DNA of 64,000 nt from Lytechinus pictus (GCF_037042905.1 NC_087245.1:10976001-11040000), one strand, 5' to 3'; counted from the stretch's first letter, positions 1 to 64,000 are shown. A program made the numbers and translations. Notes: generated by a model not told the origin, from the sequence alone.

Positions 1-144
1 GGCATTATTTGATACATGCCTTTCCATAGCAGGCGCAAACAATGTTTATATTTCGATACAGTCGATCATAATGTGACTTAACATTTTACAATTTTTTAAA
101 AGACTTCATAGTTCAAATTCATAATCAAAATTGAATTATAATAA

Positions 145-407
145 TAATATGCAACATTTATATAATGCATATTACAAATGTTTTTAAGTGCTGCACACTA
201 TTACCCCAGCTTTAGCACAGCTACCCTGATCGGGCGCTCAAACATTCAAAGAATTCGTTCTTACCGGGTGCCCATTTACTACACCTGGGTGAAGAGTGGC
301 AAGTTTAGATAAATGCCTTGCCAAAGGACGCGAGTGCTGTGGTGGAATTTGAACCCCGGACCTTTGTGGTTCATAGTCCGAAGACTTACCCAGTGAGCCA
401 CAACACC
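145..407 (-). mobile_element. tRNA-derived SINE remnant
   Basis: The minus strand starts GGTGTTGTGGCTCACTGGGT...GGTTCAAATTCC (A/B-box-like), then CCTTTGGCAAGGCATTT, and ends in an (ATT)n-like tail. Boundaries approximate. Confidence 0.6.
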
Positions 408-548
408 TTTAATTAACTTGACATGAGGTCCATAGAGTTACACTTGTTACTTATGGTGTTGACCAGAAACTGCTTTCAGTTCTTTCTCTGCCTTCCTGTG
501 TGGTTTCTTCTTCAAATTCACCCAACTTGTATTTCTTTTTGCTTACAG

Positions 549-3500
549 GAAATGATTATTGATACAGTGGATGGTAAATCACATGCAAGGTATCTGATCT
601 ATGACATCATCAAGTATTGGGTAACTTAACATTGATTATAAGCTACTCTAAATGTTTGTCATTTAGTTCCACACATGTGATGAGATATCCCCCCCCCCCT
701 CTCTCAGCAGACCAATAGTAGTAACAAAACTGCATCAGAATATATCCTGTTCCATTGTTAATCAGCTCATCTTGTTGTTAATAGTTCATTCTAGTTAGAA
801 GTGTGAAAATGTGACAATATATTAGCACACTCTGGTAATCTTTGAATTAAAGGGGAATCCAGCCTTGGCCATAAAGTGTTGTGTTGGGAAGGATAAAAAA
901 TAATTAAAAGAATGGTGAAAGTTTGAAAGAAATCGGACAAGAAATAAGAAAGTTATAGCTGCTTTAAAATTGAGATCACTATTAGTATGTAGATTTCAAA
1001 TTGGCAACTGGGTAAGCAAATTATGACAAGGGGCAAGGACAACTTTCCCATAGGCCATGTACATTATTATCAGGGATTTGTGGTTTTCTCCTAAGTACCC
1101 ATTCCCCTGGGGCAGTAATCTAAATATAACCCAGGTAATATATTGTTTAATGTCCTCATGAAAGAAAAATATAATTTGAAATAAACATTTTGGGAAAAAT
1201 GACATTTTAGCCATAATGTGTAGCGGAGTACATGGAAGAGTAGTCCTTGCCTTACATCACTGTGACATCACATATGCGGCCAATTTGAAGTCTCCATGAG
1301 TATAGTGATTACCAATATTTACAACTTTTAAAAATTCATAACTTTCTTGTTGTTTGTCCGATATTGTTCAAACTTTCACCTATCAACTTGTCTGATTTTT
1401 CTTTTCCTTATAAAAACAAGTTTTTATTTGGGTTGGATTCCCCTTTAATACCAAGCTCTATCTGTTTTATATGTTTTCCCTCAGTGAAAGGGTAATTGTT
1501 GTTTACATCCTGTTATTGATTTTCTTTCCTCCTCTGTTGAAAGGCGAGAGAACCTAAACTTCTTAATGTTGAGCAATGACAATCAACTACCTGATTACTT
1601 TGTTTTATGTCACTTTAAAGGTGGTCAGCATTGCACATTGAAGTGTTTTTTATATAAAATTTTAATAAATTCTTGCTTGTGAGTTGTGATGTTACTAAAT
1701 GATAAATAATAAATTAAAAATATAATTTTAAAGAGAAAAATCTCCTTCGAACTCACATACATTTATAAATTTCAATGTGAAAGAATATCATCTATCATAA
1801 TTAGATCACCAAAGGAGAGAAAGGAACAGGACAGATAGAGAAAGAGAAGAGAAGAAGAAAAGAAAGTAGATGAGGAAAACAATGTCATCATCAGTATGAA
1901 TGAATTGCTTTCAATATCTTTATCAAACAGAGCAAACCAGTCGGTGAATGTGACTTTGGTTGGAGAAGAAGATGTATTCATGATGAGATAATTGCACCTA
2001 GGGAGCTTGAGCTACAGCGTGGTGGCATTGATAGAATGAAAGAACCATTTGGTATCAGAGAGAAACCATTCTGGGATATCACTTCTTCAAAGAAGGTACA
2101 TAAAAGACTGAAAATGATAACTGTAAAATGTTCCAATATGTCATTAATGTATTTATATTAAAATATGGAACCTTGTGAGTTTTCTCCTTCATTTTACCAA
2201 ATCAGTGAATGATAAATATTAAGCAAATATTTAGAAATGTTGGCATGGTTGGCTGGAGTGCCTCCCACACAAAAGGGTAGGTCATGGCTTCATATTCCCA
2301 GCCAATTCATACCAAAAGACCTTGTAAAGTGGCCTTCTGTATTCCAATTAATTCATATTGTACAACGCCTACTTAGCTTGTTGTACGCGAGCAAATGGGT
2401 GGCTGAATGTCAAACATTCGTAACGTAGCACACAAGACGTACCATCCAAAATGTACCGTTGTACGGCTTTAGGAGGTGACGTCACAATACGATTTAATTT
2501 ATTGCGCTCAGTACAAATGAAGGTGCAATACGCGTATAAGCCTGCTGGACAAATGCGCAATGCTGCCCAAGGTCATGTGTGCTTGTGGGATTTTGCTTTT
2601 CACTTTTTTTTGCTCCCTTTTCATAGATTACTGCAGGGAAAAACTTGTTTTTTAAATATATTTTCACTAAATTCTGAGGCGTTGTACAACACAAATAGCG
2701 AATATTCTTATTCTTGCAATGGTGCGAGATTTCGCATTCGGTGAAAGAAAGAGATGCTCTATTCATCTTGGCTAACGCCTCGTTAAATAGAGCATCTTTC
2801 TTTCACCTCATGCGAAATCTCGCACCATCGCACTCATGCCTATTCGCTATTTGTATACTGTGCAGGGCATGCTAAAATAGTAGCCAATGAAAACTGAATT
2901 AATATTTATTTTTTAAATCATCATGCAGCAGGTAATATGAATTTATTTGGAAGTGAGTACACTAAGCTGGACAATGGAGGGCAAACCACATGAGTATCAT
3001 ACTCTGTAAAAGGGAACATAATCAGTGGGACTAAACTTATATTAATGTTTTTTATTTAAATATGTATATTAATTTGACGTATTAAACTTGATAGAAAATA
3101 GTATTGAAAACAAGAATACAGTTGAATCACATGACCTTTTGCCTCCAATACTGTGATCGATGTGCGTTTCCTATTCTCAAACTTGGAATTGACTGCTTTG
3201 ATAAAAACCCCTTTGAATCCAATTCCGGTGAAGAGAGACCAGTGAAAGTTTCATAGGAACTGCAAAATAGTTTAAGCTTCCCAAATATGTAAACTTTATT
3301 TCATATAAGACTTGAATTTTTAAATTGTGTTCTATGAGAGGGACATTTCATTCAGGACACGCTGTACATGAACAACCCTTTCCAATAATTTACAGGATGT
3401 TTCTTTCACCTCATTGATGCTCATTTATTTGTTTTCTTTTAATATAGATACTTGATGGAAGTTTCAGCCAGGAACTGATGCATGAAACAGATGGACTTAT

Positions 3501-6500
3501 TTTTCAGCCACACAAAGATGTAAGTCCCATTCTAATGTCATCAAAACTTCTCATAAAATTGTGAAATATTGGAAATATTAATTCCAGATGGACATTACTC
3601 TCCTTGAACCAGGCCTTGGCAGTTTATATGACAATGGCTTGCATATTGTATTAAACTGGAGAAGCAACATCAAGTGTAATTTTTAAAAGATTTCAAACTT
3701 TAAGTTTAGAGAAATATTCTCACTGTAGATATATTTGCTATCTTGAACATGTTTTGGTTCATACCCCTGGCGTTTGACTTGGCACCTTTCTTGCTCTGAT
3801 TTATAAACACTTGTCTCATATGTTAAATTGGTTATACTCCTTGGAGGGATTTATCGGTCTTCTCCAGCAATAATAAATTATACTTTGGTAAGATGCAGGT
3901 TTCTTCTAGTTGGAATAAGAAGTTTTGCAGGAAATTTGCTGATATGGTGTTGGGTATGATACATTAAGACTGTGTTCAAACTTGATTTCTTCTCTGTTTA
4001 CATTTTAGCTATTTTTTTTAAACTAACTTTTTTTTATTTGAACTTAGCCATACATACCTGGAAGATGTGACCTAATACTAAAATGGAAGCCTCCAAGTAT
4101 GAATTCAGTTGACTTCAGGTTGAAGGTCACCACCGTCAGACGAGAAGGGTAAGTAACAAAACGTTATTGAAGACACATGTGTTTTTGGAATTGTTTAACC
4201 CTTATTAAACCGGGGGGATGTCAATTTGACCCCCCTCAACATATTTCGTCACTACCTTGTAGCGCAAATTTTTTTTTTTTGACCGTGCCGCTTGCTGACT
4301 TTTTATTTTCAAGTCTTTCGCAGTATATCCTGGTCTGTAATAGCCCAGTTAAAATAAGGTTATGTAGATCATCATTTTTAGTGTCTGCACTATACAAATT
4401 TATCATATTATTGTTATAATTATTAGTATTATAACAGTACTACGGTTTAAGTTGTATAGAAATTTCAAATTTAAGCAGTATTAGACATTACTTTTGGAGC
4501 CATAACATACTTTCAAGGGACTTTGACTTTTAGTAAGATGAGATGTGTTCATCTTTCAGTATATGTATGTACACTCATATTCTTGCCATTCTGTTAGTAT
4601 TTAATGAAGAGGCCCAATGCAAATAATTGCTCTTCAAATATTCTAATACAAGAAACACCTAGAAAGTTTTGGCTGGACTATTATGCCAGAATACAATGAG
4701 TGCTATAATTGGTTCGGCTAGCAAAAGGGCTCATTGCACCGAATTGTTGATTTGGTTCATTACTTCAACACGCTGCTGGCTTAGTGTAAACACTTCCTTC
4801 ACGATATCTAAATCAACGATTCCTTTTCACTGTTCAATATATACTATATATATGAACATGTGTACTTGGGACACCTTGTTTGGTGTATGCAATAATGATC
4901 AAATATGATCATCTGTGAATAATTGACCCTGTATGTTTTTGTTAAGGTGTATTCCGGAGACACTTGGGCTACTCTTTGTCGGAGGTCAACAGCAACCCTT
5001 TGGACAAATGAAGGTCAGTTATACTATACCTCCATTATTTCTTTTCATTTTATCATTTCTAAATGTATGCGAATCAAGTTAACTTTGATCATGGTGTGTT
5101 TACTTACAGTAGTCAGATTAAACTAAGCAATCTTTTCTATTAAATCCGAACCAATTGTAGTGAGTTTTCATATTGAGAAAAAATACTTTAATATCAAAGT
5201 CCACTTTTAGTGGTCATAAGTAATCATAGATCCAGATTTAGTAAGCCAGCCCCCAAAATAATGAAATGATGATTAAAACTAGCTGAAAGCCAATTATGCT
5301 GAATAATCATCACTGTATTGACAGAATGTGCTCATTACTCTATCAGAATCATTTGACACATAATTCATGTTATACATACATTAGATTCTCATAAGATTTA
5401 TCAAAAATTTTCTGTAGGATACTTGATTGTTGCTGGATAAATTGTTTTTTATGGAATGACTTCGAGTTGACATCTGTAAACTTGAACCAAGATTTTATGT
5501 TGACACACTGCCCTATCCAAAACCAGTTCATTTCCTCATTTCAAATGCTGATATACTAAACCTTGTTTCCTTGAACTCAGATCAACAAGGAGCTGAAGCA
5601 GTATGACAATAAGATTATCGAGTGTGCCTATGATACTAAGAAAGGATGGGTTTTTATGAAGGAAAGAACGGATAAGAGCTTCCCGAATGGCTACAAGACA
5701 GCAGTTGGTAGGTTACACAATTTTGTATAATCTTTGGCCTGGTTTACTGGTGTAATTTCCTTTGCTAATTATGTTAAGTTTTATCCCAATATCTGTATTA
5801 CTTTTTAAAAAGATTTGTAATTAAAACTTTTAAAGAATAATTAGTGTAGAGTAATTTTAATTGGTCACAATAACTTTTAAAAGTAGACTGCAACAATATC
5901 CAAATATCTGTATTACTTTTTAAAAAGATTTGTAATTAAAACTTTTAAAGAATAATTAGTGTAGAGTAATTTTAATTGGTCACAATAACTTTTAAAAGTA
6001 GACTGCAACAATATCCAAATATCTGTATTACTTTTTAAAAAGATTTGTAATTAAAACTTTTAAAGAATAATTAGTGTAGAGTAATTTTAATTGGTCACAA
6101 TAACTTTTAAAAGTAGACTGCAACATTTGGTACTGATGTATTAATGTACAATGTACAGGGGTGGGATGGAATTGAAGTATTGATTTTTATTGTTGCATAA
6201 TAGGTCTTAGTATCAATAGCTAGATTAGTGACAATCAGAAACGCTAGTTCATGAGAACAATGCATTTCCTGTTTCATGTATTCACATTCTCCATCTCTGA
6301 CCTAGACTGTCAGTAAATTTTTATAATGTTTTTTATTACAATACTTGTGTCTAAAATGTGATTGTATTATAAAAGACACTGTACCTAATTCCAAAGCCAA
6401 GAAATCCCTATTCAACTCTGCTGTCACAGATATTTGCCCTCACTTGTGAATACGCACAAAATAAGATCACCCATGCTGCAGAAAGAAAAGTTTTTCACAC

Positions 6501-6997
6501 CACCTTAAAATAATCCAGTAGCATTGGACTGCACAATTCATTACACAAAAAGCTTAAATATAATTTATTTGGTATTGAAGTTTGTTTAATCTATTTGGGA
6601 ATGAACTGCGAAAAGCAGCTAGAAAAGTTTGTCAGAACAATTAGCTTGTGATTAGGTCAGTCTTCAAGAGAAATTAATACATTTGTAGGAAGACATGCTG
6701 CTGTAGAATTCAGTTCTTTATTTATTGTTTATCTGCTTTTATAAATTCACAGCTGTGTGTCAGAGCATTCAAAATCCAGTTACCAAGGAATTCCTGATGA
6801 ACTTTATAGAGAAGGAAGCCATCAAACCTTCCAGTAACAAACGTCCTGCGGACAACAGTGCCAGCAGTAGCAGTCCTGGGCCCCCTGCCAAGCAGCAAAG
6901 GACAGACAGCCAACCACCTTCCTCCCGAGCCAGTGGACCAGGCAGGCCATCTAGTTCTCTCATGCCTCCTCCTGCTTCAGTTCCATTGCATCACTGA
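549..6997 (+). CDS. RNGTT: mRNA capping enzyme (guanylyltransferase and OB-fold portion), 5'-partial. Exons 549-620, 1931-2095, 3448-3519, 4048-4148, 4947-5013, 5581-5707, 6753-6997
   Basis: All exons have AG/GT boundaries with matching phases. The joined protein carries capping-enzyme motifs EMIID...[45 protein letters not shown] and SIQNPVTKE, closely following metazoan RNGTT as recalled. Stop TGA at 6995-6997. Confidence 0.96.
851..1444. mobile_element. Non-autonomous TIR element with TTAA TSD (Kolobok-like)
   Basis: TTAA|AGGGGAATCCA...TGGATTCCCCT|TTAA. Related decayed sequences at ~9075-9610 and ~29714-30620. Confidence 0.8.
2691..2854. mobile_element. Palindromic MITE / fold-back
   Basis: Arms ACAAATAGCGAATA...ATGGTGCGAGATTTCGCAT...GGTGAAAGAAAGA.ATGCTCTATT pair with their reverse complement across a short loop. 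Confidence 0.7.
5788..6125. repeat. 115-bp tandem repeat, ~2.9 copies, in an RNGTT intron
   Basis: Units start at 5788, 5903 and 6018 and read identically by eye. Confidence 0.9.
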
Positions 6998-8030
6998 AAT
7001 AGAGATCTTGTTTGTGTTTTTAGTAAATGGACTCATTTTGATAATTAGAAGTCAGTATTTTATTCCCCTGCTTCACTATAGGTGATTATTGGAGGCATTG
7101 TTTCTGGGTCATCTGATATTATGCAATCTGTTTGTCTTCAATTTAGTCAATCGTTTCACAGATGTATCCATATAGTAGGAATGATGAGCTGATCCATTTT
7201 GGGTCACAAGTTTAATCTTGATGTAGGAGCCTTCTTGAAAATGGCTTGTTTTGTTTGGAAGGATCAACATGACTCCGATCATGTATGCGAAGGGGATTAA
7301 CTTTGATTTTACCAGATTGTGAGGTCACAAGTTTTAAAGGAATTACAGAGGCAAAAGAAAATAAGTAAAATCACAGAATATCTGAAGAATCATTTGAGAG
7401 ATCAAAAATTTGACATCCAATATATTAATTTAGTAATGCAGATACACTTACACAAGTCAACCTTATGTAAGTTGTACCGTTATTTCACCCAAGTCGAAGA
7501 AATTTTGAGACCAGCTAATGCAAAGCATGTGTTATGTACCTTTTCTAAGTTGGATTTCTCCTCAGTCAAACAGATTTCTGTTGGTCCCTTAGGTCATTAG
7601 AGCAATGCTTCTAGAGATCAATGTTATACAACAAAATTGTTTGTCCCCTAACTGGAAGACCATTTGAAGGATTACCTTGAATGTACCGAGCACCAGAATT
7701 CACCAGCACCTAGAGCTAAAGCAGAGGTACCAATAATTTTGCTTTGTTGTCTCTTCAAAAAGTGCTATATAAATCCATTAGTTGTTTAATATTATTTTCA
7801 TTACTATCTGATGGAAAAAAAAAACTTTGCTCAGGTTAGCATTGTATCGACAAAAAAATTCATTTTGAGTTACACGGTCATAGAGTTCTATCATAAAAAA
7901 TGGCTTATTCTTACAGTAACTTTAACAGATCCAAGCATATCAAATTTGAAATGAATTTGTGTATGTAAATGAGAATACTAATCTAATATTACTAACATTA
8001 TAAAATTTTGTCAATTCATGTAATAAATAT

Positions 8031-8846
8031 CTGGGGTGGTATACTGAGGTCATTTTATCTTTAAAATAATTTAATTTAACTCTTAAGATGAAATTGGTAT
8101 TCTGAGGTGACATTTTATCTCTCAGATAAAATGTAAAATTTTATCTTGCGTATAAATTTTATCTTGCGTATCTATGATGATACACAACAGAGCAGTGGCT
8201 GCGTAGACATACCCATCGCGTATCTGGCCATTGCGACACGGGTGATGTGCTTGCGCCAAAGTTACTTTGAAGAAAAAATAAAATAAACTTAAAAGAGGGA
8301 AGGGCTATTTTATCTCCGCGACGTTGATTTCGTCAATATTTCTAGATGAATTAACTCCAAATGTTGACATGAAAATGAAGAAAAATTATATATTTATTGA
8401 GAACAACACCTTAATGTTATTCCTGTACAAACAGGAAGTATTTCATAAGACTTTTCTTGGCTAATATTGTCTTTGAAATGATGCTTGATAACATGCGATA
8501 TAGACTTAGAAAAAAAGACGAGAGTTGTCATTTTTGTTAAAACAAAATCTCTGTAAAGACGCGCAAGCGTATTTGAAGTCAATAAATTGACGCAATCTCA
8601 CTCCTTCGCCACACCTAGCAGAATGGATTTCCATTGGTTGAGTGATATGAGAGAGCTATAAAGGAGCGTTTCTAATTGGATATTGATAAAAAAATAGGTG
8701 CGTCTAACAGAGATAAAATGAAGATAAAATCTTTCTCAGAATACCAATTCGGAGAGATTTTAAGGGTATTTCATCTCACTGATTTTAACAGAGATAACAT
8801 GTTTTATTTTATCTGAGATAAAATGGATCTCAGAATACCACCCCAG
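8031..8846. mobile_element. Non-autonomous TIR element
   Basis: CTGGGGTGGTATACTGAG...CTCAGAATACCACCCCAG with subterminal TTTTATCT/AGATAAAA repeats. Confidence 0.75.
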
Positions 8847-11150
8847 ATGTAGGATTAGTGCATAGGGTCAAGTCTCTAATGCCTTGATGTGGGAAACCTT
8901 GTTGATCAGACTGGATTCGGATGTTTTATCAATTCAGGCCATCTGATAAAACAACAAAATTAATTGTCAGCAGAACATTGGTGTTGATAGATTTACATGC
9001 AACAGAGACTAAAGCATTTTATCTCTTTTTAATTCCAGAGTTGTCACAATATTGAAATGGAAATATAAACCTTGAAGGGGATCTCCTGGCTGAAGATAAT
9101 ATGATTTGAACAGAAAAAGTAAAAATCAGACAAACAAAACACTGAAAGCTTCATCAAACTTAGACAAGGAATAACAAGAGTTATGATTTGAAAGTTTTGC
9201 ATTGCGGTAAAACAGTTCTATGCATGTCTTTGTGAATATGCAATGAGCAAGCTGATGAATTAATTCTTTTGTTTTATATAAAATTAAATTTATTCAAATT
9301 TTGTCCTCCATGAATTAAAAAAAAATGGATGGACTGCTGACTTAATGTGTAAGATAATAATTTTGGCAACTTTTTTCTTTGCAAGGGATTATGCACATGT
9401 ATGAAAACACAAAATAATTATGTCATGTAATAACATGAGAAAGAGGAAAGTGGGGACATGACATCACTGGCCCACCTTATGAATATTAATGACGGCATGC
9501 ATATAACTATTTTCACAAAATATTACTGAACATTGAAATTAAATATCTCTGTTATTTTTATCAGGTTTTGATGAAATTTTCAGCATTCTGTTTGGATATT
9601 ACTGTATTTATTCCCTCTGTAAGGGGAGAAGGGGCCTGTTTGCCAGTTTGTAGATACTTATTAACCATGAAATGTCAGTAATTGTTTATTATACATCCCT
9701 TGAACACATATTTGTTATGGTTATGCTGCGCACTGTCTTACAATACATTCTCTGATAGAAGGTTGAAGTGCAGGCATTTCATGAAATACTAGTATCTCCA
9801 TTTTGCTGGTCATTTCAAATAGAGAAAGTAGGATGTAATTTTACAAATAATCAAAAGATATAGGATAATGCAGTCGCTTCATAATTTGAGTTTAGACTAC
9901 TGTACTTTGTGTTTATTGGATTCAGTTACAAGTCCATTTTCACCCCCCCCCCCAAAAAAAAAAGAAGACAATTGTAAGGAAATAAAAGACGAAATAAATG
10001 ATTTACAATTTACCTTGCTTTAATATCAACACAAGCTAAAGAAATTCTACCAAAATAATTTATCTGGGGATATCATACATTCATTGACTAACTTCTGATG
10101 AATGAGATTGATCAGTAAAAGCATATGGCTTACATGTGTGAGCATGCATTGTAAGCAAAATTGTTAACATTTCAAGTCACAAAATTAACTTTATGTGTCC
10201 AAGTAGTTATAAGTTATAACCTTTTTTGTTTTCTTACACAATCATGACTTAATACCTTAGATTTTTACAACATATGGTGACTGTATATTAAATTCAATCC
10301 AGCATTTATTTCCAATGCATGAAAAATACAAGTTGATATCATGATCATGTACAAACAAAGAGACAATAAAAATTAAAACATATCATTGAAACATAAATAA
10401 ATACAGACAAAAGTGATAATCAAAGTATTATTGCCAAATCATTGAAACAATATAATTGATGCATTTTTAAAATGTTAATTTAACCATTTTGTCAATAAAT
10501 TTATAGACATTACATTTCTTTGCAAATTCATAAGGGAGAAATCAAATTGTGCTTTGTAATGAACCATATCAAGTTCCAGAAGGTGTAATAGTGTCAATAA
10601 TAGATGATTTACGGTAATGACCTCATTCACCAAATTTGTCAAATACTGTACCACAAATGCTCAAAATTAACTTTGAATTTAAAACAACAATTTGGAATCA
10701 AATATGTGCTCACTCATGCCACAGTCAATACATCTAGCTTATTTCATTAAGAAGTCCGTCAGTGAGTGTAGGAATATTTCTCTATCGATATACATACTCG
10801 TCCCCTCTCTTCTTTCTCTACTATATTTTAGCTTTTCTCACTAGCTTTAGTAACATTTTATAATAATGATGTGTATGCAATGCGATATGGAGAGGGAAAC
10901 CTTTGCTCAGAAAATGTATTGTGGAATATTGGCATCTAATAATCATCAATTGCAACTTGATAGTGTATATATGTATAGAAATGTAAATATATTGATTTGT
11001 TTTATCTATAGTATCTATAGATGAGTAGCATATTTATGAAAATGGATTGAGGCAGTACAACGTTTCTTTCAGACCAATAAACATGCTGTGATTATAGTGA
11101 TCTCATTGAATCTTGATGTATGGCTCATGATGTATGTTTTCAAACTACAT

Positions 11151-11630
11151 GGCCCGAATTCACAAATTTGTTTTTTAAAACCATCGGTTGAACCCATGGG
11201 TTCGGCAGATTTCCTGTATAAATTGTGCTTATTTACTGCCTATATTAAAAAATGTTTTTGTCAGTGTGCCAAATTGACGACTGTTACACTGGTTATCCAC
11301 CATGGGTGTCGATTTGTGTTGTGAATCTAATATTCAAGGGGGATGATCTATTGTTTCATCCTCCCACTTGAAAAGAATGACGTTACGGATCGACACCAGT
11401 GTTATCCACGCTTATTTTTTAATTAATGAGTCCACTCTTCAAACGGGACTCATGAAGAAATTAGCGTAACTTAACCATGGATACAGGTGCCAATTTGGCG
11501 CACTGTGACAAAAGCATGCATCGGCATTGTAATTAATATATGTGGTAAATAAGCGTAATTCATACAGGAAATCTGCATAAACCATTGGTTCTACTGATGG
11601 TTAAAAAAAAAACCTTTGTGAATTTGGGCC
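11151..11630. mobile_element. MITE (GGCCCGAATTCACAAA TIR family)
   Basis: TIRs GGCCCGAATTCACAAA / TTTGTGAATTTGGGCC with further internal inverted symmetry. The same TIR occurs at 49963-50180. Confidence 0.75.
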
Positions 11631-12812
11631 TTGTTTTACAAGCAGTGAATATTCAAATAACAGGTCAATAGCACCAAGCAATAAGCAACTCATGACATAA
11701 CTGTAAATTGAAGGCACAAAGTTTATTGCACTCTACATTATACCCTGTTCTCCAAAAGTGAAATTATGTAATTTAGTACTTACTACATTATCAAAAATAT
11801 ACTTTCTTATCTCTCTCTCAACTCTCGGCTGATTTCCTTTAACAATAATTGCTTACATGGAAAATCTGCACATTAGTGACCTCAACCATGTGGCTAAGGA
11901 ACTATTCTTAACCATAAACCTAGTCTAGTTCAGGACTCTTTACTTTTTTTGTCATAAGCTGTACTGTTGAACAATGGACTGTGCTCCTCATGCAATATGG
12001 TGGTGTGAACTGCTGAATCTGTTTCCTCAGGCAACAGATACTCATTTTCATATTATCAGCCAGCTTGACCCATATAGTCAATGTTTAGGGCTATAACTAA
12101 TGAAAGATAAGAGTCCAGACCTAAACTACCGAATACCTTATATCCTGAAATCCTATATAGATACACTATATTGGATTCATGACATATCATAGCTTACAGT
12201 ATTATAAAATTTGATAGTTGGCAACAAAATGCCTCGACAAGCTATATATTATTGAAAGCCTTAGAACGGAGAATATCCAATTATTCCCAATCCAACACAT
12301 ACGAAAATAAAAAGAGTTGGCCCTAACTAAATCTACAATTGAATGCACCTGCTCCTCATTTACATAAAGACTTACTATTAAAATATTCTTTTAATGATTA
12401 CTTCTGTTTAATAATATTCTGATGAACCCTGTAATTATGATGAGTTCTTATGTAACAAGGCAGTCTTTAAGCTTTCCTAAGCTAATAATATACAAAAAGG
12501 TACATCTATATGAACACTGACAATTAAAAAAAAAAAAATAAATAGCCTTATGATATTCCAGTATAATAAAAAAAGCCAATGTACAATGCTGTGTGAGCTT
12601 TACCTGGTGGTGGGTGGAATGGGGGCACTGTCACTACAAGCTGAATACCAGTGGCAGATCCAGAATTTTGAAACAGGAGGGGGGGGCACAAGTAGCAAGA
12701 AGGGCCAAAGTTAAAGGTCCACCTACAAGCATGGTGTCCATATTTCCTCCCCCTTCCCAACCTGTACCAATATATACCATCCCATATTTATTCTATCCAC
12801 TTTTCACTACTG

Positions 12813-21230
<8,418 letters not shown>

Positions 21231-21363
21231 GTTGTGTTTATGGCTTAAGGGAAATCCCCTAATAAAATAGTCTCGGTTCAGACACAATATGAACATTATA
21301 CAAATAATATGATGGGGGTAATACCGAATACCACTAATCTGAACACTAGTACTCGTAATAGGT

Positions 21364-21525
21364 CAGGGGCCGCGGAACGGTTTTCAAAGTGGGGGGGGGG
21401 GGGGGCTGACCATGCAAAAAATTACAATCGTATGGTCATTTTTGCGTTTTTGTACATGGTTTTGGAATAAAGTGGGGGGGGGGCTGAAGCCCCCCAGCCC
21501 CCCCCCCCCGCTTCCGCGGCCCCTG
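21364..21525. mobile_element. MITE with 5-bp TSD
   Basis: TAGGT|CAGGGGCCGCGGAA...TTCCGCGGCCCCTG|TAGGT. A truncated inverted copy lies at ~53149-53264. Confidence 0.85.
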
Positions 21526-23634
21526 TAGGTCCATATGTGACAGTATGAGTATACTCTAGTATACAGATCAGTGGGTTATACTACTAAGACGAAGTCCAAT
21601 ATCTCATTAATATTTTTTCTCAAAGAAAACTAACTATTACAAAACATTAAATTCGATCTTCTTTCATATCAGTCAATTACATTGACAATACAAAAAATGA
21701 ATTACCCCTCCAAAAAAAAAAAAAAACGTAGATCTACTGAAAATCACAAAAATACACGTCTACGCATATGTACTTGCAGAAGTGGACATCAGACTAGGGG
21801 GGGGGGGGCAAAGGGCCTCACAAAATAGGGTGGGGGACACAACGGGCTATGCCCCCCATAAAAAGATTATTTCAAAGTCTTGTATCTCAGTTATTGACAA
21901 AAGTATCCGCATAATTTTTTTTCTAAGTGTCTGTTAAAGTTTAAAACGTTTCTTCTCAAGGTTTGAAGCTCTAAATATAAAAAAAGAATGCGGCTCGCTC
22001 TTAAAAGGTTTCAGGATGACCCTGGAAGCAACCAGATTTTGGCGTACTAAACATTGTGAAATTGGCTTAAGAATTATGCGCTCTGCGTGATCTGAATACA
22101 TTAAAAAAAAATCAACAAATGAAGTTCTCAAATCTTCAAACAGATTGCATTAAGAGAGGTTACATTAAAATGTTTAATTCCGGTATTTCATTAAGAGGAT
22201 ACATTTAGATGTCTTACATTAAAGGATACTACATTAAGGGAGATATTATGATAGGAAAAAGTTGTTGAGAAAGTTGTCCCGAACCGGGGTCCCGAAAGTT
22301 CTATTCTCTTTTTTCTGATGGTGTTTAATTTTTTCATTCATGATAGTCTGAGAAGCAAACATGTTCGATATGCAAGGATGAACAAATAAATGATTCATAC
22401 ATCTTTCAATAAGTCATAATATTAAAATGCAAACGAAAACAGGAAGCAAGTTGAAATAAGAATTAAGAGGGTCACTACAGTATATTCCAGTAATAAATAC
22501 ATAAATAAATAAAAAATAAAAATGAATAAAAAAAATGGTGAGCAATATCACCCAAACTTACTTCCTTTGATTATCCTGGTCTATATTGTATAATGAAGTT
22601 ACTATTCATTGTTGATGCATAATCTGACACTCCTAAAGCTCACTCCTTCAAAAAAATATAAGGCAGTGTAATACCACGCAGAGTTATATTAAATGTCAGA
22701 TGTCAAAATATAGTTAAAATTAGTAGATAAGAATATTTTGATAATTTATCATGTTGTTTGTTAATTAAAATACCCCACTTTTTCATACAGTCATAATATG
22801 GGGTTATTTTCGGCTCATTCGATTTGATTCCTAGTTAGCATTGAATGTTTAATAATAAATAGATAATTTCCAATAAAATTCAATTAAGATTCTACTGAGA
22901 ACTTGATAGTTTTGAAAATATATGGGTGAGATTTCTGTGGGGGCAGAATTATTTGTTTTCATTTTACGGGTAAGCGCTTTCGAAAGTGATGATGACCCCT
23001 CTCCTCTTATCTTTTTTTGCTGTCATATTTTGTTTGCCCCTTTGATACTTGCATTTCGGCTTATATAATTATAACGGTATAACAAAAAAAGGATATGCTT
23101 TATAATCGTTGGATACTGGTTAGAATAGTAATTGAACATCAACTTTGTAACCGACAAGCAACAATTTTTTACCATTGCATCTTGGTTACAAAAGGTAAAA
23201 AAAGCATTATTTTTCTTATGATCGGATCAGTTTGGTTTTAAGATTTAACAAATATTTTATACCATTTTCTAAATTCTAATAATTCCAATTTTATCACAAA
23301 CGAAACCAAATAGTAACCTTTTATTACTTACAAATATATAAATCAGCTATATCTTACGGCTTGTTGATCTTTGGTATAAAATGAAATAGCTATGATTTTA
23401 ATGGTTGCATTATGCATTAGACAAGTGTAACCAAAACTAAATCATATGTATCATAATTGGAGTTTGGTTACAATTATAAGAAAAACTCCAATAACGATTT
23501 TTTTTAAAAATAACCGTTTACTTTCAAGCATGAATTTTCGGCCATTACGACATGTTACGAAATGTTACACACGTGACATGCGCGTGACGAGCTAAAAAAA
23601 CAACAATCTCCCAATATTCGAATACAAAGCATAA

Positions 23635-23865
23635 CGTGGTCCTGGGAAGGGGAGGGGTGCTGGGGCTGAAGCACCCCCGAAAATTCATTGTGGATGCTGA
23701 GTGTATTATTCTCCATACGCAGCACCCCATGTATTCTGGAAGATGTGTAAGAATAACAAATGTAACCAAAATGACCTTAATTTTGTCGTGAAAACTTTTT
23801 TTTTTGGTTTTCAAATTTACAACAGCACCCACAGTAAAGAAAAAAAGATCTTTCCCGGGGCCCTG
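23635..23865. mobile_element. hAT-like MITE
   Basis: Imperfect TIRs CGTGGTCCTGGGAA / TTCCCGGGGCCCTG with 8-bp TSD AAGCATAA. Related ends at ~24670, ~28901 and ~29353. Confidence 0.75.
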
Positions 23866-25422
23866 AAGCATAAATAGTGAAAATGAAGTAATCTTTCGTA
23901 TAATGCAATGCAACCTTCAAACCTGTTATGTGGGACTTTCCCAAGAAAAATCAGAAATCTTATTATTGTTATTCTTTTGCTTTCAAGTCGAATTCTTTCA
24001 ACAGACGAAGGAGCCGTGATCGAAGTTCCAGTCATTTGCCTTTCTCTTTGTGTTTACGCCTCTCCACTCTTTAAATTTTCTTCTCAGAATAGGTTGAAAA
24101 TTTTGGCTGTCTTCTCATTTTAGGGCTATTACGGAAATGACGTTCTGGATCAAGTTAATGATAATACTATAGACGTTTTGCCGCTCTAAATTGGATGGGA
24201 ATATCCTCTCACCATGGCCCAGAGTCGATTGACGAAAGGCGACTATCAACCGATGTGGGAGGGGTATCTGTCTCTGTTAGAAAAAAATGTGAGTAATCTA
24301 TAACATTGTCATCATGAGATGCGTAATTGCTCATGCGTTCTGGGCAATTAGCAGCGAGGAGAAGGGAACGATTTTATTTTTTTAAAGTTTATTTTTACAG
24401 GGGTTGCTGATGTAAATTTGACAAGCTAAAAAGGGTTTCACTTCGAAATGAAGGTAATTTTGGCTCAGAGAAATTAGACCCCCCCCCAAAAAAAAAAAGG
24501 GTTTCGCTGGGAAATGAAGAACATATTTTGGTTACATTTTTCTATTTTGACACAGCTACCAGAATTCCAGGCGATGCAACTGCCTATGGGGATCACAAAC
24601 ACAACACCCCCCGAAAGTGGGGGGGGGGGGGGGGGGTGCTTCAACTTCATCCCTCCTTCCCAGGGCCATGGGAGAAGAAGAGTGGGTGTTCCTTTAAAAT
24701 ACTGGAATTTCCACAATATACCAAAAGTGTTCACTAACCTTTTGATTTTGCCTCAATCGCTTTGCTCCGTCGTAATATGCTAGGTTCACACTGCCGATCA
24801 GATCAACTCGATCAATCACGATAAACCCCGATCACCCATTTTCCACGACAAACACATGCCGTTCCCTATGTACAGCTACTCGATCGTTTACGACCCACTT
24901 TCGACCATTTACGATTCCAACCGTTCCCCTTCTCGACAACCGCATCGATCTGTACTCGAACATACCGATCTTTACACGAACGATACACGATCTTTGTTTG
25001 TTCAATACTCGAACTCTACTCGACTGCGTAGACAAACTCGACCTCTAGACGATCTCTATATAAGAATTGATATTGGTTGGCGAAAGCAAATCGTAGCAGG
25101 CAAACAACATTTTGGGTCTGTCCAATAGCAGATCCAGGGGATGGCACATCCGGCTCTTGCCTCCTCCTTTGAAACCTTAAAAAAAAAATAAGAAAAAAAA
25201 AGAAAGGAGAGAAAGAGGGGGGGGGGGAGAAATATCAGAAAATGAATATAAAGAGAAAAGGAAAAGAAAAGGAAGGATCGATACAAGAAAAGAAAGGAAG
25301 GAGATGTAGAGGGGATAAGAAAAAAACGGAAGGAGGGAAAAAGAGCAGGAAAAATGGGGAAGGGAAAATGAAGGAAAGGAAGGGAAAGAGAGAGAGAGAG
25401 TAAATATTGAAATGAGAGAAAG

Positions 25423-25805
25423 GGTAAATTGTCAATTTGTCTCATGCCAACTCGTCCACTCACCACATGGTCTACCTTCATTTAGTCTAATGCCATTCCA
25501 TCCATCAATATTTCGTCCAACAACCATTTGGCCCAATAATCATTTCGTCCAATCATCACTTTCTCTAATCACCAGTTCGTCAATGACCATTTCGTCTCAT
25601 AGTCAGTTGGTCTATAATATCCATTTCATTTACATTCATTTCGCCCACTTACCACTTAGTCCAATTAGATGAAATGGTATATGGACTAAATGGCTATTGG
25701 AACAACTGGATATTAGACGAAATGGTGAGTGGACGGAATTGCAATTAGACCATGTGAATAGTGGACGAACTGATGGTAGACCAAATGATAGTAGACGAGT
25801 TAGTA
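25423..25805. repeat. Dispersed inverted-repeat element, copy 1
   Basis: Short CGTC/GGTCTA motifs on the left are mirrored by TAGAC/GGAC motifs on the right. Homologous to 61708-62085. Confidence 0.7.
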
Positions 25806-26241
25806 ATAGGACGAAAATAAACCAGAGAAAGATATGCAGAAAAAGGGATAGGGAGACGGGAAGAAAGGGAAGGGAAAATAGAGCGAAATAGAAGCAAAAG
25901 AAGGAGGAGACAGAGATGGGGAAGAGAAGAAAACGTGAGAAAGAGAGTTAAAAAGGAAAGTCTCTGCCACTATAGGTGTAGGTTTATGATAAACGATAGT
26001 GCTCATTGAGCTATTTTAATTTAGAACGTTTGTTACTATAATCATTATCATTATCATTGTTATTATTATTAGTAGTATTATCATTATTATAATTATCATC
26101 ATCTCTCTAATATCATCTCTCCTCTTTTTTCCAGGGAAGCACTCATTTAATTTTCAAGCAATATTGGATAATTATACGACATTGTAAACTAATAAGGCCA
26201 GGTGTTTCATCAACACTTTTCGTCTGAAAGTTGTCAGATCT

Positions 26242-26390
26242 AGGGGCCCGTTGCAGAAAGAGTTGCAATCAATCGTAACTCTAAAAATCAAGCGCAACTT
26301 GATTTTCAACCAATCAACAACGCGCATTTGGGACTTGCGATTGATTTTTTGACTTGCGTTTAAACGCAACTCTTTCTGCAACGGACCCCT
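26242..26390. mobile_element. Palindromic MITE nested in an older element
   Basis: AGGGGCCCGTTGCAGAAAGAGTTGC...GCAACTCTTTCTGCAACGGACCCCT, interrupting the palindrome AAAGTTGTCAGATCTGACAACTTT. Confidence 0.75.
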
Positions 26391-29352
26391 GACAACTTTT
26401 TTTTTATTTTGACTATAGTTGAGAATCACACCCGTTTTTATTGACCAATCCCATTCTCCCAGATCCTTATAAACGTCTGTCCTCGAATGCCACCTTTTCA
26501 TGTTAAATTCCCGTTCCCAAGCGCCCCCCTTTGCAGAGAGAAATCTTGTTTTTAAGCCTCCCGTAATCTCGTTTAATAGCAAATTGAGTTCTTAAGGTTA
26601 TGGTTTCAGATTCTGAGGCCGCACACCGTTACCCTATCCAAATCCGAGTGCCACCGGGCACATTTTGTGTCGTAACTTTCGGATTAAACATACAAGTCCT
26701 TTCATGAAACTTTCTCTTGAAGTCAGTTTCAATTTTGCCCTAAAGATTTTGTTTTAATGCATTCGTTTTAAACATTTGCCTCCCGCAGTCTTGTGTTTGT
26801 GCAGAGTGCAGACATTTTTACTCAAAACAGCAACCTTGTTCAAATTTAGTTGTTTTATGGAAATAATGGCACACAATACATAATAGAGAGGTGTCATGTA
26901 CGTGAGGATATTCTTTAGGAGAACTTGAAATGGCGCCATTATATCGCAGTTGTGCTTGCTGTTTCGACATCCAGCTGTGGGAACAAAAGGGTACCTTTTT
27001 AGTACAAACAAAACACTTTAAGTTATTGAATATGTGCCATATCTAGAGGCGCAATGAGTCAATTTTGCTCTTCAAACAAATTTGGGGGGGGGGGGGCACA
27101 ACAAGACAAATGGGGCAAAATATCTAATTTGTCGTGAGTGAGCAAATGTTATTTCTACCATTTTAACGGAAGTTCAATTTTGTCAAGATTTGGACACAAC
27201 ATCAAGAAAATTACATCATATTGTCCATTTTAGCTTTTCTCCAATCCCCTTTTTTCTGGGGGGGGGGGGGTTCCAGTGCCCCAAGCCCCATCCCCCCATT
27301 TCTATTTCTACGCCAGTTGCCATATCCAAAATGTCCCATACACAAACTGATCCATATACCATATCGTTGGGGGAAGGGGTATTATACAGATAATAAATTT
27401 GTACAAGCACTCTCCTTTCAATTACTTTGCTTTCTTCTATTGCCCTTATTTTCTTCTTTCTCTCCCTTTTATAAAATTGTTTTTATCACTTAAGATAATT
27501 CACGCTAGGTTCCCTTGTCCCTCATAGTACCATCCCTGATCCATATCAACAGAAAATCGTGTTATATGCTTTCAAAAATCTCATACGACATTGCGCAAGC
27601 GTTTTCAAATATCTACCAAGAGTAGATTATTAAAAATTGATTTTGCGTATGCCACGCATTGATAAAATGACAAATTTCAGTATAAAAGAAAAGATAATTT
27701 TTTTAAACAGTTATATGATTTCTAACAATACTCATGATCTATAAATATCTTCCCATGTAGACCTAATCTTACACAATTGCGCATAAACACTTTGGATTTG
27801 AAATTTTTGTTGACCTATTAAACCAAACAAACATCAATCATACATAATCACCAAAACATTTCATCATGCTATATACTCCTAGTTTACACAGCAGACAAAC
27901 AATATGAAAAAGCGAAGTAGCACCAAGCAGTGGAGTAGGCGAAAGAATACTATTAATACTTAAACCACACAGCTCCGTATATGCAGTTCTGTGAAGAATA
28001 CATGCATAATTATTGTATTAATTAACATGAGTATAGTTTTTTTTGTATCAAGTTCTTGAGAATGGATCGAAAGGCTTACGATATTGACATTTGGCAACTG
28101 CTATGCAAGATGAATTTATCACAGAATAAGGTCTATAACGAATATCCACTGGTACTTGCCCATTAACAAACATAATAATTGATCACAAAAGCCCTACAGT
28201 TATGATTTCTGTCAATTATACTCACAACCGGGCATTATGACGTCCGGGGATTTGCCCCCTCCCCCTCTTTGGGACATCATTTTCTTATCTTTATTGGTGT
28301 ATAAGAGAGGGAACATAACGATAAAGCGTGCAAATCGAAATGAAATTTTAATTCATATTATGACATTTCTTACAAATTTTGCCCATGAAACAACAACAAC
28401 AAAAATATACACGGAATTAAGAGATAGAGATGATCAAGAGAGGATTTTAACACAAACAGTTTTCTGTTTACTTAGTTTTATCATGGACCTATTCGTAATA
28501 GGTCCATGGTTTTATGGATAACCGACTGTAGACCAATCAGATACCCTTTTTTACTTTTATTTTGGAGCTCTGATTATCTACCTCTATCGCTCCACTGTGA
28601 ATCTTCTCATAGATCATTGTCGAAAAGCGACCGCGGTCATCCGGAGGCTTGATTTGATTTGATGTATTTATTTCCACATTCCAATAACAACAGTATATAC
28701 AAGTGTAATCATTTTTTCTTAGCATAACATAACAATAAGCAATTGACTTAATGAATAAAATATGCATATATACATTCTAATAATCTAATTGAAATATACT
28801 TATACCCGACAATTTCTTTTTTATTGTTTAACCAAATAGCAGATTTTTTTTTTTTTGTATACATATATCGACATAATACATTTTGAAATGTGGGAGACCT
28901 CAGGGACCTGGGAATCGGGGGTGCTGGGAGTGCTGAAGCACCCCCAGAAATTTTCCTGGGGGTGCTGCGTGTATTATTTTCCATAGGCAGCACCCCCACG
29001 AAATCAGGTTCCCCCCTGTATTTTTTAAAATATATTATAATGTACATAATGATCACATCCGACAATCGCAAATCATTTACATAGTCTTTCACATATTCCA
29101 ATAACATCCCTATCCTATAACGGGACTCAATCAAGCTCCGGCATTCCGATACAGACGTGGTCGCGCGCGATACGCGATAACCATAGTTTACACACTACTC
29201 GATAGCAGGGAGGGACATATGGGATATGGGTGTGGTTGTACTTGAAACTTCCAGGTTTTATTGTCGAATCAAGTGCGACCGCCCGTGTTTTGTATAAACA
29301 ATTACAAGTCAGACAATAGAAATCAAATTTCACAGTCTTTTTCTCCCTGCCC

Positions 29353-31412
29353 CATGGCCCTGGGAAGCGGGGGTGCTGGGGGTGAAGCACCCCCAAAATT
29401 TTGGGGTGCTGCATGTGTTATATTCCATAGGCAGCACCTCCTGGAAAGCTAGTGGTAGGTATGATAAATGACAGAAATGTAATAAAAATAAACAACGTTT
29501 TGTAGAACCCCCCCTTCAGAATTTTCCGACACAGTACTTAAAATAGTGTTTAAATTCACCCTTTTTCAGATCAGAATATCAAATATTTTCTGCTCGCGCT
29601 TCGCGTTCGTATTATAGATTTTTATAATAAAAAAATGTATTTAGAATGCCCAGATACTAGGTCTAACTCTAAACACGCGCACGCATGTTTATTCAGATAC
29701 GTAGCTTGTTTTGGGGGTACTCCGGGCTGAAAATATTTATATCAAATACATTTTATCAAAATAAATAAATTTTTAAAATCTGATAACAAATAGTTAAGTT
29801 ATTTAATTCTACAGTTTAGTAATGAAATGGTGATATGCATGTCGTCATGAATATTCAATAGGTGGGTTGACATGGGCGGATATCTGTCCCCAAAGGTAGG
29901 GGGACCACGGCCTGTACAATTTGACAAGCAAAAAAAAAAAGGTTATCACCCTAAATGTAAGGTCATTTTAACCCTAAAAAATTGACAAGTCCCCCCCCCC
30001 CAAAAAAAAAAGTTTTCACCCAAAATGTAAGGTCATTTAGTCAAAAATACATGTATTATTTCGATTGTGAAGTGATGTATTTTTCTCCATCATGAAAGAC
30101 CAAAAATAGTAGGGGGACATTTGATATTGTGTCCCCCTACTATTTTTGCTAGGGGGGACACGTCCCCCTGTCCCCTCTGGGATTTCCGCCCATGTGGGTT
30201 GACGATGTCACATCCCCACTATCCTGTTTCCTGTGTTATTACATAGAATCAAAATTGTTTCATTTTGTTCATACCAGTGTGAATGATATGTCTCCCTTAT
30301 AATGAAATAAGATGCAGCAAAGAATATTTAATGGACTAAATCAGTTGTCAATTCAACTGTTTTTGGTTCTTTAAGGGAAAAGATTGAATAAAACTAATTC
30401 TATATAATGAAATACAAAAGAACAAGTGGGATATGACATCATCAGTTTGTTCATTGAATATTAATGAAGACATGCCTAAAACTGTTTCACCGGAATAATG
30501 CTAATCTTTAAAATGCAATAACTTTGATATTCCTTGTCGGATTTCGATCAAATCTTTATTTTTATGTTCGTCTGATTTTTCTTTATATGTTCAAACCATA
30601 TTACATTCAGTGCGGAGTTTCGGATCAGAATATTAAAAAAAATCTGCTCGCGCTTCGCGCTCACATTATTAATATCAGAATATTATCCAATTATCCAATA
30701 TCCAATTACCCATCATTTTCTTGATTTACAAAACATGAATAGAATGTCTCGTTTATAGGCCTGAAATCTCAATTTTGTTTCCGCTCGCATCAATTGTATA
30801 GTTATATACTTATCCTCTTCATAATTAGAAAAGTGCTTAGAATGTCTCGTTTTTTGGTCTGAAATCTCAATTTTGTTTCCGCTCGCGCTTCGCGTTCGCA
30901 TCAATTGTATAGTTATATACCTATCCTCTTCGTGATTAGAATAGTGTTTAGAATGTCTCGTTTTTTTGTCTGAAATCTCAATTTTGTTTCCGCTCGCATC
31001 GATTGTATATTTATATAATATCATGTTCATGATTACAAAAAGTGTTAGAATGTCCAGTATTTAGGTCGGAATGTCAAATTTTTCAGCTCGCGCTTCGCGC
31101 TCGCATTATTTGATTGTTGATATATGTATCGTCTTAATTGGTAACTGCAAACAGTCCTTATAACACGTCCCTTTCGATCAGGCCAGAGCGTATATAAAAA
31201 ATCATGATCACGTTCGCAGTTATTATTTGTTACATACACACCTTGTTCAGGACCATAAACATTGCTCAAAATGTTCAATTTTCAGGACAAAATACATGAA
31301 ATTCCCCCCCCCCCAAAAAAAAAAATAGCTCGCGCTTCGCGCTCGAGTTATCTTATTATATATCTATGTTCTTTTATAAGAAGAAAGCTAAGAAGTGACT
31401 GTCATATATATG

Positions 31413-31446
<34 letters not shown>

Positions 31447-31629
31447 GGTGGGTGTGATGGTGTGTGGGTGAGGGTGTGTGTGAGGGTGTGTGTAAGGTTG
31501 TGCGGGTGTGTATGTGGTGCCCTTAGATGTGTGTTGTGTGTGTAATTATGGAAAACTCAATTGTGCCCCCCCACCTTTGAGGAGAGATTTCAGCGCCCCC
31601 ACTGAAAAAAATCGTCCCAGGTCCCTGGG
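29353..31629. mobile_element. Composite nest of TIR elements with GCTCGCGCTTCGCGCTCGC repeats
   Basis: The outer element begins CATGGCCCTGGGAA and ends CCCAGGTCCCTG. It contains a Kolobok-like remnant (~29714-30620), ~117-bp tandem units (30740-31010) and TA/TG microsatellites. No outer TSD was found. Confidence 0.55.
29871..30194. mobile_element. hAT-like MITE nested in another element
   Basis: CATGGGCGGA...TCCGCCCATG with perfect 8-bp TSD TGGGTTGA. Confidence 0.85.
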
Positions 31630-31699
31630 AGACCTTCATCTTAAGCTTAGAGTTTGAAATTGATAAAGGCCTCAAAAGGAAAGGGGAAGGAAAACCAGA

Positions 31700-34400
31700 C
31701 AAACAGTGCAATAGTGCAATAAAAGTGACTTATCTTTTATTGCACAACATAATAGGAATATTACCAAAAAAGTAGATAGGGAAAGAAAAATTCAAATGAG
31801 AAAGTTATAATCATGTTGATAAAAGTGAAAGCGCAAGTGCAAGTGTGCGAGAGTGCAAGTGCGGGGGGGGGGATTGTAATATCGGTTGGTACGAAACACA
31901 CAGAGATTTTAGGTATTATATTGTATTTCTCTTCAAAACAGCCTTGAATTAATAAAGTGTAGAGCATAACTTAATGTCAGGTGATAAATTATTCCATAAA
32001 TCTGCACCGTGATGTCTAATTGATTTGTGTGCAATTATTAGTTTTGGATTTGTCAAATTAAATTTGTCAGAGTTTCGTGTTGGATAAGAGTGGATGGTGT
32101 TGTTGATTGTGAACATATTTTGAAAGGAAGGGGGAAGTATCCCCTTTTTGTATTTGAACATGAAGATAGCAGCTTGAAATTTATTTATATCTGAAATTTT
32201 CAATGTTCTTAGTTTAAAAAATAAAGGACTGGATCTAGCAAGATATTGTGATCCTGTACAAATGCGAACGGCTCTTTTTTGTAACAAGAAAATCGAATTA
32301 AGTTTTGTATTACCGCAGTTACCCCAAACCATGTTGCAATATGATATGTGAGGGAGAACCAAGACATTATAAAGAAGAAAAAGAGTTTTGGGAGGTAATA
32401 AGTATTTTAATTTGGAAATTATCCCAACACCTCTGGATACGGAAGTGGTGATTTTGGCGTAAATGATTATTCCACGATAAATTTTCATCAATAGTAACTC
32501 CCAAAAACTTTGAATGTTGTTTTTGTTGTAAGGTTACGCTGTCAATATTTATCGTTATTTCTTCGTTAACTTCACGGGTATTATAATGTTTAAAGTGCAT
32601 AAAATGTGTTTTGTTTATGTTTAAAGACAAATTTGTCGCATTTGAACCAAGTAGACACTTTACACAATTCATCATTTAAAGTAGATACTACAATTTCAAG
32701 TTTTGGTTGAGAATAAAAAATATTTGTATCATCTGCAAATAGGATAAAAGATAATAAGGGGGAAGTTTTCGATATATCATTGACGTATAATAGGAAAAGG
32801 AGCGGCCCCAAAATTGACCCCTGCGGCACACCACATTCTACAGTTTTTAAGGCTGAATCTATTCCATTAAATGTAACATATTGTTGTCTATTTGATAATT
32901 AATCTTCTATCCATCGATGTGCGTTGCCCCGTATTCCGTATAGATGTAGTTTATGAAGTAATATTTTGTGATTAGGTGTATCGAAAGCTTTGCTTAAATC
33001 CAAAAATATTGCAATAACATGTTCTTTGTTAGCAATCGCTTTTGTGATTTTGTCATAAATATTTACTAGTGCTAAGTCTGTCGAGTGATTTTTTCTAAAA
33101 CCGTATTGATTTGGGTTTAATAAATTATGCAAGTTTACAAAATTTTATAATCTTGTGTATATTATTTTATCTAAGATTTTTGATATGCTACAAAGAATAG
33201 AAATTGGGCGGTAATTACTTATTTCATGGGGGTCATCTTTTTTGTAGATTGGGGGTAACTTTTGCAATTTTGAGTAAATTCGGACAAATACCTGATGAAA
33301 TAGATTAATTAACAATATAACTTAATGGATCAACAATAGCATCATGAATAATTTCTTTAAGCATGGATGAACTTATCCTATCATGTCCTTGTGACTTACT
33401 AGAGTTTAAAGATTTTGTGATATTGATTATTTCAGTAGAGTTGGTGGGATTGAGAAAAAGAGAATGTTCGAATGGCGTTGAAATGAAATCAGTAAAATGG
33501 GCGTTGTTGCAATTACCTATTTGATTTGCTAGTTGGGGGCCGATGTTACTAAAAAGAGTTAAAGGACGAAGCATAAATGGATTGATCTGGGATTTTATCA
33601 CCGTGTAAAGTTAATTCATCTTCAGCATGTTCAGGTAATGGAGTATTTTTTCCCAATAATATCATTTATAACCCGCCACGTGGCCTTAGAATAAGCACTA
33701 ACTTTAGATAATTTGTCTGAATAATACATCTTTCGAGATATTCGTATCAGGTTTGTAAGTTTGTTACGATATTTCTTATATTTTTGTGTGTTTGTAGTTG
33801 TAGGTTTCTTTAAATGTAGTTTGTAAAGACTGTTTCTAGTATGAATTGATTTTAGAATCCCTTTAGTGATCCACGGGTTTTGAGCCTCTCTGGAATTTTG
33901 GCGCTTTCTTACAAATGGGACATTTTTATCGTAAAAATGCTGTAATTTAAGGTTAAATTTCTCATAAACAATATGCACGTTATTTTCACTGTAAACATCA
34001 TTCCAACTTTCTTCAATAAGATCCTGTTTAAATGATTCAAATCTTATTTCATTTCGAATTCGGAATTTTAAATTGTCGGAAACGTAAAAAGCAACACCAC
34101 CCCCTCTCCGTCCTACACGGTCAGCGCTAATCAAATAATATTTTGGTAAATTAAATAATGGAGGAGAATTTTCATTAAGCCAGGTTTCGCTTACACCAAT
34201 AACTGAAAATTGAAAATTGGTTGTCAACATTTTTGTTGAGGCTTCTAGAGTAAATATGTAAAAGGCTAAAGCTGTTTGATTTTGAAAACGAATCATTAAA
34301 TTCTGCCACTGTATAATATTTACTGCCATTGTTGAGTTGATCTATATCATGTCTGTGTTGTTGTCCATGTTAAGGGATGTGAGTTGGGAGTGCGTGCATG
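31700..34400 (-). mobile_element. Degenerate LINE (L2/CR1 group) ORF2: APE endonuclease plus reverse transcriptase
   Basis: Frameshifted ORFs contain VIGVSETWL, GGGVAFY, NPWITKGI, QYGFRKNHST, FLDLSKAFDT, PQGSILGPLLFLLYVND, LFADDT, KFLGVTID and YCNMVWG. Boundaries approximate. Confidence 0.92.
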
Positions 34401-34959
34401 TGCGTGTGTGTGTGCAGTCAAGTGGATGCGGAGGAGAAGGTTTCAGGATCGTCAAAAGAGATGACAATGCTGTACATGTACCAAAGGCTCTGTTGGTCAA
34501 TGCACCGCCGTAGGAATAAAGCACTAAATACCTGCAGCGAAAAATAAAAGAGTAAACTAAAGAAAACAAAAGAGAGTAAAAAAGGGAAAGAGGTGACCCA
34601 TCGGCGACCATCTCGTTGCTAAACGTACTTTTCTGCGATCTACAGAAGCTTTTTACGTGCCCCATCGCAACGTAGAAATGGCGAGATACATTATTTAGCT
34701 AAGTCAACATATACGTTGTATGTCATGGTGGTAATCTTACCATAATAATATGTTAAAATTAAATCTCTCGACAAGTCGATGGCACTTCAAATATTCCGTA
34801 GTGACGGGCCAGTTACCGCTGATATTTAACACCACGTTAAAACACGGTGACTGGTAGATACCTTAAAATCGATTGTGCTTAATCGCTCACCATTAGATTG
34901 TCCGTTAATTTCTGCTTAAAACCAGTCATCCGGTCTCAAAGTATTGGTATTCTGAGTTT

Positions 34960-37900
34960 ATGACTATATTAATGGACGGAATCTTTAAGGTATCATCTAT
35001 ATCTACGAGATGGGGAAATCTTTAATTTTGCCAATTCGATTTATATATTAAAACAATAAATTGTCGACATGACGAGTTACGCTATCGTCCACTATTATTT
35101 CGTCCTTGAAACATAATAAGTCGACTTCTCAAGACAACGTATCTTGACATTATTTTGTCGATAAACACCTTTTTTTATAAGTCAAGATAACATAGTTCAC
35201 CATGTAAACAAAATAAAGCATTGAGTCGACTTGGCAAAATAATGTATCTTGCTATCTCGTCAATAAGGGATGGAGTTATTACCCGTGATGTAATTGACAA
35301 GTATCTTGGGTAAGGCTAATTCCGTTCATGTTTTAACTTAAGAAGTTTATCAACCACAATATGAACATGTATTTGACGTTGTAATCACAATTTCGAATGT
35401 AGACTCACTGTTCGTGCTAATTCTCATTTTGTCGACAGAAGAAAAAGTACAGCCTTTTGCCGCTCTTTTTGCAATTGATTCCGAAAGAGAATCTGTCAAT
35501 CTGGATGAAGGGATACAAGACTAATGCGGTTGGCTCCAAATGCGCCCGAGAAATGAAGATAATTGCATTCACTCGTGATTTTAATCTACCCGAGGCTGCT
35601 TTGCCTATCTTGTCTGGTAGAGAGCTATCGATCTGCCTTCAAACTCCAGATGATGTCATTTACCTGACAGGGCACAGCGAGTAGGTTGCTGACATTGATT
35701 TTATTATCATTATTATTCAGAATTTCACAAAAATTAATGCGTAATTATTTTATATGTATAGACCCGACCTGCGTCATTCTGAATTTACCACCTCTTTTTC
35801 TAATCTAGATACTGTGGGCATCCATAAAAACGCCACTTTACATGCCTGTGTCAACGAACGCTGACTTCATAAGTGGGAGGCGGTTGTAGAATATTGCCCT
35901 CATTACTATAGCCTCAAATGACGGGTGTCAACAGTCGGTAACGTCCCCCAAATCTTCGATGTTCCTATAAAATTTATGGATAATTTAAACTATTTCCTAC
36001 TCTGAATGTACAAACATTTTATTTTGACCCAGAGTTCTTCCAGGTATTGTTGGACTCAGAATTATTATCCCTTCGGTTGCTATGTGTATGCATTACTTTC
36101 AACTTGTGTTGTACTGGGTTAAATACCTATATTTTGAGAGATTAGTGAAATGTAAATATGAATATTAATGTCCTTCCCAGGCAAGAACGTGAAGCTTTAT
36201 TTCGTCATCTCTCCCACCATCTCACGGCCCATATGTCACCTACTCATTTTGGAGCAGGCAGAGCAGGAATGATATATCATCCACCAAACCGAATGCATTC
36301 TAATGATTATGATCGTTATTATGGATTGTCAAAGGTAATATTACTTGTATCAAAATAATTTCAACAATCATATTTTTCATGCATCTCTCCCCTCTTTCCC
36401 TGAATTATGTAATTTTTTTAATAGCTTATTTAACTTTAATAATTACAACATGCATGCATATTTACCTCATCTTGTATTCAAAATGTTCGTCCAACAAAAT
36501 GTAATAGGCTATTCTTTATTTTGCATTAAAACTACCTTGCAGATAAATATGCACGTATATGGAAGTTTTAAGATTATCTTCCTGTAATTTTGTTGACCTT
36601 TATTTGTTTAAATGACTCAGTTGATTGCTACTGTAAATTGGAAGACCGTATGTATGTGCCTTCTGTTTGTCTGAATTTTAATTCATTTTTAAAGTATGCA
36701 TTTATTAAATAATTGAATTTCACAATCTTATTAATTCAATACTGTGCTTCATAGTCATGATAGTAAATTGTTGTAGGAGATGTAATGACCGAGGTAGAAC
36801 AGTGTAAATGTTTGAGTTGAAAATTTTCTTTCATCCATATTGATGGGGACACATAAAAGTATATAGTTTCGTAATTTTCATTGCCATTTTTTCTTAGAAA
36901 GTTTTGTCTTCTTGTTTCCCTTCATCACAGAGAGAGCCCGGGAGGGGGGGGGGGGGGCAGTCAAATATATTGCTGTACACACGCGTGACCCCCCCGTTTA
37001 AAGGGGTGTTTTTCAGTTTTGGACGCGGTCCGCGCGTGGACTCGTTAAGGGTATTAAAAACAACGGTTTTCAAGAAAAAGGGTGGTTTTGAAAGACTGGT
37101 CAATGGCCAATCGCGGGGTCAAACGTATTCAGGATATTTTTTTCCCAAAGCTTTTTTTTTTTAGACTAGCCAAACGTGTTAAGGGTATTTATTTATTTAT
37201 TTATTTATTATTAATTTATTTATTTCAATATATTTAACCAGGGTAGCCCACTCAGCAATAAACTGGTCTCCCGTGGGGCCCTGGAATACATGATAAAAAC
37301 AAGTATAAAAACATTTAAATACATATGAAATATACACAGAAATATTCTAAATAACTTAACTCATATCATAACAGAAAACAGAGTAGCAAGCATACGGCAT
37401 CTTTAAAAACATGATACTAATTAACAAATTACATACAAAGCAATACATATAGATAAAATAAATTAGATAGACATAGAAAAGTTGATTTCAAATTAAAAGG
37501 CAATAATAAAATTTAAAATTTAAAAAGATGCACTTTCAGTTTCTGTTTAAAGATTGAAAGAGATTTTGACTGTTTCAAATTAAATGGCAAGTTGTTCCAA
37601 AGTAAAATCGCTGAGTAAGATAAAGAGTGTTTAAACATTTCGGTATGAGTTTTTGGGGTGATCAAATTATCTTTTGCTGCATATCTAGTGTTAAAACAAT
37701 GAGAATCACTTGCAAAAGTAAACACATTACGATAGAATTCCGATGACAGACCATTGATACATCTATACATAAAAATACACTTGAAATAGGTAACGCGATC
37801 GTTGAAGGGGAGCCATTGGAGTTCACGAAACATTTCTTTTGAGGGGGTATAAAAATTACATTTTAGGATTAATCTAGCCGCTCTTTTTTTAAGTTTGATT

Positions 37901-40900
37901 ATACGATCTGTGTGCATATTGAAACGCAACCCCCAGATTTCACAGCAATAATCAAGGTGTGATTGGACTAAACATAGGTATAGAGTGTTGAGGGTATTTT
38001 GGTCAACATAAGGCCTAACCCTTCTTAGCATACTTAGGCTGGCATACACCTTTTTACATACATTATCAACTTGGTATGACCAAGATAGGTGTTGATCAAT
38101 TATGACTCCAAGACATTTTATCGTTGTACACCGTTCTATAACATCTCCATTAAATTTGGTAATTACATTTTCCATAGCAATATTAGATAGCTTTCGGGGT
38201 GTCCCTATTAACATAAACGTTGTTTTATCCGTGTTAAGTTTTAGTTTATTTACGTTTAACCATTCTTTTAAGGAACTCATATCATCTTGAAGCTTATATT
38301 GAATATCTTGTGCAGACGTACTGTGAACATATAATGTGGTGTCGTCTGCGTACATGGTAATACTACAATATTTCAGGGTATGAACCAAATCGTCGATGTA
38401 TATTAAGAAAAGGAGCGGCCCAAGGACTGACCCTTGTGGTACTCCTAGCGAAACAGATTGCTCATCTGAGAGAGTGCCTCGTACAACTACTCTTTGTGTT
38501 CTATCATTGAGATAAGAATTAAACCACGTAATAACTTTGTCTGAACATCCAATACGACGTAATTTGACTAACATTACCTGAGTGTCGACAGTGTCCAACG
38601 CACGTTTTAGATCAAATTAAATCGCACCTATTGTTTCCCCAATGTCAATGAAGCGTAACCATTGGTCTGTAAGCGACCCCAGTGCTGCAGAGGTCGAATG
38701 ACCGGGTCTAAAACCGAACTATGTTTTTCCCCCAAGTTTTTTTCCCAGAGTTCATATTTTGGCGACAACTTGTTTGGGGGCCAAATTGTGTTAATAAAGC
38801 CCGCGAAAAACTTGTTTAGGGGTTGATTTTGCACACAGAGAAAAAAACTCGTTAGGGGGTGTTTTGAAATAATTTGGTCACGCGTGTGTACAGCAGTACA
38901 TTTGACTGCCTCCCCCCCCCCCCCAGGAGAGAGAGAGTTTTTTTGTATGTAGGTGTAGCACGTCTTTGTAATAATTCCAAATGTAAATTAGTGGGTGCTG
39001 GATCCTGGTGAGTACAGAGGATTGTGGAGTCATGCCCTTAAATTCCTCCCGGTACCACGAGCGTAAAATATTTCCCAGAGACTCGTGTGTTAAAATGGCA
39101 CTGTTAACAAAATCATAAAAAATAAAGATGGGGTTAGAGGGTCGAATGTTTACCACCAGTGGATAGGTTACATGTTTGACATTCCATATCTGACCGGAAA
39201 ATGGTACTTCGACCAGCTCGTTTTAAAAATAGATCGGCATTTATGAAGACATCTCCTGACGGGATCAAATTCATCACCTGAAACAGTAATGTAGCCCTAA
39301 TTATTCTGCCAGTCAAAAATAGTTCAAAAGTCATCGATATTTCATCCCGGTTTAGGCAATGGAAGTTCTGTTATTGACTTCCCTATAATCAGTGATTGAT
39401 GACCAATCATATTCACACACTTTTGTCAATCAACTACAGGGGCGGATCCAGCCCTCGCCCGGGATTTTTTTTCAGCCATATTTCCCCGATCAGCCGCTCG
39501 AAGATGATTTTTGGTTTCTTTGAAGGGGTAGTCCTATTAGTCACTTCTTAGCTTTATTCTTATAAATCAACATAGATATATATAATATCATATATCCTTA
39601 TATATATAATGCGAGTGCGAAGCGCGAGCAATTTTTTGTGTGGAAATCTTATGTATTTTTTCCTAAAATGTGAACATTCTGTGCAATGTTTGTTATCCTG
39701 AAAAAGATGTGTATGCAACTAAATAATTACAACGAACACGATGCGCGAGCAAAAATGAACTGATGAAAAAGGTACCTGTTAAAGACTGCTTGCAGTTAGC
39801 CATGAAGACGTTACATATTTTTTTTTTTTTTTAATCAAATAATGCGAGCGCGGATTTTTTTTGGCATTTTTACCTAAAGAATGGGAATTCTAAGTACTTT
39901 TTTTTATAACTTAAGCAGAATAGGTATAAAACTGAACATGCGAGCGCTAAGCGCGAGCGGAAAATTTCGAGATTTAGACCTACTGAACGAGGCACTCTAT
40001 ACATGTTATGTAAACCATGAAAAGGATGAGTAATTGGGGATCTTCCTTACATTAATAATGCGAGCGCAAAGCGCGAGCAGAAAATTTTTATATACGTTTT
40101 GAACTGATCGAAAAGGTACCTGTTAAGGACTGCTTGCACTTAGCCATGAAGACGTTACATATTCTAACAATCAAATAATGCGAGCGCGAAGCGCGAGCTG
40201 CAAAATTTTGACATTTCTACATAAAGAATGGAACATTTTAATCAATTTTTTGTAATCGTGAACAGGATAGCTATATAACTAAACAATTGATGCGAGCGCG
40301 AAGCGCGAGCGGAAAAAAAATCGAGATTTACACCTAAAAACGGGACACTCTATGACTAATAGGGGATCTTCCTACATGAATGATGCGAGCACAAAGTGCG
40401 AGCAGAAAATTTTTGATATTTTGTGATCTGAAACTGGATAATGATTTACATAGAGAGAAAGTTGAGTATCTGAATAAACCTGCGCGCGTGTTTCATATTT
40501 AGACCTAGAATCCAGCCATAATAAATAATCTTTTATCATGAAAATTAAAGCGAGCGCGAAGCGCGAGCTTAAACTATTCGATATTCCGATCTGAAAAAAA
40601 GAGTAAATTTCAGCTCTATATTTCAAGCACTTCCTATTCCTCTTGCTAAGCGCGAGATGAAACAAAAATGACAATTAAATTATTAAATTAATATCTTATT
40701 CATTAATGCCTAATGAGGGCGCGAAATCTGATGAAATTATGGCCTGAAAACTGGACATTTTTTGTAATTATAAATAGGATGCATCAGTTAATATATTTGA
40801 ACCATTAATGCGAGCACAAATTGTGAGCCAAATTTTTTTATAAACTATGTAATGTAATTTATATTTTGATTAATAAAGATTGAAAGAAAATAAAAAAAAT

Positions 40901-43900
40901 AAACTATCATGAAAAGGGGACTTAAGAGACATACATAACTCGCCAATCAAAATGCGAGCGTGCAGCGCTAGCTGATACGTTTTGAAAATCAGTCCTGAAA
41001 AGGGATATTTTGAAAACTTTAAGGAATACACGAAAATAATAGGTACCTGATAAATCAAAATTTGCGAGCGCGCAGCGCGAGCAAAAAATGTTAATATTCA
41101 GACTATAAAACTGACATTTTTACAGAGCACTTTTTAAGAATCAATTGTAAATCACATAAAATAATGAAAGTTCGGTTTCCGAGGTGAAATATGTGTTGTA
41201 TATTGACTTGACTTGATATTTAAACTCCATATTGAGCAAGATATGAAAATCACCTAACAGGCAATGCGAGCGCGAAGCGCGAGCGAAAATTTTATATATT
41301 GACATGAAAGATTCTTTTTATTTTACAAGTCTTCTTATTTTATTCACTCGTATTCCTCCTCTTCTTTCTCCTCTTTCCCTCCTTTTTTCTTTTTTTTTTC
41401 TTCCCCTTTTTTCTTTTTTTTGCTCTGCCAATAGGGGGGGGGGGGCCCCTCGGCCCCCCCCGGATCCGCCTATGAACTATAATTGGAATGGGTTAGGTCG
41501 AATGAATGCATTTCGCCTTCCTGTTGTAATTAGGCTCGCGACACCTGCCAAGCTTATTGTTACTTATCGGGCTCCATCATGTATTTCTTTATGCTACATT
41601 ATATCAATTAATTGTATTCCATCAGGTCTGCATTACGTGGGTCTGCAAGTTCTTTCTTGTTTCTTTTTCCCTCCTTTCCTTTTTATTTTTATATAAAACA
41701 AATTACTTTTCATTATAATGCATTCCTGGCTGTAAAGACTTGCCCTGTGTTTTGAAACTGACTTTGAAATTAAATTGATCGAAATACCGATAAATGTTTT
41801 CTCAAAGATTTTCTGTGAGGGCTAGCATGCCTCTTGGCAATAGTATTGCATTTTACTTTAACAGGCCCTGGCCTATGGATATCCATTTTTACCCTCTTCT
41901 TTTTTTTCTATCATTTTACTTATTTATATCTAATTATTCGAATTATATTTTTGTATTTACATTGTACGATTTGTATGTATTCAAGGCCGAAAAGATAATA
42001 ATGTGTAAATATGATGTAATTATTATTATTACTATCATTATTATCACCATTATTATTATTATCATTATCATTATTATTAGCATTATTATTACGTTTGGTT
42101 TGAGGGGAAATTGTAGTTTCGTGCGATAAAAAAACCACTTGTACATATTAGAAAATAAAGATATTGATTCTTTTCCAGGGCGTCCCCAAGCGCGCAAGAA
42201 GTAACACAAATCTTCTTGAGAAGGAGATGTACTTTCCAAGACCTATAGAACAAAATGAGAGCGTCGAACCTGACTACACATATGTTAAGAGTAAGGAGCT
42301 CTTAGATAATGAAATGGAGAAGGAAAGCGTCTACGGTGAAGAATACGGATCAGTCTATGAGAGCATACCTTACTCATTTCCCTCGCGATCTCTACCCCCT
42401 GTACCGCCCAAAGATTGCAGAGCCAAGAATAGGCCTGGTGGACGAGTATTGGGATGCGGCTGCCGCCTAAGACCAAGGAGTGAACAGAGTATTCTGTTTC
42501 CAGACAACATCCCGGAGGATAAAAATGAATGCAACTTCGATATAATTTCCGAGGGCAGTTCGGTGGACAGGGTAGAGACCCTGAGGCCAATTAGAGAGCC
42601 TGAAGCCAACATAGCCTATGGAAGCGACACACCTGAATATCTAGGCGCATTGAGATCGAAGGAAGAATCTCCATTGTGTGGGAGTCCATCGAATCTTGAG
42701 TTCGTCGAGTAAGTGTTGTACTTTTTCCATCTTTTTATTCGAATGATGAATATATAGTGTTTTACAATTCGCTTTCCATACACTCCCGATCACACGCACA
42801 CCCTCACCCACATACATAAGCACACAGGCACATACCCCCACATACATAAGCACACAGGCACATACCCCCACATACATAAGCACACAGGCACATACCCCCA
42901 CACACTTGCACACCCAACGTACACTCATATTTGGCACACAACCGCACCCAACCATACACCTCCACACACTCAAAAACACTGTCACCGGGCCGGCATAAAC
43001 CACCCCAGGCACTAAACAAGTCCATATCTCTTGATATGTTTTTTCGTTTACTCGATGTATTGTAACTTTCTCGCATACTGCTCGTCTTCACTTTGTAAAT
43101 GTATAATTTGGTTATAGATTGCCATGCTGAGGTGGACCTTTGGCATGCACTCCAAAATAATGATTCAGGAAGTTTTCGCAACAGCAACCATGGCAACGCG
43201 GACGGGAATAACACCCCCACAGCTAATGCATTGAATATACCAGTCAAATGACGGTCTTTGTCAAAGGTGGTGAACCAGAACAGCAGTTTTGTCTTAAGTT
43301 TCGGAACTAAGGAAAAAAATTAACTGCCATTTGTCCAGAATCACGGACAAAACTGATGCTCTGATTCACAAACTCTCGACAAAGACTGATTTGAAATGAA
43401 AGGCACTTGACAATACATATTTTGTGTTCCCGAAGACGTCGTGTATTTTTGAAAGAGAAATCTCGTAATTACAACACGACTCTTAGTCTTAATCTGTTTT
43501 TACAAGAACATCGAATCTTACGGAAACAGAACATCTTTATGTATAAACTGTAGATTGTCAAAAGTGAGGTAGTGTGCAATGTTTCGCCGACTCTATTATA
43601 CTTTTCATTTTGTTTTCGTATTAGGTTATATACTGCAACAGTAGGCCAAAAATTGGCAAGCAGGCTGTCTGGAACATAATCTACAAAATTTTAGGCCTAC
43701 ATTAATTTATTTCATGCAAATTGGTGTAAACTGATTATGCTAATTTATGCATAATTAGTATGCAAAATCATACCTATTCCTCTATATATTACATTGTATT
43801 TGCAATTTCTTATGTATTTATCTGTTTTGGGGACCTTTTGTTTTCATTGTTTTTTCATTGCTTTGTCGGGAACTCTTTTGAGATCATAAAAAGCATAAAG

Positions 43901-46900
43901 TAAAGCATAAATCTATTTAGACCAGCAAAACAAAAAATTATCATACATTTATCATTATTGGTTGAAAACACAGTTTGCATTGACTTTGTACACGAAATCA
44001 CTTGTTTGAGCAATTTTTGGTCTGTCATGCACTTACAAAATGTTGCATAATTTCAAAACAGTGTACCCGGGCGTCGCAAATTTGGTCTCAAAAGATGCGC
44101 AAAAACTTAAAAATAAAAAGTCGGCGAGCGACGCAGTCAAAAAATTTCACGCGGCGAAAATATTGCGCGAATCGTTGAGGGGGGGGGGGGGCCTCCGAGG
44201 TCCCCCCGGCCTAGATATGGTTAAAATTCGCAAAAATTGAGCTCCCATGATTTTGTATTCAGGTAACAAATATTGTTCTGAACACATTCTTATTCGATTC
44301 TTTTTCTAGTTTATTAATTAAGGTAACCTTTAAATACAATCCTAAATAAGATTAATTTAAGATTTTATCTAAAGGTTAATTTCATTCTAAGTTATCATTC
44401 CACATATTCAGGACCTTGATGTAAAACAGTGTTTTTATACTGATCTTGTGTTTTTCCTGAATAAATATTTTTCAATCAATCAAAATATATTTTCAAGTTG
44501 TTATTGAAAATATAAGAATGACGTTTAATATAAACCTCATATTTTCAATAACACTTAAAACAAAATATCGAATGATAAGAACTTAGAATGAAATTAAATT
44601 TAATCAAATTAAACTACCAACCTTGCCGTCTTCCCTCCACCATCAGAACGTTCCGAAGACAACATTTCAAAAGGCGCCACACTATCACCTTAAGTAAACC
44701 GACTATGAACTGGAAAGCTGTTCGACTTAGCTATGTGAAAGACGAAATGTTAATGTAAGTATTACGGAAGTATGAATATAGCGGCAATCGCATAAAGCTT
44801 TTTTGTACATCTAAAACTACTTTTCTTTTTCCTTTTTAACTTTACTTTACGATGTAATTTTTCATTTGAGAGAATTGTAACCTTTCCTATGCACTAGGAA
44901 ATCTAGATAAAATGGGTTGAGCGTAGTAATTTTAATCAATTGAAAAAAAGTTTTTTTTTTTTTTCGTAGATGACGGATGAATTTTTTAAACTTATAGTTC
45001 ATTTCGTTTTGGTTATCATTGTCTCTGCAATTCACCCTCTTCACCGATTGTTATTTTCTTGGAATGATACGATTTTCTTTGCTAATGACTATATATAATG
45101 TAGATATAACGTTATGATACGCAGTTACTTTTGATAAATTTGAATACAGGATTGCAGGGCTCCCTGATAACTTGTACAACGAACTTCATGTTGGTGATGT
45201 AATAACGAAGGTAAACAACAACGCTCTTCCATTCAAAGACCGATTCTACGAGCTCATTGAGTCAACTAACAGTGATGAGGTGAGAAGACTTTCAATTGTA
45301 GCATGTTTAGCAACATTGGATTTTCTTTAACCAACTTGACAGGACGTTCCGCCCCAGGACCAAAATCCAATTGAAACCAGTTGGATTTCCAACTGGTTTC
45401 AATTGGTTTCAATTAGTTTCAACTGGTTTCAATTGGTTTTAACTGGAAAATAACAATTTCCAGTTGAAACCAATTGAAACCAGTTGGGCAACTGGAAATC
45501 CTAACTGGAACCCGTTGGGCAACTGGAAATCCTAACTGGAACCAGTTGGGTAACTGGAAATGACTTCCAACTGGAAATGATTTCTAACTGGAACCAGTTG
45601 GGTAACTTGAAATGACTTCCAACTGGAAATGATTTCTAACTGGAACCAGTTGGGTAACTGGAAATCCTAACTGGAACCAGTTGGGTAACTGGAAATGACT
45701 TCCAACTGGAAATGATTTCTAACAGGAACCAGTTGGGTAACTGGAAATGACTTCCAACAGGAAATGATTTCTAACTGGAACCAGTTTGGTAACTGGAAAT
45801 CCTAACTGGAACCAGTTGGGTAACTGGAAATGACTTCCAACTGGAAATGATTTCTAACTGGAACCAGTTGGGTAACTGGAAATGACTTCCAACTGGAAAT
45901 GATTTCTAACTGGAACCAGTTGGGTAACTGGAAATGACTTCCAACTGGAAATGATTTCTAACTGGAACCAGTTGGGTAACTGGAAATCCTAACTGGAACC
46001 AGTTGGGTAACTGGAAATCCTAACTGGAACCAGTTGGGTAACTGGAAATGACTTCCAACTGGAAATGATTTCTAACTGGAACCAGTTGGGTAACTGGAAA
46101 TGACTTCCAACTGGAAATGATTTCTAACTGGAACCAGTTGGGTAACTGGAAATCCTAACTGGAACCAGTTGGGTAACTGGAAATGACTTCCAACTGGAAA
46201 TGATTTCTAACAGGAACCAGTTGGGTAACTGGAAATGACTTCCAACAGGAAATGATTTCTAACTGGAACCAGTTGGGTAACTGGAAATCCTAACTGGAAC
46301 CAGTTGGGTAACTGGAAATCCTAACTGGATCCAGTTGGGTAACTGGAAATGATTTCCAATTGGTTTCCAATTGGAAATTTTCCAGTTACCCAACTGGTTC
46401 CAATTGAAACCAGTTAATTTGCATATTATCTGCCAGTGTGCACAGATTAATGTTTTATGTGATTCATCATCATTTAAAATGTATCTATTTAATTCTTTTC
46501 TATTTCAAGTACCATACTTGTTTCAGATAAGTGTTTAGAATGCTTAGCAGTGAAAACCATGTTCATAAATGTTATAGATTATAATTAAAACAGATTATAA
46601 GATAATTAGTACACCACTAACTGTTACCAAATTATATCAAATACAAATACATATATTTGAAGATCTTTCATGAAAATATATATACATTATGAAAGTCTAT
46701 TTATCAATGCCCTTTACATTGGTATTATAGACATATAGCACTGCTTCTTTGTTGGCATGAGCAATAGTTAGTGCAAAATCTAATTAATTTGTAACTAATT
46801 AAGTCATTCTAACTGGAAGTTCCAATTGGATCCAGTTGGAAACCAATTAGTTTCAACTGGTTCCAGTTGAAACCAGTTGCCTCCAATTGGTTTCAACTGG

Positions 46901-49315
46901 AACCAATTGAAACCAGTTACCTCCAATTTGATTCAACTGGTTTTAATAGGGAAATTGGAACAACTGGAACCATGGACCTATTTTATGCTGGAACCAATTG
47001 AAACCAGTTGCCAACTGGTTGCTTAATTAGTTTCAACTGGAACCAATTGAAAACCAATTGCCAACTGGTTCCAGTTGCCCAATTGGTTTTAACTGGAACC
47101 AGTTGGCAACTGGTTTCAATTGGTTCCAGTTGTTCCAATTTCCCTATTGAAACCAGTTGGCCAACTGGTTTCAATTGGTTTTGCTCTAATTGGTTTCAAC
47201 TGGATTTTGGTCCTGGGGCCCTTTCACACGGTAAAAAATTGTAATTTGAATTTTGATTTCAGTGAAAAATAAGGCTCATGACGAATATTTAGCACGTGTG
47301 AAACCAGACCCGAACATGATTAGAATCACGAACGCTAATCACAGTCACAATTACAATAGCAATCATCATTACAATGATGATTCAAGATTCACGTGTGAAA
47401 AGGCCCGTTGATGATTGCAATTCGTCTTTAGAATCATCGGACCTTGCACGCTCACTCGAAATCTGTAATTTGAATTTGAATTCCCAGGCGTAGGCGGTAT
47501 GCGTCCTTGGTGACTTGTCAATCAAAGCACTGCATCGATACGACGAGTGCATGACAATTGTATATCTACCATGTCTACGGAAAAGCTTGAAAGGACACGT
47601 AAGCTCCACCCCAAAAGATCTTTTGGAGGTCAAGCCTTTAACACGTAAAATTTGTACCGTAATTTGAATGAAAATTAACTGGAATTCACCTCCGGAGTAG
47701 AATTTGAATTCGTGATTGTGATTAGCGTTCGTGATTCAAGTTTGGTTTCACACGTGTTAAAATATTAGCCTTATTTTTCACTGGAATCATTCTAATTACA
47801 ATTTTTACCGTGTGAAAGGTGATTAGAGACCTGCACCTAAATGATATTTCTTTTTCCCAATTCAGGTGGAAGTTGAAATTTCCAGAGTACCCCATGGATG
47901 CTTTTGTCACGTGACTCTCAAAGTCATTGGCGGAATTGAGTTTCTTGGACTTTCATTTTCAGACTGCGAGAAACAGGGTGTAGAGGTGAATTCCATTCTT
48001 TACACTTATTATTGTCAAAAATTGATACATATTGGATGTATATAGACCTAAGCACGTGTGTATAGCTAACGTGCATTTTTTCATGAACCGTGGAGGGGAA
48101 AGAACACATTCTCTTTTGACAGAATTCAGCATTGCCATATACCACCACACCCGAAAAGAAATTAATGATACCCCCTGTCTTCGATATCTGTAACCTGATA
48201 AAATTACTTTCACATGTTACAAACCTTGTTTTTAATTGATCACACGTGCAAGTAGTTAACTTTAAATGTTAATTTAAATCTGGTATCCTCAATAATGATT
48301 TAAATAGAATTAGGTAGCACCACAAGTTGATTGTGACGTGTAAAATATATTTGACATGTGGAAACACTAGCTTTTTCTAACTTAATACGAATTTCGTTTG
48401 TTTTGAATATGACATAAGATTTCATCGTACAAACAGAATTCGTTTCCTTTCTTCAAACTTTAAAATAGATAACCGCCATAGATGAAGATGGATTGGTGTT
48501 CAAGAGCCACCAACTCCAGTATTCCTGTCCTGTTGGGGTAAAAGACTCAACTAAGAGGGTCAACTGGGGTCTAGTGGAGATCAACCAAAAACCAGTACCC
48601 CTCGATAGTTCGAAACAACAGGTAGACATGGAAGCCATCTAAATTTGGAATAAAACATGAAAAGTTAAAAGCGCCGTAAAAATAGGACTGTAAGAACGTT
48701 TTGTGACATGGCACGTTAGTATATTCTTCTGGGGTTTGAAGATACGTTTGATAGACATATAAAACATAGATCTATTTTTTGTTGCAGTGTAAAGTTGGAG
48801 AGATGCGGCGTATGTAAAGCGCATAGAGTAGATTGAGTTGACTATGCGCTATTATATTAGCACCGGTTTATTAATATTATTATTATATTATTATTTATTA
48901 CAAACTCCAAATAATCATGGAATCACTGTTCATGTCTCAAGCAACTTCCATAGAATGGATAATGTTGAATATTTAAGTGATTATATTATTCCATATGGCA
49001 TTCAGATCAATTAGGCAAGTGGGAAATTATTTACTTCGATTTAATTTGACTTGTTTGTTTATTTCATTGTAGTTTTCTGGAAGGAAATAGATAGTTATCA
49101 GGGATACATTCCAGCATATATTTGAATCGATTTGATTTTGGGGTCTTTATTTGTGCGCTAAACTCCAATGGTATTTTGTGCCACTATTCCAAACCATTCT
49201 GTATTACATTTCACGTTCCTAGGTTGAGTATCTTCTTCGTAATGCAGGGACCGATCTTGCTCTTGTACTTCTTCCTATGGACCTTATTCTTCATCTACGA
49301 GATTCTGTACTCTGA
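34960..49315 (+). CDS. PH-domain / tandem PDZ-like adaptor protein (~519 aa). Exons 34960-34989, 35439-35680, 36181-36334, 42179-42708, 44647-44754, 45150-45279, 47866-47985, 48469-48621, 49223-49315
   Basis: Nine exons with canonical splice sites and consistent phases (0,2,0,2,2,0,0,0) total 1560 nt with no internal stop. The N-terminus is PH-like (ILMDGIFKKK...SICLQTPDDVIYLTGHSEQEREALFRHL). The C-terminus is PDZ-like (LHVGDVITKVNN...VEVEISRVPHG; FLGLSF...ITAIDEDG...NWGLVEINQKPV). The first exon is the least certain. Confidence 0.75.
36937..38927. mobile_element. Non-autonomous TIR element (MULE-like) interrupted by a LINE
   Basis: TIRs CCCGGG(G)nCAGTCAAATATATTGCTGTACACACGCGTGACC / GGTCACGCGTGTGTACAGCAGTACATTTGACTGCC(C)nAGG, with AGAGAGAG on both flanks. 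Confidence 0.75.
37187..38627 (-). mobile_element. 5'-truncated LINE (L2/CR1 group) with RT ORF 37513-38598
   Basis: Uninterrupted 361-aa frame with GVPQGSVLGPLLFLIYIDD, MYADDT, KCLGVIID, DYCCEIWG and LWNNLP. The 3' UTR ends in an (AAAT)n tail at ~37187-37225. Confidence 0.93.
39437..41474. mobile_element. 2-kb non-autonomous TIR element with 5-bp TSD and periodic GCGAGCGCGAAGCGCGAGC motifs
   Basis: AACTA|CAGGGGCGGATCC...GGATCCGCCTATG|AACTA, with the internal motif recurring at roughly 100-170-bp spacing. Confidence 0.8.
42807..42905. repeat. 30-bp minisatellite, 3 copies
   Basis: CACATACATAAGCACACAGGCACATACCCC repeated three times. Confidence 0.85.
45353..47217. mobile_element. Non-autonomous CACTA/EnSpm-like element containing an AACTGGAA minisatellite
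   Basis: GC|CCCAGGACCAAAATCCA...TGGATTTTGGTCCTGGG|GC, i.e. CCC termini with a 2-bp TSD. Dense subterminal AACTGG/CCAGTT repeats, with the array at ~45480-46410. Confidence 0.8.
47220..47819. mobile_element. Palindromic MITE
   Basis: Long TIRs CCTTTCACACGGTAAAAAATTGTAAT...AATAAGGCT...CACGTGTGAAACCA mirrored at the right end. Confidence 0.8.
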
Positions 49316-49962
49316 AGACACAGCACGATGGGCTACATCCCATATACAATGGCGCAGGTCTTTGAAGACAAATTTTGTTTGCGAACACGATTTCTTGATC
49401 AACCAGAAAGAAGTGGGCAATATTGTTAATTATATGATTGTATTTGCTAGCTTATATCTTAGACTTTTAGGTCTGTAAAATTATGTGATTCTGCATCTGT
49501 AAATTTAAGTTTAATAGTCGAGACATGCGGTCCTTACCAGAATTAGTATGAAAGTATTGGATGAAAAGCTAGATAAAAATAATATGTGACCTGCTACCCC
49601 AAAACAAACAATAAGTCACCCATAATGAATTGATACATTTATTGAGTTTGAAAAAAAATCCAAGCTTTAAAAAGATGTATGACTTGTCAAACTGGATCAA
49701 CGATAACCCAGATATTCAAGTACTAAATTGGATAAACTAATCGAGAACTTCAAAAAAAGAGAAGATAACAACAACAAAAGTTCGGGGTTCAATCAAACTT
49801 GAAATGTGCACACTGTGCAATCTCAGTGAAACGTCCAAGCTGTCCTCAAAACATGTGTCAAAGAAACGGTTGTATCTTGTTTAAGTTGTTTTTCATTAAA
49901 CTTTACAACTTGAAATTAAATAATAATAAATAAAAATTACATTTCTTTAGCGCATAATACAC

Positions 49963-50180
49963 AAGGGCCCGAATTCACAAAGGTCGACTAAAGTTATGAC
50001 CGGGGTATAACTCAGCCGTGGGTTAAATTTAGCACCGGGTGCTAAAGTTAGTCCATGGATTAGTTAGTCCACCGTTTGTGAATAGCGCGGTGGACTAACT
50101 TTATACCCCGGTATTAGTTAACCCCCGACTAAATTTAACCCCGGTATAACTTTAGTCGACCTTTGTGAATTCGGGCCCTT
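49963..50180. mobile_element. Palindromic MITE
   Basis: AAGGGCCCGAATTCACAAAGGTCGACTAAAGTTAT / ATAACTTTAGTCGACCTTTGTGAATTCGGGCCCTT. Confidence 0.85.
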
Positions 50181-50349
50181 GGTCTCTATGCGCTTCACAT
50201 ATACATGATTTAAATATATCAAATTATATGGGCATTGAACAAAAAATATACAATTAATCAATTGTTAAACAAGTATGTTTTAAGTGCAGTCTTAATGGAT
50301 GGTGGGTGCAGTCCGGATGACAAGTGGGAGAGTTCCAGAGGGTTGCAGC

Positions 50350-51041
50350 CCCGGGTGGGGGGGGGGGGGGCACTCAGTATATAATGCATAGTGGGTATGT
50401 GCCGCGGAGGGGACCCCCATTTTTACACTCAAATTTCCGTTCCAAGGCATACCGTTTTTGTCTTATTGAGAAAAAGAACAAAGAAAGCCGCTCCAAAGCA
50501 TAGCATTTTATCTTCTTCATACTTCCGTAATACTTACATTAACATTTCGTCTTTCACATAGCTAAGTCGAACAGCTTTCCAGTTCATAGTCGGTTTACTT
50601 AAGGTGATAGTGTGGCGCCTTTTGAAATGTTGTCTTCGGAACGTTCTGATGGTGGAGGGAAGACGGCAAGGTTGGTAGTTTAATTTGATTAAATATTTTC
50701 CATTACGCCGTTCCGGCCGTATTGATCTGCTACAATGAGCCGCAGTTTTGGTGAAAAGCGGCCGCGCAGCGCTGTCCGACCATCGCATCTGCGCTAGCGC
50801 ACCCGGCGCCCGTAGCGCCGGGCTATAGCTGCATGCACGTATGCCCGTTCCATAGGGATGAATACGCAATCACACGCAGGCGACCCGTTCCAAGGACCCC
50901 CGTTTTCACAAACATTTGTCGTTCCGAAGCCCGTTTCGAGGACCCTCCTTTTTACAATAAGCCCGTTCCAAGGCCCCCGTTTTTTGTCTCGCCCGCGGCA
51001 CATACCCACTAATTTTTTGGTCGAGTGCCCCCCCCCCCGGG
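50350..51041. mobile_element. TIR element (MULE-like) carrying a captured host exon, inserted in an old LINE remnant (~50200-51290)
   Basis: TIRs CCCGGG(G)nCACTC...AGTGGGTATGTGCCGCGG / CCGCGGCACATACCCACT...GAGTG(C)nGGG with an imperfect GGTTGCAGC-type TSD. Internal 50516-50694 is the reverse complement of 44598-44776. Confidence 0.8.
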
Positions 51042-51369
51042 TTGCGCAGCATTGAAGGTGAAGGAGCTATATGACCGTAGTACTGTCTTAAAACGAGGAA
51101 CCTGAAGGAGATGCTTATTCTGTGACCTGAGAGCACGGGAAGGAGTGTAGGTGTTGATGAGTTCAGAAAGATATGAAGGGCTTGAACCAGAAAGAGACTT
51201 GTAAGTGATGAGGAGGATCTTAAAGCGAATCCGCTTGTCAATTGGAGGCCAGTGGAGGTTACGAAAGGAGGGATGAGTTAGAAGTCAGACCAGTAGCTCC
51301 AGTGGCGTACATGTACCTAGGATTTTTCACAGGGGGGGCAAAACCGTCCGCCCAAAAATTTGACAAGCC

Positions 51370-51422
<53 letters not shown>

Positions 51423-54400
51423 TCTTCCAGATCGTCAGGGGGGGGGGGGGGGGCACTAAAGGTCTTCAAGCTCGTCAGGGGGGGGCAATATTTTAAAGTC
51501 AATATTCAATTTTGTATATAGTGTAAATACATTTGTGTTACAGTGTTTATATATAATTTCATAGAATTTTGCTGATTATTTTACTCTACTTATATCATAT
51601 TACCCTTGTATAAAATTTTGATAGGGGGTCTACATTTTACAAGCTTTGCTTTTTAGTAGGCCCCTCCACTTTTTTCAATTCATTGCTACGTTTCAATCCT
51701 GCATGTGTTATGCATTTTTTCAGTGTTAAAATGATTTATTATAAATGTACTTTGATGATTGTGGAATATGAATATATCAATAAATAAATAAAAATAAATA
51801 AAACAAAGAACCTTTTCTGGCGAATTACGATTGGTTTATGGTGGCTGGTCACATAAACTGGAATACCCGTGCAAAAGAATGACAAAATAAGAAGTCTAGA
51901 AAAAGTGTTTTTATCCTTATTGTTTTCGTACGAGGCGTCAACATGATCCCATTATAATTATATGTTCGATGTAAGATACACATTTTAAATTTTGAACATC
52001 AAACAGTTTATATAGAGTTAGCTGATGTCATCATTTTAAATCATGCTTATTCTCTATTCACCCCTATTCATGACTGCTCTTATATGTGAATTCATTTGAG
52101 TTAATAAAGATTTACATTATTTTCGCCGTATTATGCACTGTATACATGGTATGTTTCCCTTGTCCATTTATACGTATATCATTTGAGTTGAATATGAAGG
52201 AATTCGTGCCTTGAAACAGTGTAACCAGTTGCAAATGGTGCGAATGCAGCGTATTTGTATCAATTTAATTGTATTTTGTTTTATGCAACAGGACAGAATC
52301 TAAAAAGACATTTATACTAAGATGAATATTCGGCTTGATCAAAACAAAATAAATTTGTAGTGATTGTGCATTGGCATAAAATGATTATATTGATCGATTA
52401 AGACATCATGATATGTATAATGTACTCTAAAGTGAACCGAATAATTTCGTATTGTTCATTATTTTGCAGTGTGTTCAATGTATAAATAACTTTTGAAGCT
52501 TCTAGAGTATTTTCAAGTGGTGTTCATTGTTTATACACAGAAAATACTCACATTGCGTGAGACGTGCTATAGTTATTGCAATGATTATACAAAATCTGAC
52601 AGAGTATCAGCTTTATCAGACCTAATCTGAACCCTCCATTAATCAAGAAGTAATATCTTCAAGTACTCTGGAGTAGTGAGAAGGTCTAGATAGTTTTAGA
52701 AGGGGTATTCCTTTTGCTTCAATGAGATGACAACTTCAAAATAATTTGGGGTGGATTTATATTAATTCGTGCAAATACTATAACCATGCATAGAAATGTC
52801 CAGATATGAAAAGTGATTGTATTCGATTGTGAATATTAATAATCATCGTAGTTTTAACACTGTACTTGAAATGTGAGGATTCTGAATCGAATGATCTAAT
52901 GGGATATTTTAAAAAATCTGATGCGGAGAGTTAATCCTATGCATTAATGGAACGGAAAAAAGGTTATGACAGAATATCAGCCTAAAATCTTCACATAAAC
53001 ACACCCTCACCCCCACTCTCGCAAACGCACAGCAACACACGCGAATGCGCGCACTCATCATTGATGACCATAAAAAGAATTTAGTCGTTCATCAAATGTG
53101 AACATGAATTGTGGCAGACTAAATTCCTATAGTAGGTATATTTGACTAGACCCCCACTTTTTTCCAAAACCGTGTACAAAAACGTAAAAATGACCATACG
53201 ATTGTGATTTTTTGCATGGTCAGCCCCCCCCCCCCCCACTTTGAAAACCGTTCCGCGGACCCTGACTAGTTGTATGTTTTTTGTGCAGAAAAATATATCA
53301 GGACTGTGCCTCAATTTGAAATACAGAATGTAAGCAAGGCAATGTGAATAATCATCAGTATAAAGAAATTGTTTTATTTAACCCTTTCTCGTATTATATC
53401 ATTTGATATGACATCGTGTTATGTGGTATTCGATTATTTCAATTCTTTAACATTAAGCATTTATGAGTGTGTGCGAGTATGTTTGTGTATAGGAAAGGGA
53501 GAGATGATACATGTAGCAGTGGCGTAATGAGCGAAAAGGGGGAAAAAAGGGGGTTGGGGCAGTCATGGCGTATGGGGAAAACTTAATATAAAGATGCGAA
53601 CGAGAAAAAATCTTGCCCTTTTTAATAAATTGACTTTTGGGATAGATTTGGACATTAACACCTAGATAACGATAATATATAATAATAAATAATTATAATA
53701 TAGAGTATTTCTAAAGCGCCAAATCCACATTGATTATGTGCTCAAGGCGCTGAGAAAAGGAAGAAAAATTAAATGGAGAATACAACCTTTTTCCTTTCCA
53801 TTCCCCTCTCCTTTCTTGGTTGAGAAACCTTTTTTTTTTGGGGGGGAGGGGGAAGGACCTGAAGCCCCCATCCTTACGCCTGTTGATGATAGAGAGAGAG
53901 AGGAGGGGTTAGAGGTAGATGGATACAGATGGGGAGGGGCATTAGTTTCTATAACTGGTTTCTATCTTAAAATACATGTACAGTGTTGAATTAAGAATGA
54001 TCTCTCCGTGACAAATATTTGTTCAGGATTAAAAACACACACTTTATTGAGATGAGGTTCATAGTGAAATACAGACAATTCAACATGTAGAATGATTGTC
54101 ACAACAAACTGACCTTAAACAGACAGTAAAATGTATAAAATGATTACTATTTACAGCCAATAAAGTAGATCATCAAAGAAGCAAACGATGGAGCTTTTTT
54201 TAATCACTTTTTTGGTTTAAGTTTCCTTTCATATTCAATCCTAACATATTAGACAAACTTTGGCCACACTTTACTCTGATGCAAAAACGGCAAAAAGTCA
54301 AGAAATGAATAAATCGCACTTCACATCCTAATCTGGTGAACAACAATGGAAAAAAGTCAAAGGCGTATAATTTAAAGAAAGAAATAGGATGGGGCTAATG

Positions 54401-56207
54401 ATCAAGATGGATTATTGGAGCTATCTACAGCACTCTATTGACTTAGAGCACATGAACGTGCTTCAAGTCATGGAGTGCTTTATACAGGTTTGGAGGTCCG
54501 ATACAGGTATTACTATAATTATGCATGTCCGACAATTTAACCAACCAGAAAGTGAAATCTTCTCCAACTCTCCCTCACCAGAATTGGTGTATAATCACCC
54601 GAGTGGACGGAAAGAAATAGTGAGGCATTGTTGAAAAAAGTTCCCTTCATATTTCACGCATCTAACAGGTAACATTTTAAGAGAAAAAATATACCCTTGT
54701 TAGTTGTACTATTTTCAATGTTTAACCGATATTCTGTATAGCTTTCGTCCAGAAATGTCATACATGATTAATGAAGTAGATTATTTACACAAAATAGGCA
54801 AACTAGATACAAATTTAAGTTTAACACCACATAAAATATCTCTTATCTTTTACACACATCATAAAGCATTCATAGCAATATCAATTTGTTAAAGTAGGAC
54901 CTAAGAAGCAATAGCTTCTAAACTTTTAAGGGTAGCAAATACAGCTACATATATTATATGGAAATGCACACCTGTCAAACTTTTGAAGTATCTGCAACTA
55001 ACAATCAACTGGGCTACATATACCGGGAAATCTTTTCAGGAAGCAACAGTTATACTGAATATAGATTAGATGAAATTGTACACGAATATGACTTCAAAAT
55101 GTAAAATGTCATCACAAAAAAACAAAATCGATGCAAGTATAAAACTTTATAACCATATCGTTATCATTCGACTTGTCCTGTTCACATTCGATTCAAGATG
55201 TTTTTTCGGCAGGTAAAAAAAGTAGGTCAGCATGAAATCTATGATTTTTTTCAATTTACGAGAGAAAAATTAGTCACACACACACACGATTTATTTCCAA
55301 ATGCGTTTCAAAAGGGAACCAATTCAAGATCATTTAATGATGTATATTAGATTTTGTCCTTTTGTTCTGACGTTCTGGTAAGCTTCAGAGTCCTTCCTCA
55401 AAGTCCTCTAAACATTGGAGATTATTCTGAGTAGAAAAAAAAGGTAAAGATTGCATAGTATATTCTAATGCAAGTCAAAAATGATATTTTAATAAATCTA
55501 TCTGTAATGTTTAATGCTCACTTGAATAAATGCAATCGTGTGTATAAGATAATGAATGTTCTAAAAATGTCACATATGAAGTGAATATCACTATGGTAAT
55601 GGAAATGAAATCATAAAGTGTCAATATGACAATGATCACGAGAGAAGTTTTGCAAACGAAATCATGCATTACGTTTGAGAATTTTACAAAAGCTACACGG
55701 CCTTATTATCATTTCACAATTTTCCAGCATTCGGCCAGTACACACACGAATTATTTAATTCGTCAAAAACCATTAAACTACCCCTCTCATCTTGCTCATG
55801 TTCCAAATTATTTTAAAGATTTTCCGTTTCCCATTTGATTGTGGTATATCAATATATTGAATTCAATATTCATAGAAACTTTCTTTCTGGTTTGCAACTA
55901 ACATTGACACAGGAAATAGGTATGTAATAACGAAGGACTCATTTGCTTTTATCAATACTGGCCCTGATTATTCATTCTTTTCAACCACCTTCATCTTCTA
56001 CGAAACTTATTGCTAATATGTTTATGTTCTATTTTGTAAACAACAACTGTGCACTATACTCGTGATATAGGAAAATTATTACCATCGCGTGTTATTACCA
56101 CCAGAGTATTGATATTATTGGTAAGGTTTATTACTGTAAAAAAAATGTAAACGTCTTTTACTCTCTTTGAGTGATATCTGATGTAGAGTAACCATTTTCG
56201 ATTCTTG

Positions 56208-56315
56208 GACATCTAACCCCTGGACATCCACCCCGTGGACATTTACCCCAGGATATCCACCCTCGAGGACAAGTACCCCCTAGGACATGAACTCCGGACA
56301 TTTACCCCAGACATC
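56208..56315. repeat. ~15-bp GGACAT..ACCCC tandem repeat, likely a transposon end
   Basis: About seven degenerate GGACAT(N)ACCCC units. Confidence 0.55.
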
Positions 56316-58016
56316 TTTAAGCACGTTTTCTTATATAGATCAAAATATATGAGCGCGAAGCGCGAGTTTAGATTTTTTTAGATAAAGACCTTAAAACGGG
56401 ACATTCTGATCACTTGTTGCAATCATGAACAAAATTATCTCAAAAAGCATATAATTTTTGTTTTAGGTATGATTTAAATGATGCGGACACGAAGTGCATG
56501 CTGAAATTTGTTGGTAATCAAATCTGAAAACTGAAAAATTTAAGCACTTTTTAAATAACAAAAATCAAATTTTGATACGAGAGTTATAAAGGGAACACTT
56601 TGAGCAGGAACTGTATTTCCCTTAATTCTCTGAATATCGGGTATTGACTTTGCATGCAGAGACGACGCAAAACCTTTGTATTTTCCCTGGTCTCACATCC
56701 GGGCATTTGAGGATGCGAATAAAGAGATACGCTTCAAAAACGCACCAACAATATATAATACATGATATACGTCATAATAAAGACAACGCTGGATCGGGGC
56801 GCTTACAAGTACGTCATACTGGTGAGGTGCATGCAGAGCCTAGACCCTGATATTAACCTGACACAATATAACCCTTTCGGGGAACATCAAATATAATGCT
56901 ATTAAAAGACCTATATTGCCCTCGTCTAAATACTCAGGTCAATATGATTCTTTGCTGGCAATATATTTGCTGTTCCCTTAGGGCCAGTCAATATTACATA
57001 AATATGCGTAAGTAATGTAAATTACAGATTATTTGCATAGATCAGAACAATCCTTTGCAAAATGTCATTCCTGAACCCTAAGACACATTTCTACCTTTTG
57101 TTGTATATAGTCATGTTTATTTGTAAGCCTATTTAATTCAAATTATTCAGAATCATGTGAAAAATTATTTTTTGTTGAAAATGCGCATCATTTATGCAAG
57201 TTTGATCATAAAACATGATTACTGTATCCTTTTTTTAACCATTTATGTTATTCTGCTTTTACAAAACCTTTTTATTAAATTTTACATTTTCATGAAGTAG
57301 CAAAAGGTACAGTATATATTTTACAAGAATGTTTGATAACTACTCATTTTAGAGGCTAATTTACATAATTTATGCTAATAAGTGTTTATTTGTTTTGGAA
57401 AAGACGCTATATAAATCCTATGTATTATTATTCATTATCATTTGCATAGATACAGAGTGTCTCTTTGAATTAAAACATCCCAATGAGTTAAATGGATACC
57501 AATACCAAGAGGTACAATTGTACTAAAAATGCAATGTTTACCCCCTTTTTTGCAGTTAAAAGATCTATTCTTTCTCTCTTTAAAAAAAAATCAATTTTAA
57601 TTAATACAAATTAGTGATCATAATTATACATGTTATATGCATGCGGAACACGCATCGCGAGCATGTAACGCAAAGACCTTAGCGGGTTGGTGTCCTTTTC
57701 ACTGCCCCATAACTTCAGGGTGCAACACTGCAGTTCTTCCTTCCAACCCCTTTCCCTCTTTTTTTTTTCTTTTTTTCTTTCATCGTTCTTTCTTTCTTTT
57801 TCCCTATTTTACCAAATTTTCTTCTTTTTTAAAATTTTTATTCCTTAAGGATATTTTGAGGGGATATATCCTCTTGCCCCGCTTTCGTCACTTATGACTA
57901 GTAATACTGACATAATACATAAACATTTTAAGGACTTTTGGTATGAATTTAAGAGGATACGTGGTTGAATTCTGCTTAATTGCTGCCAACTAAAACTCAA
58001 ACACGGGGAGGGTACC

Positions 58017-63860
<5,844 letters not shown>

Positions 63861-64000
63861 CTGTTGCACAATAAAACGAGGTTTCGATGTCTTATATAGC
63901 TGAAAAAAGACATCATGACTGCCAAAGGTATTGACTACAAACACGTCTTCGTGAAGTGAAGCAAGTTAATTAAGAATGACATTTGACACTTTTACGCTTA

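Follow-up and report, generated by a model that had tools for sequence, protein, structure and literature searches.

Pack-MULEs of plants are Mutator-like elements with long TIRs, TSDs of 9–11 bp and a MULE transposase as partner, a TSD length that MULEs share in general, whereas piggyBac elements duplicate TTAA. Two further kinds of product are related to the subject of this work: one includes the templated insertions of the polymerase-theta or SD-MMEJ type, in which a deletion is accompanied by an insert copied from nearby DNA through joints of 2–5 nt, and the other includes the filler-DNA derivatives of Ds and P elements, which are the classical examples of abortive gap repair. In animals, 370 Pack-TIRs were reported from 100 genomes by Tan et al. 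(2021, Nat Commun 12:4280; PMC8277862), five of them from the purple sea urchin assembly strPur2, and the view of the initial annotation, namely that captures of this type are mainly documented in plants, therefore has to be given up. The five sea urchin cases are assigned to the families piggyBac3_SP, piggyBac-N7, -N8 and -N10_SP, and are labelled “Urchin” in Supplementary Data 2 and, in the same five rows, “Squirrel” in Supplementary Data 1 (PMC8277862). According to these authors, single-copy Pack-TIRs arise mostly by transposition-independent gap filling, as judged by a cis bias, microhomologies with a median of 2 bp, gaps with a median of 4.6% of the element, the internal position of the breakpoints and an origin after insertion of the element (PMC8277862). 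For instance, the article describes a coding exon that was co-opted into a 3′ UTR along with neighbouring parts of its introns, and a gene fragment that was duplicated into the 3′ UTR of its own gene, with a remark on possible antisense regulation (PMC8277862). Among the articles listed by a search of the sea urchin literature, none went beyond Tan et al. 2021, and none was specific to Lytechinus pictus or to the MITE family considered here.

The present case is found in a stretch of 64,000 nucleotides from L. pictus (GCF_037042905.1 NC_087245.1:10976001-11040000), referred to as the window, in which an element with CCCGGG ends at 50350-51041 encloses a copy of a coding exon from a nearby gene. 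A repeat search of 43000-52500 reported one long inverted pair, in which 50516-50694 is the reverse complement of 44598-44776 over 179 nt, with 100% complementarity and with the arms 5739 nt apart. When 44500-44880 was compared with the 812-Mb L. pictus assembly, two candidates were obtained, one being the locus itself over all 381 nt and the other a match of 179 nt at 100% on the opposite strand, so that these 179 nt are present exactly twice in the genome, and the flanks of the parental segment, 44500-44597 (98 nt) and 44777-44880 (104 nt), are unique. Chance was considered as the origin of the match and rejected, given 179 perfect nucleotides.

The donor segment, 44598-44776 on the plus strand, as delimited by the repeat and genome searches, comprises 49 nt of intron, which are pyrimidine-rich and end in the AG at 44645-44646, the 108-nt coding exon at 44647-44754, and 22 nt of the following intron, which start with GTAAGT. 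In the captured copy, 50516-50694, these parts are inverted with respect to the gene; coordinates transferred from the 100% match place the exon copy at 50538-50645 on the minus strand, its acceptor AG at 50647-50646 and its GTAAGT donor at 50537-50532. Thus, both the exact 179-bp reverse complement and the composition of its source (pyrimidine tract, AG, 108-nt exon and GTAAGT), which the initial annotation had derived by manual comparison and proposed to check by self-comparison, hold to the nucleotide (179/179).

The donor gene has its coding span at 35505-49315 on the plus strand. Its protein, P0001, was retrieved with the open reading frame at 42152-42712 as the sole protein returned, at 99% identity, and corresponds to the NCBI entry “uncharacterized protein LOC135155544 [Lytechinus pictus]” of 487 aa. 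By tblastn on the window, P0001 maps to the plus strand in eight pieces, taken as eight coding exons, from 35505 to the TGA stop codon at 49313-49315. The captured exon encodes residues 288-323, lies between an AG on its upstream side and a GTAAGT on its downstream side, and is the fourth coding exon in the NCBI model rather than exon 5, as it had been numbered. Only one of its frames is open, and this frame leaves 1 nt at the start and 2 nt at the end as parts of split codons, from which it follows that the exon is symmetric (phase 2-2), as had been claimed. The peptide aligns with the homologues P0002 of Strongylocentrotus purpuratus and P0004 of Diadema setosum, which indicates that the exon is old and that the gene is the donor. 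Concerning the designation of this gene as “PH-PDZ”, its first half is not confirmed, no PH match having been found by Pfam on the full P0001; a PDZ domain is weakly indicated, with PDZ_6 at an E-value of 0.0035, below the cut-off, for the complete protein, and with PDZ hints alone, at E-values of 0.05-0.11, for single-exon reading frames. Judged from its sequence, the donor is an echinoid-conserved, PDZ-like gene, and the captured exon, by extrapolation from the weak Pfam alignments, probably encodes the N-terminal part of the PDZ-like domain. An AlphaFold model of P0001, built from a 4-sequence alignment, reached a mean pLDDT of 34.4, too poor for a fold search.

The recipient belongs to a MITE family of very high abundance, for which a genome search with 50350-51041 gave 2057 first-look candidates, 40 of which were scored and yielded 101 matching pieces. 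The scored other copies match two portions of the query, positions 1-168 and 344-692, between which they have about 42 nt of a different sequence. These two portions correspond to the left arm (50350-50515), which contains the CCCGGG terminus, a G-run, the TIR and two 51-nt internal repeat units and matches family positions 1-168 at 91-98%, and to the right arm (50695-51041), which ends in a C-run plus CCCGGG and matches family positions 344-692 at 92-97%. In an alignment of 29 other copies (L002-L030), none carries the 179-nt insert, and 26 have at its site a canonical stretch of about 50 nt, of which about 42 nt are replaced in the window; the family alignment that had been proposed as a check thus shows the insert to be absent from the family consensus. 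The canonical stretch belongs to a tandem array in which a 51-nt unit occurs three times; it also contains a polypurine run of 21 nt, which is among the sequence replaced by the copy. The three remaining copies (L008, L023 and L015) have deletions or a rearrangement of their own in this same tandem-repeat region, suggesting local instability. The left arm in the window also holds an extra AT at 50510-50511, 6 nt to the left of the junction, which is absent from the other copies and is not explained by a repair copy.

The TIR of the family consists of about 20 nt plus a 19-nt block, and the CCCGGG termini continue into a homopolymer G-run, which varies from about 4 to about 25 nt among L002-L030 (the corresponding ends in the window being 50350-50372 and 51020-51041), so that the exact terminus of the MITE is ambiguous. 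A homopolymer G-run is in itself an unusual feature for the end of a TIR element. As scored by a script, a credible perfect TSD of 8 bp is present in 18 of the 29 other copies and one with a single mismatch in three; three more are perfect but lie in G/C runs and are unreliable, three copies have none, and two offer no anchor. TSDs of 8 bp fit hAT, P, Merlin and other superfamilies and exclude canonical piggyBac (TTAA) and typical MULE elements (9–11 bp). Accordingly, a piggyBac-type MITE disagrees with the observed TSD length, although the CCC...GGG termini resemble those of piggyBac, and a hAT-derived MITE agrees with it, both by the family TSDs and by the empty-site comparison for this copy. 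When a hAT partner was sought with PF05699 (62 matches in the genome, 30 loci fetched), the MITE ends were present in none of the 30 hAT-dimerisation-domain loci with 1.5-kb flanks, the sole hit being an 18-nt G-run. The motif CCGTT occurs nine times in the MITE against an expectation of 1.1, and none of 2000 shuffles reaches nine, but the enrichment is not diagnostic of a superfamily. The same family was also seen in runs X2 and X3 of organism B, with a summed contig depth of about 1.28 million against about 50–1,100 in flanking bins (50376-50516, 50846-51033), and would accordingly be shared between the congeners or active in both.

The MITE is in turn inserted in an interspersed repeat, of which it interrupts the left half (about 50181-50349) from the right (51042-51299). 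This host repeat gave 1553 first-look candidates, and the best 40, which were scored, include full-length copies at 89-96%. Both flanks of the MITE align to contiguous paralogues, and two uninterrupted paralogues (L033 and L034) read through the insertion point without the element, bearing out the earlier description of an insertion into an older repeat. The comparison with these empty sites defines the left TSD as the 8 bp GTTGCAGC at 50342-50349 and the right TSD, at 51041-51050, as a decayed version with a 2-bp GC insertion (GTTGC-GC-AGC), whose first G is shared with the end of the element. From the stop codon to the start of the MITE there are 1,035 nt, somewhat less than the distance of about 1.2 kb given previously.

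Between this stop codon and the MITE, poly(A) signals on the plus strand cluster at 49895-49934. One RNA contig (record 6 of run X1, see below) reaches 1139 nt past the exon, equivalent to the 495 nt of coding sequence that remain plus 644 nt, which would put the end of the mRNA near 49959; judged by the length of this contig, the main mRNA thus probably stops about 390 nt short of the MITE. An inverted repeat with 82-nt arms (76% complementary, 128 nt apart) lies at 49926-50217, between the poly(A) signals and the MITE, and is probably another MITE, given the high multi-copy depth in bins 50047-50187 of X1-X3. Other repeats are scattered around the locus: further short repeats ending in long G-runs at 44171-44191, 51431-51451 and 51458-51485, and a poly-A/K-rich stretch at about 51380-51440, together suggest the presence of other homopolymer-bearing repeat families. 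The intron between the coding exons that end at 45279 and begin near 47866 contains a foldback-like element of about 1.9 kb (45351-47219), with TIRs of 35 nt (45351-45385 and 47185-47219, 91% complementary) and an interior of long arrays, in which CCAGTTGG-like units are repeated at spacings of 31, 52 and 83 nt. Long stop-free stretches on the minus strand of the large intron, at 31952-34341 and 37516-38616, the latter a 367-aa reading frame with a YADD motif, resemble LINE reverse-transcriptase fragments, and a 114-aa stop-free stretch at 59486-59827, also on the minus strand, which we take to resemble a trypsin-like serine protease exon, would belong to a neighbouring gene on the opposite strand.

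Comparison of the window with a canonical MITE copy and with the parental segment allows both junctions to be read. The MITE is intact up to the CTTCTT at the left junction, where TT (50516-50517) is common to element and parent, and at the right junction AT (50693-50694) is common to parent and element; these are the junction microhomologies whose definition from a family alignment had been suggested. In net terms, the element lost about 42 nt and acquired about 175 nt. Breakpoint pairs drawn at random, 20,000 in number, from a natural copy and the parental locus have a microhomology of at least 2 nt at both junctions in a fraction of 0.026. Both breakpoints fall inside the element, about 0.30 of the way along its 558 nt, and the gap corresponds to about 7.5% of its length. 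Seen as a possible template-switch product or templated insertion, the locus thus shows microhomology at both joints, an inverted template 5.7 kb away, and loss of about 42 nt from the recipient.

The locus can also be placed against the definition of Pack-TIRs in Methods section 14 of Tan et al. 2021 (PMC8277862). For the 100–5000 bp of non-TE sequence asked for between two parts of one TIR element, there are 179 nt between arms covering family positions 1-168 and 344-692; for the arms, which should reach at least 10 bp of the termini, both CCCGGG ends and the TIRs align with the 29 copies; and the parent, to be unique with at least 90% identity and a length ratio of 80–120%, is matched at 100% over 179/179 nt, in one of only two genomic places. 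The flanks of the parent, which should be free of TEs over about 100 bp, have no other genomic match over 98 and 104 nt, and the captured piece is distinguished from an intronless retrocopy by its 49 and 22 nt of intron. In contrast, the TSD of 8 bp and the TIR of about 20 nt plus a 19-nt block differ from the 9–11-bp TSDs and long TIRs of Pack-MULEs, and a single copy of the captured sequence outside the gene shows no transposition or amplification of the loaded element. The case therefore agrees with every Pack-TIR criterion tested and, by TSD, TIR and copy number, is not a Pack-MULE, and the label “Pack-MULE-like”, under which it was first described, does not suit an exon-bearing element for which no Mutator link was found, that exists as a single copy with 8-bp TSDs and bears no sign of ever having moved.

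The relative age of element and insert can be estimated from their divergence. Outside the insert and the homopolymer ends, the MITE copy differs from a consensus of the 28 copies most similar to it at 10 of 469 sites (2.1%), corresponding to about 7 events because three of the differences are adjacent pairs; the other copies range from 0.4% to 3.4% from the consensus. In contrast, the insert shows no difference from the donor over 179 nt. If it were as old as the element, the Poisson probability of zero changes in the copy alone would be about 0.02–0.07, and smaller still once substitutions on the parental side are included. These figures and the decay of the TSD suggest that the exon was captured by an element already in place, albeit from few substitutions and with gene conversion as a process able to mimic the same pattern; the earlier claim of a very recent event is borne out in this relative sense.

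Sequencing data were brought in by aligning four runs to 50000-51400 at a likeness of at least 96%. Run X1 consists of Logan contigs from organism A; its RNA label is a guess, and it may share a project with the assembly. Record 6 of this run is a contig of 1248 nt, the last 109 nt of which are exact to 50537-50645 and the rest unlike the stretch; it resembles the spliced mRNA of the donor gene, supporting the boundary of the exon at its donor site and showing that X1 contains RNA. Record 7, a contig of 117 nt with a depth of 14.5, is identical to the window over 50616-50732, reaching 79 and 38 nt to the two sides of the right junction, and includes a private A at 50702, which accounts for 14.5 of a depth of 35.3 at this position, the very depth of record 7. 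A contig that crosses the right junction with a base private to this copy provides independent support for the junction and indicates that the copy is transcribed. The left flank is joined to the end of the element by record 4 (191 nt, depth 12.7), which differs from the assembly at 50276, and X1 has a depth of 0 at 51081-51268.

Towards the left end of the insert, the depth of 13.3 in bin 50517-50563 of X1 equals the contribution of record 6 (23.2 × 27/47), which leaves the copied intron on the donor side and the left junction without any retained contig. Indeed, the left junction (50515/50516) is not covered in any of the four runs aligned, and X1 has no contig past the copied GTAAGT donor. 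Raw RNA reads of X21, of which about 6% of the run was read, have a depth of 0 over 50517-50657, as have the DNA contigs of X2 and X3 from organism B at the threshold of at least 96%, at which the exon itself is likewise without match. In X2 and X3, neither of which has a contig over a junction, the canonical form of the MITE dominates at very high depth, and its canonical sequence appears as a loose end behind 50509.

The RNA contig thus extends over the right arm of the MITE, the copied intron tail and the exon copy, and its depth exceeds half of that seen for the exon in the gene itself; transcription of the region is low and implies no function. With the mRNA ending before the MITE, the RNA over the right junction would be read-through, antisense or an independent transcript. 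Whether the captured exon is anything but inert, either through splicing of a minus-strand RNA at the copied donor (a newborn chimeric exon) or as a nascent hairpin or antisense regulator pairing with the parental exon over 108–179 perfect bp, is a rather doubtful proposition; the asymmetry of RNA that extends up to the copied GTAAGT and not past it would fit the chimeric-exon and the antisense or hairpin readings. As a separate observation, the frame of the exon copy on the minus strand stays open for about 74 more codons upstream into the right arm of the MITE, giving a stop-free stretch of 111 aa at 50537-50869, which is probably due to chance and would be relevant if the minus strand were transcribed.

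Taken together, intact termini, a small internal deletion, a nearby inverted template, joints of 2 nt and a single copy lead to template-switch gap filling as the explanation, and a templated repair copy made in place, in general terms, is very probable; the original proposal, in which gap repair copied the fragment from a template close by, is upheld by the exact donor at 5.7 kb, the two microhomologies and the replaced element sequence. More specifically, we favour, with some reserve, a single-copy Pack-TIR that was made in place by a transposase-independent break and template-switch gap filling. Under this scheme, an old resident MITE copy with its 8-bp TSD would have undergone a break or a stalled fork in the region of the 51-nt tandem repeats and polypurine run; a broken or nascent 3′ end may then have annealed via 2 nt (TT) to the complementary strand of DNA 5.7 kb away, whereupon about 175 nt comprising intron tail, exon and donor site would have been copied before the element was rejoined via 2 nt (AT), with a loss of about 42 nt. 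We infer the type of repair pathway (FoSTeS/MMBIR, SDSA or TMEJ), the transposase-free break and the occurrence of the event in place from these traces. The main competitor, possible but on balance unlikely, is a transposase-dependent abortive gap repair, in which the MITE was excised and the gap refilled from the sister chromatid, with synthesis slipping to the exon and back. It would give the same product of intact termini, internal deletion, nearby filler and microhomology, and a transposase may have been active, in that copies at 0.4–1% from the consensus make recent mobility possible; moreover, Tan et al. 2021 keep abortive gap repair for a minority of single-copy cases (PMC8277862). However, a T breaks the left G-run of this copy, whose TSD has also decayed, the breakpoints fall in a tandem-repeat and polypurine tract that is rearranged in three of the 29 other copies, thereby favouring an internal fragile site, and no autonomous partner was found, the MITE ends being missing from all 30 hAT loci compared. 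A spontaneous break or stalled fork is therefore preferred to excision by a transposase, a choice that sequence alone cannot decide.

The remaining explanations depart further from a repair copy made in place. An old capture, contemporary with the insertion of the MITE and kept identical by gene conversion, draws on the ability of inverted repeats a few kilobases apart to convert each other and on the fact that the age argument rests on 0/179 differences only, but 179 nt are, as a matter of general knowledge, short for efficient conversion, and the identity stops sharply at the microhomologies without any gradient, which makes this account improbable. An assembly artefact, namely an inverted copy made by a chimeric read or a mis-join, would be in line with the absence of the left junction from the contigs of the four runs and with the low representation of the region, as the best run holds a share of 0.44 of the sampled words of 50100-51300 and no listed run reaches half. 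Against it, record 7 bridges the right junction without a difference and with the locus-specific base at 50702, X1 departs from the assembly at 50276 and so does not simply repeat the same consensus, and so clean a replacement, flanked by microhomology on both sides, is what one expects of repair and not of an assembler; we regard an artefact as very improbable. Even less credit is due to a mobile Pack element that captured the exon elsewhere or earlier and then transposed to its present site: gene sequence between complete TIRs fits the Pack definition, and local hopping could bring an element near its donor, but this is the only copy in the genome, its TSD is decayed and its arms are 2.1% diverged around an insert identical to the donor, and the donor is 5.7 kb away, as opposed to the distal parents of multicopy Pack-TIRs (PMC8277862). 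Finally, an exon derived from the transposon and exonised in the gene, with the 179 nt native to the element family, was rejected and has next to no probability, for the sequence is carried by none of the 29 family copies, is held by the genome in two places, and encodes a peptide conserved in S. purpuratus and D. setosum.

Clearly, this kind of event has already been catalogued in animals, sea urchins included, and no new principle is involved. The value of the locus lies rather in its being a clean and very young case. On the favoured reading of template-switch repair, a complete symmetric exon was copied into a transposon together with its two splice sites, and one can still read both joints, the donor close by and the part of the element that was deleted, which makes the locus a useful worked case for separating repair in place from transposition. 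Further interest would be added if the copy were spliced into a new transcript, or gave rise to antisense or small RNAs against the parent, for which there are hints only.

When compared with the closest known systems, the locus shares with plant Pack-MULEs the structure of a non-autonomous TIR element with an intron-containing gene fragment, but Pack-MULEs are often multicopy, interchromosomal and combine several genes, in contrast to the single copy, single fragment, cis donor and 8-bp TSD found here. Products of FoSTeS/MMBIR (Hastings et al. 2009, PMC2621351) resemble it in combining a deletion with a nearby templated insertion, sometimes inverted, at microhomologies of 2–5 nt; these, like the insertions attributed to polymerase theta, are generic rearrangements, whereas the recipient in the present case is, by coincidence, a MITE, and for this reason the repair product looks like a Pack element. 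With hpRNA loci and siRNA sources derived from Pack-MULEs (maize preprint 10.1101/777037), it has in common that a gene fragment is present as an inverted copy, which could pair with the parental transcript; in the present case, however, the main mRNA probably stops about 390 nt short of the element. The best counterpart is provided by the animal single-copy Pack-TIRs of Tan et al. (PMC8277862), with which the locus shares a gene piece within one TIR element, a unique nearby parent, microhomology of about 2 bp, a small internal gap and a capture after insertion, and some of which are transcribed, as is this one. From the five sea urchin members of that catalogue, which belong to piggyBac*_SP families, it differs in species, in family and in its 8-bp TSD (PMC8277862), and from the Pack-TIRs described there in general by consisting of a complete symmetric exon with both splice sites, placed in antisense orientation about 1 kb downstream of its own gene (PMC8277862).
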